A DNA stretch of 64,000 nucleotides. Origin: a virus. Positions 1 to 64,000 of the stretch are shown here, piece by piece; positions within the stretch are counted from its first letter, which is position 1; every line of letters starts with the position of its first letter. The notes under the pieces were generated by a model. The model ran no database searches, had not been told where the DNA came from, and was given only the letters and a program-made list of their open reading frames with translations. Position numbers and translations under genes: made by a program. Where the stretch lies: positions 27,953 through 91,952 of IMG/VR virus record IMGVR_UViG_3300034101_003795. One strand, written 5' to 3'.

Positions 1-1
1 A

Positions 2-709
2 TACTTTGAGTGTTTTGTTGATGCTAAATCACAAAATAAACTATTAATGCGATTTTCTGTAGATGGTGGTAGTCAAAACTTAATACCAAAAAATAGTAGC
101 AATAGTATTTATACTAGCATCAGCGGATTTACCAATTTGACAAGTGTAAGATTTTATTCTATGTCATGGGGTGTAGCAGATGGGTTTTCTAATACTGCAA
201 GGAGAACATTAGATGATTTATATATAAACGGTAGTGGTAATGCAGATACTTGTCTGTTAGGATCTGATACGAAAATTCACAGAATAATACCAATTAGTGG
301 TACCCCAATTAGTGGATGGATAAGTAATACTAACAACCCTGTAAATAGTATTATTTCTGCAGATGGAGATGCTTCTTATATATATGCTGATCTTCTTACT
401 AGTGGAGTTCAAAGCTTGTTTGTTTTTAGTGATGTTCCTGCAGGTGCTCCAACAGGATTAATTTTAGTAAAATCTATTAATATTGCTAGAAAAACCGCAA
501 TAGATACTAATGGTAAATTTATTAATGTGATGAGATCTGGAACAACGGGTACTGTTACTGAATTAGGAAATTCATATACTATTAGTGGTCTTGATTATAG
601 TACATTTTCTAATTTTATATACAATAATCCTGTTACCGGAAGCGGATGGAAATTATCTGAAATTAATAACATGCAGATTGGTATTAAAACTCAAGGAACT
701 GGCGTTTGA
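2..709 (+). CDS. virion/tail-associated beta-rich protein, 5'-truncated by window edge
   Basis: Frame is open from nt 2 (YFECFVDAKSQNKLL) into the ATG at 47; Ser/Thr/Gly/Asn-rich; C-terminal NPVTGSGWKLSEINNMQIGIK resembles phage virion proteins. Confidence 0.5.
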   Translation, partial: YFECFVDAKSQNKLLMRFSVDGGSQNLIPKNSSNSIYTSISGFTNLTSVRFYSMSWGVADGFSNTARRTLDDLYINGSGNADTCLLGSDTKIHRIIPISGTPISGWISNTNNPVNSIISADGDASYIYADLLTSGVQSLFVFSDVPAGAPTGLILVKSINIARKTAIDTNGKFINVMRSGTTGTVTELGNSYTISGLDYSTFSNFIYNNPVTGSGWKLSEINNMQIGIKTQGTGV

Positions 710-734
710 ATTAATTGGTAATTAGGATAAATTT

Positions 735-3700
735 ATGGTTTCTCCAGGAAATAATACATCAAACTATAGTAGTAAAGCTGTTTGGAGTGGATCGTCGGCA
801 AAACCAACTACGGTTGGTACAAATGGTGGTCCAAGCTATTATGGAACCTATGATCAAGATGGAAATGTAAGCGAAATTGTACTAGGAAGTTTCCCTAATA
901 CTGGAACACCAGACTCTAATGCATTTCCCTACGGGGCTGGCGGAAACTTTTTCAGTAGTGCTGTTGGAAGAAATGTAAATTATTTTACTAACTTTGGAGC
1001 GAATTTAAATTCTGGTGGTTTTAGGCTCGTAGCAAAAGAATATACTAATATACAAATTTCATCTGTTAGTCCAGAATTTTTTAATCCTAATTCCGGTATT
1101 GTTCAATCTTTTTATATTAATAATTATGAAAATTTTCCTATTACTGGACTACAGATATCAGGATATTATAAAAATATTCTTAATCCAGTATGGTCTGGTT
1201 CATACGATCCATCATCATCTGGTACAATAAGCGGCACAGGGAACATATTAATAAATTGTACTCTTGGATCTAGTGGCAGTTTAATTATTAACTTTAGTGG
1301 AATTCCTAAATCTGGACTTTCTATATTATCTAATAGAATAACATTATATACTTCAAATAATTATAATCTACAACAAAATTATTATAAGATTAGTAGTACA
1401 ATTTCATCAGATAATGAAATTAATAGTTTGAATTACCAGCATAAATTTTCTCAACTTAATTGGGGTAGTATAAGCCCTAATTCTTTTGTTGTGGTTGACG
1501 ATATAGGAAATTCAAATGCTTTTGATGTTTATCAAAATAATTTAGGATCATATGTAGGAGGAGTAAATTATTATTATAATATTACTAAATATTACATCAC
1601 AAATAATGAATATTGTTTATTTTTAAACAGCGTGGATCCACAAGGAACAAATCCACAAAATATTTATTCCACATACGTACCAAATACAATAACTTATTCA
1701 TCTGAAAATATTAATGGCAACAAATATAGTGTTATAACTTCAGGATACAATAGAGGGAATAAACCAATAGATAATATTCCAGTAGCAAATATGTTGCGAT
1801 ATTGTAATTGGTTACATAATGGAGGCAAAAGATATAATACAACATCATCTGGAATTTCTGCACCACAAAATACCGGTTCTTATAACGTTGGTACTGGTGT
1901 GAATGTTCTCCCAACGATACCACAGGGCACAGGAAGATTTAGACTACCAAATGCTCACGAGATAACCAAAGCATCTTATTACAGAGGTAGTGATGGTATT
2001 TATTGGAATTTTGGAACAAAAACAAATAGTGCTCCACTAAGCGCTGGTATACATGCTCCAACAAGAGATAGTCAGCTACCTAGTGGAGTTAGTGGATTAG
2101 AATTACGACAATCATATAATACTGCAAATTTTGGTACTGCATTAACAACAGCAGGAACTAATGGCGCTTCAAGTCCATATGGATTATATGATGTTGAAGG
2201 TTCTGTTATGGAAGTAACTCATCACGGAAGCAATTTTTTTGCTATGCGCAATTCGTCATGGAGGAGCACCACAACAATAGCCAGACTGAACTCACTTTTA
2301 TTTGTTAGCGTGGCAAATATTGATACAGAATTTAATGCTGGGTATGCTTATGGTTTCAGAGTAGTATCTAGTGGATTGATAGGCGATATCGGTTTAGATT
2401 TAGAAAGTGCGGGAATTTATTATAATCAATCAATCCCTATTGAAGCAACAGCAACAATAGAAAATAGTTTCAATATTCCAAGTACTTTTTCAGTTCTTTT
2501 ATCAGTATCTGGACAAAATACTAGTCCTGGATATTGGACACCTTATTATTTTAATGGAGCTACTGGACCAAATGTAGTTCAAAATAATATAGGGTCTAGT
2601 ATATCGTTACCATCAGATGATAGTAAAGTTATATTTACTTTAGCTGGCGCCACGCCAAATGAAGTAGCAACAACTCCAATAGTTATAAATGGAACCATTA
2701 CTCCTATTGGTTTTGGTGATCTATCATTAGAAAATAATAGTGATAGTATTATTAAATATATTGATCCACAGACAAATCTAGGAGTATCAATAACAGGATC
2801 TCAAGTGGTAAACAAGGGAGAGAATATAAGTTATGATATAATAGTAAGTAATACTGGTAGTAGTTATGTTAGTGGTATAAATCTGTCTACTAATATATCT
2901 CCATTAAATAATATTAATTACAGATGGAACCAAGATCTTAGCCGTAGCACATCATCTATAGTGTCAGTTCCGCCATCAGGAACTGGAAATATAGTATCAA
3001 ATATTTCGCTTTTACCAAATACGTATTCTATATTTAGTATAAGTGGTTTAGTTACTAATACTTATTATCCTATAACAGCATATTCTAGCATTAGTGTTAC
3101 GGGAAATCAGAGTGGATTTAAGGAGAGCAGCGCATCAACATCGTTTGGGCCAACAGATCTACAAATAAGATATACCGGGATTCCAATCTACCATTCTGAT
3201 GGACAATTTGTAAATTATAAAATATTAATTACTAATTCTGGTAGTAACGATTCTATAAATTCAAGATTCTTTCATAACTTTACTAGTTTATCTGGTATAA
3301 ATTGGTCAATTGTTTATGGACCATCATCAACTGGAATAACTAATGGATCAGGAATTATTGACGCTTATATCCTTTTAGGATCAAACAGTAGTGCTACCAT
3401 TAATGTAGATGGTATAGCTAGTAACTCAAAGTATGGGGATATATTATTAACATCATCTATCACACCAACAGTAATTACTGATAGTAATTTATCAAATAAT
3501 ACTGCAATTATTAATATACCTCATAGTATAGCTATAAAAAATATCAAGTATAGTGAGAATAGTTGTGATAATAATGGTTATATTACCATTGGAATAACTG
3601 GAGGAATACCACCATATTCATATACTATCAATAATGAAACAATATCTTCTAATGATACTATACTCACAATAGAAAATCTAGAGGCTGGCTCATATACTCC

Positions 3701-5615
3701 ATTAGTATCCGATAGTACTAATACTGTATATTATTATCCTGAAACTATTACAATTATAGATAGTTCTATTACTGCTACTGTGGGAAATATTTATTCTCCA
3801 TTATTATTAGATAGTTATGGTGTTGTTAACTTGTCTGTTGCTGGTAGCGGTGCTCCTTATGCTTTTGTGTTTACAAATTCAACAGATAATAGCATATCAA
3901 TTCCATCACTGGAAACCAAGTATATTGTTTCTTCAGAAACAGATAACTCTTTAATTAATTATAGATTTGATAATCTATTAACTCCAGACAGTTATTCATA
4001 TCTGATACAAGATAAGTATGGATGTCGTTCGTCAGGATCTTTTAATATTCCAAATATATCTGAATTAAGCGTGCAGGTTTCAACAATTGATAATAATCCT
4101 ATAGTCACAGCTATTCCATCATTAACATTAGATATTTTTGATACTATATTGATACCATATAAACATATTAAAAATAATACTAATCTTTGGAAATTAATTA
4201 AAACATTAGATCTGAAAGACTATATTAGCATATTAATTAATAATGAAAAATATGAATTTAGAATAGTCAGAGATATGCTTGATAAGCACTGTGTTGATAC
4301 TCAAAACAATATAGAATTATTAAGATTTGGTAATTCTGAAGAAGATTGGTATTTCTTCTTTTATATCGCTCCATCTGTTGATTTGACAAATGATCAAACC
4401 AATATTGATAGTTCTTTTGAGATTTTAGATACTAATACTCAAGAAAAGTTCTTATTAACATTAGGTTTATCAGAAACTAATACGTTAGAACAAGACAATC
4501 CAAGTTTAATAAGAGGCAGTTTTATTCTTAATGGTTTGGGCTATAATGAATATTCAGATAATACTGAAGCTAATATTTCAATAGGATATAATTCAGATAA
4601 TCAATACAATTATTATATTAATAATATTAAGAAAATACTACTCAATAATATATATAGCGTGGGATTTGTTACTACTATCAGTTTTCTAGAACAATTTAAT
4701 ATTGCTAGAGAATATATTACTATTGGACAAACATCGTGCAGTCTATCTAAAGAAGACTATCAATATAAATTAAATATTAAAAATCTACTTATAGATATCA
4801 ATAATTTTAATAATGTTAATAATGTTTATATATTAAATGCTAATAGTATTTCTAATAATGGACAATTAAACACATTCATACTTGGTAATGATACTTTTAT
4901 AACTGAAGATGGAACTTTAACTAATTCTTATACTATAGAATATTTTACTTTTGACAAAAATTCAACTAGTTTCAAACATTTTGAGATGAATAATGAAATT
5001 ATTAAAGATATTAATGTAATTAGTGAATTAGATTCAAGATACATAATTATTAGAGCTAAAGATACATATAATAATATACCAAAGAGTATTAGTATTAATG
5101 GAGTAGTATCGTCTTATGATAATCATTTTATAATAGCTCAAAGAGATTTACAAAATTATAATAATTCTATATTATCAGAATTTAAGTACGGTGATATTTT
5201 AGTATTTATCAAAGATCTATCTACTATTAATAGTGTTGATAACGAAGTATCCGGACTAGATCCTAATACTGGTTTACCTGGAACTACCGTTTTAGGAGGA
5301 ACCACCAATTCGCTTGTGACAAATATTATTGAACAAACAAAAGACTCGTCAGGTACTGGATCATTGTTACTACAAATACCTTCTAAAACAGAGGTTGAAG
5401 TATTTGGCCCTAATAAATACTTTATTAAAGTTAGTTCTGATACAACATTTAAAAATTTAATTCCTGGACTTTATATTATTAAAGGAAATGAAGACAGTTT
5501 AAAGAAGAATAATCTTTATCAAAATGAACTAAGAATTTTAATATCTAAGAATATTCTTTCGACTATAACAATTGAATTTACTAGTTATACAAATAAATTA
5601 TTTATTAAGGATTAA
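735..5615 (+). CDS. large mosaic tail/adhesin-like protein (FGE-sulfatase/C-type lectin fold, DUF11-like and SprB-like repeats)
   Basis: TTVGTNGGPSYYGTYDQDGNVSE...GFRLV and FRLPNAHE...SPYGLYDVEGSVME...GFRVV (SUMF1-type); YDIIVSNTGSS and YKILITNSGSN (DUF11-like); GITGGIPPYSY (SprB-like); AGGA RBS. Confidence 0.65.
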   Translation: MVSPGNNTSNYSSKAVWSGSSAKPTTVGTNGGPSYYGTYDQDGNVSEIVLGSFPNTGTPDSNAFPYGAGGNFFSSAVGRNVNYFTNFGANLNSGGFRLVAKEYTNIQISSVSPEFFNPNSGIVQSFYINNYENFPITGLQISGYYKNILNPVWSGSYDPSSSGTISGTGNILINCTLGSSGSLIINFSGIPKSGLSILSNRITLYTSNNYNLQQNYYKISSTISSDNEINSLNYQHKFSQLNWGSISPNSFVVVDDIGNSNAFDVYQNNLGSYVGGVNYYYNITKYYITNNEYCLFLNSVDPQGTNPQNIYSTYVPNTITYSSENINGNKYSVITSGYNRGNKPIDNIPVANMLRYCNWLHNGGKRYNTTSSGISAPQNTGSYNVGTGVNVLPTIPQGTGRFRLPNAHEITKASYYRGSDGIYWNFGTKTNSAPLSAGIHAPTRDSQLPSGVSGLELRQSYNTANFGTALTTAGTNGASSPYGLYDVEGSVMEVTHHGSNFFAMRNSSWRSTTTIARLNSLLFVSVANIDTEFNAGYAYGFRVVSSGLIGDIGLDLESAGIYYNQSIPIEATATIENSFNIPSTFSVLLSVSGQNTSPGYWTPYYFNGATGPNVVQNNIGSSISLPSDDSKVIFTLAGATPNEVATTPIVINGTITPIGFGDLSLENNSDSIIKYIDPQTNLGVSITGSQVVNKGENISYDIIVSNTGSSYVSGINLSTNISPLNNINYRWNQDLSRSTSSIVSVPPSGTGNIVSNISLLPNTYSIFSISGLVTNTYYPITAYSSISVTGNQSGFKESSASTSFGPTDLQIRYTGIPIYHSDGQFVNYKILITNSGSNDSINSRFFHNFTSLSGINWSIVYGPSSTGITNGSGIIDAYILLGSNSSATINVDGIASNSKYGDILLTSSITPTVITDSNLSNNTAIINIPHSIAIKNIKYSENSCDNNGYITIGITGGIPPYSYTINNETISSNDTILTIENLEAGSYTPLVSDSTNTVYYYPETITIIDSSITATVGNIYSPLLLDSYGVVNLSVAGSGAPYAFVFTNSTDNSISIPSLETKYIVSSETDNSLINYRFDNLLTPDSYSYLIQDKYGCRSSGSFNIPNISELSVQVSTIDNNPIVTAIPSLTLDIFDTILIPYKHIKNNTNLWKLIKTLDLKDYISILINNEKYEFRIVRDMLDKHCVDTQNNIELLRFGNSEEDWYFFFYIAPSVDLTNDQTNIDSSFEILDTNTQEKFLLTLGLSETNTLEQDNPSLIRGSFILNGLGYNEYSDNTEANISIGYNSDNQYNYYINNIKKILLNNIYSVGFVTTISFLEQFNIAREYITIGQTSCSLSKEDYQYKLNIKNLLIDINNFNNVNNVYILNANSISNNGQLNTFILGNDTFITEDGTLTNSYTIEYFTFDKNSTSFKHFEMNNEIIKDINVISELDSRYIIIRAKDTYNNIPKSISINGVVSSYDNHFIIAQRDLQNYNNSILSEFKYGDILVFIKDLSTINSVDNEVSGLDPNTGLPGTTVLGGTTNSLVTNIIEQTKDSSGTGSLLLQIPSKTEVEVFGPNKYFIKVSSDTTFKNLIPGLYIIKGNEDSLKKNNLYQNELRILISKNILSTITIEFTSYTNKLFIKD

Positions 5616-5617
5616 TA

Positions 5618-8600
5618 ATGACAACCACCAGAAGAACTATAAACGCTAATATGTCTCTCTCGTATGCTCTTGGTGGCAATGTTTTTGGTGGAGATATAAG
5701 ATTAAGTAATTTTGCTTTAAATATTGGAATAGGAAGTCAGTCATCAAATCTTGATGTAGAATTCATCTACGACACATGTGGACAAGCTGGAGGGGTATCA
5801 AGACCAACAGTAGGTAGAGCTGTTAGATTTCAATGTAATTCATTAGTATTTGGTGGCATTATTAATAGTGTATCATATGGTGAATCTGCTGGTGGATCAG
5901 TTTATAAATTAAAAATTATTGATCCAAGAAAAGTATTAGAAAATGTGTCTATTCTTTTACAAGGATACTATTGTGATTATGGTATACAAGCTCCAAATTT
6001 TATTAATATTGCTTCTTTTATAGAGAATGGTGTTGCTATTTGTCCTCCTGGCGAGGATACTCAAAATTGGCCACGAGTTGGGAACTGTAATAATTTTGGG
6101 AGAATTAATAGTGCTAATGGTGTTTTCTTAAGAGAAGCTTTGGCTGGAATACAAAGGAAAAACCCATTTGTATATACCACCACTGGAGAACCATTGTATC
6201 TAAATTTGGGCAAAATTATAGCAATAACGCCAGGATATGCTAAAACAGAGGCTTCTACATCAAGTTTATTAGCTCTAATAACTCAGGCTTGCGACGAAGG
6301 CGCTTGTGATTTTATTGTATCATTAGTTGGTACAATAATAGATATCATGCCAATTAATAGAGGAACACAGCCACCTTCTGGTTTAATAGGTCAGGTAATA
6401 AGTAGTGCTCAAAACACAGGAACATTAATAAGTGGAGAAGTTGGAGAAGAAGAATTATATGAAAATAGTAATAAAGTAGTATTGGGGGAAAATGTACAGT
6501 ACTTAAGAACAATTCAGTCTCCTGGTAATGTGGCAATGATGTTGGGAACTGACTTAAACGATAACGCTATTAGAGTTTATAATACTAATTTTAGAGTACC
6601 AATTAATATATCTACATTAGCAGCAGGATTTGCATCACAAGGATATTCTCTTCCTTATATGTTTCCAGTTTCAGAAGAAGAGATATTGGCCGCTGGAACT
6701 ACAGAATTATGGAAATTATATGGATTAGCAAACGAAAATAGTTTGTCTGGAAATTTATTATCATTATTAAATATGAGAGAACCATTAGGGGATACGCTTA
6801 AAGCATTTAATTTATTATTAAATACAAGTAATCTTAATGATTTTAATAAAAGTTTAGATGCTGTAAATAATATAACCTCAGCAGTTGCAAAAGCTAGGAA
6901 TGCACATTTATATGAACTAGCATACGAATGGTTTGCTCAAGATTTTATATCAACATATTATGGTAAAAAATGGCTTGTCCCAATAAGTTATATATGTGCA
7001 AATCCTGCTCCTCAGTCAAATAAAGTGGCTGATGGAGGTTATATTAATTTATCAGACGTTCCTTCTGATGGAGGATGGCCAAATGATTATAATCTTTTAG
7101 GATTAACTTATGGATATAATACGTCTTTGTTTGAAACTCCAGATGGTAGATTGAGTGGATTTTTACGCATGAATACTGCTCAATCTTTACCACGAAGAAT
7201 AGGTCTAAGATCTGTAAACTTTGTTGTTTCTCCAGAAGGACTAGATCCTAGCTCTATGCTTATAGTAGGACAAAATTGTTATGTTAAGGTGCAAACAGAA
7301 GGAGAAATGTTTAGAAGATCTCCATCCGTAGCGGAAGTTCTTATAACTTCTCCTTTTTTAAGTATGACTCCCGTTATTAATACCGATATTGTTTCTGAGG
7401 GATTAAGAACTTTAGCTGTAATATTAGGAGATGGTACTTTACCAAGAAAAATTGAGAAGAGTGAGACTGGAGCTTCGATGAAATCTGGTGCAAATATTTT
7501 TAAAATGGGTAAGCCTTGTTGTTCGTTCGACTACGTTTCTGTGCCAATGAAAAGCAATATTTACGTTTATGGGCCATGGACAGGCAGCAAAGGATCTATA
7601 GGATCCACCACTGTTGAACAAACAAATTTGAGTCCTTGGAATTATGGTGGTTTTTCAACAATGAATATGGTGGGCCAAGCATTGGCTCAAAATGGATTAA
7701 GACTAAGTAATAAAACAGAGTCTGGATCTATGACATTGGCCGAACCACCTGGGTATAGTATAGAATATTTTATTAATGCTGCTATTGTTATTAATAGTAT
7801 TGGTGTTAATTTTAATTCTGGCGGCGCTACAACGACATATAGCTTTCAAACATATAGTCAAAAATTTGGACAGTACGGTAAGGCTATTTCAGATAGTATC
7901 CAAAAGTCAGTAAAAATAAGAAGTGAAATTTTAGGATATATTCGAACACAAAGAAGGAATTTAATAACAGCTAGTAATTCAATTAGAAAAGAAATGGCAA
8001 GGTTTGATATTAAACAGGGTAAGTATGCTTTTCAAAAACAGCCGCCAGCCACATCTAAATCTTCTCCGTCTTATTTACTTGTCGGCGGATATTACGATCC
8101 ATCATCTGCAGATAAAGCTTATACTGTTGGATTAAATTCTACTAATCAATTTGAAACATCTACAGAAGGTCCACCTTTTCAAAATTTAGCAATTATGTCA
8201 TTAGATGGATTATTATCTCCGGTATCTTTACAGGGACGAGGGGGTAGACTTCCTAGATTTGCAACTTCGTGGGGTTATGAAAAAGGAGACAAGTCACACA
8301 CAACAAGACCATGCATGCCCCCTATCGATAATCAAGAACCATTAGCTATCAATAGAAAGTATTTAAATCCTATTGTTAGTAGAACATTTTTACAAACATG
8401 GGAAGGAAGAGGATCATCGAACAGTTTTAATATTAGAGTTATTGGATTTGGACAAAACAATAGTAATAATAGTATTTTTAATGTGTCAGACACTAAGTAT
8501 GATAATGAAACTGATTTTGGTTTTTATGCATTAAGAGGTCCATTAGTTTTACAGTCTTGGGGTTATGACACTGAAGGGAAACCTATTCCAAATGCTGTTG

Positions 8601-9310
8601 ATGATGCTTCTAGTACTGCTGGTGGAACATTTGTAAACGAAGGGACAAAAAATAAATTTATGGATAATTGGTTATCAAAACCAGAAAGTTGGCCAGTTGG
8701 ACCAATAGATTTAAGATATGACCGAGACAGAGGAGTGTGGGTCGCCCCAGCCAAAGAAAGAATACTATTAGCTAAATTAACAGATAAACTAGATGCCTCT
8801 GGTGTGGTTAATGCTACATTAATGAATGAGACTGTTGAAAGTATGAAATTTCATGAGAACTATAAGGTTTGGGGACCGAATGGAGAAGATATTATGTCAG
8901 ATATTGAATCTCATGAAATAAAAATATATAATTATTTAGATAATTCATTTGATAAGGACGAAGTAGTTTATGCTGTTTGGAATGATGATAAATATCTTGC
9001 TATTCCTAAAGGAGGAACTGGCTCTACAATTAGAGTTGGAAAATTTAGTGATGAAAGCTGGAACATAGGAGCAATAGCAAGAGTATCAGCTTATAAAGTA
9101 AATCCAGACTCAGATCCTGAATCTAATATCAATGATCCATCTATTGGTGGTCTTGTCGTAGAGGATGATGTTAAATATGAAAATTTATATGCTTTAAATT
9201 TATTTGCTGATATTGAGAACAGCGGAAGCAAATCACTTTGGGTTGCAGTAGCTAATATTGGTAAAGATTTCCATATACTGATAGATGCTGAATGCTCAAC
9301 TGAAGAATAA
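5618..9310 (+). CDS. large virion structural (tail/baseplate-like) protein
   Basis: 1230 aa, follows the adhesin gene closely; N-terminal VFGGIINSVSY...YKLKIIDPR pattern resembles tail hub proteins; no enzyme motif. Confidence 0.45.
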   Translation: MTTTRRTINANMSLSYALGGNVFGGDIRLSNFALNIGIGSQSSNLDVEFIYDTCGQAGGVSRPTVGRAVRFQCNSLVFGGIINSVSYGESAGGSVYKLKIIDPRKVLENVSILLQGYYCDYGIQAPNFINIASFIENGVAICPPGEDTQNWPRVGNCNNFGRINSANGVFLREALAGIQRKNPFVYTTTGEPLYLNLGKIIAITPGYAKTEASTSSLLALITQACDEGACDFIVSLVGTIIDIMPINRGTQPPSGLIGQVISSAQNTGTLISGEVGEEELYENSNKVVLGENVQYLRTIQSPGNVAMMLGTDLNDNAIRVYNTNFRVPINISTLAAGFASQGYSLPYMFPVSEEEILAAGTTELWKLYGLANENSLSGNLLSLLNMREPLGDTLKAFNLLLNTSNLNDFNKSLDAVNNITSAVAKARNAHLYELAYEWFAQDFISTYYGKKWLVPISYICANPAPQSNKVADGGYINLSDVPSDGGWPNDYNLLGLTYGYNTSLFETPDGRLSGFLRMNTAQSLPRRIGLRSVNFVVSPEGLDPSSMLIVGQNCYVKVQTEGEMFRRSPSVAEVLITSPFLSMTPVINTDIVSEGLRTLAVILGDGTLPRKIEKSETGASMKSGANIFKMGKPCCSFDYVSVPMKSNIYVYGPWTGSKGSIGSTTVEQTNLSPWNYGGFSTMNMVGQALAQNGLRLSNKTESGSMTLAEPPGYSIEYFINAAIVINSIGVNFNSGGATTTYSFQTYSQKFGQYGKAISDSIQKSVKIRSEILGYIRTQRRNLITASNSIRKEMARFDIKQGKYAFQKQPPATSKSSPSYLLVGGYYDPSSADKAYTVGLNSTNQFETSTEGPPFQNLAIMSLDGLLSPVSLQGRGGRLPRFATSWGYEKGDKSHTTRPCMPPIDNQEPLAINRKYLNPIVSRTFLQTWEGRGSSNSFNIRVIGFGQNNSNNSIFNVSDTKYDNETDFGFYALRGPLVLQSWGYDTEGKPIPNAVDDASSTAGGTFVNEGTKNKFMDNWLSKPESWPVGPIDLRYDRDRGVWVAPAKERILLAKLTDKLDASGVVNATLMNETVESMKFHENYKVWGPNGEDIMSDIESHEIKIYNYLDNSFDKDEVVYAVWNDDKYLAIPKGGTGSTIRVGKFSDESWNIGAIARVSAYKVNPDSDPESNINDPSIGGLVVEDDVKYENLYALNLFADIENSGSKSLWVAVANIGKDFHILIDAECSTEE

Positions 9311-9349
9311 TATATAGTGATTATTTACATCTAAAATTTTTAAGAAATA

Positions 9350-9895
9350 TTATGCTAATGAAAAACCTTTTTCTGGCACATTAGTTCTACCATCATATTC
9401 ACAGATACTTATTGAACCGGGTGTTTGCCAAGCACTAGAGGTATACATGTCAACGCTTGACCAAGCCATACGATAATTTTCAAATTGCGATTGAGGATAC
9501 ACAGAACGCCAATTAACGTTATTTATTATGGTTGGTCCTTTTACAACAACAAATGGATCTCCGACATAATTTGTGGCCGCATACAGGCAAGCAACAAAAC
9601 CATCTTTTATGGCAATTGAATCAAAAGAACCGGCAATCGCCCGTGGAAAAGAGTTAGAGGCTATATCATAACATCCGGCGTCAAGAATATCCATGTAAAC
9701 CCTCGGGCAACAACAAGAATTAAATGGCTGATCTGATTGACCGCCTACGCATAGACCACCCATTAAGGCTCCGCTTGCACAAAAAACCCTAGGAACTTTA
9801 CGTCTATTGCCTTTACAACCAAAACACTTACAGCCTTTTTTACAAAAACAGTCATACGCACCAAAAAATAAACCTCCTTTAGTAAAACTAGACAT
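9350..9895 (-). CDS. Cys-rich protein with beta/gamma-crystallin-like motif
   Basis: CFCKKGCKCFGC, SCCCP; DSIAIKDGFVACLYAATNYVG resembles a crystallin Greek-key motif; TAATG coupling to upstream gene. Confidence 0.5.
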   Translation of the reverse strand: MSSFTKGGLFFGAYDCFCKKGCKCFGCKGNRRKVPRVFCASGALMGGLCVGGQSDQPFNSCCCPRVYMDILDAGCYDIASNSFPRAIAGSFDSIAIKDGFVACLYAATNYVGDPFVVVKGPTIINNVNWRSVYPQSQFENYRMAWSSVDMYTSSAWQTPGSISICEYDGRTNVPEKGFSLA

Positions 9896-10215
9896 TACTT
9901 ATCCTTACTCCATTTGTGCCAACCCTTATTTGATAAGTAATTTCCTTCGTCATCTTTTCGCTTTGGGAATAAAGTGCCACCCTTTTTGTGTTGTCCAAAT
10001 CCTAGGATTGCCCCACAATCATTACATCGTAATTCATAATAGTCATTCCCGTCAACATTTCTAACAACAAAACGAATATTATCTTTGCCACACAAACCAC
10101 ACTTTTCTTCACCAAAAATTTCTTGAATTAGGGCCAATTCTTTAAAAATTTCTTTTTGGCCTGCTCCTTCTAATTCAAAAGCTAATTTATTATTGATATT
10201 ATATATAACTTTCAT
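9895..10215 (-). CDS. Zn-ribbon hypothetical protein
   Basis: CGLC...CNDC pairs; AGGAG RBS. Confidence 0.65.
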   Translation of the reverse strand: MKVIYNINNKLAFELEGAGQKEIFKELALIQEIFGEEKCGLCGKDNIRFVVRNVDGNDYYELRCNDCGAILGFGQHKKGGTLFPKRKDDEGNYLSNKGWHKWSKDK

Positions 10216-10227
10216 AATATTCTCCTA

Positions 10228-10917
10228 TTATTTCCAATTAATATCATATCCCTTTAAATCTTCTGGGATATTTGATATATTTTGTTGATATGATGACAGA
10301 TTTTTAATAATGTCAACAGCGACACTATGTTCTATATTATAGATATTTTTATCAGTATGTCCACTGGCTATCAATAATTTCTCCATATTAATGTCTAATC
10401 TTTTAGCCAATACATCAATAAAGTTAATCTGATTAGAACTAATTTTGGATACAGAATCACCATCAGGATTATCTTCAATTTCTTTGGCTATTTCGTCTGC
10501 TGTGACTATCTTGCGAAGTCTTAATCCTCGACGTAATGAACGACCTTCTGCTCTTGTTTCAGCCACGGCCACAGGATGACTACGATAAATTTTATCACAA
10601 TTACCCCAATAAACATCAGCAGCGCCACTAACGGTCCTTAATGTTTTGCTTTTGTCCATATTAAGAATATAAGATAATTTATGAACAACAGTTGCTCTCT
10701 TTTCATTATCAATATTAGGAGATTGTACAACATCCGATATTGAAGATATTATTTCACATTCCATAGCCATCTCAAATATCCTGCGTAATCCATCAGTTGT
10801 TGGGTTTCCTTCTATTTTTTCATCATCATTTAATAAACCCAACACATAATCATTCCATTCAATATCATGATATGAAATCTTCTTCTTTGAGTCCTTATCT
10901 TTGTCTTTGTCTACCAT
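10228..10917 (-). CDS. putative single-strand annealing protein (Rad52/Erf-like)
   Basis: ATVVH...VSGAADV...VAVAETRAEGRSLRRGL helix resembles the Rad52/Erf-superfamily core. Confidence 0.45.
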   Translation of the reverse strand: MVDKDKDKDSKKKISYHDIEWNDYVLGLLNDDEKIEGNPTTDGLRRIFEMAMECEIISSISDVVQSPNIDNEKRATVVHKLSYILNMDKSKTLRTVSGAADVYWGNCDKIYRSHPVAVAETRAEGRSLRRGLRLRKIVTADEIAKEIEDNPDGDSVSKISSNQINFIDVLAKRLDINMEKLLIASGHTDKNIYNIEHSVAVDIIKNLSSYQQNISNIPEDLKGYDINWK

Positions 10918-11715
10918 TTAATTATCCTCTATTGTTATTAGTCTATTATCTATGTCAGGAAATTTATTTTCTATTTCCTTGATAGTATCCTTTAATTTGT
11001 CCCAAATAATTTTTGCACGAGTTGGAGAAAAGTCCCTCAACTGTTTTATTCTAATCAAGACTGAGCCTTTTCCAAGAAGAAGTCCTGTTTTTTTATTATC
11101 GTACTTGATATTCCTATTAAGGGTATCTGCTCCCCAAACTGGTTCAAAATGAGATGGACCATCCACCTCTATTGCGGTATTAAGCTTGGGAATAAAGATA
11201 TCTATTTGTAGTTTAGTATTTGATAATATTTGTTCTTTATGAAAATCAACTCTATAACCAGCTTTGATTAATTCAGATAGTAGGTATTTTTCTAGTTTAG
11301 AACCATGTTTACTAGTATCTCTAACAGCCTTTATTGCTGAATTTATCATATTTTGCTGTTCTTCTTTAGACAAACTATTCCACTGATCTCTAGACTTTTG
11401 TCTTCTATCTTCAAGTTCTTGTGGTGTTAGATTTTCCCAAGAATTAATCAGACCTTTTCCTATTTTTTCTTTTGTCTCGTCAGAGCGTAAGGTTCCTTTC
11501 GTGGGGTGCTTGTGAGACCCTGTAGTTAAAGCATTTTTCTGTGCTTGACTTTTATCACGAATAGGTATTTTAAATTTGATAGCGTCTCTTCTGATCTTAT
11601 TAGCATAGGTTTGTAGATCCTCAGCTATCTGCTGAAAAGACTTATTTTGTTTATGATAATAATTGTTTACTATTATTTTTTTTTCATTATCTGTCATATC
11701 GTCATATTTTTTCAT
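10918..11715 (-). CDS. free-standing endonuclease (NUMOD3-like motif + DUF559/Vsr-like PD-(D/E)XK domain)
   Basis: KGTLRSDETKEKIG (NUMOD3-like); SKLEKYL...IDIFIPKLNTAIEVDGPSH. Confidence 0.7.
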   Translation of the reverse strand: MKKYDDMTDNEKKIIVNNYYHKQNKSFQQIAEDLQTYANKIRRDAIKFKIPIRDKSQAQKNALTTGSHKHPTKGTLRSDETKEKIGKGLINSWENLTPQELEDRRQKSRDQWNSLSKEEQQNMINSAIKAVRDTSKHGSKLEKYLLSELIKAGYRVDFHKEQILSNTKLQIDIFIPKLNTAIEVDGPSHFEPVWGADTLNRNIKYDNKKTGLLLGKGSVLIRIKQLRDFSPTRAKIIWDKLKDTIKEIENKFPDIDNRLITIEDN

Positions 11716-12086
11716 ACAATTTCCTTAACAGAAGATATCTTTGTAACTCCAGCATTTGCCATTTTTTCTGTAAAGTCTGAAGCCATACAATAGTATTTAT
11801 TATTACTAAAATGATTAGTCAGCCACAAATCATTGTCATTAGATATAATAATATTATTAAATTTTGATCCTATATATAATGTATTTAATATAGGAAGATA
11901 AATATTTTGGTTTAAAAGATTAGCGTCTGTGAATATATTATATGTATAATTAATTAGATTTTCTTTTTGAGATAATATTTCATTAATTTCTATAAAAGCT
12001 TTATTTGAGAATATTTTATTATCAGTTTCTTCTGTGAATATTCCGATACTAGTTGGGGTTTTTTTTGATAAATTTTGATATTCCAT
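11712..12086 (-). CDS. hypothetical protein
   Basis: ORF overlapping both neighbours, genome-like composition. Confidence 0.55.
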   Translation of the reverse strand: MEYQNLSKKTPTSIGIFTEETDNKIFSNKAFIEINEILSQKENLINYTYNIFTDANLLNQNIYLPILNTLYIGSKFNNIIISNDNDLWLTNHFSNNKYYCMASDFTEKMANAGVTKISSVKEIV

Positions 12087-12717
12087 TTTTTTGTCTCGTA
12101 TTGTTAAAGTAAATAAAATCTTTTAAAGATACTTGTTGTTTATTAAAAATAGAATTATTTTCTATTAGTTTATTAATAATCTCAAAATATAATAAGTTTT
12201 TCCTTTTAAAAAAATCTTCATTTTTTATTATTTTGGTTTCTTGTTCTTTCAGATAGAATATGTTACAAAACTTATCTTCAGGAAGATCAAGATACATATG
12301 TTCGATCTTATCATCATCGCAAATGCATCCAACGTCAAGATCTCTATTGTCTTTCATAGTAACTATTTTTGATGTTTTAGCATTTTCTAATTTTGTTAAA
12401 ATCTCTGGATTAAACATGCACCCATAATCTATAAAACAAATGCCTTGATCTTTTGAGTTTATGCATCCTGTATATATTGGATTAAAATTATCTATTTCAA
12501 CAACTAGTGCTTCATTATTAAAAGTTTTATATATTTTCTGATAATCAAAATCACAAACTATAACTATCTCATGTTTTAGTTTTGTTGCCTTTTTAATCCA
12601 TGCTATTTGATGTTCTAATAATTTTTTATTTTGAAACACCATTAATCCTTTTGATCCAAGAGATTTCATGCCTTTATCGGCATAACAAGCTAAGATCACA
12701 TATGTTATATTTTTCAT
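12049..12717 (-). CDS. degenerate sugar nucleotidyltransferase-like protein
   Basis: YVILACYADKGMKSLGSKGL...KKLLEHQI aligns to ILAAGxGxRM..PKxL but lacks the GxGxR glycines and arginine. Confidence 0.55.
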   Translation of the reverse strand: MKNITYVILACYADKGMKSLGSKGLMVFQNKKLLEHQIAWIKKATKLKHEIVIVCDFDYQKIYKTFNNEALVVEIDNFNPIYTGCINSKDQGICFIDYGCMFNPEILTKLENAKTSKIVTMKDNRDLDVGCICDDDKIEHMYLDLPEDKFCNIFYLKEQETKIIKNEDFFKRKNLLYFEIINKLIENNSIFNKQQVSLKDFIYFNNTRQKNGISKFIKKNPN

Positions 12718-13139
12718 TATTTTTCAGCTTTTACATAATATTGAATTCCGTTAATGAATTTTGTTTCCAATATACTAAAATTATTTAATCTTAAAAGATC
12801 AGTAACTCTTTCTAGACTTTTTATATGTTTTTTACCAGTGCTAAAGATCATATTATTGTACATTTCTATATCAATATGTTTATTCAATAATGATGAGCTG
12901 ATAGAAAAAATATCAATAGATTGTACTTCAAGAGTTGTCTTAGACAATATTTTATTATTAATTTTTTTAAGGATAGAATCAGCTTCTTGTAAAGATACGC
13001 TGTCTAATAAATCAAAGATAAAAAGATCTGATGAAATAGAATCGTCCTCTATATCATCTAGTTTTTTAATATCCATATAATCATATTTATCTTCTAGAAT
13101 ATCTACTTCTGAATGGTATAAAAATATTTTTTTGTTCAT
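12717..13139 (-). CDS. hypothetical protein, possible degenerate SAM-methyltransferase fold
   Basis: LDDIEDDSISSDLFIFDLLDSV...ILKKINNKIL pattern of Methyltransf_11-like cores; no GxGxG. Confidence 0.4.
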   Translation of the reverse strand: MNKKIFLYHSEVDILEDKYDYMDIKKLDDIEDDSISSDLFIFDLLDSVSLQEADSILKKINNKILSKTTLEVQSIDIFSISSSLLNKHIDIEMYNNMIFSTGKKHIKSLERVTDLLRLNNFSILETKFINGIQYYVKAEK

Positions 13140-13588
13140 GATAAAATTAATGATTTTCGTTTGAGATTATTGAGTTCTGATAACCACTTATCTGTAAGGC
13201 TTTTGTCGTTTGATCTATAAGGCAAAACCATATCTGCTATTTTATTCCAAGACTGATAAATTTCTTCTGAGGTGGCTATTTGTAAAACTGGACTAAAATT
13301 AAAGTTTTTATTTTCTATATTCATAGAGGGCTTAACATCATGATCTACTATGATTAATGGACAATGAAAGAATATCGCTGATTCTATACACTTGTCCAGA
13401 TACATTAGTCGATTATTGCATAATACAATATCAATATTATATCCACCAAAATAGGTATAGTCAAAATCTACTAAATTACACTTCAGCGTTTTCTGTAAAA
13501 AATTTTTAAACATTATACTATCACAGTTTGTCCATAGTATATTTATTTCTTTTGATAGTTCTTTATGTATTATTGATGATATTGTCAT
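13136..13588 (-). CDS. hypothetical protein (GT-like fragment)
   Basis: IDIVLCNNR...HCPLIIVDH resembles GT-B N-domain strands; ATGA-coupled. Confidence 0.45.
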   Translation of the reverse strand: MTISSIIHKELSKEINILWTNCDSIMFKNFLQKTLKCNLVDFDYTYFGGYNIDIVLCNNRLMYLDKCIESAIFFHCPLIIVDHDVKPSMNIENKNFNFSPVLQIATSEEIYQSWNKIADMVLPYRSNDKSLTDKWLSELNNLKRKSLILS

Positions 13589-14688
13589 AGTATATTTTCT
13601 AGTAATTCTGATATTGCTTTCATGCTGAAATATTGAATTTTTTTATCTTGTGCTTTAATTCTATCTCTTTTTTGAATATCAGATTCTAGTAGTGCTTTTT
13701 CCATAGTATTTATTAAATCGTTTAGTATTGGCTTTGACCATATTTGTCTTATTGTATTGTACATGAAGAATATTTTATTATTATCTAAACAATTTGTATA
13801 CTCACTATCAACAATAAGGCCACAATTATCTTCAATAATCTCAGATTGTGCAGTATCGTTCAAGGCTATAATATTGTTATTAAATACCATAGCTTCTAAT
13901 ATGGAACAAGAAAAACTTTTACCAGAAGATATATCTATTAAGCAGTCGCAATTGTTATGCATTGCTAAGACCTTAGAATAGTCTGTCTCTCCATTAATAA
14001 TTGTTGGTAATGTTCTAGAGTGATCTGCTGGAAATAGACTATAAATATTATTTATTATTTCTTTAAATGTGTTTTCACTAAAATTAGTTGATTGTTCAAT
14101 TTTTATTATGAGTTCTATATTTTGATATTTCGACGAGATAACAAGAAATGCTAATAGAATTGTTTCTATATTAGATTTAGATATAAAGTCATCTATAATA
14201 TAAAAACTATATTTATTATTAGATTTTTCAGGAAGAGCATTCTTGAAACTATCAATTTCAACTAAATCTATTGGAACAGGGACGGTATAAATTTTATTTT
14301 GATCTACGCCACAACCTATCAATGATCTTTTAGAAAATTCAGACGGTACAATAATAATATCCATCTGATTTATATAATTAAAATAATCTAGACCATAATT
14401 TAAACATTCTGGATTAACGATTGCTATATTTTTTTCAAATTTAGAATCATAACACAATTGATGAGGAAATGCGTGCTGTATAACAATATCATATTCGTCT
14501 TTTTTATTGTCCTCTAATTCCAATACGGAACTATTAATATTTGTTTGTGGATATGATTTTAATAAATTATAAAATGGTTTTACTGCAATATTATTTTTAG
14601 TTAAACTTAATGACTGTATATATTTTCTAGATATAATTCCAGTATCAGAAAATTCTCTATATGGACCTATATATAATATATCTTTCAT
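13585..14688 (-). CDS. GT4-family glycosyltransferase
   Basis: ILYIGPY...MDIIIVPSEFSK...VPVPID...SGKSFSCSILEAM (GT-B signature, first Glu replaced). Confidence 0.75.
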   Translation of the reverse strand: MKDILYIGPYREFSDTGIISRKYIQSLSLTKNNIAVKPFYNLLKSYPQTNINSSVLELEDNKKDEYDIVIQHAFPHQLCYDSKFEKNIAIVNPECLNYGLDYFNYINQMDIIIVPSEFSKRSLIGCGVDQNKIYTVPVPIDLVEIDSFKNALPEKSNNKYSFYIIDDFISKSNIETILLAFLVISSKYQNIELIIKIEQSTNFSENTFKEIINNIYSLFPADHSRTLPTIINGETDYSKVLAMHNNCDCLIDISSGKSFSCSILEAMVFNNNIIALNDTAQSEIIEDNCGLIVDSEYTNCLDNNKIFFMYNTIRQIWSKPILNDLINTMEKALLESDIQKRDRIKAQDKKIQYFSMKAISELLENIL

Positions 14689-14689
14689 C

Positions 14690-16288
14690 TTAATAATTTA
14701 AAAAGCTATCAGATAATTTAATTTCCCCAGACCTAACTTGTTCACAAAAAACTTTGTGATTAACATAGTTTTCAAGAATCTTGACGGCTTCTTGTCTAGT
14801 GAAGTTGGTTGGAGAAGCTATACTTAGATATCCTTCATATAATGCTCGTATCATATTTTGAATATAGTGTGTTCTTAATAAGGATTCTTCTTTTAGAATA
14901 TTAGTAACAATAAAATTAATAAATTGTCTATCAGAAAGATTATCTGGAACGTTTATAGATACATCGGTTTCTAATTTATCTTCCCATTTATTTTTTGGTT
15001 CCATCTTATCAAAAACAGACATCAATACTTCAGCCGTCTTATCCCAACTATAATTATCTAATAAAAGATTTCTGGTTTTTATAGATAGATTTTTCTTTTC
15101 TGGCTTAGACAATTCCATAAACTTTATTACTTCGGTTATGAAATGTTCATTATCTGGAGTAGCCCTGTCTGCTCCTGTTTCAAGTTCTTTACTAAGTAAA
15201 TAATTTAATTTAATACCATCAATTTTTGTAGTAATTTCTTCCATACCACTATAGTTTATAGAAAAAACAGGAACACCACAAGAAGCTGCCTCTAGTTGAG
15301 GTATACCTAAACCTTCACAGATAGCATATTGAACATAAATATCAAACAAATTATATACTTCGTTAAGTTGCTGATTAGATATACCATGCACAACATTAGG
15401 AATAACAGCAAACGTTGAAGGATCATCAAAACATTTTATTTTTGGCCCTTTATATGTTGATACGTATAACTTTTTAGGACCAGGAGCATAATATGAGAAT
15501 AGCACGTTATTTTCAACACCAAATTCCTGTAAGAGTTCTGGTATATTCCAGCCGTGTGTTTCAGGAAAAGAGGTGTGTAGATATAGATATATTGATGGAT
15601 TATTAGTTCTATCTATTATATTTCTTAAAGACTTAAATAATTCTGGTATAAGTTTTCTTTTTTGGTTTCTCATAACAGACCCAATAATAAAAGCGTCTGG
15701 AGACAGACCAAATTTTGTTCTGTGATAAGATTTGGTATAATTAACCGGCTTAAAAACTTTGGAATCGACAGAATCAGATACAGATGGGCCAACATTTATA
15801 TTTCTATTTAATGATTTTAGATAATCACCAGCCCAATCAGTATGTGTTAGAACCATATCTGCATTTTCAAACGTTTTCAACCACTCTGGTTTTTGTGGGA
15901 CAGAATCTACTGTTGGTGCAATTACCCAATTAAAATATTTTCTTAGTGGTGAGATCTCTTGATATGCAAACATCCAATAATCTCTAATATCAAAAACTAT
16001 ATCAGGTTTAAAATGAAGAACTGTTTTTTCAAATCTCCATTGACCAAATTGATTTGTTGGATTAGATCTATAATATTCTAATTCTTTTTCATTATTTCCT
16101 GCTGGCTCATTTGGATAAACTTTCCACGGCACCTTTTTTTCTCTATCTTCCTTATAATAAGAAGAAAGCTCGGCAACTTCATAATTAGGATTTTTGTAAA
16201 GTCTAGACATAATCTCATATGTATATCTACCAAATCCAGAGTTTACATCGTGAGCTTCTGCACACATTAATATTCTTTTTTTTGTCAT
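14690..16288 (-). CDS. GT4-family glycosyltransferase
   Basis: SGFGRY, VMRNQKRK, EGLGIPQLEAASCGVP (EX7E motif). Confidence 0.85.
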   Translation of the reverse strand: MTKKRILMCAEAHDVNSGFGRYTYEIMSRLYKNPNYEVAELSSYYKEDREKKVPWKVYPNEPAGNNEKELEYYRSNPTNQFGQWRFEKTVLHFKPDIVFDIRDYWMFAYQEISPLRKYFNWVIAPTVDSVPQKPEWLKTFENADMVLTHTDWAGDYLKSLNRNINVGPSVSDSVDSKVFKPVNYTKSYHRTKFGLSPDAFIIGSVMRNQKRKLIPELFKSLRNIIDRTNNPSIYLYLHTSFPETHGWNIPELLQEFGVENNVLFSYYAPGPKKLYVSTYKGPKIKCFDDPSTFAVIPNVVHGISNQQLNEVYNLFDIYVQYAICEGLGIPQLEAASCGVPVFSINYSGMEEITTKIDGIKLNYLLSKELETGADRATPDNEHFITEVIKFMELSKPEKKNLSIKTRNLLLDNYSWDKTAEVLMSVFDKMEPKNKWEDKLETDVSINVPDNLSDRQFINFIVTNILKEESLLRTHYIQNMIRALYEGYLSIASPTNFTRQEAVKILENYVNHKVFCEQVRSGEIKLSDSFLNY

Positions 16289-16324
16289 AATTCTTCTTAT
16301 TTATATAGGATGATGAAAAGATAA

Positions 16325-16350
16325 TAAAAAGGGGGCATGTTTGTGCCCCC
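16325..16350 (-). terminator. Rho-independent terminator after ssb
   Basis: Minus strand GGGGGCA-CAAACA-TGCCCCC followed by TTTTT. Confidence 0.85.
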
Positions 16351-16367
16351 AATTTATTAAACTTGAA

Positions 16368-16730
16368 TTAGAATGATACGGCTTCTTCCACTTCCTTCTT
16401 TTTAATTCTTGTAACCTTTGAAAAGTTATTTACTCTGACCTTGAGAGTTGAGTGCTTTACGCCATCCTTCTCCCAATTATCATTTCTCAAACTTCCTTCT
16501 ACCATTACAAGATCGCCCTTTTTAAAAGATGATCCAATAATTTCAGCACCGCTATCCCAAGCCTCGCACTGAATATATGAAACAATCTTATCCTTTGTCC
16601 CATTAGCTCTAGTAAATTCCTTAGATACGGCAATAGTGAAAGAAACAACAGAAGTTTGCTTTTCTCCGCTATTCACTACTCGTAGTTCTGGATCCCTAGT
16701 AAGATTTCCCTTTAGTAAAATAATATTCAT
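16368..16730 (-). CDS. ssb: single-stranded DNA-binding protein
   Basis: LKGNLTRDPELR...CEAW...KGDLVMVEGSLRNDNWEKDG; acidic tail ending in F. Confidence 0.95.
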   Translation of the reverse strand: MNIILLKGNLTRDPELRVVNSGEKQTSVVSFTIAVSKEFTRANGTKDKIVSYIQCEAWDSGAEIIGSSFKKGDLVMVEGSLRNDNWEKDGVKHSTLKVRVNNFSKVTRIKKKEVEEAVSF

Positions 16731-16774
16731 CTAAATCTCCTTAAGAGTATACAAAATATAAACACAACACTTAT

Positions 16775-16802
16775 ATTATATTGAAACCATCCAGAATGTC
16801 AA
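16775..16802 (-). promoter_or_regulatory. sigma70-type promoter for ssb
   Basis: TTGACA-N16-TATAAT. Confidence 0.8.
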
Positions 16803-16803
16803 G

Positions 16804-18408
16804 TCAAACCGTAAAGCATTTTTTAACGATTGGTGTATTGTTTTGTCCACCCTTTTGACCATTAAACATCAACACCCTACCCTCTTGTAAAAGATCCTTA
16901 TTGTTGAGGTAATCTTCTGGAAATAATACTACAGAATCAACACTGCCATTAGAATCAGACAGTCTCAAAAAACACATTTCTTGTCCAGGATTCTTACCTC
17001 TCTTAGTAACTATAACACTCATACTATCTATTTCTGCAATCATAAAAAATTGTTTGCTATTTGGAAAATTCTTAATATCTTTACAGTCTGTATTGGCGTA
17101 TGAAGAATCATAGAAATCAGTCTTAGCAAAACTTATAGACGCCCCAAGCAAATCTCTTTCATTATTTGATATCCATTCAGGATCATCCTCAATAGAATAC
17201 GGTGGATTATTAATCTGATTAATCATACTAATAATTTTTGGTTGTCTATTTTTTAGAATCTTCTCCCTAGAAAGCAAATTCTTTAAAATTTCAGAGGTTG
17301 TAGATATTTTTTTATCTGAAGAAATATTTTTACATTTTTCTGTTTCTCTAGCTGTTAAATTAATAATCATATTAAAGTCTAATAGCATTTTATTTCTTGA
17401 TAACTTGTAATGATCTAAAGCACCAGATAAAATTAATGATTTGGCAGATGCCGAGTTGATATTTGCCAAAACAGAAAATAATATTTGGGTCCATGTCATT
17501 TCTTTAATATCACACTTATTGATATGATCTAACAGCTTATTATATACTGATTCTCCAAGACCTTTTATATTTGTCAATCCAAAATAAATTTTATTATTAA
17601 TAATTTCAAATTCTTTATTTTTCATTAATAAACTTGGTCCAAAAACACTAATATCCATATCTTTAGCATTACTTATTAAGTCCAATATCTCTTGTTGAGG
17701 ATCTATCTTGTCTTTGGCCAGTCTTAAATAAGACAAAAAGAATATTCGTGGAAAGTGTGCTTTCGCATATGCTGATATGTATCCGTTAATAGCATAACTA
17801 ACAGCATGACTTTTATTAAAAGAGTATCTCTGAGATTTTTCAATCCAGCTAAAAATTTGTTCAGATTCGTCTCTATTGACTTTTCCAACAGCAAGGCAAC
17901 CATCAATAAATTTAATTTTAATTTTTGCCATTTCTTCTGGCTTTTTCTTACCGATAGCTTTTCTTAGCATATCAGCTTCTTGAAGATTAAAACCGGCTAT
18001 ATCTTTGGCTATTTGCATAGCTTGTTCTTGATATACCATTTCTCCATAAGTATTTTTAAGGATTGGTTCTAATGATTCATGAAAATAATCAACAGATTCT
18101 AAACCATTTTTCTTATCTATATAATGATAAGATACGCTTTTACCGTCTCTAATAGCTTCTAAACATCCTGGCCTAAGAATAGATATTAGCGCCGATAGTT
18201 CTTCTATGTTTGATGGCTTGAGTTTTTTACTCATAGACTGTCCCAGTCTACTTTCTAATTGAAAACAACCTTTAGTGTTTCCATCAGAAATAAGCTCCCA
18301 AGTTTTTGGACAATCTAAATTAATCTTTGTTATATCAAAATCAATTGATGTTTTATTATCAATATCTTTGGTATTAAAAGAACAACCACACTCAAATTGA
18401 ATCGTCAT
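16804..18408 (-). CDS. dnaE: DNA polymerase III alpha, C-terminal half (fingers, HhH, OB)
   Basis: GCFQLES, LRPG, TYGEMVYQEQAM, LRKAIGKK, YSFNKSHA, GLTNIKGLG; start refined to MTIQFEC at 18408. Confidence 0.92.
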   Translation of the reverse strand: MTIQFECGCSFNTKDIDNKTSIDFDITKINLDCPKTWELISDGNTKGCFQLESRLGQSMSKKLKPSNIEELSALISILRPGCLEAIRDGKSVSYHYIDKKNGLESVDYFHESLEPILKNTYGEMVYQEQAMQIAKDIAGFNLQEADMLRKAIGKKKPEEMAKIKIKFIDGCLAVGKVNRDESEQIFSWIEKSQRYSFNKSHAVSYAINGYISAYAKAHFPRIFFLSYLRLAKDKIDPQQEILDLISNAKDMDISVFGPSLLMKNKEFEIINNKIYFGLTNIKGLGESVYNKLLDHINKCDIKEMTWTQILFSVLANINSASAKSLILSGALDHYKLSRNKMLLDFNMIINLTARETEKCKNISSDKKISTTSEILKNLLSREKILKNRQPKIISMINQINNPPYSIEDDPEWISNNERDLLGASISFAKTDFYDSSYANTDCKDIKNFPNSKQFFMIAEIDSMSVIVTKRGKNPGQEMCFLRLSDSNGSVDSVVLFPEDYLNNKDLLQEGRVLMFNGQKGGQNNTPIVKKCFTV

Positions 18409-19093
18409 TGAAAAAAGAATCCTTAAAAACAATTTTTGGAACAAGTCTTCTGTGTAACTTCATAAATCTAATCAAAATCTTAGCACAATCCTGAACATCT
18501 TTTAGTGCGTCGTGAGCACCCTCTTTTGATATTCCTAAATAATCTCTCATAGAATCTAAGGAATAACTTTTTAGACCTTGGCTTTCAAACCAATAAAAGA
18601 CTAAATTCATTATATCTAGAACGTCTCTCGGATAAAAAACAGTAGATGTTTTTTCTTTGTTATCGACATTCTTATATTTTTCACTAAGTCTTTGTATAAT
18701 TTTTAAATCAAATCTATTTATATTATATCCTGCTGCTATTGGGGCGGAGAACATACTCTTTTTCTTTCCTCCAAAGCAATGATATTTCTCTAAATATGAG
18801 ACAAAAGAATTCCATGTTACTTCTTGTGAAGGATATTCTCGCCATTTTGCATAAATCTCATCCTGAGAACATCCCTTAACTTTAGCATGAAAATCTATAA
18901 TATCTGTTTCATATTTGTAATTTGCATCTGATTCCATAACTTCTGGCTTACAAAAACCATTAAATTCCGACCCCTCGACAATTTCTAGTTTTACAGGATC
19001 GACAATGATAGCAGAAATTTGAACCGGACTACAAACCAATGGATTTGATCCATCTGTTTCAAAATCAAAAACGCAAATTTTTTTGGTTAACAT
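18392..19093 (-). CDS. DEDDh 3'-5' exonuclease (DnaQ/epsilon-like)
   Basis: VFDFETDG, GYNINRFD, HDALKD. Confidence 0.9.
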   Translation of the reverse strand: MLTKKICVFDFETDGSNPLVCSPVQISAIIVDPVKLEIVEGSEFNGFCKPEVMESDANYKYETDIIDFHAKVKGCSQDEIYAKWREYPSQEVTWNSFVSYLEKYHCFGGKKKSMFSAPIAAGYNINRFDLKIIQRLSEKYKNVDNKEKTSTVFYPRDVLDIMNLVFYWFESQGLKSYSLDSMRDYLGISKEGAHDALKDVQDCAKILIRFMKLHRRLVPKIVFKDSFFNDDSI

Positions 19094-19263
19094 TATATTT
19101 TGTCAATTTCGTCTAAAGGGGCGAACACTTGGGTTTGTCCTGTGGTGACGGATTTTGCATTTTCTTTAATCTTACAACAAGAAATCCTAACCTCAGGAAT
19201 CTTTTCATACTCTTCATTATTTATTCTAAATTTTTCACCAACAGCTAATTCATGAAATTTCAT
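19093..19263 (-). CDS. small hypothetical protein (56 aa), absent from ORF track
   Basis: MKFHELAVGEKFRINNEEYEKIPEVRISCCKIKENAKSVTTGQTQVFAPLDEIDKI; fills the gap, TAATG overlap with the exonuclease. Confidence 0.7.
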   Translation of the reverse strand: MKFHELAVGEKFRINNEEYEKIPEVRISCCKIKENAKSVTTGQTQVFAPLDEIDKI

Positions 19264-21127
19264 CTTTAACACCTTTCTGTAAAAAGTCTGATATAAACAT
19301 TATTTTATCTAACATAGCAACGCCAAGAATATCAAATTTAACAACACCTATAGTCTCCAAATCTTCCATTTCCATACCAGCGATTCTGGTTTTGGTTTTT
19401 GAATCATAAACCATTGGACAAATAGTTGACAAATCCGAGTCTGCTATAACTACTCCTGCCGCGTGTTTGGATTGGTTGACTTTAGTGCCTTCTAATCTAA
19501 TAGCCTGTTCAAATCTTTTTGCAAGTGGTCCTTGTAATTCATTATTTTCGTCAATGAAGCACCAATCTTTGAGCTTGTCTGATTGATTCTCCAAAGCCCA
19601 TCGTATAATAGAAGCGTCTCCTGTTTCATCTTTCATTTCTTGCAATTCATCTGCAATCTTAGCTTCGTCAGGAATATTTTTGGTAATATTATTCATTTCC
19701 TCAAAGCTTACGTTTCCATAAACTCTAAGAACGTCCTTAATAGCTCCTCTACCCTTAATGGTATTAAAAGTGACCATTTGTGAAACTTGACTATCTCCAT
19801 ATTTATCTTTAATATAAGAAATAACGTTTTCTCTTTTATTAATAGGAACGTCAACATCAATATCTGGCATACTTACTCTATCTTTAGTATTTCTTCCAGA
19901 ATTATAGAATCTGTCAAAAATTAAACCATAATCTATAGGATTAATTCCAGTAATACCTATTAAGTAAGAAACTAAACAGCCAGCAGCACTACCTCTTCCT
20001 GGTCCCGGAAGCCACCCATTATTCTTAACATAGTTCACAATATCTTGAACAATTAAAAAGTAACTGGATAGTCCAGCCCCTTGTAAAATATCAAGCTCAT
20101 ATTTAATACGATCTATATATTGAGATTGACTATCTTTTGGTATAATATTTTGAATTTTATTTCTCCAACCATTTCGACACAACTGTCTTAAATATTCATC
20201 TGGAGATTCGCAATTAAAAGGAGGTAGTCTTGGTCTGCTGCCAATATCATATATATCACACATCGCAGATACTAACTGAGTGTTCTCTATCTCTTCTTCT
20301 GTATGTAATAGTGTCATTTCTTCCTGCGAAAGAATATGATAGTTGTCCGATGTGAAGAAACACCCCATGGGAACATCTAGTCCAGAATTAATCTTTCTGC
20401 TAATTTCTGGCATAGTTGTTTTTAAATTATTACATAATAATATTCTTTGATCAGAAGCGTCTTCTTTATTTGAATAGTGAGCATCTGGAGTACAAATTAT
20501 TTTAGTATTAGTTAATTTTCCCAATTCTCTAATAGTTTCGGTTAGTTGTTGTTGAATAGGAATATTATCTTTATCCATTAATTGAGATTCTAAAAAGAAA
20601 TTATCATTACCAAATATTTCTTTTAATTTAGATATAAGAGGTATCGCTATGTTTTTCCAGTCTGGATCTATAGTATTATTGACAATAATCTTGTCAGCAA
20701 TCAGGGATCCAAGATGGCCGCATATACCTATCATATTGCCGTCACAAAACCTTCCAAGGTTCTCTAGATCGATCCTGGGCTTGTGATAATAAAAGTCTGG
20801 CCTGTTGCACTCTGAAACTAAACGGATCAAATTGTGCCAGCCAGTTAGATTTTTGGCCAAAACAATAAAATGGCTCAATTCTTTGTTTGACTTGTCCTTA
20901 TAGGTCGCGTCATCAGATATGTAAAGTTCACAACCTAATATTGGCTTAATACCAGCTTTTGTCATTTCTCTATGAAACTTGATTGATCCAGCTATGTTGC
21001 CATGATCCGTCAAAGCACACGATGTTGCTCCAATTTCTAGACACCTATTGGCTATCTGAGACGGTTTTGATAGACCATCCAAAAGACTATACATTGAATG
21101 ACAATGTAATGGATTATATTTTTTCAT
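19250..21127 (-). CDS. dnaE: DNA polymerase III alpha, N-terminal half (PHP + palm/thumb)
   Basis: HCHSMYSLLDG, TDHG, GPGRGSAAG, MPDIDVD, KHAAGVVI, KFDILG. Confidence 0.95.
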   Translation of the reverse strand: MKKYNPLHCHSMYSLLDGLSKPSQIANRCLEIGATSCALTDHGNIAGSIKFHREMTKAGIKPILGCELYISDDATYKDKSNKELSHFIVLAKNLTGWHNLIRLVSECNRPDFYYHKPRIDLENLGRFCDGNMIGICGHLGSLIADKIIVNNTIDPDWKNIAIPLISKLKEIFGNDNFFLESQLMDKDNIPIQQQLTETIRELGKLTNTKIICTPDAHYSNKEDASDQRILLCNNLKTTMPEISRKINSGLDVPMGCFFTSDNYHILSQEEMTLLHTEEEIENTQLVSAMCDIYDIGSRPRLPPFNCESPDEYLRQLCRNGWRNKIQNIIPKDSQSQYIDRIKYELDILQGAGLSSYFLIVQDIVNYVKNNGWLPGPGRGSAAGCLVSYLIGITGINPIDYGLIFDRFYNSGRNTKDRVSMPDIDVDVPINKRENVISYIKDKYGDSQVSQMVTFNTIKGRGAIKDVLRVYGNVSFEEMNNITKNIPDEAKIADELQEMKDETGDASIIRWALENQSDKLKDWCFIDENNELQGPLAKRFEQAIRLEGTKVNQSKHAAGVVIADSDLSTICPMVYDSKTKTRIAGMEMEDLETIGVVKFDILGVAMLDKIMFISDFLQKGVKDEIS

Positions 21128-22170
21128 TCCGCACTTCCTGGAGCTTTATATTTACCAAATGAATGATTTTCTGCCTTATATTCTGATACTACAGTATCCA
21201 TTCCTTTTACCTCAATATCATGTTTAATTTGTTCACACTTTGTCATGAATGTGTCTTTTTTACAACATTGACTGTCTCTATATTCTATTACTGGCAATAT
21301 GCTGTTATGGTCTTGAAAATCGCTTTTGCCAAAATGACATAATTTATTGCACATCCATGTTTTATTTAGTCTTGGTTTTTGTGTTTGTCTTATGATCTCA
21401 AATTTCTTTTGTAGCATTTGCTCTGTTCTTTGCAAATCGCTTTTATCAAATAAAATTGAGAAAGGGCCTCCATCATTAATAAAGTATATTGTTATCATAA
21501 CACTATCATATTCAGGATATAATTTGCTAATAGCATAATGATATATCAATAACTGAGGATCTGTCTGAAGTTTTTCTGGTGTTTTTTCTTTACCAGTGGC
21601 CCAATCTAGTCTTCGTCCTGTTTTCCAGTCGATGACCTCGATTGTATTATCGCTGGCCTTGGTGATTAAGTCAATAGTGCCTTTTAGTCCAAGATAGCCT
21701 TGCAGTTTACCTTCGGGTGTGTCAAAAGAATATTTTGCCCAAGGCTTTTTAATTTCAAAATCAAAATGTTGTTCTGGACATAATATTTCTCTATTCCTAG
21801 GATCAAAAGCTCCGTCATGATATGATATGGCTTTATTAACCCAGTTATGACAATCCTTATAATCTTTTACTTCCCAAGTATGATGAGAGAATTGACTAGT
21901 ATAATACTTATATGTTTTTTCTATAATAGTATTTAAACTATATTTTTTCGTATATACTTTACCTATAACATCATCTTCAAAAGAATCTATTCCGTCTTGT
22001 TCGCTCTTTTTTATTATTGCTAGAATTTCTAAGGCTTTATGACATATAGTTCCTTTATCAGCCTTTTTATTAGATGGTCCTCTCATACCGAGCACATATT
22101 CTATAAAATATTGTTGTTCACACATATTATGTGTGTTGAAAGAACTGCTTCTAAAATATGTGGTTATAAT
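21124..22170 (-). CDS. PD-(D/E)XK exonuclease with Fe-S staple (Cas4/AddB-like)
   Basis: GTICH, GTIDLI, VIDWKTG, QLLIY; N-terminal Cys plus C-terminal CNKLC...C; frame extends upstream of ATG 22125 to an ATT at 22170. Confidence 0.8.
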   Translation of the reverse strand: MITTYFRSSSFNTHNMCEQQYFIEYVLGMRGPSNKKADKGTICHKALEILAIIKKSEQDGIDSFEDDVIGKVYTKKYSLNTIIEKTYKYYTSQFSHHTWEVKDYKDCHNWVNKAISYHDGAFDPRNREILCPEQHFDFEIKKPWAKYSFDTPEGKLQGYLGLKGTIDLITKASDNTIEVIDWKTGRRLDWATGKEKTPEKLQTDPQLLIYHYAISKLYPEYDSVMITIYFINDGGPFSILFDKSDLQRTEQMLQKKFEIIRQTQKPRLNKTWMCNKLCHFGKSDFQDHNSILPVIEYRDSQCCKKDTFMTKCEQIKHDIEVKGMDTVVSEYKAENHSFGKYKAPGSAE

Positions 22171-22751
22171 GGTAGTATTCCTTTATTTTGTAAAAAATCA
22201 TAAATTAATTTATTTTGTTCTTCAATCGTAAGTTCTTTATTGTCTATTATCAAATCAAAATTATTCTGATCATAGTTTTCAGGATCTAAAGCTATTTCAC
22301 TAGCATGATTAGAATGATAAAGATTCCTACATAGTTTAATAACTATTCCACCACTATTCTTAATTGCTTCTACTTCATTTGGAAATCTACAATCAGCAAT
22401 CAAAGATAATGGATGTTGATCTTTATTAATAGTTCTAATTGTAGCACTCGCCCACACATTATGCTGCATGGTTCTGAACATCTCTGTCCCAACTAATTGA
22501 AGAACCTCTCTGGCGGAAAGTTGTTTATTGTTCCAATAACAGTCAACCAATTCATTTTTTTGATCATCTGTTCCATAGCATTGGTCATATGTTAAACCAA
22601 AAATACTGATACACATCATCTTAAGAGGATCAGCAAAATTATAGACTTTTGCATTACCTAGTTTATTATCTAAGAAAATTTTTGTAACGAATTCCGCACA
22701 TGTTGTTTTTCCAGACTGTTTTCTTCCTGCGAACGCTATTATTTGTGTCAT
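22164..22751 (-). CDS. deoxynucleoside monophosphate kinase
   Basis: GRKQSGKTT, FADPLK, REVLQLVGTE, DCRFPNE, HASE (T4 gp1-like). Confidence 0.88.
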   Translation of the reverse strand: MTQIIAFAGRKQSGKTTCAEFVTKIFLDNKLGNAKVYNFADPLKMMCISIFGLTYDQCYGTDDQKNELVDCYWNNKQLSAREVLQLVGTEMFRTMQHNVWASATIRTINKDQHPLSLIADCRFPNEVEAIKNSGGIVIKLCRNLYHSNHASEIALDPENYDQNNFDLIIDNKELTIEEQNKLIYDFLQNKGILPL

Positions 22752-23896
22752 AAAAATCTCTTTATCTGATTATTAATTTCTTCTTTAGTCATTTCGGCAA
22801 CATCTGATTTCGTAATAGAAATTCTTTTTACCTTATATGTATTTTTACATTTTTCTTCAATTATTTTGGCTGCTTTATCACCAGCGTCATCATTATCGGT
22901 AAGAATAATAATATTCATAGCTCCTGACCCATCTAAAAGTATCTTTTGTCTATCACTTAATGAAGACCCAAACATAGCAACACTATTATGTATTCCTTCT
23001 TCTTCTAATCTCCATACATTGCCAGGGCTTTCTACAAGAATAACCTGAGAACTATCTAAGATAGAGTCTTTAGCAAACCAAAAATTATACAAGTGGTTTT
23101 GACTTTTAAAGTCTTTATTATGTTTCCACTTACAATATTTCCATAGTTCTTCTGATCTTGGACAATCTTCTGCGTGGTCATGATAATGTTTACACTTGCT
23201 ACATTTCTCATAGACACTTCTTCCAGAACATCCTACTACATATTTGTAAGTTATATCATATATAGGAACAACAGCCCTACCATACATTTCTTTATTTTTG
23301 TTTGAGCAGGTTCCAACGTCGTATCTATCTAAGATCTCAGACCCAAAAGACCTATCAAGAAAATATTTACTTGGTATAGAGAGTGATTTTCTAACAATTT
23401 TTCTAGTGATATCTTTATTATGTGTCTCATTATTGTTTTTAGTAATATTATTTACAATATTTAAGAATTTCTTTTTCTCGATTTCATCATTAGATATTTT
23501 TATATCGTCAAGATTCTCATTTAAAAACTCTTCAACAAAAGACATTGTATCATTAAAAGATATTGAAGAGTCTCCATTTTTACTCCAATTATTTTTTTTA
23601 TTAGATAACACGCCTCTTATAAAACCAATGATAGAAGATTTAAATGTTTTCTCGCATCCATGAGTTCTACATTTCCAATTTCCTCTATAGGCATCCCCAG
23701 TAGGATATAGATTAAATGCAGACATATTATCGCCATCATGTATGGGACACGGCCCCACAAACATTTTACCATTTTGTTTTAATTCAGATATTCCTAAAGT
23801 TAATAGTAGTGATTCAAAATTATCACATAGTTTATCACATATAACTTTTAGTTCATGCTGATTATATGAACGGGATATTTTGGTCATCATTGTCAT
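22748..23896 (-). CDS. dnaG: DNA primase (CHC2 zinc finger + TOPRIM)
   Basis: CPIHDGDN...WKC; LVESPGN; DNDDAG; extra Cys/His insert CSKCKHYH. Confidence 0.88.
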   Translation of the reverse strand: MTMMTKISRSYNQHELKVICDKLCDNFESLLLTLGISELKQNGKMFVGPCPIHDGDNMSAFNLYPTGDAYRGNWKCRTHGCEKTFKSSIIGFIRGVLSNKKNNWSKNGDSSISFNDTMSFVEEFLNENLDDIKISNDEIEKKKFLNIVNNITKNNNETHNKDITRKIVRKSLSIPSKYFLDRSFGSEILDRYDVGTCSNKNKEMYGRAVVPIYDITYKYVVGCSGRSVYEKCSKCKHYHDHAEDCPRSEELWKYCKWKHNKDFKSQNHLYNFWFAKDSILDSSQVILVESPGNVWRLEEEGIHNSVAMFGSSLSDRQKILLDGSGAMNIIILTDNDDAGDKAAKIIEEKCKNTYKVKRISITKSDVAEMTKEEINNQIKRFL

Positions 23897-25328
23897 TTGT
23901 TATATTAAATCCATTTGTTTTACTATTTTTGGTTATATTATTAGAAATTTCTAATTTGGTTCTTCCTTCTACTATTTTAGCACACCACCCCTTCATGTGA
24001 CAATTAATATAATCATTATCGTCTAATCCTCCTCCGTGCCTACTGATTAAAGGAACCAATTTTCTATTTCCTTCATTTGGTCCATCTTCTGCTATTTCTT
24101 CTTCGCTCTTCTTTTTGAAAATACTAAAATTACTACACAACCAAATGATTCTATCAGAACCGCTTGCTGTATCTGTACTTTCTTTATTGATACCGTCTCT
24201 ATTTAATTGAACAAAAGCAACAACAGGCACTTTATATCTGGTAGCAAAATTATGTAAACTAGTCATCATGAATCCAAGAACCTGATATTCTTTTAGATCT
24301 TGACTCATTCCAGCACTATCCATTAGTTTTAAATAGTCATAAAATATTACACATGGTTTTGCGGACCCATCATCATTTAAACCAACCTCCTTAACTATCC
24401 ATCTTCTCATGATAGACAATTGTTCTTCAAATGGTTTTCCTGCAATACTTTTATAAAATAGTTTAGTATTTTTTAATTCTTGAACCGCTTTTATAACTTT
24501 ATTATTCTTATCTTGAGATTGAGAGAACTTACCAGTTTCAATATGATTAATCTCTGTCTCTGTCATCATAGCTAAAATTCTATTAATATGATCTTCTTTT
24601 GTCATTTCTGTATCCATATTTAATACAGGAATATTTTGTTTAGCTATATTAAAACCCATATTATCTGATAATAGTGTTTTGCCTGTCTTTGGTCTGGCCG
24701 CTATTACATTAACTGTGCTTTTTCTTAAACCACCACCAATGGCTTGATCATATACAGGAAACCCTGTTGGAATACCAACTTGATCTATTGGATTATTAAT
24801 TAATTGATTTATATAATCATCAATATCTGATCCTATAGCAACAGGATTTGATTCACTATCATTAATTAAAGAAGTAAAATCAAAAACAGTATCTTCCGCA
24901 ATAGATATAATAGAAGTTATTGGTTCACTACCATTTATATCTAACAGTTTAGATTTTGCATTTTCTAGTTGTTCATGCAATAATCTCGCTATTTGTAATT
25001 TTCTAATCTTTGCTGCAAATTTTGGAATGTTGTCCTTATTTACAGGAAAATCCATTATTGCTCTGAGATGCTGAGTCTCTTCTTTTTTAGAAAGAATTTG
25101 TGATACACCCAATTCCTGAGCAATAGAATAAATGGATGCTATATCTATGGTTTTTGTTTGTCTTTCACAAAGCTCTTTTAAGCACTTGAATATGATAGCA
25201 TTACTATCTATAGTAAATGATGTTTCTTGAAGTATATCTGCTATGTCTAGATATACATCTTCTCCATATCTATAGATACCAGATAGAACTGCTCTTTCAG
25301 CAGATGGATCGGCTAAAACTGTAGGCAT
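23862..25328 (-). CDS. dnaB: replicative DNA helicase
   Basis: AERAVLS, GIPTGF, AARPKTGKT, DYLKLM, QLNRDG. Confidence 0.93.
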   Translation of the reverse strand: MPTVLADPSAERAVLSGIYRYGEDVYLDIADILQETSFTIDSNAIIFKCLKELCERQTKTIDIASIYSIAQELGVSQILSKKEETQHLRAIMDFPVNKDNIPKFAAKIRKLQIARLLHEQLENAKSKLLDINGSEPITSIISIAEDTVFDFTSLINDSESNPVAIGSDIDDYINQLINNPIDQVGIPTGFPVYDQAIGGGLRKSTVNVIAARPKTGKTLLSDNMGFNIAKQNIPVLNMDTEMTKEDHINRILAMMTETEINHIETGKFSQSQDKNNKVIKAVQELKNTKLFYKSIAGKPFEEQLSIMRRWIVKEVGLNDDGSAKPCVIFYDYLKLMDSAGMSQDLKEYQVLGFMMTSLHNFATRYKVPVVAFVQLNRDGINKESTDTASGSDRIIWLCSNFSIFKKKSEEEIAEDGPNEGNRKLVPLISRHGGGLDDNDYINCHMKGWCAKIVEGRTKLEISNNITKNSKTNGFNITNDNDDQNIPFI

Positions 25329-25335
25329 ATTTTAT

Positions 25336-25731
25336 TTAACCATTTGATGATGAACACTTGTTACATTTATATCTGTCTGCTGAGTCTGGTAAAATGGCTG
25401 GATTTATAGATTCCTTTTTACCACAAACCCTACAAGCAACTTTTATTGGTTCATACTCTCTATTTCTTTTTGTTGGTGGGTGGCAACATAGTTTTTTATC
25501 TATTTCAACATCAGATTTATGCATATTCATTTCTGGCATTTCAAGAAATTTATTATAAGCTTCTTCCTGCTTACTGCTTCTTGTTTTTGTCTTAATATTA
25601 TTATTAAGTTTTGGCTGTTTGTTCTTCTTTGTTTTTTCTGGTTTTACGGTGGTCTCTTCTTTTGGTAAAAGACCCTGTAGTAAAGTTATAAGCTGCTTAA
25701 TTTGTTCTGGATTAGATATATCAGGTTCCAT
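25336..25731 (-). CDS. hypothetical protein with C-terminal Zn ribbon
   Basis: CRVC...CNKC. Confidence 0.65.
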   Translation of the reverse strand: MEPDISNPEQIKQLITLLQGLLPKEETTVKPEKTKKNKQPKLNNNIKTKTRSSKQEEAYNKFLEMPEMNMHKSDVEIDKKLCCHPPTKRNREYEPIKVACRVCGKKESINPAILPDSADRYKCNKCSSSNG

Positions 25732-26209
25732 GTTTCACCTTAGTCCTTTGTACAGAGAGTATGATGTCCGATAGGTTCTTAACACTATTAGCTAAGTAAC
25801 TAAGCCTATCCATGCGTTGATGAGCGTATTTTTTAATTTTATTCAAGTTAGTGGCTTTATCATTATGTTTTATGGCCTGCAATGATTTCTCTACGAAGCC
25901 ATATCCTTTATAATTATTTATTTCATCTGCTATTGTTTCTTTAATACTCTCTTCAGCCCAGTTATGCCTAGCTATTTCTCTATTAAGTGTTCTTTGTAGG
26001 AAAAATGCGTATTGTGCAAGTCGATATGATATTTGAGCACAATCTTCTGGTGTCAATTTCTCTACCATATCCCTACTCATTGTAAAATAATTGTTTAGTT
26101 CGGTTTCTGTAAAACTATGAACTTCTGAATACTGTCCTAAACCTATTGATGATTCGTACTCATCTAGGATCTTATCCCAATGATCCACCTGTTCTTTAGT
26201 TGTTGACAA
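25721..26209 (-). CDS. helical hypothetical protein (UvsY-like mediator candidate)
   Basis: All-alpha/coiled-coil character, between recA and dnaB; TTG start at 26209 with GGAG RBS. Confidence 0.5.
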   Translation of the reverse strand: MSTTKEQVDHWDKILDEYESSIGLGQYSEVHSFTETELNNYFTMSRDMVEKLTPEDCAQISYRLAQYAFFLQRTLNREIARHNWAEESIKETIADEINNYKGYGFVEKSLQAIKHNDKATNLNKIKKYAHQRMDRLSYLANSVKNLSDIILSVQRTKVKHGT

Positions 26210-26600
26210 TGCTATTTCTCCATTCTGTTTCATTATTATATGGTAGTGATATATATTTTATATTATTAATTTCACACCATTCTTGTTTTTCCCTATCTCT
26301 TTTTTGTGATTTTAAAAAGTTCAATATGTTTGAATGATAAAATGGCACAAACTTATAGTGTTGTTCTCCATGAACCTCAAAACAAGTTTTCTTTAATGGA
26401 AGATAAAAATCTAAATAAAGAGTTTCATTTCTTCTTAGTTGTATTGGTACTTCTTCTAGTATCTGTAAAGTAGGATAAATTTCAGTTATAAGATTTCTTA
26501 CGGTTAGATGATATGATGATTTATTAACAACTTTACCTTTTGACATATTACCAGTTAATAACCAATTATGATTATTACCATCCAGATCTTTAATCAGCAT
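26196..26600 (-). CDS. PD-(D/E)XK (Vsr/DUF559-like) endonuclease
   Basis: LYLDFYLP...FEVHGEQHY...RDREKQEWC. Confidence 0.75.
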   Translation of the reverse strand: MLIKDLDGNNHNWLLTGNMSKGKVVNKSSYHLTVRNLITEIYPTLQILEEVPIQLRRNETLYLDFYLPLKKTCFEVHGEQHYKFVPFYHSNILNFLKSQKRDREKQEWCEINNIKYISLPYNNETEWRNSIVNN

Positions 26601-27607
26601 TTTAATCCCATAGTTGTTTTAATATTTTTTACTAGATCAGTATATGCTGATTCATTTTCTAATAAATATTGTCTAACCTTTTCGCTTCCTTGAAATTTTG
26701 GCTTGTCTGGTAGTCCTGTTAGAGTATACCAAGCCCCGCCTTTGTGTATCAATCCCATATCAGATGATAGTGTAATGGCTTCCATGTATTTGTCAACCCC
26801 CTGACCATAACGAATATAACTCGTAATCTGTCCACCGGGAGGACCAAGTGCTGAACATATAACTTGCCATTCTATCTCTTGTCCTATTTGTGTACTATCG
26901 GCACTAAGTGTCCAGGGCTTAAATGTTTTTGCTCGTAATTTAATATCTGTCTGATACGCAATAGCCTGACCACTCTTCTCTTTAAATTCTGCACCATAAC
27001 CAGTAGGATTACCCATTAAATGAGTAATACCAATAACAATATTCTTATTTACAGGAATTACATTAGCAACCTTACGACAGAATTTAGCTAATAACTTTGC
27101 CCCATCTGCTCGTTGCATCTTATCCATATCGCTAGTAATTTCAGCTTCTGTGCATAATGCAGAATATGAGTCTATGATTAATAAACTTCCTGGTATTTCA
27201 TTAATAATTTTCTCTGCTATTTGAAGATACTCTTCCGCATGAAGAATCTTACCTTGTTGAGACCCTATAACATGAAATCTATCTAAATTTAACCCTGGTA
27301 TTCCTTCTAGGTCTCTTTTTTTCAATCTACCTTCAATATTTAGATAGTACACTTCTCTTGGATCTTTTAAGTCTCCTTGATATTCTGGCTTCTGTGCTGT
27401 TGCTGCGAAATCCAATGATGTTGTGGTTTTTCCACATTTGGGCTGTCCAGTTAATACAACAAAACTACCTTCTGGAATTCCACCGTTCAATATAATATCA
27501 AGCGATGGACTAACTGGTATAACGACACTTTTCTTGTCTACAATAGCATTTCCAGTTAATATAATATCGTCTCCAAAACTTTTAACAACGTCCTCTTTTA
27601 AACTCAT
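26594..27607 (-). CDS. recA: RecA/UvsX recombinase
   Basis: SPSLDIILNGGIPEG, GQPKCGKTT, IIDS, KGGAWY. Confidence 0.9.
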   Translation of the reverse strand: MSLKEDVVKSFGDDIILTGNAIVDKKSVVIPVSPSLDIILNGGIPEGSFVVLTGQPKCGKTTTSLDFAATAQKPEYQGDLKDPREVYYLNIEGRLKKRDLEGIPGLNLDRFHVIGSQQGKILHAEEYLQIAEKIINEIPGSLLIIDSYSALCTEAEITSDMDKMQRADGAKLLAKFCRKVANVIPVNKNIVIGITHLMGNPTGYGAEFKEKSGQAIAYQTDIKLRAKTFKPWTLSADSTQIGQEIEWQVICSALGPPGGQITSYIRYGQGVDKYMEAITLSSDMGLIHKGGAWYTLTGLPDKPKFQGSEKVRQYLLENESAYTDLVKNIKTTMGLKC

Positions 27608-28014
27608 TCTAGTTCCTTTAATTTAGATAATATAGATTTTTTATTTGACGAATTATTTAGAAATTTCTTATCTTCAGATCTATCAAACTCTACAGATACG
27701 TTTTGATTTTGATTTTCTAAAATCTCAGTTTGGTTATCTATGATAGCTATAAGGTGCGGTGCTCGCAAAGAAAAGATTCTTTCAGCTTCTTTAGTCTTCA
27801 AAGCTTTAATTATAGCAATTTCTGGATATTTTTTTATTAACTTATTAGCTGTTGCAATCTGGTCTCTATAAAATTTTGACCAAGTAGGATTGGTCCAGAA
27901 TCTATAGTGTAAATCTTTCTTATCTATCCTAGCCTTATTCTCACAAATAATTTCCGTTATATACTGAGCCGCCGATACTTCCTTACCATTCGAATATTTT
28001 GATGGATATTTCAT
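27604..28014 (-). CDS. hypothetical protein
   Basis: ATGA-coupled ORF. Confidence 0.6.
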   Translation of the reverse strand: MKYPSKYSNGKEVSAAQYITEIICENKARIDKKDLHYRFWTNPTWSKFYRDQIATANKLIKKYPEIAIIKALKTKEAERIFSLRAPHLIAIIDNQTEILENQNQNVSVEFDRSEDKKFLNNSSNKKSILSKLKELE

Positions 28015-28343
28015 TTCTTCTTCATTTGAAAGATAGAATTCTTTGTTGTCCTAGATATTGGTTGTTGTATAGTCTTTTTAAAAGCATCATTTACTTCAGA
28101 CGCTGATTTAGTCATTATTGATACATTTTTGGTTCCCTTGCCACTTGTTTCCATTATCATTAAATCTTTACTATTTGTTCTTGATGAGGTAGTTCTTATA
28201 TTATTTTGCTTATCTTTTACTGGCTTGGGCATATGCTTCTTGACTTCTGTTAATTTTATACCCAGCTCTTTAGCAATTTCTTTTTGCTCAATTCCTTGAT
28301 TTACTAAATACAAGATTGCATATTTTGTAGTATTATTATTCAT
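28011..28343 (-). CDS. HTH-containing hypothetical protein
   Basis: QGIEQKEIAKELGIKLTEVKKH; start refined to MNNN. Confidence 0.6.
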   Translation of the reverse strand: MNNNTTKYAILYLVNQGIEQKEIAKELGIKLTEVKKHMPKPVKDKQNNIRTTSSRTNSKDLMIMETSGKGTKNVSIMTKSASEVNDAFKKTIQQPISRTTKNSIFQMKKK

Positions 28344-28714
28344 GTTAATTCCCTTTCGGCATTGTTTAGCCATGCTAGATTTTTTGTTCTTAAAAAGTTT
28401 AAATACATATTGAATACTTTACTATTCACCTTAGTAAAATTATATTCTTGTTTACCCACTTTAGATAGGAATTTATTTGATTTTCCTTCTGAGTATAAGC
28501 CTATTGGATTATATACTTTTCCGTGCAAGCCTATTTTTAAATAGTATTGCTCGGTATCTGTGCCTTTGATATAGGCTAAGCATTTTTTTTCATCATCGGT
28601 TAGTGGATTTCCTGCCATATCGATATCATCATGCTGGCCAAAAAGGGTATATCTTCTATAAGTACTTTTGGCTTCTTGTTTATCTGGATTTATTTTGAAT
28701 ACATCATTTTCCAT
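28340..28714 (-). CDS. hypothetical protein
   Basis: Coupled ORF. Confidence 0.6.
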   Translation of the reverse strand: MENDVFKINPDKQEAKSTYRRYTLFGQHDDIDMAGNPLTDDEKKCLAYIKGTDTEQYYLKIGLHGKVYNPIGLYSEGKSNKFLSKVGKQEYNFTKVNSKVFNMYLNFLRTKNLAWLNNAERELT

Positions 28715-29090
28715 TTAGTTTTCTCCTTTTTTTACCTTGAGTCCCAGGCCATTTTACCTTTTCTTTTTTGCTTACTCTGCTCATGCCAGATGGTAGATCT
28801 TTAAGCTCTTTAGTATCGTACTTGTATTCATTATGTTTCATATTTAAAGCAGTTAATTGATCTTCACTCATCCTATCTCTGTTTCTGTTTGCTAAGTCTC
28901 CGAGTGTTTTTAGTTCAGTATCGCATTTCCTAACAGATGTGCTTTGTGTCGCAACATCTACAATATATCGTCTAGTAGTTTGATCTGATCCACAATTATC
29001 ACAATTTGGAGTAGAATTATAGTCTTTTATATAAAAGAATAATTCAAAATCATGATTACATTTGGTACAATTATAGGAATATGTCGGCAT
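28704..29090 (-). CDS. FmdB-family Zn-ribbon protein
   Basis: MPTYSYNCTKCNHDFE...CDNCGS. Confidence 0.8.
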   Translation of the reverse strand: MPTYSYNCTKCNHDFELFFYIKDYNSTPNCDNCGSDQTTRRYIVDVATQSTSVRKCDTELKTLGDLANRNRDRMSEDQLTALNMKHNEYKYDTKELKDLPSGMSRVSKKEKVKWPGTQGKKRRKLNGK

Positions 29091-29091
29091 G

Positions 29092-29670
29092 TTAAAAATA
29101 GGACTCTGGTAAGTAAATTTTCCATTCTACTGGTATGTCCTTTATCTTAACTAAGTAGGACGCTATAGGCAAGTACTTCATATTTTTTTGAGGCATTATT
29201 GGCAAATTTCTAAGTGGCATATTTGCTTGTTTAGGAGTTTTATTCCCTTTTCTTCTATTACAATAAACACAAGCGGTAACTATATTAGTCCAACTAGTCG
29301 GAGATATCTTATCATTATTCCATAAAGATTTAGGTATTACATGATCATATGTAAGTTGGTTTATTTCTACTTGATTGCCACAATATTGACAAGTATAATT
29401 ATCTCTAATAAATAAATTTTTTCTAGAAAATTTTACTTTGGAATTATTTATACGAAAATATCTTGCTGTTTTAACAACAGCGGGGATTGGATATTTTTTA
29501 TCATTAGAACAAAGAATATAATCGTCTTTATAAAAATCAATTATTTCAACACCAATCTTACGGTTGGCCTCGTGTTTAAAAGACCAAACAATAGCTTTTT
29601 GCCAATGAATTATAGTAATAGGAGTATAGTCAGCATTTAATACTAGACATTTAGTATTTTGTATTTTCAT
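29092..29670 (-). CDS. HNH endonuclease
   Basis: LVLNADYTP; RDNYTCQYCG...DHVIP...NIVTACVYCNRRK. Confidence 0.9.
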   Translation of the reverse strand: MKIQNTKCLVLNADYTPITIIHWQKAIVWSFKHEANRKIGVEIIDFYKDDYILCSNDKKYPIPAVVKTARYFRINNSKVKFSRKNLFIRDNYTCQYCGNQVEINQLTYDHVIPKSLWNNDKISPTSWTNIVTACVYCNRRKGNKTPKQANMPLRNLPIMPQKNMKYLPIASYLVKIKDIPVEWKIYLPESYF

Positions 29671-30385
29671 TTTCTATTTGACTTAATCTTCCTAATATTT
29701 TAACAATTATAGGATTTCTAACTATATCAGAACCCAATAACTGCACAATACCAATACTATCAATATCATTTAAGGCATTTATCATTTCGGCAAATCCGCC
29801 TCTTTGACTTTTGTGGAGATCGCTTTGTCCAACATCTCCAGTAAGTACCATTTTACTATTATTTCCAGTTCTTGTCAATAACATTTTTAATTGATCATAC
29901 GACGCATTTTGACATTCATCGGCGACAATAAAAGCATTATGAAAATTACGACCTCTCATTAATCCTAATGGAACAACTTCAATTTTATTATTCAATCTTA
30001 ATGATGCATAATGGGATGGGCTTATAAAGTGATTAATTTCATCTAATATTGGTAATAGATATGGATGAAGTTTCTCTTCTGCTGTTCCGGGTAAATAGCC
30101 AATTTTTTCACCAGCCTCTATCACTGGTCTTGTTATTATGATCTTTTTTACTTTATCATCAAGTAAATACTCAAGAGCCATACCAATAGCAATATGTGTT
30201 TTACCACTACCAGCCAATCCCTGGCAAAATGTTATCGTATTTTCAGCTATCATACGAATATATTCTGCTTGATTATCTGTTCGTGGCTTCAATCTATTTC
30301 GATATGCATGACCAGCATTTTCATTCACCAATGGTTTTGTTGCATCAATTACTTTCTTTTTCTTGCTTCTTGTGTTTTTTCTCAA
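29651..30385 (-). CDS. phoH: PhoH-like ATPase
   Basis: GLAGSGKT, GYLPG, MRGRNF, DECQN, LTGDVGQSD, VRNP; TTG start. Confidence 0.93.
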   Translation of the reverse strand: MRKNTRSKKKKVIDATKPLVNENAGHAYRNRLKPRTDNQAEYIRMIAENTITFCQGLAGSGKTHIAIGMALEYLLDDKVKKIIITRPVIEAGEKIGYLPGTAEEKLHPYLLPILDEINHFISPSHYASLRLNNKIEVVPLGLMRGRNFHNAFIVADECQNASYDQLKMLLTRTGNNSKMVLTGDVGQSDLHKSQRGGFAEMINALNDIDSIGIVQLLGSDIVRNPIIVKILGRLSQIENENTKY

Positions 30386-30406
30386 TGGTTACCCTTTGCT
30401 ATAGAG

Positions 30407-32602
30407 TTAAATTAGACAAGCGCCACCAGCACAACTAATTTCCTCTATACCAGTAGTATTGTCCTCAGTCTCTGATAGTTGTGTATAATCAACCTTTTTG
30501 AAACTATTAAATAGATCACAATATATCTTCCAATTATGAACATCCTTCATACAGTATGTTAGCCGTTTAATGTCTCCATCAAAATATTTACCAGCAAAAT
30601 TTTTGGCCTTAGTTATGAATAATAGTTTATCTTGACTATCATTTTCTTTGGCCTGATCCATATTCACATAATCACACGCAGCCCATAAATTATTATCAAA
30701 TGAATTTAAGGCAAGCTCAATCAGTCCCGAACACCAAAGAGCAGCATCTCCATATTCTTTTACAATTTCACGACTAGTATAAACTGTAGTAAAAGGAGCT
30801 TGTGGATAGTCTTTATCTCCGCTTTGAGGGATTAAACTAATACCAGCAAAATATTTACGATTATTATAAATATATTCCGTCACACTATCCCACTCGTCTG
30901 GCTTTACTGTTACTGTATTACTCACATTATGGCTTAAAAACTCTTGAGTACATAAGGTTTTGTTTTTACCAGAATTTACCCAATTCTTTTGTGTGTCCTT
31001 AACCACAGAAAGCATTTCGACTGCTGGTAATTGATTTTTTAATTTTGCACCATCAGGCACTTCAATAGGAAACTTGACAACTTCATCTGTGTTATTGGCA
31101 GACCATCTTGATTTCTCGCAGGCTTGAGGATTATAAGTTTTAAAGTGTTGGTATGGTGCTTCTAAAATATTGGCCTGTACGTGCCTTATATAGCGTTTAG
31201 CGTGATGAGGATGAATACCAGAGCTTGTTCCAAGCATACTAGAAGAAGTACCTTCTGGTTTTAAACAGGTCACTCTTGCTGCTTGGTTAATTTTTATTTT
31301 TTCGGCAAATTTCTTATTAGTTTCTACTGCTATTTTAGCACCCTTGGTTAATACCTTTTCTGTTAGTACTAAATCATGCTTTTCCATAGTACCAGTCAAA
31401 GACACCCCTAATAAGGCTTCTCTTTCAAATATTTTTTTACTTATATTTCCAAGATATTCAAGATTTGTAAATCCAGCTTGTAGCGTTCCTATTATTGCTG
31501 CCGCTTTACATCTTTCATAGAAATCGTCTTCGTCTATAACACTAGAACAATTTATAGTTGTTAAATTACATCCTTGCCATCCGCTCTTACCACTCTCTTC
31601 ATCAACAGGCCACATCCCAATTTCTACACATGGATTAAAAATCATTTCTGTTGATTCGCTCCAAATAAATCCTGGTTCTCCAAACTCCTTCACACTTTCC
31701 ATAAGGGTTTGAAATTCTTCAAATGTTGTTTCATTTTTTAGTAATAGAGCAGAGTTGTTGCTTCGTGCTCTTTGTGGATTTTCTATATACCAGTTTCCTG
31801 TTTTAGCCTTAGCCATTTCTTCGTCTTCTGGACTAAATAATGCTAAACTAGCAGACCGACGAACGCCACCACTTAGCACAGCATCACTGCTATGCATTAC
31901 TATATCATAAGCATCAATAGGACGTAGTTTTTTTTGTCCATTCTCTATACAACGATCAAGTAAAGTTCTTATCTTTTCTAGACCGTTTTGGAGTGGCTCA
32001 AATCCTGGTGCCTTACCAACGCCAGAACTTAAATTAGAACCCTTAGATCGTATATTAGAATAATCAAATATAACATAACTATTTTTATACATCTTAAATT
32101 CTTCAATAGGCTTACTAACATAACTGCTAAGAAGAACACCCAATGCATCAGCCCATCCTTCAATACTATCTTCAATAATATATTTCATTCCTTCATTATT
32201 ATCAGGAATATCATGTTCTAGTGATGGCAATTTAGCAACGTGATGCTTTTGAACACTAAAGCCCGTGCCACTGCCACACAATAATAGCCAGAAACATTCT
32301 TGAAAAAATCTTAGTCTATCACAATAAGAGCTTGTGCAATTATAAATCTTTGCGTGTCTTTTTAAGATTGGATCTCCGCCGAACTGAAGTGCTCTTTGAC
32401 TACCAAGAACCTTCTTTTTATACATTATATCATATGACCAATCAATATCTTCTGATATTCCAAAATCAGCATACTTAGTATGCATCATATTTTTAACTCG
32501 CTCTACGGCTTCTTTCCAAGTTTCTCTACGATTTTTATCTTCTAACCAGCGAGCATATTTACTAACGAATGTATAATTTTGAAGTTCTTGAAGAGCAGAC
32601 AT
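30407..32602 (-). CDS. nrdJ: class II (adenosylcobalamin) ribonucleoside-triphosphate reductase
   Basis: YNC, GGVRRSA, NPCVEI, CNL, KPEGT, C-terminal CAGGAC; start MSALQEL with AGGAG. Confidence 0.9.
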   Translation of the reverse strand: MSALQELQNYTFVSKYARWLEDKNRRETWKEAVERVKNMMHTKYADFGISEDIDWSYDIMYKKKVLGSQRALQFGGDPILKRHAKIYNCTSSYCDRLRFFQECFWLLLCGSGTGFSVQKHHVAKLPSLEHDIPDNNEGMKYIIEDSIEGWADALGVLLSSYVSKPIEEFKMYKNSYVIFDYSNIRSKGSNLSSGVGKAPGFEPLQNGLEKIRTLLDRCIENGQKKLRPIDAYDIVMHSSDAVLSGGVRRSASLALFSPEDEEMAKAKTGNWYIENPQRARSNNSALLLKNETTFEEFQTLMESVKEFGEPGFIWSESTEMIFNPCVEIGMWPVDEESGKSGWQGCNLTTINCSSVIDEDDFYERCKAAAIIGTLQAGFTNLEYLGNISKKIFEREALLGVSLTGTMEKHDLVLTEKVLTKGAKIAVETNKKFAEKIKINQAARVTCLKPEGTSSSMLGTSSGIHPHHAKRYIRHVQANILEAPYQHFKTYNPQACEKSRWSANNTDEVVKFPIEVPDGAKLKNQLPAVEMLSVVKDTQKNWVNSGKNKTLCTQEFLSHNVSNTVTVKPDEWDSVTEYIYNNRKYFAGISLIPQSGDKDYPQAPFTTVYTSREIVKEYGDAALWCSGLIELALNSFDNNLWAACDYVNMDQAKENDSQDKLLFITKAKNFAGKYFDGDIKRLTYCMKDVHNWKIYCDLFNSFKKVDYTQLSETEDNTTGIEEISCAGGACLI

Positions 32603-32603
32603 A

Positions 32604-32756
32604 TTATCTCCTGGTTTGATTATTGCATAATGAAAGAAGTCCGAGTAACACACTAGTATGGAAAGAAAAAGTAATCATTTCTGTGTTACCACTAATCCAT
32701 CTATAATAGATATAAAAACATAAACTTATATAAAATGATAATTGCTGTATATTCAT
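32604..32756 (-). CDS. small membrane protein (50 aa), absent from ORF track
   Basis: MNIQQLSFYISLCFYIYYRWISGNTEMITFSFHTSVLLGLLSLCNNQTRR; ATGA-coupled to the dCMP deaminase. Confidence 0.55.
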   Translation of the reverse strand: MNIQQLSFYISLCFYIYYRWISGNTEMITFSFHTSVLLGLLSLCNNQTRR

Positions 32757-33220
32757 ATTACACCGCAAACATTAGTAAGCCAAGAAAGATCAGACTCAAT
32801 TTTAATAATTTCAATACCACTTAATTTTACAAATTTATTAAAAATTTCTTGTTCTTTATCATCAAAAAGTTTTGTCCCATGATCATTTGACATAATTACT
32901 TTTGTTATTCCTTCTTGCCAAAGAGACATGATGCAATCATTACAACATTGTCCAGTAACATATGCTATACCATTATCTGGTCTAACAACACAATTAGATA
33001 AGGCGTTTTGTTCTGCGTGTATCATCCATGAATATTTCTCTGGCCTATCTAACGGCAATAAGGAATCATCGAGTCCTTTTGGAAAACCATTATATCCAAC
33101 GCCAAGAATTCTATTATTCTGATCTGTAATTACGCAACCGTGCTGCGTATGAATATCATGACTTCTTTGAGAAGCCACCTTGGCTAGTCCTAAAAAATAG
33201 TTTGTCCATGTTGGTCGCAT
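32753..33220 (-). CDS. dCMP deaminase
   Basis: GYNG, HAEQNA, CCNDC zinc motif. Confidence 0.92.
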   Translation of the reverse strand: MRPTWTNYFLGLAKVASQRSHDIHTQHGCVITDQNNRILGVGYNGFPKGLDDSLLPLDRPEKYSWMIHAEQNALSNCVVRPDNGIAYVTGQCCNDCIMSLWQEGITKVIMSNDHGTKLFDDKEQEIFNKFVKLSGIEIIKIESDLSWLTNVCGVI

Positions 33221-33226
33221 GGAGTT

Positions 33227-33255
33227 ATTATACTTGGTGTTCTGTCACAGGTCAA
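33227..33255 (-). promoter_or_regulatory. sigma70-type promoter (probably leaderless transcript)
   Basis: TTGACC-N17-TATAAT, 6 nt before the ATG. Confidence 0.7.
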
Positions 33256-33257
33256 GA

Positions 33258-33506
33258 CTATTTTGTAACGAGCTTGTTATATAGAACAAGCGTTAGAATA
33301 CCACCAGCAACACCCATCACAACACCCGCTGGAGATAAAGCGTCATAACTACCAAGCAGATAGAGTATTGCTCCACCCATATAAGAGCCTGCTACTCCCA
33401 GTGCTACTGTTTTTACAAATCCAAAATTTTCTTCACCAGGAACAATACTCTTTGATATTGAACCAACAAATAAACCATAGACACACCATACTAAAATATT
33501 AAACAT
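33258..33506 (-). CDS. GlsB/YeaQ/YmgE (transglycosylase-associated) membrane protein
   Basis: ILVWCVYGLFVGSISKSIVPG...ALGVAGSYMGG; three hydrophobic segments. Confidence 0.85.
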   Translation of the reverse strand: MFNILVWCVYGLFVGSISKSIVPGEENFGFVKTVALGVAGSYMGGAILYLLGSYDALSPAGVVMGVAGGILTLVLYNKLVTK

Positions 33507-33894
33507 TTGCTGCCTCCACTAAAGTTACTACTTGATCATCCGTGAGGTTTTCTCCTTCATCTAATATTGCATATAACAGTTTCTCTCCGTGTTCTTTATA
33601 TTGATCACGGTCTAGTTCTCTACGTATTATTTTTCTGATTTTCATTTTGGTAAACCATCCGCGTTTTTTGCTGAAGTTCCTTATATCTGTTCCATATAAA
33701 GAGAACCTATCATTGGCGTTAGACAGAGCTGATATCTTCTCTTTATTACATTCTTGAATAACTCTAATTATTGTTAATATAATACTTATAACCATTAATA
33801 TAGCTATAATACTACCATATTTTTCTTCTTGTGGAATTTGTGCTTTTTTAAGAATTGCAATAGCGATTGGTTTTAGTTTTTCATTATCTTGCAT
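33499..33894 (-). CDS. single-TM hypothetical protein
   Basis: SIIAILMVISIILTII; start refined to MQDNEK. Confidence 0.6.
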   Translation of the reverse strand: MQDNEKLKPIAIAILKKAQIPQEEKYGSIIAILMVISIILTIIRVIQECNKEKISALSNANDRFSLYGTDIRNFSKKRGWFTKMKIRKIIRRELDRDQYKEHGEKLLYAILDEGENLTDDQVVTLVEAANV

Positions 33895-34225
33895 TATTAA
33901 TACTCTTTTGTGGTATTGGACAATTACCATTTGGACAATCTTTTTGTTGTATTATAACTGGAGAATGAGTTATAATTTTTTGTTGTGTCTTATCTGGTTC
34001 GCAATATCCACAGTCTACTTTCTTAATACCATCTCCACTAATATAAAATCCAGTTCCTTTACAAATAGGACAATCTTTTCTTTTATATTTTTTAGAAGCA
34101 TCAGTGTGTTGAGCTTTAATTATTCCTCCAGCAATCACTACTGCTGGTAATGTTGATCCATTATATTTATATGTACTAAATAACAAAACTGATCCTATCA
34201 ATAGAACATTAAGAATTTTGGTCAT
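33884..34225 (-). CDS. exported protein with DnaJ-like CxxCxGxG zinc motif
   Basis: N-terminal hydrophobic signal; CPICKGTG...CGYC; CPNGNCP. Confidence 0.6.
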   Translation of the reverse strand: MTKILNVLLIGSVLLFSTYKYNGSTLPAVVIAGGIIKAQHTDASKKYKRKDCPICKGTGFYISGDGIKKVDCGYCEPDKTQQKIITHSPVIIQQKDCPNGNCPIPQKSINNAR

Positions 34226-34379
34226 CTTTATTTCTCCATGGTAGAATCTTTTTACGTTTTGGTTTAGGCAAATCAATATTATCTATAGATTTAGGAGCAA
34301 AAATTTTAATTAATCCAAGTATAAAATTAGTAATAATGCTAATTAAACGATTTAATGCTATCTTATCTAATATTCTCAT
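34209..34379 (-). CDS. small membrane protein (56 aa), absent from ORF track
   Basis: MRILDKIALNRLISIITNFILGLIKIFAPK...PKPKRKKILPWR; ATGA overlap with the peptidase stop. Confidence 0.65.
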   Translation of the reverse strand: MRILDKIALNRLISIITNFILGLIKIFAPKSIDNIDLPKPKRKKILPWRNKDDQNS

Positions 34380-35302
34380 AAATAATCCTCAAACCCATAT
34401 GATGGAAGTTTTTGAACAGGAAAACCATCAAAATTACTAAAAGCATAACTACCATTTGCTGCTAACATTCCAGCAGCAACTTCAGCACGAATAAGAAATG
34501 ACCCATCAGGAATTGGACCCCATTCTGGATGACCACCATCATTCCATTTACCCCAACTATTTTGTACTAAAAATAATGGCTCACTACCAGTATCATCACA
34601 GGCTATCCAGGCCATAGCGTGGGCCCAATTACCACTAGTATTTGCTATTCCTTTTTTATCTCGTTTATTACTAAATCCATAATTAGAACATACCGATAAT
34701 CCATAACCATTAGCTATTGCGTCTCGTGCTTCTTCTATTGTTCGTACTAAACTAACAGTTTTAATTTGGTGATCATTAGCAAGATCAATCACAGGGTCTG
34801 GTAATCCTCTTCCTCCCCAACCAGCACCAAGATTACCATTGTATTTAGTAAAATCAGCAATACCGGGATAATTTTTTCTTAATACTATACCGCCATTTTT
34901 ACTTACAAATTCAGCGGCTCTTGAACAACTCATGCCTTGTCCACTCCAACCTCTAGCACCGTAAATTGCTTCTGTCGCTCCTTTTGCTATCCATGCTTCT
35001 CTTTCTCCATTGACATCTATTTCTACTGCTCTACTAACATCACAAGCATTCCGTGTTGCATGACTAACACAATCTCCAGTAGTTTGTCTTTCATTATATG
35101 GATTTTTATCAAATTTTAATACACTCTTGTATGGTGTTGATAATTTGCCCTTACCATTATTTTTAATTTTTTTGCTAGCGTCTCCAAATAATGGATATTT
35201 ACTATTTTCCATTAGATTATCAAATATCTGCTGTTCCCAAATACAGCCAGAGAAACCTTTTTTATAATTTTTATATAATTCTTCTGGAGATAGTTTTGTC
35301 AT
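34376..35302 (-). CDS. papain-like (C1A-type) cysteine peptidase
   Basis: QTTGDCVSHA (Q/C), WAHAM (H), VQNSWG (N). Confidence 0.85.
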   Translation of the reverse strand: MTKLSPEELYKNYKKGFSGCIWEQQIFDNLMENSKYPLFGDASKKIKNNGKGKLSTPYKSVLKFDKNPYNERQTTGDCVSHATRNACDVSRAVEIDVNGEREAWIAKGATEAIYGARGWSGQGMSCSRAAEFVSKNGGIVLRKNYPGIADFTKYNGNLGAGWGGRGLPDPVIDLANDHQIKTVSLVRTIEEARDAIANGYGLSVCSNYGFSNKRDKKGIANTSGNWAHAMAWIACDDTGSEPLFLVQNSWGKWNDGGHPEWGPIPDGSFLIRAEVAAGMLAANGSYAFSNFDGFPVQKLPSYGFEDYL

Positions 35303-35802
35303 TATTTACTTCCTTCGTTACATGCCCAGGCTAGTGCCTTAAACCCATTAACTGCATTTTCTCTTAATTCTTTATTTAGTAATACATTATCGTCACCAAT
35401 CGATTGTACAATCAATGCTTTTGCCGCTTCTGGTAAATCGGGATACTTACTTTTAATATCAAGTCGAAGTAAAAGACCGGCTAGTCTATTAGCTTGTCTA
35501 ATGTCTTCTGTATTTTTAATAACTTCATTCTCTCCATCTAAACTAATTAGAGTAGCCATATCGTTGTATAAAGATGCTAATCTTTTGCCGTCTATCTTAC
35601 GATCAGAATTTGAAGATAGTGCTTTAATGATATCTTTACTTTTGGTTAATAGTTCATCTGAGGATGGAGCCATTAGATCAAGATTATCAACTACATTAAC
35701 TGAAGGACGATTACTGTCTAAAAAGTTATTTAAATTTGGTTTAAAAATACCTATAGCAATTAGTAGTAATGCGATTAAGAGTAATAAATTTTTTGAATTC
35801 AT
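35302..35802 (-). CDS. N-terminally anchored/exported hypothetical protein
   Basis: NLLLLIALLLIAIGIF. Confidence 0.65.
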   Translation of the reverse strand: MNSKNLLLLIALLLIAIGIFKPNLNNFLDSNRPSVNVVDNLDLMAPSSDELLTKSKDIIKALSSNSDRKIDGKRLASLYNDMATLISLDGENEVIKNTEDIRQANRLAGLLLRLDIKSKYPDLPEAAKALIVQSIGDDNVLLNKELRENAVNGFKALAWACNEGSK

Positions 35803-36227
35803 AAATCACCTACAGTCTTTTTGTTTTCTGTTTTTAATATGCTATTATTTATTGGGGTGGTTGAGTTACCACAAACATTTGGAGATAGATACGGAAACAT
35901 TTGATCGGCAGCTTTTACTGCGTCATCACAACCACTCTCAACCGCTAAATCTCTTGTTTGTTTCCATGAAGCCACAAGTTTAAAGAATATATCTTCTTTT
36001 GTGATTACTACTGGTTTGACAGTAGGAACAACTACGGAGACCGGATTTACAGATTTTAATGAGGGTGAGCTTTTTATCTTTTCAATAGTGGTTGATAAGA
36101 AATTTTGGACTGGACTCATTTTATCTTTGAATAAAACCCATAGTATTAAGCCGGCTCCAGCATATAGGGCTAAATCTGTAGTTGATAACTTACTTGCAAA
36201 CTGATCAAATGTTTCTGTATAGTTCAT
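35799..36227 (-). CDS. single-TM hypothetical protein
   Basis: LALYAGAGLILWVLF. Confidence 0.6.
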   Translation of the reverse strand: MNYTETFDQFASKLSTTDLALYAGAGLILWVLFKDKMSPVQNFLSTTIEKIKSSPSLKSVNPVSVVVPTVKPVVITKEDIFFKLVASWKQTRDLAVESGCDDAVKAADQMFPYLSPNVCGNSTTPINNSILKTENKKTVGDL

Positions 36228-36252
36228 ATAATATTCCTTTTAAATTAAATCA

Positions 36253-36636
36253 TCATTTAGAATTAGATTGTAAAAATACTCCAGTTTCTCTAAAAGTAGT
36301 TACCATAGCATCTATGGTAGATCCAACAAGAATCATTAGAAATGTTTTTACATATTTATGTATAAGAGGTTCTATGAGAGGTGGTATGAATGGTATGTCT
36401 ATTATAGTAAATACCTTATCATAAAAATTATTTAACAGATCCATTGCGACAGTCTTTTTATCTTTTCCTGTTTCGTTTATAGATAATACTTCTATCTTTT
36501 GAATTATATTAGCTACTGCTAATTGTAAAATCTTCCACGCCTGACCTATAGCTACTCTTTTAACTTCATTTAAGGAAATTTTACTTTCGTTTATTAGATT
36601 TTCTAGCTCTGGTTTTAACAATTCTGCTAGTTTCAT
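36253..36636 (-). CDS. hypothetical helical protein
   Basis: ORF in co-directional cluster. Confidence 0.6.
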   Translation of the reverse strand: MKLAELLKPELENLINESKISLNEVKRVAIGQAWKILQLAVANIIQKIEVLSINETGKDKKTVAMDLLNNFYDKVFTIIDIPFIPPLIEPLIHKYVKTFLMILVGSTIDAMVTTFRETGVFLQSNSK

Positions 36637-36922
36637 CTTTTTTGCCTCTTTTACTATTTGTTTTATTAGCTATTACTCTTTCTTCTGGAGAAGCTGTGTT
36701 CCACCAAGTATTTTTTACTTCTGTACGACCTTTAATATATTTATATAAAACAGTTAATTGACCACCAATAAGAATTATAGCTTCTACACCACGAGTAGTT
36801 TCGTGGATTAAATCTTCTTTTTGATTATTAGTATCTAATAATCCTAATAAATATAATCCGCTAAACATAAAGCTTACTAAGGTAAACCAAAATTCGCTAG
36901 TTCTATAACCAGGTTTAATCAT
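36581..36922 (-). CDS. holin-like two-TM protein
   Basis: KPGYRTSEFW + two hydrophobic segments + basic C-tail. Confidence 0.55.
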   Translation of the reverse strand: MIKPGYRTSEFWFTLVSFMFSGLYLLGLLDTNNQKEDLIHETTRGVEAIILIGGQLTVLYKYIKGRTEVKNTWWNTASPEERVIANKTNSKRGKKDETSRIVKTRARKSNKRK

Positions 36923-36940
36923 ATTATATTACCTCAATTA

Positions 36941-36950
36941 TTAATACACC
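36941..36950 (-). promoter_or_regulatory. putative phage late-promoter motif GGTGTATT
   Basis: Intergenic, upstream of a separate GAGGT RBS; motif recurs near 37970, 55250 and 63012. Confidence 0.5.
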
Positions 36951-36968
36951 AAATGGATTAATTGCAAT

Positions 36969-37289
36969 TTATGTTCTTTCAATTCTTTCTTCTAAAGCTT
37001 CTAGAGTTTTACCGAGTGTTGCTATCTGAACTTTTAGTTCGTTCATAACCTCGGTATTTCTTTGTAACATACCAGTTAATGCTGCTTGTGTTTCTTTATT
37101 AATAGCTAGTCTTTCCATGATAAACTGACGATCTTGAAGATATGGAGATTCATTTTTTATCATATCTGAAATATCTTCTCTATTTACTATTTTTCTTCCA
37201 ACGCCAACCCAGAATCCTACTAGCGTAACAATTATACCAAAACAAGCAGTCGCTATTGATTGCCAGAAATGAAGAATGTGTTCATTCAT
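36969..37289 (-). CDS. TM + coiled-coil protein
   Basis: IATACFGIIVTLVGFWVGV then heptad-like tail. Confidence 0.65.
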   Translation of the reverse strand: MNEHILHFWQSIATACFGIIVTLVGFWVGVGRKIVNREDISDMIKNESPYLQDRQFIMERLAINKETQAALTGMLQRNTEVMNELKVQIATLGKTLEALEERIERT

Positions 37290-37305
37290 AGTAGAAGCCT
37301 TTCAA

Positions 37306-37341
37306 GAAAAAAAGTCATCGAACTTTATAGTAAGATGACTT
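37306..37341 (-). terminator. Rho-independent terminator
   Basis: AAGTCATC-N14-GATGACTT followed by a T run on the minus strand. Confidence 0.6.
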
Positions 37342-37380
37342 GATTTCGGTAAAAAGAATATGATTTATTATAACTAAATA

Positions 37381-37935
37381 TTACCAAATTGATCTTGGTT
37401 TATATGTTGAATTAGGACCAGTATAAAGAGGATTCTTTCCACCAGCCATATAAACAATTTGACCAGGAATAGCTTGGGTTGGAACAGCAGCATTGTCTGT
37501 GCCAGGTGAATCCACAGCATTGGTTGGTTGTGTAGAAAATCTGCCACTATAGATATTCCAGTATCCAGCACGGATAGCGGTTGTTAATCTACGAGTTCTT
37601 AAAGTTTCTAGTTTTTGAATACTTCTGACTAATTCAGGTCTAGCAGCACCAGTCTGTAAGAAAGAGTTGCTTGTTCCTGCTATCAGTATGGAGTATCTTT
37701 TTGCTACTGGTTTTTGGTTATTATATGCAAAAGTACCAGCAGATAAAGCACTGGTTGCATAGTCAACAACTGTTGAAGCAGATGAGATAACTGTTGAAGC
37801 GAATACACTACTATTTGAACGAGCAGCACTAACATTATCTAATAATAAAGATGTGCCAGCCTTGATAACTGCACCACCTTTATTCTTTGTGGATGTATCG
37901 GTTGTTGCTGTACCATTTACTTGCTGAGTTGCCAT
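37381..37935 (-). CDS. probable virion structural protein
   Basis: Ala/Thr/Ser-rich, strong AAGGAG RBS, own GTGTATT motif and terminator. Confidence 0.55.
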   Translation of the reverse strand: MATQQVNGTATTDTSTKNKGGAVIKAGTSLLLDNVSAARSNSSVFASTVISSASTVVDYATSALSAGTFAYNNQKPVAKRYSILIAGTSNSFLQTGAARPELVRSIQKLETLRTRRLTTAIRAGYWNIYSGRFSTQPTNAVDSPGTDNAAVPTQAIPGQIVYMAGGKNPLYTGPNSTYKPRSIW

Positions 37936-37965
37936 TATTAGCTCCTTTTTGGTGTTATATTAAAA

Positions 37966-37974
37966 TAATACACA
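37966..37974 (-). promoter_or_regulatory. putative phage late-promoter motif GTGTATT
   Basis: TGTGTATTA about 30 nt upstream of ATG 37935. Confidence 0.45.
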
Positions 37975-38002
37975 CAATACGATTGATTTGAATTAAAATT
38001 AA

Positions 38003-38656
38003 TTAAGTAGAAAACTCATTAAATAATCTTACACCATTTAGTGTATTTGTCCTAATTTGGTCAATTTTATATTTATTTAATTTTTCTATATGATTTTTAT
38101 TCCAAATATTGCCAGTAAAAATGGTGCTTATTCCTGTTTTTTCTTTGAGCAAAATACTAGCAATAATATTATCATCAATATTATCTATCATATTACCAGT
38201 AGATGGATAGACACTTTTAAGACCAAATTCTTGTATAATATCACAAGCCTTGATTAAAGAATGATGAGTAAAAATTCTATATTCTAGATAGTATGTTATT
38301 GGAATATTATTAATTGCACAAATATCTATATTGCTTTTTATGTCGTTTCTAATTTTATCATATTTTCTATTACTTAATAAATTGTTTTGAATAACTATTT
38401 CTATCTTTTGAGCGCCATTAACTATGGCGTTTTTGACAGCAGAGTTTCTTGATTTAGTATCAGAAAGTCCGTGTGGATAGTCTATAGAATTAGAAACTAT
38501 TATCTGGGTATCTTTAACTAGAGACTTAACTAGTTTAGTATAGAAGTATGGTATAGATATACAATTTATATTTAATGATTGGGCATTTAAAATTTTAACT
38601 TTTATTTCTTCTTCGTCCAAATCAAGATCATAGATGGCATACTCTATATTTTTCAT
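38003..38656 (-). CDS. deoxyribose-phosphate aldolase (DeoC)-like protein, catalytic lysines absent
   Basis: IDYPHGLS, AIVNGAQKIEIV; YPSTG in place of KTSTG; IFTGNI in place of KASGGI. Confidence 0.75.
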   Translation of the reverse strand: MKNIEYAIYDLDLDEEEIKVKILNAQSLNINCISIPYFYTKLVKSLVKDTQIIVSNSIDYPHGLSDTKSRNSAVKNAIVNGAQKIEIVIQNNLLSNRKYDKIRNDIKSNIDICAINNIPITYYLEYRIFTHHSLIKACDIIQEFGLKSVYPSTGNMIDNIDDNIIASILLKEKTGISTIFTGNIWNKNHIEKLNKYKIDQIRTNTLNGVRLFNEFST

Positions 38657-39333
38657 TGTTTTTTAATTATTGTTTTTAAGTAGTCTATATTTGGATACTT
38701 TTTACTACCCAGTATACCATCTGCAAAACCATAATGAACTGCTTCGTCAGCAGTTAAAATCCAATCTCTCTTTGTTGCTAATTGAGTAACGATATGTTTG
38801 CGAACAATCATTCTCTTCCAATTTTTTTCTTTGGCTATTCTACTACTAATACACTTTTCAGTGAATATTTCTATCATCTTTTCGCTCTCTTTTTCACTCC
38901 ACTGAACCATACTTAGGGCCGCTTTATGTTCATTATCAATACTTAATGATCCATAATGGATTAAAAAATTAGTATTAGGAGTTAATATTCTTAAATCAGC
39001 AGCTTGTAATAAAACACTACTACTAGATTCTACTTTTGCATATGCTATTATAGCAACTTTGCTTTTGCTTGCTTTTATAGTATCATATATGCCTAAACAA
39101 TCCTGCCAATCGCCACCAGGAAGATGCATATGAACAACTATTGGTTCTAGAGATATAAGATTTAAATATCTTAAATTTTTTTCAAATGTTATTGCTGATC
39201 TATAATCAACACCAACTTCTTCAGAGTCCGCAAAATGAGAATGTAAGTATAGTTCTCTATTTTTAATATCTATATTATAGTTATGAAGAAGAGTGAGATC
39301 CACATCTGTTTCTTTGTTCTCTGTTTGGGTCAT
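38653..39333 (-). CDS. clpP: ClpP-like serine protease
   Basis: HLPGGD, ESSSSVLLQA (Ser), LIHYG (His), RDWILTADEAVHYGFAD (Asp). Confidence 0.85.
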   Translation of the reverse strand: MTQTENKETDVDLTLLHNYNIDIKNRELYLHSHFADSEEVGVDYRSAITFEKNLRYLNLISLEPIVVHMHLPGGDWQDCLGIYDTIKASKSKVAIIAYAKVESSSSVLLQAADLRILTPNTNFLIHYGSLSIDNEHKAALSMVQWSEKESEKMIEIFTEKCISSRIAKEKNWKRMIVRKHIVTQLATKRDWILTADEAVHYGFADGILGSKKYPNIDYLKTIIKKQ

Positions 39334-39755
39334 TTGATATACTCATATATGTTTGAGTTTATTTTTCTCATTACTTCAGAGTCACTAAACGCTTTGCCAA
39401 TAGCAATCCTAAATCTATATCTAGTGAATACATCTAATGTCTCAACACCTTCAGTATCTTCTATAATATCAACAATATTATTTGTTATGGTAAAATTAGA
39501 ATGACCGGTCCAGAAATTAAAAATTTTACCAGATGCGGTAAATTCATTATATGGAATAGCTCCCATAGGAGTTATTAATATTTTACATTTGACTTCTTTA
39601 CTATTTGTACTTATAGTACTATCGTCTTCTTCGTATGGATTATATATTTCTTCATCGTCTGGTTGTTCAGTAATTGAAGGGTGGTCCTGCTCATCTTCAT
39701 CACTACCAAAAGGATCTCTCCATTTTTCCCATACGATAGTATATGATTTTTTCAT
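39330..39755 (-). CDS. hypothetical protein
   Basis: ATGA-coupled; acidic N-half. Confidence 0.65.
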   Translation of the reverse strand: MKKSYTIVWEKWRDPFGSDEDEQDHPSITEQPDDEEIYNPYEEDDSTISTNSKEVKCKILITPMGAIPYNEFTASGKIFNFWTGHSNFTITNNIVDIIEDTEGVETLDVFTRYRFRIAIGKAFSDSEVMRKINSNIYEYIK

Positions 39756-40141
39756 TTTGATATGTGTTTAGTAAATACTTCTGTAGGATAGATGAAAGCT
39801 TTTTCAAATTTTGGTTTTCTTTTTTGTTTTTCTATAATAGACCAAAAAGTAACAATATTGTCAATTAATAAATTATTATTTTCTTTTTTTATCTGGTTTA
39901 TTAAAATATCTAATATTTGTTTTTTTAATTTGCCGCTATTGAGTATGTGAAAAAACTCCGCACATTTTTCAGAATACTCTACAATGTCATGATCTATTGC
40001 TTTGTTAGCATCGTCGATAAAAACAGACACATCTATTCCTGAATTTTTATTAAGAGAAATAATAACATCTATAATAGATTCGTCTTTTTTAGATTCTGTT
40101 TTCTTTTTTGGATATAGAAAATTTTTAATATAATTAATCAT
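39752..40141 (-). CDS. hypothetical protein
   Basis: ATGA-coupled. Confidence 0.6.
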   Translation of the reverse strand: MINYIKNFLYPKKKTESKKDESIIDVIISLNKNSGIDVSVFIDDANKAIDHDIVEYSEKCAEFFHILNSGKLKKQILDILINQIKKENNNLLIDNIVTFWSIIEKQKRKPKFEKAFIYPTEVFTKHISK

Positions 40142-40563
40142 AATATGCTTTTTTGTACTGTCGTGTCGATAAGAGCAAAAATTGGATTATCTATTTTTTC
40201 GTCTAGAGTATAGTCAAACTTTGTCCAAAATAATTTAGATGTTGACTTTTTATTAGTTATAACGCCACATAGTAAAAATAAATCATTATCAAGATCAAAA
40301 ATATTATTGTCTATTTTCTTGACATATTCAAGGAGTATATCATTTTGAATATCTATATATGATATAATAACTTCTTCAATAAATTTGACTATACCAGTAT
40401 CAAACATATTTTTAACATTATATTTGATTTCATTAATCATCACTCTGGGAGTTGATATTTCTGAATAAGGTAATACGATATTGTTTTTATCTGTTGATAA
40501 TATATAATTTTCGTTTTTATTTATATCGCTACTTATTATATTAAAAAACGTATATAGTTTCAT
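40138..40563 (-). CDS. hypothetical protein
   Basis: ATGA-coupled. Confidence 0.55.
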   Translation of the reverse strand: MKLYTFFNIISSDINKNENYILSTDKNNIVLPYSEISTPRVMINEIKYNVKNMFDTGIVKFIEEVIISYIDIQNDILLEYVKKIDNNIFDLDNDLFLLCGVITNKKSTSKLFWTKFDYTLDEKIDNPIFALIDTTVQKSIL

Positions 40564-41198
40564 ACTAACTCTCTTATCTTTTTAATTGAAGACTTTATGC
40601 TTTGTCTGATAGCCTCTCTTGTAACATCATATTTTTCTCCAATTTTTTCTAGAGTATAGTTCTCTAAAAAGTATAATTTAATATGGTCTTTTTGTTTGTC
40701 TGTGAGAATATCAGAATTAAGAAGCTCATTGACAAGACCACATGTAGTATTATTTTCTTCTTCTTTTATAAGAATATCAATAGGATCTTTTTGTTTTTGA
40801 TCAGAAATAAGTTCTGTCAATAACGCATCTTCGTCAGATAAACTAAAAGAGGACATAGAGAATGATCTCTTTTTACTTTTATTTAATTTATATTTTTTAG
40901 TAATATATGTTTTAATAGCCCAAATAGCACATTGATTTCTATAAGAATACAATGTTTTATTTTGCTTTTTTTCGTCGCTCTTTTCCCATCTCCAATCACC
41001 CATCATTATAGCATTAGCAACGAACGATACAGCATCCTCATTCTTTAGCATTTCTTTGGATAGTCCAGAAAAAAATGTTGGTGCTAATTTTGCTATAATT
41101 TTTTGAGATAAGTTCAAATAAAAATCTAGGGATTCAAATTGAATACCTGAATGATCTTTATATTTAATCTTCTGTTTACCAATTGATGGTATAATCAT
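40560..41198 (-). CDS. phage sigma70-family factor
   Basis: Region 2-like TLYSYRNQCAIWAI; region 4 LTDKQKDHIKLYF...YTLEKIGEKYDVTREAIRQ. Confidence 0.8.
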   Translation of the reverse strand: MIIPSIGKQKIKYKDHSGIQFESLDFYLNLSQKIIAKLAPTFFSGLSKEMLKNEDAVSFVANAIMMGDWRWEKSDEKKQNKTLYSYRNQCAIWAIKTYITKKYKLNKSKKRSFSMSSFSLSDEDALLTELISDQKQKDPIDILIKEEENNTTCGLVNELLNSDILTDKQKDHIKLYFLENYTLEKIGEKYDVTREAIRQSIKSSIKKIRELV

Positions 41199-41249
41199 AC
41201 TTTTTGTCCTTTTAAATAATGTCCTAAAAATCTTTTATTAACCGTTAAA

Positions 41250-41732
41250 TCAGTCTGTCAATTTTTTCCACTGTTTTGGAGCTGGTCTATCTTTATCCCC
41301 AGGCTTTGCTGGACGATATTTCTTACCTTCTTTTTCTTTTTTCTTGCGAATATTTTCCCATAAACCAGGTAGATTCTTTGCTGCCTCCGCTCCTTCAGTA
41401 TCGGTTTCAGTTTCTCCGAACATGAGGAAATTGTGGATGGTAACCATATAATCTTCTGTTAATGCGATTTTACCCTGTAGCCAACTCTCTGTCAAGCCTT
41501 CTTTAACTGATGGATTTTCTAATGCATCTACTATTGCTTGTGCATGTTTAGCAATTGACATTATTGAGCCTAAACTCATTTGATAAAAATCATATTTATA
41601 TTCCATAAGTTCCATTTCTGGAGATTCTACTTCCATATCTTCAACTTTGGTAAAATCACCATCTTCAGCTTTCGATATTTTCTTACTAACTGTTTCATTA
41701 ACAGAATTTAAAATATCATGAATACGATCCAT
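41250..41732 (-). CDS. hypothetical protein, possibly internal virion protein
   Basis: ESWLQGKIALTEDY and GLWENIRKKK modules recalled from large-phage head-associated proteins. Confidence 0.5.
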   Translation of the reverse strand: MDRIHDILNSVNETVSKKISKAEDGDFTKVEDMEVESPEMELMEYKYDFYQMSLGSIMSIAKHAQAIVDALENPSVKEGLTESWLQGKIALTEDYMVTIHNFLMFGETETDTEGAEAAKNLPGLWENIRKKKEKEGKKYRPAKPGDKDRPAPKQWKKLTD

Positions 41733-41762
41733 ATTGCACCTCTATATGATGTTAATAAATAT

Positions 41763-42272
41763 TTACCATGATTTACATGCCCAATATCTTGCTTTCCATT
41801 TTGGGCCAGGAGTTTCACATCTCATTCTTGCTCTAAAACTTTTTCGTCTAGCAGGAATATCTTTCTTGATTTCCATATTAGGATCACCAAAGTTAACCTT
41901 AACTACATTTCCACTTTCATTTTTTACATAAACACTAAACTTTTTAGGGCCATCTGGAGTTCTAAATGGTTTATTTAATGTCACTTTGCGACCATTTTTT
42001 TCTGCTGCTATGACTTTACCATCTTCATCATATATCTCCTGTGCTTCAATTTCCCAAATAAACTCATCCCATTCATCATCCCAAGAACAATTTTTAGCAA
42101 ATAATTCATCATGAACTTCTTCAATTAAATTACCTTTTGTTCTTGTTTGACCTAAACATATTGCAACTCTTTGTTTAGAATCTGGATAATCCTTTTTCAT
42201 TACTTCACTACTCATGCAGCGACTAACAAATTTTTCTTTATTTTCGTTTGATTTTTTTGATGGTATTGGCAT
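41763..42272 (-). CDS. hypothetical phage protein (basic C-terminal module)
   Basis: FVSRCM...QRVAIC; KVTLNKPFR...VNFGDPNM...SFRARMRC...ARYWAC. Confidence 0.6.
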   Translation of the reverse strand: MPIPSKKSNENKEKFVSRCMSSEVMKKDYPDSKQRVAICLGQTRTKGNLIEEVHDELFAKNCSWDDEWDEFIWEIEAQEIYDEDGKVIAAEKNGRKVTLNKPFRTPDGPKKFSVYVKNESGNVVKVNFGDPNMEIKKDIPARRKSFRARMRCETPGPKWKARYWACKSW

Positions 42273-42274
42273 AA

Positions 42275-43357
42275 TTAATTTCCATAGAGATCGTTATAAA
42301 TAATATTAGCTGTATTTGTCCAAGTATATTGTTTGGCCGTATTAAATCCGTTTATATTATCTTTGATATTATTATTATACACGAACCTCATATGTTCAAC
42401 CAATTGTTCTATCTGTCTATCTCCAAGATCAGCCCATTTTCCATAACCATCAAAAAACTTATCATCTTGTGCTTCTGTTAAGTTATCAATATCTACTAGA
42501 TAAGAATTATCTTTAGTCGCATATTCTGTATGAGCAGAGTAATTGGTTAGAATAACAGGCTTGTTCATAGCCATAACTTCCATAACTTCATTATTCCATC
42601 CTTCTGCTCTTGCTGGAAAAACAGCACAATCTGATAACGAAATAATACCAGCTAAATCTGAATGATTAGGTAGTCTCGGTAGGATTCTAATCTTTTTACC
42701 AAGCTTACTATTTAGATACATCTTAGCCCATTTTTCATTGTCTTCTTGAGATAAGAAAGGATTATGATTAACCATCCACAACTCAACGTCATCAGCTTCT
42801 GTAAACGCATTATTAAATGCTTCTAATAAAATATCATGTCCTTTTCTAAGTTCCCATTTTCCAATATTAATAAATACGTAGCTATTATTCTCTTTTTTCA
42901 TAGGTGGTTTGGCATGAATATTGAATATATTATGATTAACCCCTAAAGGAGAAATGATAATATTTGTTGTAACACCATTGTTTAATAGTATATCTTTTGC
43001 CCATTTTGAAGCAACAAAGACAGTATCTGTACAATTAATCATGTGTGTCTCTAATGGTTTCAACCTATCAATTTCAAAGAATGTAAGGGCTCCATATTTA
43101 CCTTTACCAATCCTAGTAGCTAAATCATATTGATGCCATATTTTCAGATATGGTGAATTTGGATCATAATTAATTATTTTATTAGTATCTTCTACAATAG
43201 ATTTTTTATCGTCTTCACTATCTAACGATACTGAACCACCTATTGGAAATAGTGTTATATCAAGTTTAGGTCTAAGTTCTTTATAAATATTTAATGAGGT
43301 TATACCGTACCCTGTTAATCCAAGCGGACAATTTAAATTAAGTTTTTGCATTTTCAT
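42275..43357 (-). CDS. GT4-family glycosyltransferase
   Basis: TGYG, NIGKWELRKG, AEGWNNEVMEVMAMNKPVI. Confidence 0.85.
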   Translation of the reverse strand: MKMQKLNLNCPLGLTGYGITSLNIYKELRPKLDITLFPIGGSVSLDSEDDKKSIVEDTNKIINYDPNSPYLKIWHQYDLATRIGKGKYGALTFFEIDRLKPLETHMINCTDTVFVASKWAKDILLNNGVTTNIIISPLGVNHNIFNIHAKPPMKKENNSYVFINIGKWELRKGHDILLEAFNNAFTEADDVELWMVNHNPFLSQEDNEKWAKMYLNSKLGKKIRILPRLPNHSDLAGIISLSDCAVFPARAEGWNNEVMEVMAMNKPVILTNYSAHTEYATKDNSYLVDIDNLTEAQDDKFFDGYGKWADLGDRQIEQLVEHMRFVYNNNIKDNINGFNTAKQYTWTNTANIIYNDLYGN

Positions 43358-44474
43358 AAATCCTATTGTGTGTGTCGTTTACTAAAATAAATGTTGTTTT
43401 TTTACCGAAGTCTTTAATTTTATCGGCCCCAATATATGTGCAAGCACTACGAAGTCCTCCACAAATATCTGATATAATATATTCTGCTGGGCCTTTATAT
43501 GCAACGGTAACTGATTTACCTTCTGCTGTTCTATATTTTGCTACTCCATTATGATGTTTATTCATAGCGTCTAATGAACTCATTCCATAATATTTTAAAG
43601 AAATTTTTCTTTTTATGTTATCGTTTTCTGGATCTACAGGTTGCCAAAAACCAGGAGAGCAAGATCCTGCTTCAACTAAATATTCATATTTCCATTCTCC
43701 TTCACACTCATCTGTACCAGCAAATATGCTGCCTAGCATAACAAAATCAGCATTTCCACCAAATGCTTTGCAAATATCTCCCACTACTTTACAGCCTCCA
43801 TCAGAGCAAACGTGTCCACCAAGACCATGAGCAGCGTCTGTACATTCCATCACAGCACTTAATTGAGGGTATCCCACGCCAGTTTTTAAACGGGTGGTAC
43901 ATACACTACCCGAACCTATACCAACCTTGACTATATCGACCTTGCCATGAATTATTAATTCTTCTGTCATTTCTGGAGTAACCACGTTTCCAGCCATAAT
44001 GATAATTTCTTCATATAGTTTACGAATATTACTTATTATTTTTACAAATTGTTCTGTATATCCATTTGCAACATCGATACAAATATTAGGCAATGGATAA
44101 TTAAATTTTCTTATTTGATTAAATACTTCTGTTAATTTCTCTAAGTCCTTTTGTCCAGTCCCAACAGAATAGAAAACTAAATCTTTGTTAACAATACTAG
44201 GGTCAGTATAAAAAGCAACATATTCATTTATCTTATAGTGCTTATGTAAGCAGGTTATGGTCTGATGTTTACATAGAGACTCAGCCATATTAAATGTTCC
44301 AACAGTATCCATATTAGCAACCATAATAGGAACACATAATAGTTCTCTTGTAGAATACTTAAAAGAAAAATTCCTATTCAAACATACTTCTGATCGACTA
44401 TTAAGTGTTGATCTTTTTGGGCGAATAAGAACATCATCAAAATCTAGTTTAATCTCATTAATTATTTTTTGCAT
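43338..44474 (-). CDS. guaC: GMP reductase
   Basis: LDFDDVLIRPKRSTL, ANMDTVGT, DVANGY, KVGIGSGSVCTTR, DGGC, YGMSS. Confidence 0.93.
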   Translation of the reverse strand: MQKIINEIKLDFDDVLIRPKRSTLNSRSEVCLNRNFSFKYSTRELLCVPIMVANMDTVGTFNMAESLCKHQTITCLHKHYKINEYVAFYTDPSIVNKDLVFYSVGTGQKDLEKLTEVFNQIRKFNYPLPNICIDVANGYTEQFVKIISNIRKLYEEIIIMAGNVVTPEMTEELIIHGKVDIVKVGIGSGSVCTTRLKTGVGYPQLSAVMECTDAAHGLGGHVCSDGGCKVVGDICKAFGGNADFVMLGSIFAGTDECEGEWKYEYLVEAGSCSPGFWQPVDPENDNIKRKISLKYYGMSSLDAMNKHHNGVAKYRTAEGKSVTVAYKGPAEYIISDICGGLRSACTYIGADKIKDFGKKTTFILVNDTHNRIYENAKT

Positions 44475-44997
44475 CGAAAAAGTACCATCTATTAAAAGTA
44501 TTAATTTTTGAATTTGTATTTATATATTTAAGATATGATTTAATTTCATCCCATGAAGAAAAAATCATTTCATGAGGAATAGTTCCAAATAGCCAATCTG
44601 GTGATCTATGTTTGCCTTGAACCATATGAATCAATATTGGTTTTTTTTGTCGATTACCCCAAAAAATTTCTTCATATGTGCCACAAGGATGTATATCGAG
44701 ATCAAGATTTACGATTAAAAAATCACTAATATCCACTAGTCTAAGATCAACAGATCGTATAGTTTTCATTAAGTCTGATAGTTCAGAATATTTTTGATCT
44801 TTTTTAAGTTGTTGTTTTAATAGCTGTGTTTTTTCATCTTCTAATCCTATTGTGCTTGGCTTTTTGATGGGATTAAAGACAATAACGCCTAAATCTTGAA
44901 GAAAAGGAGTTATGCTATCTCTCCAGCCATTTCCTCTGTCTGCTACTCTATCCATAGCACCAGCCAGATAAACTCTTTGATTTTGAAGACGTTTCAT
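44458..44997 (-). CDS. nucleoside 2-deoxyribosyltransferase / dNMP N-glycosidase-like protein
   Basis: VYLAG, VFNP, DLRLVDISD, GTYEE; start refined. Confidence 0.75.
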   Translation of the reverse strand: MKRLQNQRVYLAGAMDRVADRGNGWRDSITPFLQDLGVIVFNPIKKPSTIGLEDEKTQLLKQQLKKDQKYSELSDLMKTIRSVDLRLVDISDFLIVNLDLDIHPCGTYEEIFWGNRQKKPILIHMVQGKHRSPDWLFGTIPHEMIFSSWDEIKSYLKYINTNSKINTFNRWYFFDAKNN

Positions 44998-45115
44998 TAA
45001 TATATTTAAAAAAGAAAACAACAGAGACATAATGGTGTCGCACAATAATTATAGTCAACACGAAGAAAAATGCAATGATCTCTTGTTTTGCGTTTTACGA
45101 TTAATAAAAAATTTA

Positions 45116-46258
45116 TTATCCAGAAATGAGGGTTTTGATATGATTGCATACATAATCTACATCATCAATAGTCATACCATGATGAGCACCAAGCAAGAAT
45201 CCATTTTTCATAATTTGATCTGAATTAGGGAATTCTTGTAGATATTGTCTGTAAACTGGATGTCTTGTTATATTGCCAGCAAAAGTTACTCTGGTCTGAA
45301 TATTTTGATTTTCTAAATAATTCAATAATTCATATCTTTTATTGTACTGTAATGGTATAGCCAACCAGTTTGGATTAAGTGAATCATCTGGCATAACTAA
45401 TTCTTCAATATGCTGTAAATTACTTATATATCTTTCAAAATTATTACGACGAATTTGTTTAAATTTCTCAAATCTATTTAATTGTACTAGACCAAATGCA
45501 GCATTCATTTCAGAGCTTTTGAAGTTATATCCTAGAACACCATATAAGAATTTATAATCATATGGTATACCATCAACACTATGATTAAATCTATCAGCCA
45601 TTGCCTCAGAATTATCTCCTATTCTACCCCAATCTCTGAATTGTAAGCAAACATCTCTATATTTAGAATTATTAAACATCACCATACCACCAGATCCACC
45701 AGCAGTGATTATATGACTAGCATAAAAACTAGTAGTACTGATGTCGCTTTCAGTAGTATGGGTAATAGTATCAGCAGAGTCTTCAATTAAAATTATATCT
45801 TCTCTATTAATTTTTTGCAGTTCTATTTTTAATCGTTGCCAATCTGGTTTATTTCCAATAAGATTTGGCAACATAATTACTTTTATAGTATCATCTACTA
45901 ATTCTAGTATAGAATCTATAGATGGTACATAGGTTGTAAGTTCCACATCACAAAATACTGGTTCTAAACCCAATTGAATCATTGGTGCAACAGTGGTGGA
46001 GAACGTACACGCTGGTGTAATAATGCGACTACCTTTTGGTAATTGTAAACTAGCTAATGCTAATAAACAAGCTGATGATCCAGAGTTGACGAATACCCCA
46101 TATTTTTTACCGAATACAGCAGATATCTTTTGTTCAAATTCTACACTTCTTGGTCCGAATCCTGCTAACCATCCGTCTTGCAAACAATCTTTTACTGCAT
46201 CAATTTCTTCTTGACCGTATGATTCAAATTGATTTGGTGCATACCATACTTTTTTCAT
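45116..46258 (-). CDS. PLP-dependent DegT-family enzyme of C3-dehydratase type (RfbH/ColD-like)
   Basis: VNSGSSA, IEDSAD, SFYASHIIT (His at the Schiff-base Lys position), GYNFK. Confidence 0.85.
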   Translation of the reverse strand: MKKVWYAPNQFESYGQEEIDAVKDCLQDGWLAGFGPRSVEFEQKISAVFGKKYGVFVNSGSSACLLALASLQLPKGSRIITPACTFSTTVAPMIQLGLEPVFCDVELTTYVPSIDSILELVDDTIKVIMLPNLIGNKPDWQRLKIELQKINREDIILIEDSADTITHTTESDISTTSFYASHIITAGGSGGMVMFNNSKYRDVCLQFRDWGRIGDNSEAMADRFNHSVDGIPYDYKFLYGVLGYNFKSSEMNAAFGLVQLNRFEKFKQIRRNNFERYISNLQHIEELVMPDDSLNPNWLAIPLQYNKRYELLNYLENQNIQTRVTFAGNITRHPVYRQYLQEFPNSDQIMKNGFLLGAHHGMTIDDVDYVCNHIKTLISG

Positions 46259-47036
46259 AAAATCTTTCTTGTATTTTTTTAAATGTTAATTTGATTCCAT
46301 CAAACAGACCTATTTGCTGTATTCCTAGATCATAATAATTTCCTATATATGGACTGTCATGTTTTTTTTCATTAATAATAATATCTACTTTAGTATCATT
46401 GAGTTGATTAATAAAATTTGCTATGTCAGATAGCCAGTACTTATCCTTATAAACACAATCCAATTCTTTTGGCATATTATTATTTGTAATAAATAAATTA
46501 ATGATTTGTATTAAATCTAACATATATATAAAATCCATTTGTTTATTAGAGTGTATTATTAAATTTTTTTTATTTAAGTATCTATCTAAATTAGATTTAA
46601 TAAATCTTGTTTCAATTTCATCCTCATCAAAAACTCCAAAAATTCTAAGATTAAAAAAATTATTAGTATCTAAAATAATATTACTAATTATTTTTTTAGA
46701 AAAACCATAAGGACTATGAGTTGCAGATAATTCTGCTCCAGATCCAAATGAAATTAATTTATTAAATTTATGTTTATATCTATAAAGATTATAAAATATA
46801 GTTAAATTATCACTAATAACTTTTACGGTGTCTGTTTTTAGTCTACTTCCCCCAACAGCGGCTGAGTGAATAACACAATCGAAAAATCCATGTTCATTAA
46901 AAATTGACTCTACACATGAAGTATCTGTTAAATCACAAATAGTCCTATTGATTAGGACTAATGTATGATACTTATATAAGTATTTATATATAGCCTGTCC
47001 TAAATATCCATTACTACCAGTAATAAGTATCTTCAT
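46224..47036 (-). CDS. NAD-dependent epimerase/reductase (extended SDR)
   Basis: ILITGSNGYLG, YGFSK. Confidence 0.85.
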   Translation of the reverse strand: MKILITGSNGYLGQAIYKYLYKYHTLVLINRTICDLTDTSCVESIFNEHGFFDCVIHSAAVGGSRLKTDTVKVISDNLTIFYNLYRYKHKFNKLISFGSGAELSATHSPYGFSKKIISNIILDTNNFFNLRIFGVFDEDEIETRFIKSNLDRYLNKKNLIIHSNKQMDFIYMLDLIQIINLFITNNNMPKELDCVYKDKYWLSDIANFINQLNDTKVDIIINEKKHDSPYIGNYYDLGIQQIGLFDGIKLTFKKIQERFYEKSMVCTKSI

Positions 47037-47037
47037 C

Positions 47038-47568
47038 TTATTTAGATTTATAAAAATCAGAAAATTCAACTAATATTGTGCTGCCATTTCTTGTTAAAGC
47101 ATTAGTATATTCAGTTACTATTTGAGAAGGCTCATATAATTCTGATATGTGTATATTTTTAAGCATTTTTTGAAATGCTTCACTAAAGTTGCCTTTATGC
47201 TGACATTGAGGGTCTATAGGATACTCACTACCTACAGCAACTCTTATAATAACTTTTGGATTATATCTACCCCCTGACATTGTAACAAATTTATCTAAAT
47301 GATTCACTATTTGATCTGTAGCCATCAATAAGAAATTCCATCTTGGAAATGTCGAAATAGGAATTAGCCCTGCTATCGCCATACCATTTGCCATACCAGA
47401 CTGTAGATATTCAGCAACAGGTAGTTCTAATTTTTTATTTGAAGATATATGTTTCATGGAATCAAATAGTCCAGTACCTTCGTACTCAACTGCTTGACCA
47501 ATAAAAATAGTATTAGAATTTTTAGCTAAAAGACTCATAGCCTTTTGTATTTCTTCATAATATTTCAT
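47038..47568 (-). CDS. TPP-dependent enzyme beta subunit (Pyr domain only)
   Basis: FIGQ, ELPVAE, GMAIAG, DQIVN, PQCQH. Confidence 0.85.
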   Translation of the reverse strand: MKYYEEIQKAMSLLAKNSNTIFIGQAVEYEGTGLFDSMKHISSNKKLELPVAEYLQSGMANGMAIAGLIPISTFPRWNFLLMATDQIVNHLDKFVTMSGGRYNPKVIIRVAVGSEYPIDPQCQHKGNFSEAFQKMLKNIHISELYEPSQIVTEYTNALTRNGSTILVEFSDFYKSK

Positions 47569-48197
47569 TAGAATTGAACCCTTACACCTGCTCCGGCATG
47601 TGGATATTTTGTATTTGTATATTGATAGTAATAAAGATGTTTTTGTTTTAATACTCCTCCATTATATGATTCATTTAAATAGTATGGAGTATCTCTACCC
47701 CAAATCATAGGAGTTGGTGTGCATACAGATTTATGATTATCTTCTACTATAAATACAATTGGTAAATCATGATTTAGACTATATTTATATGCTTCATGAA
47801 AAGCTCCAGTTTCAGCACTCATGTCCCCAACCCAACACCACACTTTATTGTTTTGATTTTTAATCTTGATAGCAAGAGCGATACCCGTTGCAATAGATGG
47901 TATACCTCCAACTATAGAACTACATATAAATTTATATTCCGGTAAGTTCATTACCATTGATTTACCTAATAAAATTTGTTCTTTAACTATTTCTGATGGT
48001 ATGCCTTTCAACAATGCTTGATAATGATTTCTCCATGTACAACATACCCAGTCATTCTCTATATCAATATCTTTAAAGATTTCAATCATTTGATCTTCAT
48101 TATCATGATACAGATGTATTGGGGCTTTAATTTTGCCAGTATTAAAGCAATTTCCTATATCGTTTTCAAAATTGATTAAATCTTCTTTAGTTACCAT
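47568..48197 (-). CDS. TPP-dependent enzyme alpha subunit (E1-alpha-like)
   Basis: APIHL, WRNH, SSIVGG, VGDMSAETG...EDN (TPP motif). Confidence 0.85.
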   Translation of the reverse strand: MVTKEDLINFENDIGNCFNTGKIKAPIHLYHDNEDQMIEIFKDIDIENDWVCCTWRNHYQALLKGIPSEIVKEQILLGKSMVMNLPEYKFICSSIVGGIPSIATGIALAIKIKNQNNKVWCWVGDMSAETGAFHEAYKYSLNHDLPIVFIVEDNHKSVCTPTPMIWGRDTPYYLNESYNGGVLKQKHLYYYQYTNTKYPHAGAGVRVQF

Positions 48198-49153
48198 ATA
48201 AATTTGTGTTTATAATATTTTACTATATCAATTATATCTGAATCAAAAGAATGTGTACTTCGCCATCCTAATTGTTTTAATTTATCGTCATTCAATGCGT
48301 ATCTTAAATCTTGGCCATCACGATTATATGAAAGATCTAAATACATATTAATATCAATATTGTCATTATTAAAATAATTTTTGATAATTTTTTCTACTGT
48401 AGTAATATTTGTTTGTTCAAAACCTCCACAGATATTATATATTTCATTTTTAGTAATATTATGATTATTAATGATAACATCTATTGAGTTAGCAGTATCT
48501 TCTACATGAAGCCAATTTCTAATTGGTGTTCCATTATTATGTAATGGAATTTTTCGATCTAAAGATAAAAATTTACATGTTTTAGGTATTAATTTTTCAA
48601 CATATTGACCAATACCATAATTATTTGTTGGTCTAACTATTGTATATTCTATATTGTATGTTCGTGACCATGCTTGAATTAACATATCTGCTGCCGCTTT
48701 AGTAGCAGAATAGGGATTACTGGGTTTTAGAGTATCAGTTTCTATATGTTCACCGGATAAGATATCTCCGTATACCTCATCAGTACTAAAATGTATCAGC
48801 CTTGGAGTGTGCTTGTGTTCTTGACGATAGTTCCTAAGCAATTCTAATAAATTTTGTACGCCACCGATATTCGATTTAATAAAGTCATCACTTTTAACAA
48901 TAGAATTGCCAACATGAGTTTCTGCTGCTACATTAATAATGTAATCACAATCATATAAGAATTCTATGTCATTAATATCTTTATGTTCAAAAACAAATGT
49001 AGGATATTGTTTAAATTCAGTTAAGAGATCTATATTTGCTGCATAGGTTATTTTATCAATACCTCTGATATAGTATCCTTTGTCTAAAAATAATCTGGTA
49101 ACATAGGAGCCTATGAATCCCAAACATCCAGTAATATAGATTATTTTTTGCAT
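48191..49153 (-). CDS. rmlB: dTDP-glucose 4,6-dehydratase
   Basis: ITGCLGFIG, AAETHV, STDEVYG, YSATK, NNYG, RNWLHVED. Confidence 0.9.
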   Translation of the reverse strand: MQKIIYITGCLGFIGSYVTRLFLDKGYYIRGIDKITYAANIDLLTEFKQYPTFVFEHKDINDIEFLYDCDYIINVAAETHVGNSIVKSDDFIKSNIGGVQNLLELLRNYRQEHKHTPRLIHFSTDEVYGDILSGEHIETDTLKPSNPYSATKAAADMLIQAWSRTYNIEYTIVRPTNNYGIGQYVEKLIPKTCKFLSLDRKIPLHNNGTPIRNWLHVEDTANSIDVIINNHNITKNEIYNICGGFEQTNITTVEKIIKNYFNNDNIDINMYLDLSYNRDGQDLRYALNDDKLKQLGWRSTHSFDSDIIDIVKYYKHKFIW

Positions 49154-49158
49154 GATTT

Positions 49159-49186
49159 ATCATATCTGATCCAGATCAGTTGTCAA
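49159..49186 (-). promoter_or_regulatory. sigma70-type promoter with palindromic spacer, probably leaderless
   Basis: TTGACA-N16-TATGAT, 5 nt before the rmlB ATG; spacer holds CTGATC-NN-GATCAG. Confidence 0.7.
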
Positions 49187-49901
49187 GATCGCCTTTTACA
49201 TGTTGTAAAAAATTTAAAGCTAAATTAATTCTATTATCATTATTCATACCTGGCCAATGTACAAGAAAATCACCTTCTGACCATGATCCTGGATTACCTT
49301 TACAGTCTAATGCTCTTTGATGCCAGGGTGATGGATATAAGTGATATAAGTATGAATTCATAAATTTTTGATTCATTGGTTTGATTATATTTTTGTATTC
49401 AGTATATTTATGATATAAATCTATCATTGCTCCTTGTTCTGCCCATGCTCTTGCTCCCCCATCTGGTAATTTTAATCCATGATCAATAGGTTTTCCAGTA
49501 TCATCTATATATTCATTATATAAACTTAAAATATGTTCAAAATATTTAATAGCTTGAGAACTATTTTTAATTAAAAAAGAATCAGAATTAAAATCCCATA
49601 CATCATAACTAATAATGAATTCATAATTATCGTCTATCATACTCTCCAAAGTAATATCATAATTAGTAATCATAGTATCGCAACCACACCAATATATCCA
49701 ATCATATTTATTAGTTTTTAAAGTCTTTAATACAAAATCTATTTTGGCAAATCCTATATCTTTATATGTAAAATTATTTGTCTGTACTATAAGATCATAA
49801 TTATGTTTTTCGCAATATTTTCTTTTGTTATACTCTGTAGTTACTACTGCTAATGGCAATATGTTTTTTGTATATATACTTAATATAGCAAATTTATTCA
49901 T
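49176..49901 (-). CDS. GT34/GMA12-MNN10-like glycosyltransferase
   Basis: YCEKHNY, YDWIYWCGCD, NSDSFLIKNS, EQGAM, GDFLVHWPG. Confidence 0.75.
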   Translation of the reverse strand: MNKFAILSIYTKNILPLAVVTTEYNKRKYCEKHNYDLIVQTNNFTYKDIGFAKIDFVLKTLKTNKYDWIYWCGCDTMITNYDITLESMIDDNYEFIISYDVWDFNSDSFLIKNSSQAIKYFEHILSLYNEYIDDTGKPIDHGLKLPDGGARAWAEQGAMIDLYHKYTEYKNIIKPMNQKFMNSYLYHLYPSPWHQRALDCKGNPGSWSEGDFLVHWPGMNNDNRINLALNFLQHVKGDLDN

Positions 49902-49910
49902 AATTTTTAT

Positions 49911-50582
49911 TTAAAAGTATTGGATGTTTTGTCTATTAAAAATATAATTAGCAGCACCAGGACAATATTCTATAAAAGCATTTTTACCAAGTCCTGTCGC
50001 AATTGCACATATAAGAGATTGATTCCCCACAAATGTTGGAATACTATTAATGATACTTGCCAATTCTAGTGATGTTGGAGTTTTAATGTAATCAATATTT
50101 GGATTACCAAAATCTTTATTAAAACTATCATATTCTTCTTCTAGGCCCAAAAATAATAATTGTGATACGTGAAAGTATTTTAAAAAATCATAGTAAAATT
50201 GATTATTTCCATGATATCTATGAGTTCTATTAATAATAATTTTTTTATTTTTAATTGCTGGATCATTATTTATTGGAGCATATAGCCAGGGTTGATGGAT
50301 TCTCTCATCGTCAATTAAATTAAATTTAGAAGCATGATAATTTGTTAAGTTTGTACCAGTAATTACAGGAATATTGTCTGGATGGTCGCCATAATTATAA
50401 TCATAATTTTGATTTGAATAAAGCGTAACTTTATTTTGTAAATACGGTTGAAATTCTATTAACGGTAATAAAAAATTAGCAGATTTCCAATTAAATTTTA
50501 CAGTGTTACATCCTCCATCTATGAAAAGTTTTTGTATCTCTAGTATTTTGGTGAATAATAATGAATATATGGTATCTCCCAT
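49911..50582 (-). CDS. GT9-like glycosyltransferase
   Basis: MGDTIYSL...LELASIINSIPTFVGNQSLICAIATGLGK; true start may lie slightly upstream. Confidence 0.55.
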   Translation of the reverse strand: MGDTIYSLLFTKILEIQKLFIDGGCNTVKFNWKSANFLLPLIEFQPYLQNKVTLYSNQNYDYNYGDHPDNIPVITGTNLTNYHASKFNLIDDERIHQPWLYAPINNDPAIKNKKIIINRTHRYHGNNQFYYDFLKYFHVSQLLFLGLEEEYDSFNKDFGNPNIDYIKTPTSLELASIINSIPTFVGNQSLICAIATGLGKNAFIEYCPGAANYIFNRQNIQYF

Positions 50583-50629
50583 ATCAACACAAATTTTAAG
50601 ATTATTGATTTTAATTTTTTATATATCCT

Positions 50630-51175
50630 TTATATTAATTTTAATACTGCTTCAGATATTGAACTAGGATCAATAGTATTTATTCTATTTAATGGATCGT
50701 CTTCATTAAAGATAGGTTTATTTTTATCATTAGGTTCAAATAAAATAATTTTATTTTTATTAGAGAAATATGGACCAGTATTATTAGCAAAATGACTATA
50801 TAAACCTACAATCTTAATATCATAATATGATGCTAAGTGTATTGGGAAACTATCGTATCCAAGATGAAGCGAAGAGTTTTTGATTAAAAAGGCCAGACTA
50901 TTATAATTAGTTTTGCCAAGATATGATGTATCAACATTATCATATTTTTTGTCTGATGAACAACCAATTTGAATAATATGATATTTAAAATTTATATTAT
51001 TTATTAAATTATCTATCACTATTTGCCATTTGTCATATTGACGAGTTGAACCTTTAGGATTAAATCCATGAAAAGTTATATAGTTTTTTTCTGGCAATAA
51101 AATTGGTTCTTCATGAATAAAACATTTATCTATCTTACATCCAGCAACACAAGCATATGTTTCTAATAAATGCAT
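50630..51175 (-). CDS. GT9 heptosyltransferase-like, C-terminal domain
   Basis: IIQIG, LGKTNYNSLAFLIKNSSLHLGYDSFPIHLA. Confidence 0.75.
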   Translation of the reverse strand: MHLLETYACVAGCKIDKCFIHEEPILLPEKNYITFHGFNPKGSTRQYDKWQIVIDNLINNINFKYHIIQIGCSSDKKYDNVDTSYLGKTNYNSLAFLIKNSSLHLGYDSFPIHLASYYDIKIVGLYSHFANNTGPYFSNKNKIILFEPNDKNKPIFNEDDPLNRINTIDPSSISEAVLKLI

Positions 51176-51179
51176 AAAT

Positions 51180-51602
51180 TTATTCCTTAGAATAACGAAG
51201 ATCAAAAGCGACACAACCAATACCATTATTTAGATAATTAATCAATCTTTGTGTCATTACACTAGCCATAATTGATATATCAAACAATCCGACCCATTTA
51301 CCGTATCCCTCCATAAACGGTTGTATATCCATTATATTATCATATTCTAATGTTTTTTTAATATAAGGATTATTTTTTAAGATATCAAAATATTCTTTTT
51401 TACAAGCAAAATAGATATCGCAATCATCCATATCTAGCTCATTAGCTTTATTCTGATATATCTCTTTTAGAGATCTTAGTAAGCTGGTAGCAAGAAATAT
51501 ATCTCCAGCACTTTCTGGTAGAATAAATAATATTTTTAAATTATTGTTATCTACATCAATTTCTGTTAAGATTTTTTGTAATATTTCGTTAGTATTAAGC
51601 AT
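51180..51602 (-). CDS. GT9 heptosyltransferase-like, N-terminal domain
   Basis: ILFILPESAGDIFLATSLLRSLKE...DILKNNPYI. Confidence 0.7.
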   Translation of the reverse strand: MLNTNEILQKILTEIDVDNNNLKILFILPESAGDIFLATSLLRSLKEIYQNKANELDMDDCDIYFACKKEYFDILKNNPYIKKTLEYDNIMDIQPFMEGYGKWVGLFDISIMASVMTQRLINYLNNGIGCVAFDLRYSKE

Positions 51603-51987
51603 AATAATATTTTATTAAATTAGATGTTGATTTATCAGGATTTTTTTTAAAAAAAATAACTTTTGCTATATCAGATCCTATGACTCTTTTATTTTTATAA
51701 TCATCTCCGACTACAATTATATCTATATTAGAATTTTTTATTGTATTTACCAAATTTTGTTCATCATTAAAAATAACTACTTCATCAATATACTTAATAC
51801 TTTCTAGAAATAATTTACGATCTGATTCATTATTAATAGGTCTATCATAACCTTTTAAAGATTTTACTCGTAAATCACTATCTATTCCAACGGTCAGATG
51901 ATCTCCTAATCCTTTAGCATATTTTAATAAATCAATATGTCCTATATGCAAAATATCAAAACATCCATTAGTCCATACTTTAGTCAT
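51595..51987 (-). CDS. heptose-1-phosphate adenylyltransferase-like (HldE/RfaE domain II)
   Basis: NGCFDILHIGH, KGYDRPIN, VGDDY, KSTS. Confidence 0.88.
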   Translation of the reverse strand: MTKVWTNGCFDILHIGHIDLLKYAKGLGDHLTVGIDSDLRVKSLKGYDRPINNESDRKLFLESIKYIDEVVIFNDEQNLVNTIKNSNIDIIVVGDDYKNKRVIGSDIAKVIFFKKNPDKSTSNLIKYYYA

Positions 51988-52751
51988 ATCGTTGTGACCC
52001 CAAATTTAGATACTACTTTTGCCGAACACACATTAGCAAACCTTATTGATTCTTTTATATTAGAAGTTTCAATATATTTGACTACTAATGATGCCAAAAA
52101 TGTATCTCCAGCACCACAGACATCTCTTAGAAAAACAATATCTGTTGGAAAATGTTCAATAGTTGTTGAAGATTTTTCATAAAGAGTCGCACCATGCTCA
52201 CCATTGGTAACTATAATAGATGACTTTTTCCTAATTGTATCTATATCATAGATATTATCTTGATATTCCTTATTATTAATTTTAATAAAATCAATGCCTT
52301 CAAGCATTTGTGAGACTAATTTTTTTTTAGTATCTATAAAAATAGTACTATTATGTTTTTTATGATTTGCAATATATTTTATGTCTTCTTCTGTTAAAAA
52401 TCCTTTACAGTAATCAGATATTATAATATAATCATATATAGAAAAATCATATTTATTTATATCAATACGGTTACATTTATCATTAATATCTTGTCTAAAG
52501 ATAATTGTATTATATTTAGTATCAATAAATCTACGTTTAATAATTTTTATTTCTGGTTTTATATGATTTATATTTAGAGTAGGATCTATTGCTTTTAAAT
52601 TATTATAAACATTACCTGACATACCAAAATTTTCTTTTATTATACCACTATCTAAAAAACATAATGCAGATGCTTCGGGACAAACTCTATCACAATACCC
52701 GTAAATATATTCATCAATACATATTTCTCCTATCAATAATATTTTTTTCAT
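51984..52751 (-). CDS. heptose-7-phosphate kinase-like PfkB (HldE/RfaE domain I)
   Basis: IDEYIYG...RVCPEA, ISDYCKG, DVCGAGDTF. Confidence 0.85.
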   Translation of the reverse strand: MKKILLIGEICIDEYIYGYCDRVCPEASALCFLDSGIIKENFGMSGNVYNNLKAIDPTLNINHIKPEIKIIKRRFIDTKYNTIIFRQDINDKCNRIDINKYDFSIYDYIIISDYCKGFLTEEDIKYIANHKKHNSTIFIDTKKKLVSQMLEGIDFIKINNKEYQDNIYDIDTIRKKSSIIVTNGEHGATLYEKSSTTIEHFPTDIVFLRDVCGAGDTFLASLVVKYIETSNIKESIRFANVCSAKVVSKFGVTTI

Positions 52752-53116
52752 ATACTTTCAATTATTCTGTAAGAATCATTATCATCGTGGTGTGTTGAAA
52801 TTTCTATAAAATCACAAGGATAATTTAGATTGGAAGTAAAGCGATGAACCATCATTGGCTCTAGAATAAATGAACAACCTTTAGGTATAATAATTTCTGT
52901 AACTAAAGATTTTTCCCATATCTCTAGTTCTAAAGATTTAGAATATTGAAGTTTTAGTTCTCCAGATATGACATAAAATGTTTCATGTTTTATTTTATGA
53001 TAATGAACAGAACACCATTTATTTGGTAGAACATGAAGATGTTTACCACAATACATTGAATTGTTCTCAATCCAAATCTCATAACCCCATTTTTTATTAT
53101 AAATATTATTTAACAT
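52748..53116 (-). CDS. cupin sugar isomerase-like protein
   Basis: KKWGYE, SVHYHKIKHETFYV, HRF, EISTHH. Confidence 0.8.
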   Translation of the reverse strand: MLNNIYNKKWGYEIWIENNSMYCGKHLHVLPNKWCSVHYHKIKHETFYVISGELKLQYSKSLELEIWEKSLVTEIIIPKGCSFILEPMMVHRFTSNLNYPCDFIEISTHHDDNDSYRIIESI

Positions 53117-53642
53117 ATATACATACTGGTATATTAGTCCATATATCACTAATTAGTTCTTCAACAAAATTCCAATTACCTCCAGCAAGACCACAGCCAA
53201 ATCTTGGGGCATGAATTTCTACGCGAGTATCATTATTAAAGTTTTTAGATACAAACATATTAATCTGATTCATACATTTTACTAATGCTAAATAATTCAA
53301 TGGTCTTGGATTCTTTTTACTAATAGTGCCTTTTTGGGCTATCATATTTGCAAAAATAAGCCTATGACCAAAAGTAGAATCCTTATATACTTCAACAAAT
53401 TGTACATATCCTAGATTATTTTTTAAAAAACTAGATCCTAAAAGGTGGTAGTTTTCTTTGACTATTGGGTAGTGCTTAGATAATTCTCCAGCAAACCCAG
53501 CACCAAAAGCATTAATATTGTTACAAACATGTGGAACTATAATACTTGATCCATTATTTCCTGATCTGGTAATTTTTTCAACATAATTAAAAAGATCTCC
53601 ACGAACAATCGGAAATGTTTCTTTATTAGATATTGTTTTCAT
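53106..53642 (-). CDS. macrodomain protein (Poa1p/TARG1-like)
   Basis: GDLF, HVCN, FGAGFA, ANMIAQ, PRFGCGLAGGNW. Confidence 0.88.
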   Translation of the reverse strand: MKTISNKETFPIVRGDLFNYVEKITRSGNNGSSIIVPHVCNNINAFGAGFAGELSKHYPIVKENYHLLGSSFLKNNLGYVQFVEVYKDSTFGHRLIFANMIAQKGTISKKNPRPLNYLALVKCMNQINMFVSKNFNNDTRVEIHAPRFGCGLAGGNWNFVEELISDIWTNIPVCIYVK

Positions 53643-53644
53643 GA

Positions 53645-53902
53645 TTATTTCTTTATAAGACTTTTCCATTTTCCTACTGGACATTCTTGATCAGCCCAAG
53701 CTAATTTATTCATGAATATTTGTTTCTTATTAAGATTGCACCCACAGACCAAACATTGAGAATTCTTACTGTCAAAATCATCACAATCAAGACAAATAGA
53801 ATATCTGTCTAATATTTGTGATTGCGTACTTTTAGGAAATCCCCAATATATATGCCATATCAAAGAATTTAAAAAGGTAAATATTTTATTTTTAAAGTTC
53901 AT
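53645..53902 (-). CDS. small Cys-rich protein
   Basis: RYSICLDC...QCLVCGC...CPVGKW. Confidence 0.7.
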   Translation of the reverse strand: MNFKNKIFTFLNSLIWHIYWGFPKSTQSQILDRYSICLDCDDFDSKNSQCLVCGCNLNKKQIFMNKLAWADQECPVGKWKSLIKK

Positions 53903-54122
53903 CTTTTTTAGTTTCTTTTATTGGTAGTATATTATTTGATTCGTCTAAGGTATAAATCTCTATTTTATTTACTATTATTTCTGGCAAAAACCATTTTGGA
54001 AAACCTGACTCTAAATCAAAGCATAATTTAGAATTATCTTTTTTGAAATCTGAAGTTATTATAAATAATCTATCCTCAGATTTAAAACAATCACCAGAGA
54101 ATAATTCTTCTATGTATTTCAT
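53892..54122 (-). CDS. small hypothetical protein
   Basis: Coupled ORF; resembles 19093..19263. Confidence 0.6.
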   Translation of the reverse strand: MKYIEELFSGDCFKSEDRLFIITSDFKKDNSKLCFDLESGFPKWFLPEIIVNKIEIYTLDESNNILPIKETKKDEL

Positions 54123-54307
54123 TTATATTCATCGTTCCAATCTTCCCATAGTTCTTCTTGTCTAATATCTTCTATCTTTGATTTAAACTGTTTTTTTGTT
54201 TTAGAAACAAATCTTTGTTCTTCAGAGACTTCATTAAATCTCTTCTGCTTGTTGCTAAAATTTTTCTTACCAGCTTCTTTTCTGTCTTTATTATCGAAAT
54301 CGTTCAT
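54119..54307 (-). CDS. small charged hypothetical protein
   Basis: MNDFDNKDRK..., downstream of a promoter. Confidence 0.6.
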   Translation of the reverse strand: MNDFDNKDRKEAGKKNFSNKQKRFNEVSEEQRFVSKTKKQFKSKIEDIRQEELWEDWNDEYK

Positions 54308-54338
54308 TTTTGAAAAAGTCTCGCGTTGAATACAACAT

Positions 54339-54366
54339 ATCATACCTTTGTCTTTGGGTGTGTCAA
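54339..54366 (-). promoter_or_regulatory. sigma70-type promoter
   Basis: TTGACA-N16-TATGAT. Confidence 0.75.
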
Positions 54367-54437
54367 GAAAAATATTTCATATTGACATGTTCCGCTTTGA
54401 TAACTATATATGATACAGGTCGGTGAGTAATATATAA

Positions 54438-55202
54438 CTACCTATCCATCTCTTCTATGTTCAAATTAATCCATTCTATATGATCACTAATTCTAGTGTG
54501 TCCTGATTCATCTCCATATGTTGAGTCTGGTTTTTTATCAATAGCCATTACGCATGAGTTGATTCCAGCAAGCCTGTCATCTATGAATAAACCACCCCCA
54601 CTGTCACCAGAAGAAATTAAAAACTCAAGGTCAGATGGGCTTGTATCGCTCATATGACGAGATGGTGTGCATATCAACAGACCTCTTTCTATCTGGTCTA
54701 TAGTATTTGATCCAGCCCTTCTCTCTGTGTCAGAGTAAATACAACCAGAATCAAATGTTCCATTTAAACCAAATCCACTAATTGTACATTTTTTATTAAC
54801 TTCATTGTTTTCTTGATATAACACTGGATAGGATTCTAGACCTATATCTTCATTAAGTGAGCATATTGCTATATCATACCAACCAAAATTATCTTCTTCA
54901 AAATCTCTATGACAAACTATATTTTTTACATGTATTTTTTTATTATTAATATGAATAACACACTTATCTGCATTCTTAACAACATGAGCAGCTGTTAATA
55001 TTATTCTTTTTCTTATAGCAACAGAAGATGCACAAAATATTTTGCCATCTCTATAAGAACCACATAATCTTCCAACATGTGGAAATTTTCTTCCAAAATC
55101 TATATATCTACTATCTTCAACTAAAGGATGTCGCGTCCCAGCATATCCTATATTAGATAATATGATCAAAAAGAATAGAATTATTAATTTAATTAGTCTC
55201 AT
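54438..55202 (-). CDS. secreted trypsin-like (S1) serine protease
   Basis: Signal peptide; LTAAHV, DIA, GDSGG. Confidence 0.9.
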   Translation of the reverse strand: MRLIKLIILFFLIILSNIGYAGTRHPLVEDSRYIDFGRKFPHVGRLCGSYRDGKIFCASSVAIRKRIILTAAHVVKNADKCVIHINNKKIHVKNIVCHRDFEEDNFGWYDIAICSLNEDIGLESYPVLYQENNEVNKKCTISGFGLNGTFDSGCIYSDTERRAGSNTIDQIERGLLICTPSRHMSDTSPSDLEFLISSGDSGGGLFIDDRLAGINSCVMAIDKKPDSTYGDESGHTRISDHIEWINLNIEEMDR

Positions 55203-55242
55203 TTCTAACTCCACTTACTGGTGGAATTGATATCCAAACTAA

Positions 55243-55252
55243 TTAATACACC
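55243..55252 (-). promoter_or_regulatory. putative phage late-promoter motif GGTGTATTAA
   Basis: Same 10-mer as at 36941-36950; intergenic. Confidence 0.5.
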
Positions 55253-55264
55253 CTATTATAGATT

Positions 55265-56266
55265 TTATAATACTTTTGATGCTATTAAACATCCTTTAGA
55301 AACAGCATGTAATGGATCTGATGCGTGTTTTACTTCTTTTATTGATAGTGGAAAATTATTTTCTTGTAATTTTTTAGTAAAAATATCCACATATCCTTTG
55401 GCTTGTGATGTGCCGCCAGCAACCACAATAGTCAATGGATTTTTAAACTTAGGTAATAACTTATGGTCTGTTAAAGCATGAGATAGTTGTTTTGTTGTAT
55501 AATCAATTAATCTATCATAGTATGAAGAAACGGCAGCCAGAATAGGATTATCATTAGGTTCACCTATATTAAAATCACTACCCTCTTTCTCTGCTTGAAC
55601 AACACTGTCCGTTTCACCAGTTGCAACAGCACTCATTCTATCAACCCAGTCTCCAGATTTTGTGGTACTAAAGACAACGGTTGGTTCACCATTAAGCATA
55701 ACACAAACATTTGTCATACCAGCACCACAACTAATTGCTATACCAGTATAATCATCGTTTTCTAACTCAGCATAACATAACGCTTCTGCTTCATTAATTG
55801 CTTTTGCGTCATATCCACATTCTGACAATACGGTTTTTATAACATCCTCATGATAGCCCACATCAAAATCCTCATCTTCTTGATCAACTGGTTGTGCAGG
55901 AACACAGAATACCAATTTTTCAAAGGGCTCGGATGATTCCCCGACTACTTCTTTCAAAATAAATGCTAATATTCTTTTGGCGTCTTTTTCTTTTGAAGAA
56001 ACAACACCCCTATACATTGGTCTTTTTGCTGTATCGTTTCTCTCAACCGCTTTTTCTATAGCATCTTTTCCTAGTATAATAAACGACCCATCACTATCTT
56101 TTATGAAAGTTTTTCCAGATAGTCCTTTTTCTATCATTTTTGTGGCAACGACTGTAGTTGGTTTTATAATATAAAAGGCATCTCTAAAATCCTTATAGAC
56201 AACTCCATCATCAGAATCTTGAGATAAAACAATAAAACTTGTACCAACATCTAGTCCCTTTGCCAT
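55265..56266 (-). CDS. actin-superfamily ATPase (MreB/FtsA/ParM-like)
   Basis: Phosphate-1 GLDVGTS, connect INEAEA, phosphate-2 ISCGAGMTN, SGDWVD, adenosine VVAGGTS, DPLHAVSKG. Confidence 0.85.
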   Translation of the reverse strand: MAKGLDVGTSFIVLSQDSDDGVVYKDFRDAFYIIKPTTVVATKMIEKGLSGKTFIKDSDGSFIILGKDAIEKAVERNDTAKRPMYRGVVSSKEKDAKRILAFILKEVVGESSEPFEKLVFCVPAQPVDQEDEDFDVGYHEDVIKTVLSECGYDAKAINEAEALCYAELENDDYTGIAISCGAGMTNVCVMLNGEPTVVFSTTKSGDWVDRMSAVATGETDSVVQAEKEGSDFNIGEPNDNPILAAVSSYYDRLIDYTTKQLSHALTDHKLLPKFKNPLTIVVAGGTSQAKGYVDIFTKKLQENNFPLSIKEVKHASDPLHAVSKGCLIASKVL

Positions 56267-56268
56267 AT

Positions 56269-56577
56269 TTAGCCTTTCATGTTTTTTAATTTATTAATTG
56301 AGGATGATATATTCTCATTTGATGTTTTTATATCTCCAAGATCTTTATATTTTTTTTCTAAATTATCCGTCTTAATATCTGTTACAAATGTTTTATCATC
56401 AATCTGAATTTTGTCTTTAGTAGATACCTGAGTATTATTTTTTCTAAAAACATTATTGTCTTTTATAGATACACCCTCGCTAGACCTAGGAATCAAATAT
56501 CCTATACAAAAACACATTACATTATTTACTAATAATATGGCTATTATTATATAATATATATTATGATCATAGGTCAT
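56269..56577 (-). CDS. N-terminal TM protein
   Basis: IYYIIIAILLVNNVMCFCIGYLI then charged tail. Confidence 0.7.
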   Translation of the reverse strand: MTYDHNIYYIIIAILLVNNVMCFCIGYLIPRSSEGVSIKDNNVFRKNNTQVSTKDKIQIDDKTFVTDIKTDNLEKKYKDLGDIKTSNENISSSINKLKNMKG

Positions 56578-57463
56578 ACTTATTTAATAGTCTACCTTTC
56601 TGTGATCTTACAACATAGCCTTTTCTAACCATGTATGGTTCAATACTATTTTCTATTGTTTCTATTGAAATTCCAGTTAAAGAAGAAATTGTCTTCAATC
56701 CAATAGGAGTTCCTTTAGATTTTGCTAGTGTTTCAATATATAGTTTATCATACACATCAAAACCATTATGGTCAATGCCTTGTATGTTAAATATCTCATC
56801 AATAGAAGCATCATCTTTGTTACACAGTTTATAATTTTTGTACCATTGTAGTCTAGCGTTCAGGATTCTTGGTGTGCCTTTGCTTCTTTTTGCAATCTCT
56901 AGTAGATCGTCATCTGATATATTAATATCTAGTTTTTGTGTATTCAACTTTGCTAGTTTAGCTAAATCACTATCACTATAAAAAGACAGATGTTCTTTAA
57001 TTGTGAAACGATCATAGAATGGCTGACTTAAACTTCCACCAGTTGTTGTAGCACCAACCAGAGTAAACATTGGAATATCAATAGTTTCTATATTATTTTC
57101 TATCGACATACTAAGTTGAAAATCCTCCATAATAGGATATAAGAATTCTTCAACTATTTTTGGCAATCTATGAATTTCATCAATAAATAAGATTGATCGT
57201 GGACTTATACCCATTAGATATGGCATAAGATTCTTAACGCTTCTCAGGTTTGCTGCGTTTGCTATGTATAGGTTCACGTTCATTTCGTGTGCTATAGCAC
57301 CCGCTATGGTGGTCTTACCAAGGCCAGGAGGGCCGTCTATTAAAACGTGAGGCATCACAGCACCCTCGCTTTTACAACCGCTCACCATGATCTTTAGACG
57401 ATCAAGAACATTTTGCTGACCAATTATATCGTCAAATTTAGTTGGTCTAATAATATTAGCCAT
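56567..57463 (-). CDS. ruvB: Holliday junction branch migration helicase RuvB
   Basis: IRPTKFDDIIGQ, GPPGLGKTT, LFIDEIHRL, GATT, DRF, KGTPR, IEPYMV. Confidence 0.93.
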   Translation of the reverse strand: MANIIRPTKFDDIIGQQNVLDRLKIMVSGCKSEGAVMPHVLIDGPPGLGKTTIAGAIAHEMNVNLYIANAANLRSVKNLMPYLMGISPRSILFIDEIHRLPKIVEEFLYPIMEDFQLSMSIENNIETIDIPMFTLVGATTTGGSLSQPFYDRFTIKEHLSFYSDSDLAKLAKLNTQKLDINISDDDLLEIAKRSKGTPRILNARLQWYKNYKLCNKDDASIDEIFNIQGIDHNGFDVYDKLYIETLAKSKGTPIGLKTISSLTGISIETIENSIEPYMVRKGYVVRSQKGRLLNKYDL

Positions 57464-57869
57464 TCAAACCTCCAATAGACTTTAGTGCTTTTTTAATTAG
57501 CGTGGAACAATCTTCTGTTATATTCTTTATATAACTAGAAATTAATAATTTGTGTGATTCTTCTTTGGTGAATCCATAATTGACCAGAGCTTCTGTGCTC
57601 TTTTCCAAAAGGTCATTTGGTATTGTGTCTTTCTCTGGTTGCTTAGTTTCTGTATGTTGTGATTCTTCTTTTTCTAAGTAAACAATTCTTATTTTTTTAA
57701 TTTGTTTTGGTGAAAAAGTAGTTTCACAATCACAAACAACTTTAAAGTTTTTTGTTTTAGTCTCTTTGATAGATAACCAGTGGTCACAATTACATTTATT
57801 ATTAGGGCATCTATATTTTAGATGCAAATCGTAATCAATCGGTTTCTGGTTTTTCTTTTTTGTATTCAT
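57456..57869 (-). CDS. Zn-ribbon fused to RuvA C-terminal (domain III) module
   Basis: CPNNKC...CDC; EALVNYGFTKEES...STLIKKALKSI resembles RuvA domain III; directly upstream of ruvB. Confidence 0.65.
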   Translation of the reverse strand: MNTKKKNQKPIDYDLHLKYRCPNNKCNCDHWLSIKETKTKNFKVVCDCETTFSPKQIKKIRIVYLEKEESQHTETKQPEKDTIPNDLLEKSTEALVNYGFTKEESHKLLISSYIKNITEDCSTLIKKALKSIGGLNG

Positions 57870-58260
57870 CTTTTACCCAAAAAATAAAATCATCAATATC
57901 GTTGTCATAACCTGTTTCAATAACGCCCTTATTAACTAGACCATTCAATATATTACTTGTCATTCTATCCCCTAGAGACTGTATAATTTTAGTATATATG
58001 GTATCATTAATTAATAGTCTGCGTTCTTTAGTTTTTTTGTTTTTTTGATGTTTCATTAACGATTTGATAATCATTGATGATTCATTAAGTGGTAGTATTT
58101 TATTTAATTCTTCTTTTTCTTTAGTTGTTAATACAATTATATCATCTGATTCTGTATCTTGATCTTCTTCTTGCTTACCGTAAGCATTATATATAATTTT
58201 TCTAGTGTGATCTATAAACATATCTAAATCTTTTATAACAAACCACTCATCTTTATTCAT
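57835..58260 (-). CDS. hypothetical protein
   Basis: Coupled ORF; C-terminal wHTH-like ILNGLVNKGVIE. Confidence 0.6.
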   Translation of the reverse strand: MNKDEWFVIKDLDMFIDHTRKIIYNAYGKQEEDQDTESDDIIVLTTKEKEELNKILPLNESSMIIKSLMKHQKNKKTKERRLLINDTIYTKIIQSLGDRMTSNILNGLVNKGVIETGYDNDIDDFIFWVKDEYKKEKPETD

Positions 58261-58269
58261 AAATATTTC

Positions 58270-58674
58270 CTAGTTGAGTATTTCAAATAATCCTTTATAG
58301 TATCGTGGTTGCCTAATAATATGTCCAGCATGACTCTGTAAATGTAATTCGTAGTCTTTGTGTAATTTATTATAAACAAAATATTTCATTTTCCAAATTC
58401 CTTCATTATACTGATTATTCCCCAAATACAGGGAGGTTTTATTCACCACTGTATTGGAGAAGTAATCATTCACAGGCAACGAAACAAACTGGAATCCATC
58501 AACAGGTTCGATTTTATATTGAGGTAGTTTATCAATAATTTCTTCTAATACTTCTTTATCTATCCATTGATAATCTATTTTATTCAATAAACTATCCATA
58601 TATTTCTTGATCCACTCAGTATCTATCTGAAAGTAGAATTTATAAGGATCGTCATTATTTTCTTTATCGTTCAT
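58270..58674 (-). CDS. hypothetical protein
   Basis: ORF 134 aa. Confidence 0.55.
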   Translation of the reverse strand: MNDKENNDDPYKFYFQIDTEWIKKYMDSLLNKIDYQWIDKEVLEEIIDKLPQYKIEPVDGFQFVSLPVNDYFSNTVVNKTSLYLGNNQYNEGIWKMKYFVYNKLHKDYELHLQSHAGHIIRQPRYYKGLFEILN

Positions 58675-58682
58675 AATTTAAA

Positions 58683-58746
58683 AAGGAATTAGGGGATCGA
58701 ACCCTAAGAGTTAGCACTAACTAATCCAGTCCCCAGACTATTCCTT
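58683..58746 (-). ncRNA. tRNA-like structured element without a canonical anticodon loop
   Basis: Acceptor-like AAGGAAT/ATTCCTT, T-arm TAGGG-TTCGATC-CCCTA, two short hairpins in between. Confidence 0.6.
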
Positions 58747-58755
58747 TGCTTTTAA

Positions 58756-59622
58756 TCAGTTATAACCATCCATATGATTATCTTCATCATGATAATAGGT
58801 TTCATCAATATCTTCCTCATCATCATTCCAGCCCCAATCATAATCATCATTAAGATCCTCTTCATCATCATCGTAGTCATCTTCAGTAAAGACAGACGAA
58901 TAAAGAGGCTTGAGAAGTTCGCCTTGATACTCTCCGACAACTTCATATCGGCAAGTGCGAAGTTTCTCATAGTTACAATCACTAGGAACACTCACAACAT
59001 CAGCAGGATTAATCTTAACGATAACAATCTTATCGCCAGATTCAAGACTTCCATAACCGGCCACATAATTCAATGCACCAGCATGAAGCCCATTAGAACA
59101 ACCTCGGCCACGATCATCATCTACTTTTGATCGTGTCATTTCGCAAACATTGCCAACATGATTATCAAAGACTCCGCGATATTTGTCCATGTAATCTGAC
59201 CTGACTGCCTTATAAGCAAGGAAATAACCATCCTCAGTAATAGGCAGATGCTCATGCTCAAGGAAATCATAGAGTTCCTTTTGACTCTGCATACTAGGAT
59301 TTTCCATAAGATTATTCAGGAAATTAACAAGAGGCTGAAAAGGAAGACCCTTACTCATAAACTCCAGAATTCTCTTACTGATAGATCCGTGAACAACCTC
59401 ACCCTCATAAGTTACCTGACCATTCTTGATCTCAACAAGACCGTCACTAAAAGTAGCAACTGCCTTCTCAATATCAATCATTTCAAGCAACTCGTCAGAT
59501 GTTGCAGTAGGCAATGCCTCCAGAATCATCTTATAGTTAAGATGGTCAGGCAGAACTTGAAAACTCTTGTTGTTCAGCACAACCGTCAGATTACCATCAA
59601 CAAACATAAACGGAACACTCAT
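58756..59622 (-). CDS. rIIB: rIIB-like protein
   Basis: LPITEDGYFLAYKAVR, CSNGLHAG, VKINPADVVSVPSD, KLRTCRYEV; follows rIIA. Confidence 0.85.
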   Translation of the reverse strand: MSVPFMFVDGNLTVVLNNKSFQVLPDHLNYKMILEALPTATSDELLEMIDIEKAVATFSDGLVEIKNGQVTYEGEVVHGSISKRILEFMSKGLPFQPLVNFLNNLMENPSMQSQKELYDFLEHEHLPITEDGYFLAYKAVRSDYMDKYRGVFDNHVGNVCEMTRSKVDDDRGRGCSNGLHAGALNYVAGYGSLESGDKIVIVKINPADVVSVPSDCNYEKLRTCRYEVVGEYQGELLKPLYSSVFTEDDYDDDEEDLNDDYDWGWNDDEEDIDETYYHDEDNHMDGYN

Positions 59623-59658
59623 GATATAAACTCCTATTGTTTTTAGTTACCTTGTGAA

Positions 59659-62319
59659 TTACTTAATCAAACTACTCAACTGAATCTTAAACAAATCAAC
59701 CTTATCACTATCCATAGTCTCAACCCATATAGCATTATTTCTCTTACCATAATAATTATCAGCAAATTGAGAGATAGGATTATTCTTACTGTCCAAATGT
59801 CTAAGACTGCCGTTATTTTGGTTGCTTCCCATAACATACTTCAACATCGGGTTCTTGTCAACCTCGACTTTAAGAATTTTCTTCAAGTCTGCCGCTTTGG
59901 TCAACTTATACTTGATTGCTTTAGTCTCAGACTTAAACAACTTAGTATATCCCTCAATATCGTCAGAATGGTCAAACATCTGATGTTGAATATTTATAAG
60001 AGTGTTATACTGTACATTTTTCTTTTTGAGTTCCTTACTATCAAGATTATCAATACCTCGATCCTTGAGCAAAGAGTTAATATGGTCAAAATATTCAGTC
60101 TGAGAGAATAGTTTCAGATCAAAAGTTTCTCTGTGCATAGTATCAGCAAAGAATTCCATTACAAGAAAACTATCAATAACATTGGATAGTTCAGTATTCT
60201 TGATATATTTCTTATAGTCAAGACCAAAAATACTCAACATATGACAAGAGAACTGGCTAACCAGTGTTCCATAATTGTAATAATGATTATCGTTATCTCC
60301 ATCCTTACTGATAAATTCCTTTTTGTAGAATTCAACAATAGAGTTGTACTCATTGGTATTGTTAAAATAATTCTTAATCTTTGTTGAGAGAATCTTCTTG
60401 AACCAAGTGTTAAAGTCAACAAGATTGTGTCCTTCACTAGTCATTTTTGCTACAAAATTACTCTTGATAGCATAAACCTTCACATCTCCAAATAGTCCCT
60501 TGATATTCTCATTACCAAATAGCGATACAATCTTATTAATCTTGGGAAACTCTGGTGTGCTTTGATAACGAAGAATAGGAACATAAATGATAGAATCACT
60601 ATCACTCAATTCATCTAGTTCGTCACTTGTAAGAGTCTTCAAACTAAGAGCATCGTTATATTCGACACTAAGTTTACCAGAATCCTTAGACTGACCATGA
60701 ATAAAGAATATATCTTGATCGCTAACACTTCCATTACTATTCCTAACTCCAGTTTTACGAGGGCCAGAACTTTGAGTAAGATGCTTATAGTCAGAAACCT
60801 TTAACAGATTGTCAGCACCAACATCATTAATCAGATCATCAAAACCCTTGTCGCTTTGAGTATGATCCTTTGTGTCCATAATCATGTAAGCAAAACAATC
60901 ATTTTGATTACAATAACGTGTCACAATCTTCTTGGCAGTTTCTTCACCCTTAACGTCACAAACAAAAAAAGCAATTTTCCCATTCTTCTTCTGACTATTC
61001 CAGTAAGAATATCCCTTACCAGTAAGAGTATCATGATGGATTTTGTCTGTTAGAGAAATAAGGCGTCGTGAACGATACCCGCTGCTCTTGTAATTAAAAA
61101 CGTACAGGTTCTTGCCAGCCTTGATTTTATATTCAAGGTCAGCACCACTATTAATATTGTGGCTCTTACCATTAGGGTCAGTCCAAGATGCACCAACACC
61201 CCATCCACCAGACAATTCATTCATCTGATAATATGTTGTGATAGCCTCGATCTTAGTCTTAGCAGCAGAAATCTTCTTACTAAATTCATCCTTCATCTCA
61301 AGATAAATCTCTTGAGTCTTTTGACGCAGACTCTTAATTACGCTCTTAGTATACTGCAAACCTTCACGGGAAACATCCATTTCCAGTTCGCCAATACCAA
61401 AATCAAGTTCCAGATAAAGACCAGAGTTAATGATCTCACTAACAAAACTCTTCCACGAATCAATATCGGCCTTCTGGAAAGCCCTATTCCACTTGGCAAT
61501 ATGATCTGGTTGATCCTCCTTCTCCTGCCCAATAATCTGAGCAGTCTGAACAGGATACGCAATATTACCCATGATAGCAACAACACCACTATCAATACGT
61601 TGGTAGTTATTAGGATAATACTGGGTATCGTTATTAAGTCTGCAAACTCTCCAGCCGTTACCACTAATAACAATATTGGTATTGCTATACTTATGATCTT
61701 GCAGATTATCTCCAAGTCCACCTTCAATAATGGGTTTCATTCGGAAATAATGGAAAATCCTGATAGCCTTATTTGTAAACTCACTAAAATCGTGGTTCTT
61801 AACAGCAAAACTGATTTCAAGACCATTAGCCTCATCAGTTTCGCAAGTATTAAAAAGATTCAGAGTGGGAACACCGCTATCATCAATAGCAGCAATATAG
61901 GTATACTTAGTTCCATTAAAATAAGAACTGGTGGTAAAACTCTTGGTATAAGCAAACGGACTCTTGCTACCAAGACCAAGACAACCAACAAAATCGTTGC
62001 TATCGTTTTTATTAGAAGCACCGTAGGTTGTATACAGGTTCTCCATATCGCCCTGACTAAGACCAGTGCCATAATCACGCACGGTAAAAGAAGGATTAGC
62101 AGATGTTGGCAAGATCACCTTGAAGGGATTCTTATTACCAGCACTAATATGACTATCATAAGCATTAGTAGACAGTTCACGAATAACTGCCATCACCTTA
62201 TCGGAATAAAGAGAATCCGAAAGGATTTTAAACATTTTGCTGGTCTGAGCGATTGTAAAACCAGACTCGCTACGAACACCAGCACTATGAGTCTCAATAA
62301 CGCGATCTGCCAACTTCAT
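59659..62319 (-). CDS. rIIA: rIIA-like protein (GHKL ATPase N-domain)
   Basis: FKILSDSLYSDKVMAVIRELSTNAYDSH, DYGTGL, GLGSKSPFAY, SREGL. Confidence 0.88.
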   Translation of the reverse strand: MKLADRVIETHSAGVRSESGFTIAQTSKMFKILSDSLYSDKVMAVIRELSTNAYDSHISAGNKNPFKVILPTSANPSFTVRDYGTGLSQGDMENLYTTYGASNKNDSNDFVGCLGLGSKSPFAYTKSFTTSSYFNGTKYTYIAAIDDSGVPTLNLFNTCETDEANGLEISFAVKNHDFSEFTNKAIRIFHYFRMKPIIEGGLGDNLQDHKYSNTNIVISGNGWRVCRLNNDTQYYPNNYQRIDSGVVAIMGNIAYPVQTAQIIGQEKEDQPDHIAKWNRAFQKADIDSWKSFVSEIINSGLYLELDFGIGELEMDVSREGLQYTKSVIKSLRQKTQEIYLEMKDEFSKKISAAKTKIEAITTYYQMNELSGGWGVGASWTDPNGKSHNINSGADLEYKIKAGKNLYVFNYKSSGYRSRRLISLTDKIHHDTLTGKGYSYWNSQKKNGKIAFFVCDVKGEETAKKIVTRYCNQNDCFAYMIMDTKDHTQSDKGFDDLINDVGADNLLKVSDYKHLTQSSGPRKTGVRNSNGSVSDQDIFFIHGQSKDSGKLSVEYNDALSLKTLTSDELDELSDSDSIIYVPILRYQSTPEFPKINKIVSLFGNENIKGLFGDVKVYAIKSNFVAKMTSEGHNLVDFNTWFKKILSTKIKNYFNNTNEYNSIVEFYKKEFISKDGDNDNHYYNYGTLVSQFSCHMLSIFGLDYKKYIKNTELSNVIDSFLVMEFFADTMHRETFDLKLFSQTEYFDHINSLLKDRGIDNLDSKELKKKNVQYNTLINIQHQMFDHSDDIEGYTKLFKSETKAIKYKLTKAADLKKILKVEVDKNPMLKYVMGSNQNNGSLRHLDSKNNPISQFADNYYGKRNNAIWVETMDSDKVDLFKIQLSSLIK

Positions 62320-62364
62320 CTTTATGTCTCCAAATGTCCTGTGAATCGTTCCTGTGATAGTCCA

Positions 62365-62392
62365 ATCATACCACAGTGTTATCGGTTGTCAA
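62365..62392 (-). promoter_or_regulatory. sigma70-type early promoter for rIIAB
   Basis: TTGACA-N16-TATGAT with TG extended -10. Confidence 0.8.
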
Positions 62393-62631
62393 GCCCCTCT
62401 ATCTTTAGATTGTATCGCCATCCATCCTAAATATGCCGTAAGGATTCCAAAAAATCTGAGTAAATTAACTGGCAAAAAACACCAATATATTCCTATTAAA
62501 ATGCTCAAAAGTCCCATTATGTATATTACGAATTTTGGAATGAATCTTGATTTACTTAATAACCAAGTTGCTGGCCCAAGTAGCACCACAAATAAAAACA
62601 TTAGTGATACTAATAGTGCTAAACTAGCCAT
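62389..62631 (-). CDS. small multi-TM membrane protein
   Basis: Three hydrophobic segments; TAATG coupling. Confidence 0.7.
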   Translation of the reverse strand: MASLALLVSLMFLFVVLLGPATWLLSKSRFIPKFVIYIMGLLSILIGIYWCFLPVNLLRFFGILTAYLGWMAIQSKDRGA

Positions 62632-62984
62632 TAACTTTCGTCCTCACGGCTATTCCATTCGCTTTCTTCTTCCTCATCTTCATCTTCTTCTTCGTCATCA
62701 TCATAAGCGAAACTTCTTTCATCATAAGGAGTCCAATCTTCTTCGTCATCTGAATCATTCATTGATTCGGCATCTTCAATAAAGACTGTAATAGTATTAA
62801 GTATATCAAATAACTTAATAAGAGTATCGTCCATAGACTTTATCTTATTTTCTATATTTTTGACACTTTTTTTAAGATCAGCAATTTCTTTAACTACTTC
62901 TTTAGATATACTATTATCTATACTATGTAGTTCTTTATTTTGCTTATTGATTTCTCTGATTATATCGTTAAATTCTTTAGACAT
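62631..62984 (-). CDS. coiled-coil protein with acidic tail
   Basis: AAGGAG RBS; heptad N-half; DDDEEEDEDEEEE tail. Confidence 0.7.
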   Translation of the reverse strand: MSKEFNDIIREINKQNKELHSIDNSISKEVVKEIADLKKSVKNIENKIKSMDDTLIKLFDILNTITVFIEDAESMNDSDDEEDWTPYDERSFAYDDDEEEDEDEEEESEWNSREDES

Positions 62985-63007
62985 AAATAATACTCCTTAT
63001 ACTAAAG

Positions 63008-63015
63008 AATACACC
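63008..63015 (-). promoter_or_regulatory. putative phage promoter motif GGTGTATT
   Basis: Intergenic, upstream of a separate AAGGAG RBS. Confidence 0.45.
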
Positions 63016-63017
63016 AT

Positions 63018-63548
63018 CTAATCACACCAATAACCATTACCACAACAACAAGAATATCTATTGCAATACCCGCATTTTGGGCCAGGAGTTGCCATTCCCC
63101 AAGCATTAGCATTACAGTCAAAACTCTCAGGCCCAGTATCAATACATACTAATTTAGCCTTATTGTTTCTTTTAATATATCCCACATTCCAATAATGACA
63201 ATCCCAAAATCTCAGTTTCGTTTTATTTTCAATAGTTTTTACTAGATTTTGAATATCTCGCAGACGTTTTTTCATCACCTTTTCGTCAAGAATTTTTGCA
63301 CGTTCTGTAACATATCCCCAATCAGTATCATCGCCCCATTCGTATTTTAATTTGGTTATTTTACCAATAACTTTTGGAGCAAGATCAAATTTACTCAATA
63401 GTTTTTGTTTGTTATAGGCTATAGTGGCACTCTTTTTACTACCAAATTGTTTGAATCCAAGAGTTTTATCCTCTTTTATCCAATAAAATTCAGCACAACC
63501 ACCTTCCTCAAAACAACCAAAACCATCATCGTGAATTGTATACTTCAT
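63018..63548 (-). CDS. minimal protein-kinase-like (APH/RIO-type fold) protein
   Basis: EEGGCAEFY, GFKQF, LAPKV, YVTE, DCHYWNVG (DxHxxN), CIDTG. Confidence 0.6.
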   Translation of the reverse strand: MKYTIHDDGFGCFEEGGCAEFYWIKEDKTLGFKQFGSKKSATIAYNKQKLLSKFDLAPKVIGKITKLKYEWGDDTDWGYVTERAKILDEKVMKKRLRDIQNLVKTIENKTKLRFWDCHYWNVGYIKRNNKAKLVCIDTGPESFDCNANAWGMATPGPKCGYCNRYSCCCGNGYWCD

Positions 63549-63864
63549 CTTCTCTGATAATATTCCCTGTTAGTTGTTCAACAATATCAATTGCAGTTTT
63601 TAGTTCACTTGTTTCCAGAATTTTAATAGGAGTTCGTGCAAAATCAAACTTAAATGTTCCAGTAACCATATAGTACGGCTCATCAATTCCTATACCATCA
63701 ACGTTAAAGTATTCTTCTAAAGAATTTACTTCTTCTGGTATGAGTCCGCCATTATAGTCACTAATATCTCGAATAGTGTCAATATGATAATGAAGAATAT
63801 GAGATCGTGGATTACCTTCATTAGAACACCATCCCTTAAAATACCTATTTGGATAACTTACCAC
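63526..63864 (-). CDS. hypothetical protein
   Basis: GTG start, overlaps neighbours. Confidence 0.55.
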   Translation of the reverse strand: MVSYPNRYFKGWCSNEGNPRSHILHYHIDTIRDISDYNGGLIPEEVNSLEEYFNVDGIGIDEPYYMVTGTFKFDFARTPIKILETSELKTAIDIVEQLTGNIIREDEVYNSR

Positions 63865-64000
63865 TTTTCCAATCCCCTTTTAGAAATTCTTCTCTGTTTG
63901 AATAGAGAGGTATTAGTCTATCATCCTTGTCATCAAATCTATTATAGTGCAAAGTTAGATTGTATAGGTCATGTCGGTCATTGATTAAACCATAAGCAAC
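63845..64000 (-). CDS. hypothetical protein, 5'-truncated by window edge
   Basis: Open frame VAYGLINDRHDLYNL...KSGKLSK ending in TAG at 63845. Confidence 0.5.
   Translation of the reverse strand, partial: VAYGLINDRHDLYNLTLHYNRFDDKDDRLIPLYSNREEFLKGDWKSGKLSK

Follow-up and report, generated by a model that had tools for sequence, protein, structure and literature searches.

Here we describe a run of five minus-strand open reading frames, at positions 55265-58260 of a 64,000-nucleotide window (positions 27,953 to 91,952 of IMG/VR record IMGVR_UViG_3300034101_003795), in the genome of an uncultured, low-GC, T4-like freshwater phage. In the initial annotation the run was proposed to encode a single RuvB-membrane-filament system. 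We consider it more probable, at a little over 60%, that two accessory modules, each self-contained, have come to lie side by side specifically in this lineage. The first (module A) would be a cut-down RuvAB motor comprising a 134-aa protein, an acidic protein (g1), a mini-RuvA (g2) and RuvB; the second (module B) would be a ParM/ParR-like filament-plus-adaptor pair comprising a small transmembrane (TM) adaptor and a volactin-type actin.

All five frames and their junctions were located, and the annotated linkage of the genes by overlaps or a 2-nt gap holds: g1 (141 aa; 57835..58260) overlaps g2 (137 aa; 57456..57869) by 35 nt, g2 overlaps ruvB (298 aa; 56567..57463) by 8 nt, ruvB overlaps the TM adaptor gene (102 aa; 56269..56577) by 11 nt, and 2 nt separate the adaptor gene from the actin gene (333 aa; 55265..56266). 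The gene for the 134-aa protein lies at 58270..58674, also on the minus strand, and a secreted trypsin-like protease is encoded at 54438-55214. The block is indeed far from recA, with the RecA/UvsX-like gene (26792-27592) about 29 kb away, and sits in a variable region downstream of rIIA and rIIB, which are early genes in T4. The candidate promoter motif GGTGTA showed no enrichment in the window (12 occurrences against 16.5 expected), with none between ruvB and the adaptor gene and one between the end of the actin gene and the protease gene; sigma-70 and terminator scans performed no better than on shuffled sequence.

The last gene of the run encodes a Volactin-family actin-fold ATPase. Its product matches the Pfam Volactin model (PF25216) at 4.1e-65 and 220.8 bits (cut-off 35) over model positions 1-320 of 321, and scored 220.4 bits in a genome search with PF25216. 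Across 47 homologues, with a mean column identity of 86%, the phosphate 1 (GLDVGTS), phosphate 2 (SCGAGMTN) and adenosine (AGGTS) motifs are invariant or nearly so; phosphate 2 begins with Ser rather than Asp, as it also does in distant family members. The full-length match and the nucleotide motifs thus confirm the original identification of an actin-like ATPase, and together the column identity and family membership suggest that the phage actin would polymerise into dynamic filaments. Assignment to MreB was rejected, as the match to MreB_Mbl was partial and, at 23.7 bits, below the cut-off of 27. The Volactin-family actin is represented by 1785 clusters at 90% identity, and a search for distant phage actins returned one poor locus and otherwise the same family. 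Its described member is the volactin VolA (HVO_2015) of the archaeon Haloferax volcanii, with which the phage protein shares a full-length family match well over the cut-off; there, the filaments are reported to bridge the cytoplasm with their tips touching the membrane, the role is a rod-to-disk change of shape, and volactin-binding partners are listed as unknown (PMC10869688).

Unlike the H. volcanii gene, the phage actin gene is paired with that of a predicted 102-aa single-pass adaptor, and the contact of volactin tips with the membrane fits a membrane-anchoring adaptor. An alignment of 60 homologues divides the adaptor into a variable N-terminal TM helix (~56479-56547), a variable linker and a conserved C-terminal tail of ~48 residues (56272-56415), which is predicted to be cytoplasmic. 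The adaptor has no Pfam family, no DNA-binding domain was recognised in it, the TM helix standing in that place, and neither the adaptor nor the actin profile found sequence relatives in the PDB. In a search of 2,748 six-frame ORFs from cellular loci with an HMM of the phage tail, the ten best non-phage hits included eight C-termini of ORFs adjoining the actin gene (E 2.6e-5 to 1.7); genes next to actin in bacteria and archaea share the tail. This, together with a position 4-57 bp upstream of the actin gene in nearly all loci, upholds the suggestion that the membrane protein is the partner of the actin. Five of ten cellular partners scanned gave sub-threshold wHTH matches, the best being to MarR_2 (9e-6), and one volactin homologue carries a weak ParB-type HTH (21.1 bits) fused N-terminally.

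MreB is bound by the single-pass protein RodZ through the RodZ cytoplasmic domain, and the phage pair resembles this arrangement in joining an actin homologue to a single-pass membrane protein; however, the RodZ contact is an N-terminal HTH, whereas the candidate contact in the phage adaptor is the C-terminal tail. The likeness extends to ParM/ParR and to AlpC/AlpA of prophage CGP3, which likewise place an actin-fold ATPase beside a small adaptor (PMC4446434, PMC5539076), and the cellular relatives follow the logic of ParR and AlpA in that their adaptors carry a probable wHTH together with the same tail. The phage pair differs in having a TM helix in place of a DNA-binding head and the adaptor gene upstream of the actin gene, and the phage actin falls outside both the ParM and AlpC families by Pfam. 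If, as we infer, the adaptor tail binds actin in the cytoplasm, the phage adaptor would fix the ends of filaments at the inner membrane rather than on DNA, and the filaments may brace the infected cell's envelope or push against it. For module B we therefore favour, conjecturally, control of cell shape, size or division over transport of cargo.

The cargo alternative, in which the filament would position phage DNA, procapsids or assembly sites through a second adaptor, in the manner of AlpC/AlpA or PhuZ and independently of RuvB, is possible but in our judgement unlikely. Its precedent is CGP3, where AlpC and its adaptor AlpA are required for efficient replication of the prophage DNA (PMC4446434) and AlpC is involved in viral DNA transport (PMC5539076). 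The probable wHTH of the cellular partners and the weak ParB-type fusion point the same way. Against it, the tail occurs on the TM protein alone: neither the 92-kb record nor a complete 159-kb relative yielded a second tail-bearing protein.

Turning to module A, RuvB is genuine, its three-domain architecture complete and its catalytic motifs intact as judged from the protein sequence. All three Pfam matches exceed their cut-offs (RuvB_N, 1.5e-46, 158.5 bits; AAA_lid_4, 7e-9, 35.7 bits; RuvB_C, 3.4e-16, 59.4 bits), and phmmer aligned residues 4-293 with the PDB RuvB 9dx4 at E 1.2e-64, with Walker A (GPPGLGKT), Walker B (DEIH), sensor 1 (GATT), arginine finger (DRF) and sensor 2 (GTPR) all aligned; the annotated identity is thereby secured. 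The presensor-1 beta-hairpin is kept, with a four-residue deletion relative to the best PDB match. At 221 kDa, the virion protein listed as “RuvB helicase-like” in phage PaBG (PMC7412058) is far above the size of this 298-aa RuvB.

The protein encoded by g2 is a basic four-Cys zinc ribbon (~residues 10-65; 57675-57842) joined by a variable linker to a three-helix bundle corresponding to RuvA domain III (~residues 85-136; 57462-57617). Residues C21, C26, C46, C48 and W31 are invariant in an alignment of 55 homologues, and the mean charge of the N-terminal domain is +6.8. The match to Pfam RuvA_C was below threshold (18.7 bits, cut-off 24), but the family profile recovered domain III of Thermus thermophilus RuvA (1ixs_A) at E 5.7e-4, and in a Foldseek search with the AF2 model (pLDDT 85) ranks 1-13, 15 and 17 were all RuvA, with TM-scores of 0.75-0.78 and rmsd of 1.7-2.6 Å against isolated domain III chains. 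No match to the RuvA_N or HhH Pfam models was obtained. The label of zinc ribbon plus RuvA domain III given to g2 in the initial annotation therefore stands, as does the description of a re-engineered loader adjoining a true RuvB. The accompanying claim that RuvC and the canonical junction-binding domains of RuvA are missing was likewise substantiated, since searches of the 92-kb record and of three relatives rated 100% complete by CheckV matched neither RuvA_N nor RuvC (PF02075); all three of these complete relatives encode endonuclease VII elsewhere in the genome.

Compared with bacterial RuvAB (1IXS/1IXR, 7PBL series; PMC9477746), the phage module retains a three-domain RuvB with its catalytic motifs and a domain III partner encoded directly upstream by an overlapping gene. 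It differs in having the zinc ribbon where bacterial RuvA has the OB-fold domain I and the HhH domain II, in dispensing with RuvC, with endonuclease VII present in the complete relatives, and in two additional conserved small genes upstream, those of the 134-aa protein and g1. It also differs in that the partner g2 is missing in ~19% of relatives: g2 is present and overlaps the ruvB start in 85 of 105 loci, and the remaining 20 relatives keep the RuvB hairpin, from which it follows that g2 is not obligatory for RuvB. No alignment column or hairpin-length signature separates the RuvB proteins found with g2 from those found without it. By analogy with bacterial RuvAB, and with the role of domain III in that motor (PMC9477746), domain III of g2 would dock on the presensor-1 hairpin of RuvB and act as its ATPase activator and nucleotide-exchange factor, while the zinc ribbon may serve as the anchor on DNA in place of RuvA domains I and II. 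Such a motor could drive branch migration or fork remodelling in recombination-dependent phage replication, with junctions cut by endonuclease VII rather than RuvC.

By tblastn synteny over 157 loci the 134-aa gene is always directly upstream of g1 in relatives, and it is probably the first gene of the RuvB module; its product has no Pfam or PHROG family. The “wHTH-like” label attached to g1 was not borne out by a confident fold match. Although the AF2 model has a pLDDT of 85.8 and a pTM of 0.73, Foldseek returned weak MarR/SarA matches only (probability ≤0.28), VIA-align gave Z ≤5.2, profile comparison with the PDB gave E 0.19 or worse (AdcR, E 0.36), and the ESM Atlas yielded scores of 0.83 only. 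The g1 family has a mean net charge of -10, which would argue against DNA binding, and a C-terminal EKPETD tail is conserved in an alignment of 68 homologues.

A different use of module A, directed at the host, appears improbable. Under this explanation domain III, alone or with g1, would dock on host RuvB, or phage RuvB would titrate host RuvA, disabling or redirecting recombination and repair early in infection. The location downstream of rIIA/rIIB, the strongly acidic g1 with no DNA-binding signature, the dispensability of g2 in 20 of 105 relatives and the reported cross-species hetero-complementation of RuvAB, which is consistent with a conserved interface (PMC9477746), can be cited in its favour. 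However, g2 overlaps the start of phage ruvB wherever it is present, as is typical of stoichiometric partners, the phage RuvB retains all catalytic motifs and the hairpin, and the endonuclease VII of the complete relatives fits a recombination pathway belonging to the phage.

We regard as very improbable the proposal of a single five-protein system. In it, mini-RuvA would load RuvB, and RuvB, anchored by the TM protein on an actin filament, would translocate phage DNA so as to position, segregate or deliver the genome. The proposal draws on the abutting and overlapping genes found here, on the order and orientation that RuvB and the actin pair invariably keep towards each other in relatives, with tight spacing (the adaptor gene alone between RuvB and actin) at 33 of 77 loci, and on the probable DNA-binding wHTH of cellular volactin partners, through which this actin family could be linked to DNA. 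Gene order, which the initial annotation had put forward as the test of coupling, is kept in relatives as rIIA, rIIB, 134, g1, g2, RuvB, [variable], TM, actin, [variable], protease, but the genes at issue are often apart. Across the 77 unique related loci that carry actin as well as RuvB, the distance from the end of RuvB to the start of actin ranges from 303 to 5795 bp, and the spacers between ruvB and the actin pair are often 0.4-5.5 kb of unrelated accessory genes, including thioredoxin-like, DUF1501, 2OG-Fe(II) oxygenase and GT2 glycosyltransferase genes.

The pair can also be missing altogether. Of the unique loci selected by RuvB, 25 have actin, 17 do not and 13 could not be decided, so that the TM protein and actin are missing at 17 of the 42 decidable loci. 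This absence applies to the locus, as the records lacking actin are only 17-48% complete and the gene may lie elsewhere in those genomes. The sibling phage L085, at 94% nucleotide identity, carries what amounts to a clean natural deletion: by blastn, L085 826-6902 corresponds to window 62633-56562 and L085 6906-8278 to window 54475-53100, leaving out exactly the 2,086-bp cassette at window 54476..56561, which covers the TM adaptor, the actin and most of the protease. The RuvB tree requires a minimum of nine changes in g2, seven in actin and 16 in spacing class, implying independent gains and losses, although phage recombination may make this tree an unreliable guide to the history of the genomes. 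No association was seen between g2 and actin (59/16/14/3), and in independent pairs differing in g2 the actin state was mostly the same in both.

Two further observations separate RuvB from the filament. Volactin occurs in distant phages and in cells with no RuvB adjoining it, none having been found in the huge and distant phages or cellular loci examined; weak “RuvB” tblastn matches near cellular volactins proved to be CDC48-type AAA+ proteins. The tail motif of the adaptor, moreover, is absent from g1, g2, RuvB and the 134-aa protein. A looser cooperation where both modules are present, with a membrane-tethered volactin filament organising an envelope site, RuvB/mini-RuvA processing replicating or recombining DNA there, g1 bridging through its EKPETD tail and tight linkage reflecting selection for co-expression, is in our estimation just as hard to credit.

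Two independent modules account for the run if this phage lost the genes that separate them in relatives. The loss would leave ruvB and the adaptor gene overlapping and probably co-expressed, as the 11-nt overlap of RuvB stop and adaptor start implies, without making them one machine. Given the invariant order and the tight loci, there may nevertheless be weak selection for proximity of RuvB and the actin pair.

The comparative data oppose a coupled machine, which would have represented a new kind of system. They leave two variants of textbook machines, both undescribed, in lake phages of an abundant group; we found no paper describing either a phage RuvB accompanied by a mini-RuvA or a phage volactin. 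The first variant is a natural minimal RuvAB, with RuvA cut to its motor-regulating domain on a zinc ribbon, and it makes it possible to ask directly how much of RuvA force generation requires, the “fulcrum” role (PMC9477746). In the second, the adaptor tail is conserved while its head is a probable DNA-binding domain in cells and a membrane helix in phages, a swap that points to a modular, ParM/ParR-style filament-adaptor system distributed across bacteria, archaea and viruses. The adaptor also provides a first handle on the binding partners of volactin.

The source record in IMG/VR spans 91,952 bp, of which the window is positions 27953-91952, and is ~66% complete as estimated by CheckV, with a GC content of ~31%; no close isolated phage was found, the top rIIB identity being 43%. 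Homologues of rIIA (59659-62319) and rIIB (58756-59622) lie on the minus strand just upstream of a run of five ORFs, which are as the initial annotation described them: g1 (57835-58260), g2 (57456-57869), RuvB (56567-57463), a TM protein (56269-56577) and an actin (55265-56266), joined by overlaps of 35, 8 and 11 nt and a 2-nt gap. Next comes a trypsin-like serine protease whose N-terminus is a signal or anchor sequence (54438-55214, minus strand; Pfam Trypsin, 9.5e-17). Between rIIB and a 134-aa gene that precedes g1, a terminator scan picked out a T-arm-like hairpin with GGGTTCGATCCCC, followed by a T-run (58683-58746, minus strand), where ARAGORN called no tRNA.

The initial annotation had proposed that the five genes may constitute one system in which a RuvB motor is coupled to an actin filament. 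We fetched 154 related IMG/VR loci via actin and via RuvB, and mapped 15 window proteins on 157 loci, among them the locus of the window itself and two from huge phages. The conserved order is rIIA, rIIB, a variable stretch, the 134-aa gene, g1, g2, RuvB, a variable stretch, the TM protein, actin, a variable stretch, the protease and further small genes. Two blocks in this order are closely packed, namely the 134-aa gene to RuvB (module A) and the TM protein with actin (module B), and the junction between them is loose. Both genes occur in 77 unique loci; measured from the RuvB stop, actin begins 303-462 bp away in 33 of these, ~650-1000 bp away in ~22 and 1.3-5.8 kb away in 22. The genes inserted between the blocks encode a thioredoxin-like protein, DUF1501, 2OG-Fe(II) oxygenases and a glycosyltransferase, a usual accessory repertoire for aquatic phages. 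The commonest single insert is the thioredoxin-like gene (~125 aa; positions 5314-5691 of locus L009 and ~22 other relatives), which is absent from the window's lineage.

The actin pair is also frequently missing: unique loci found through RuvB carry it in 25 cases, run from RuvB to the downstream markers without it in 17 and are too short to tell in 13, and no volactin was found elsewhere in five actin-negative records over the 24-66 kb available. A natural deletion is seen in locus L085, which shares 94% identity with the window on each flank and lacks exactly the segment corresponding to 54476-56561; this segment holds the TM protein, actin and the greater part of the secreted trypsin-like protease, and the break falls at the RuvB stop codon. 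The protease adjoins RuvB in many actin-negative relatives, and is therefore not tied to actin. Presence of g2 showed no association with presence of actin (table 59/16/14/3), and mapping of states on a maximum-likelihood tree of 96 RuvB sequences required at least nine changes for g2, at least seven for actin and at least 16 for spacing class, with independent pairs that differ in g2 mostly having the same actin state. The two huge phages encode volactins 32-35% identical to that of the window with no RuvB nearby; one lacks RuvB altogether, and in the other a marginal AAA+ match lies 84 kb from the volactin gene.

Variable spacing, missing pairs, the L085 deletion and independent changes on the tree thus speak against a linkage of ruvB and actin as one system, and the combined five-gene system is not supported. 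Unlinked ruvB and actin genes in most relatives were, together with a lack of physical interactions, what the initial annotation had itself named as grounds for abandoning this reading, and gene order agrees with the part on linkage. The observations are consistent with a hot spot of variable accessory genes, where the two modules became neighbours once the genes between them were lost.

In module A, RuvB matches the RuvB_N, lid and C-terminal winged-helix families of Pfam, and its residues 4-293 align to solved RuvB structures (E 1.2e-64). It retains Walker A, Walker B, sensor 1, the DRF arginine and sensor 2, along with a presensor-1 hairpin that is a little shorter than in the best PDB match. 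The g2 product is a mini-RuvA. An alignment of 55 homologues has four invariant cysteines and one invariant tryptophan in the N-terminal half, then a variable linker and a conserved block of ~50 residues; the best PDB match of the family profile is domain III of T. thermophilus RuvA (1ixs_A, E 5.7e-4), a chain solved in complex with RuvB, with other RuvA entries next. In an AlphaFold2 model (pLDDT 85), a disordered linker joins a zinc-ribbon-like beta domain to a three-helix bundle; with this model, Foldseek ranks 1-13, 15 and 17 were all RuvA, and isolated RuvA domain III chains superposed with TM scores of 0.75-0.78 and rmsd of 1.7-2.6 A. The zinc-ribbon half is basic, with a family mean charge of +6.8. 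RuvA domain III binds the RuvB presensor-1 hairpin and serves as nucleotide-exchange factor and ATPase activator, while whole RuvA is a fulcrum for force generation (PMC9477746); because of these properties of domain III, it is plausible that its tethering to a basic zinc ribbon makes g2 a minimal loader or anchor, presumably binding RuvB in the same way. In 20 of 105 loci g2 is missing with no space left for it.

The other members of the module, g1 and the 134-aa gene, always accompany RuvB in the mapped loci. The initial annotation saw g1 as wHTH-like, a description that was not confirmed, since Foldseek, VIA-align and profile search gave weak MarR-like hints at most; we treat it as a conserved acidic partner (family mean net charge -10) with a confidently predicted fold (pLDDT 85.8, pTM 0.73). 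It is kept in 68 homologues, otherwise 45% identical, most of which conserve a C-terminal EKPETD (57838-57855) that looks like a docking peptide for some partner. Neither RuvA_N nor RuvC was found in the record or in three CheckV-complete relatives. Endonuclease VII is encoded elsewhere in the genome in all three of these relatives, and was not found in the 92 kb of the window's own record.

The actin of module B is a full-length member of the Pfam Volactin family (220.8 bits against a cut-off of 35) and, by Pfam, is neither MreB nor ParM. Its mean column identity is 86%, compared with 40-50% for g1, g2 and the TM protein. The latter, a putative membrane adaptor, is encoded 4-57 bp ahead of actin in nearly all loci. 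The helix and linker in its N-terminal part are variable; its final ~48 residues are conserved, several columns reaching at least 90%. Basic residues follow the helix, and so, by the positive-inside rule, the tail would be cytoplasmic. Searched with an HMM of this tail, neither the 92-kb record nor a complete 159-kb relative yielded another protein that carries it; in particular, g1, g2, RuvB and the 134-aa protein were not matched. The TM protein and actin form a self-contained pair.

A scan of species-representative genomes returned 31 loci with volactin homologues from bacterial and archaeal MAGs. Three (L197, L198 and L200, with GTDB labels Flavobacteriales, Chitinophagia and Alphaproteobacteria) are probably contigs of the same phage family binned with cells, recognised by rIIB, RuvB or protease matches. 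Genes for rIIB, RuvB, the adaptor, actin and the protease are present on them, and their binning is either a weak host hint or simple mis-binning. Two others with a phage-type TM adaptor (L196 and L221), probably phage, were also left out. In the remaining cellular loci the gene adjoining actin has a similar C-terminal tail: when the tail HMM was run on all 2,748 six-frame ORFs of the volactin loci, the best matches after phage-like loci were C-termini of actin-adjacent ORFs (L195, 2.6e-5; L206, 2.9e-4; L205, 0.011; L207, 0.037; then weaker), and eight of the ten best non-phage matches adjoin the actin gene, up- or downstream. The N-terminal parts of several partners gave consistent sub-threshold winged-helix matches (L215, MarR_2 at 26.2 bits against a cut-off of 27, E 9e-6; L210, L222, L199 and L213 weaker). 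Because of the shared tail and these N-termini, the cellular relatives look, from sequence, like adaptors of the ParR/AlpA type, in which a head binds DNA and a tail binds actin, whereas the phage bears the same tail on a membrane helix. No true RuvB was found beside cellular volactins, the weak matches nearby being CDC48-type AAA+ proteins.

In a Patescibacteria group MAG (L215, 1-8000) and a MAG titled 'bacterium' (L210, 1-8200), the cluster that holds volactin and its wHTH-tail partner also encodes a CDC48-type double AAA+ ATPase, an ArsA-like ATPase and the gas-vesicle proteins GvpL/GvpF, one of them as a fusion with DnaJ. In P0124 (695 aa), a volactin homologue that shares 57% identity with the phage actin, an intein with a LAGLIDADG homing-endonuclease domain splits the sequence after ~residue 204, and about a dozen other homologues of ~700 aa with two matched stretches may share this arrangement. 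Volactin-family fusions also occur (P0158, 1160 aa; P0149, 654 aa): one combines volactin with Wzz, GNVR and a ParA-like tyrosine-kinase module, the domain layout of a membrane polysaccharide co-polymerase, and another has a weak ParB-type HTH ahead of volactin (21.1 bits, below cut-off).

From domain identities and gene coupling, which are established for module A, we infer the remainder of its mechanism: the mini-RuvA domain III would load or activate RuvB hexamers, the zinc ribbon would grip DNA or a DNA-bound partner, and the motor would act during recombination-dependent replication, driving branch migration or processing forks, with junction resolution left to endonuclease VII. In module B, the adaptor tail would cap or bind volactin-type filaments, tying them to the inner membrane. 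Volactin filaments of Haloferax are reported to contact the membrane at their tips and to span the cytoplasm (PMC10869688). Since the membrane is the only recognisable cargo, we would favour a mechanical effect on the shape, size or division of the infected cell over DNA transport. Our literature searches turned up no paper describing a phage RuvB that comes with a mini-RuvA, or a phage volactin.
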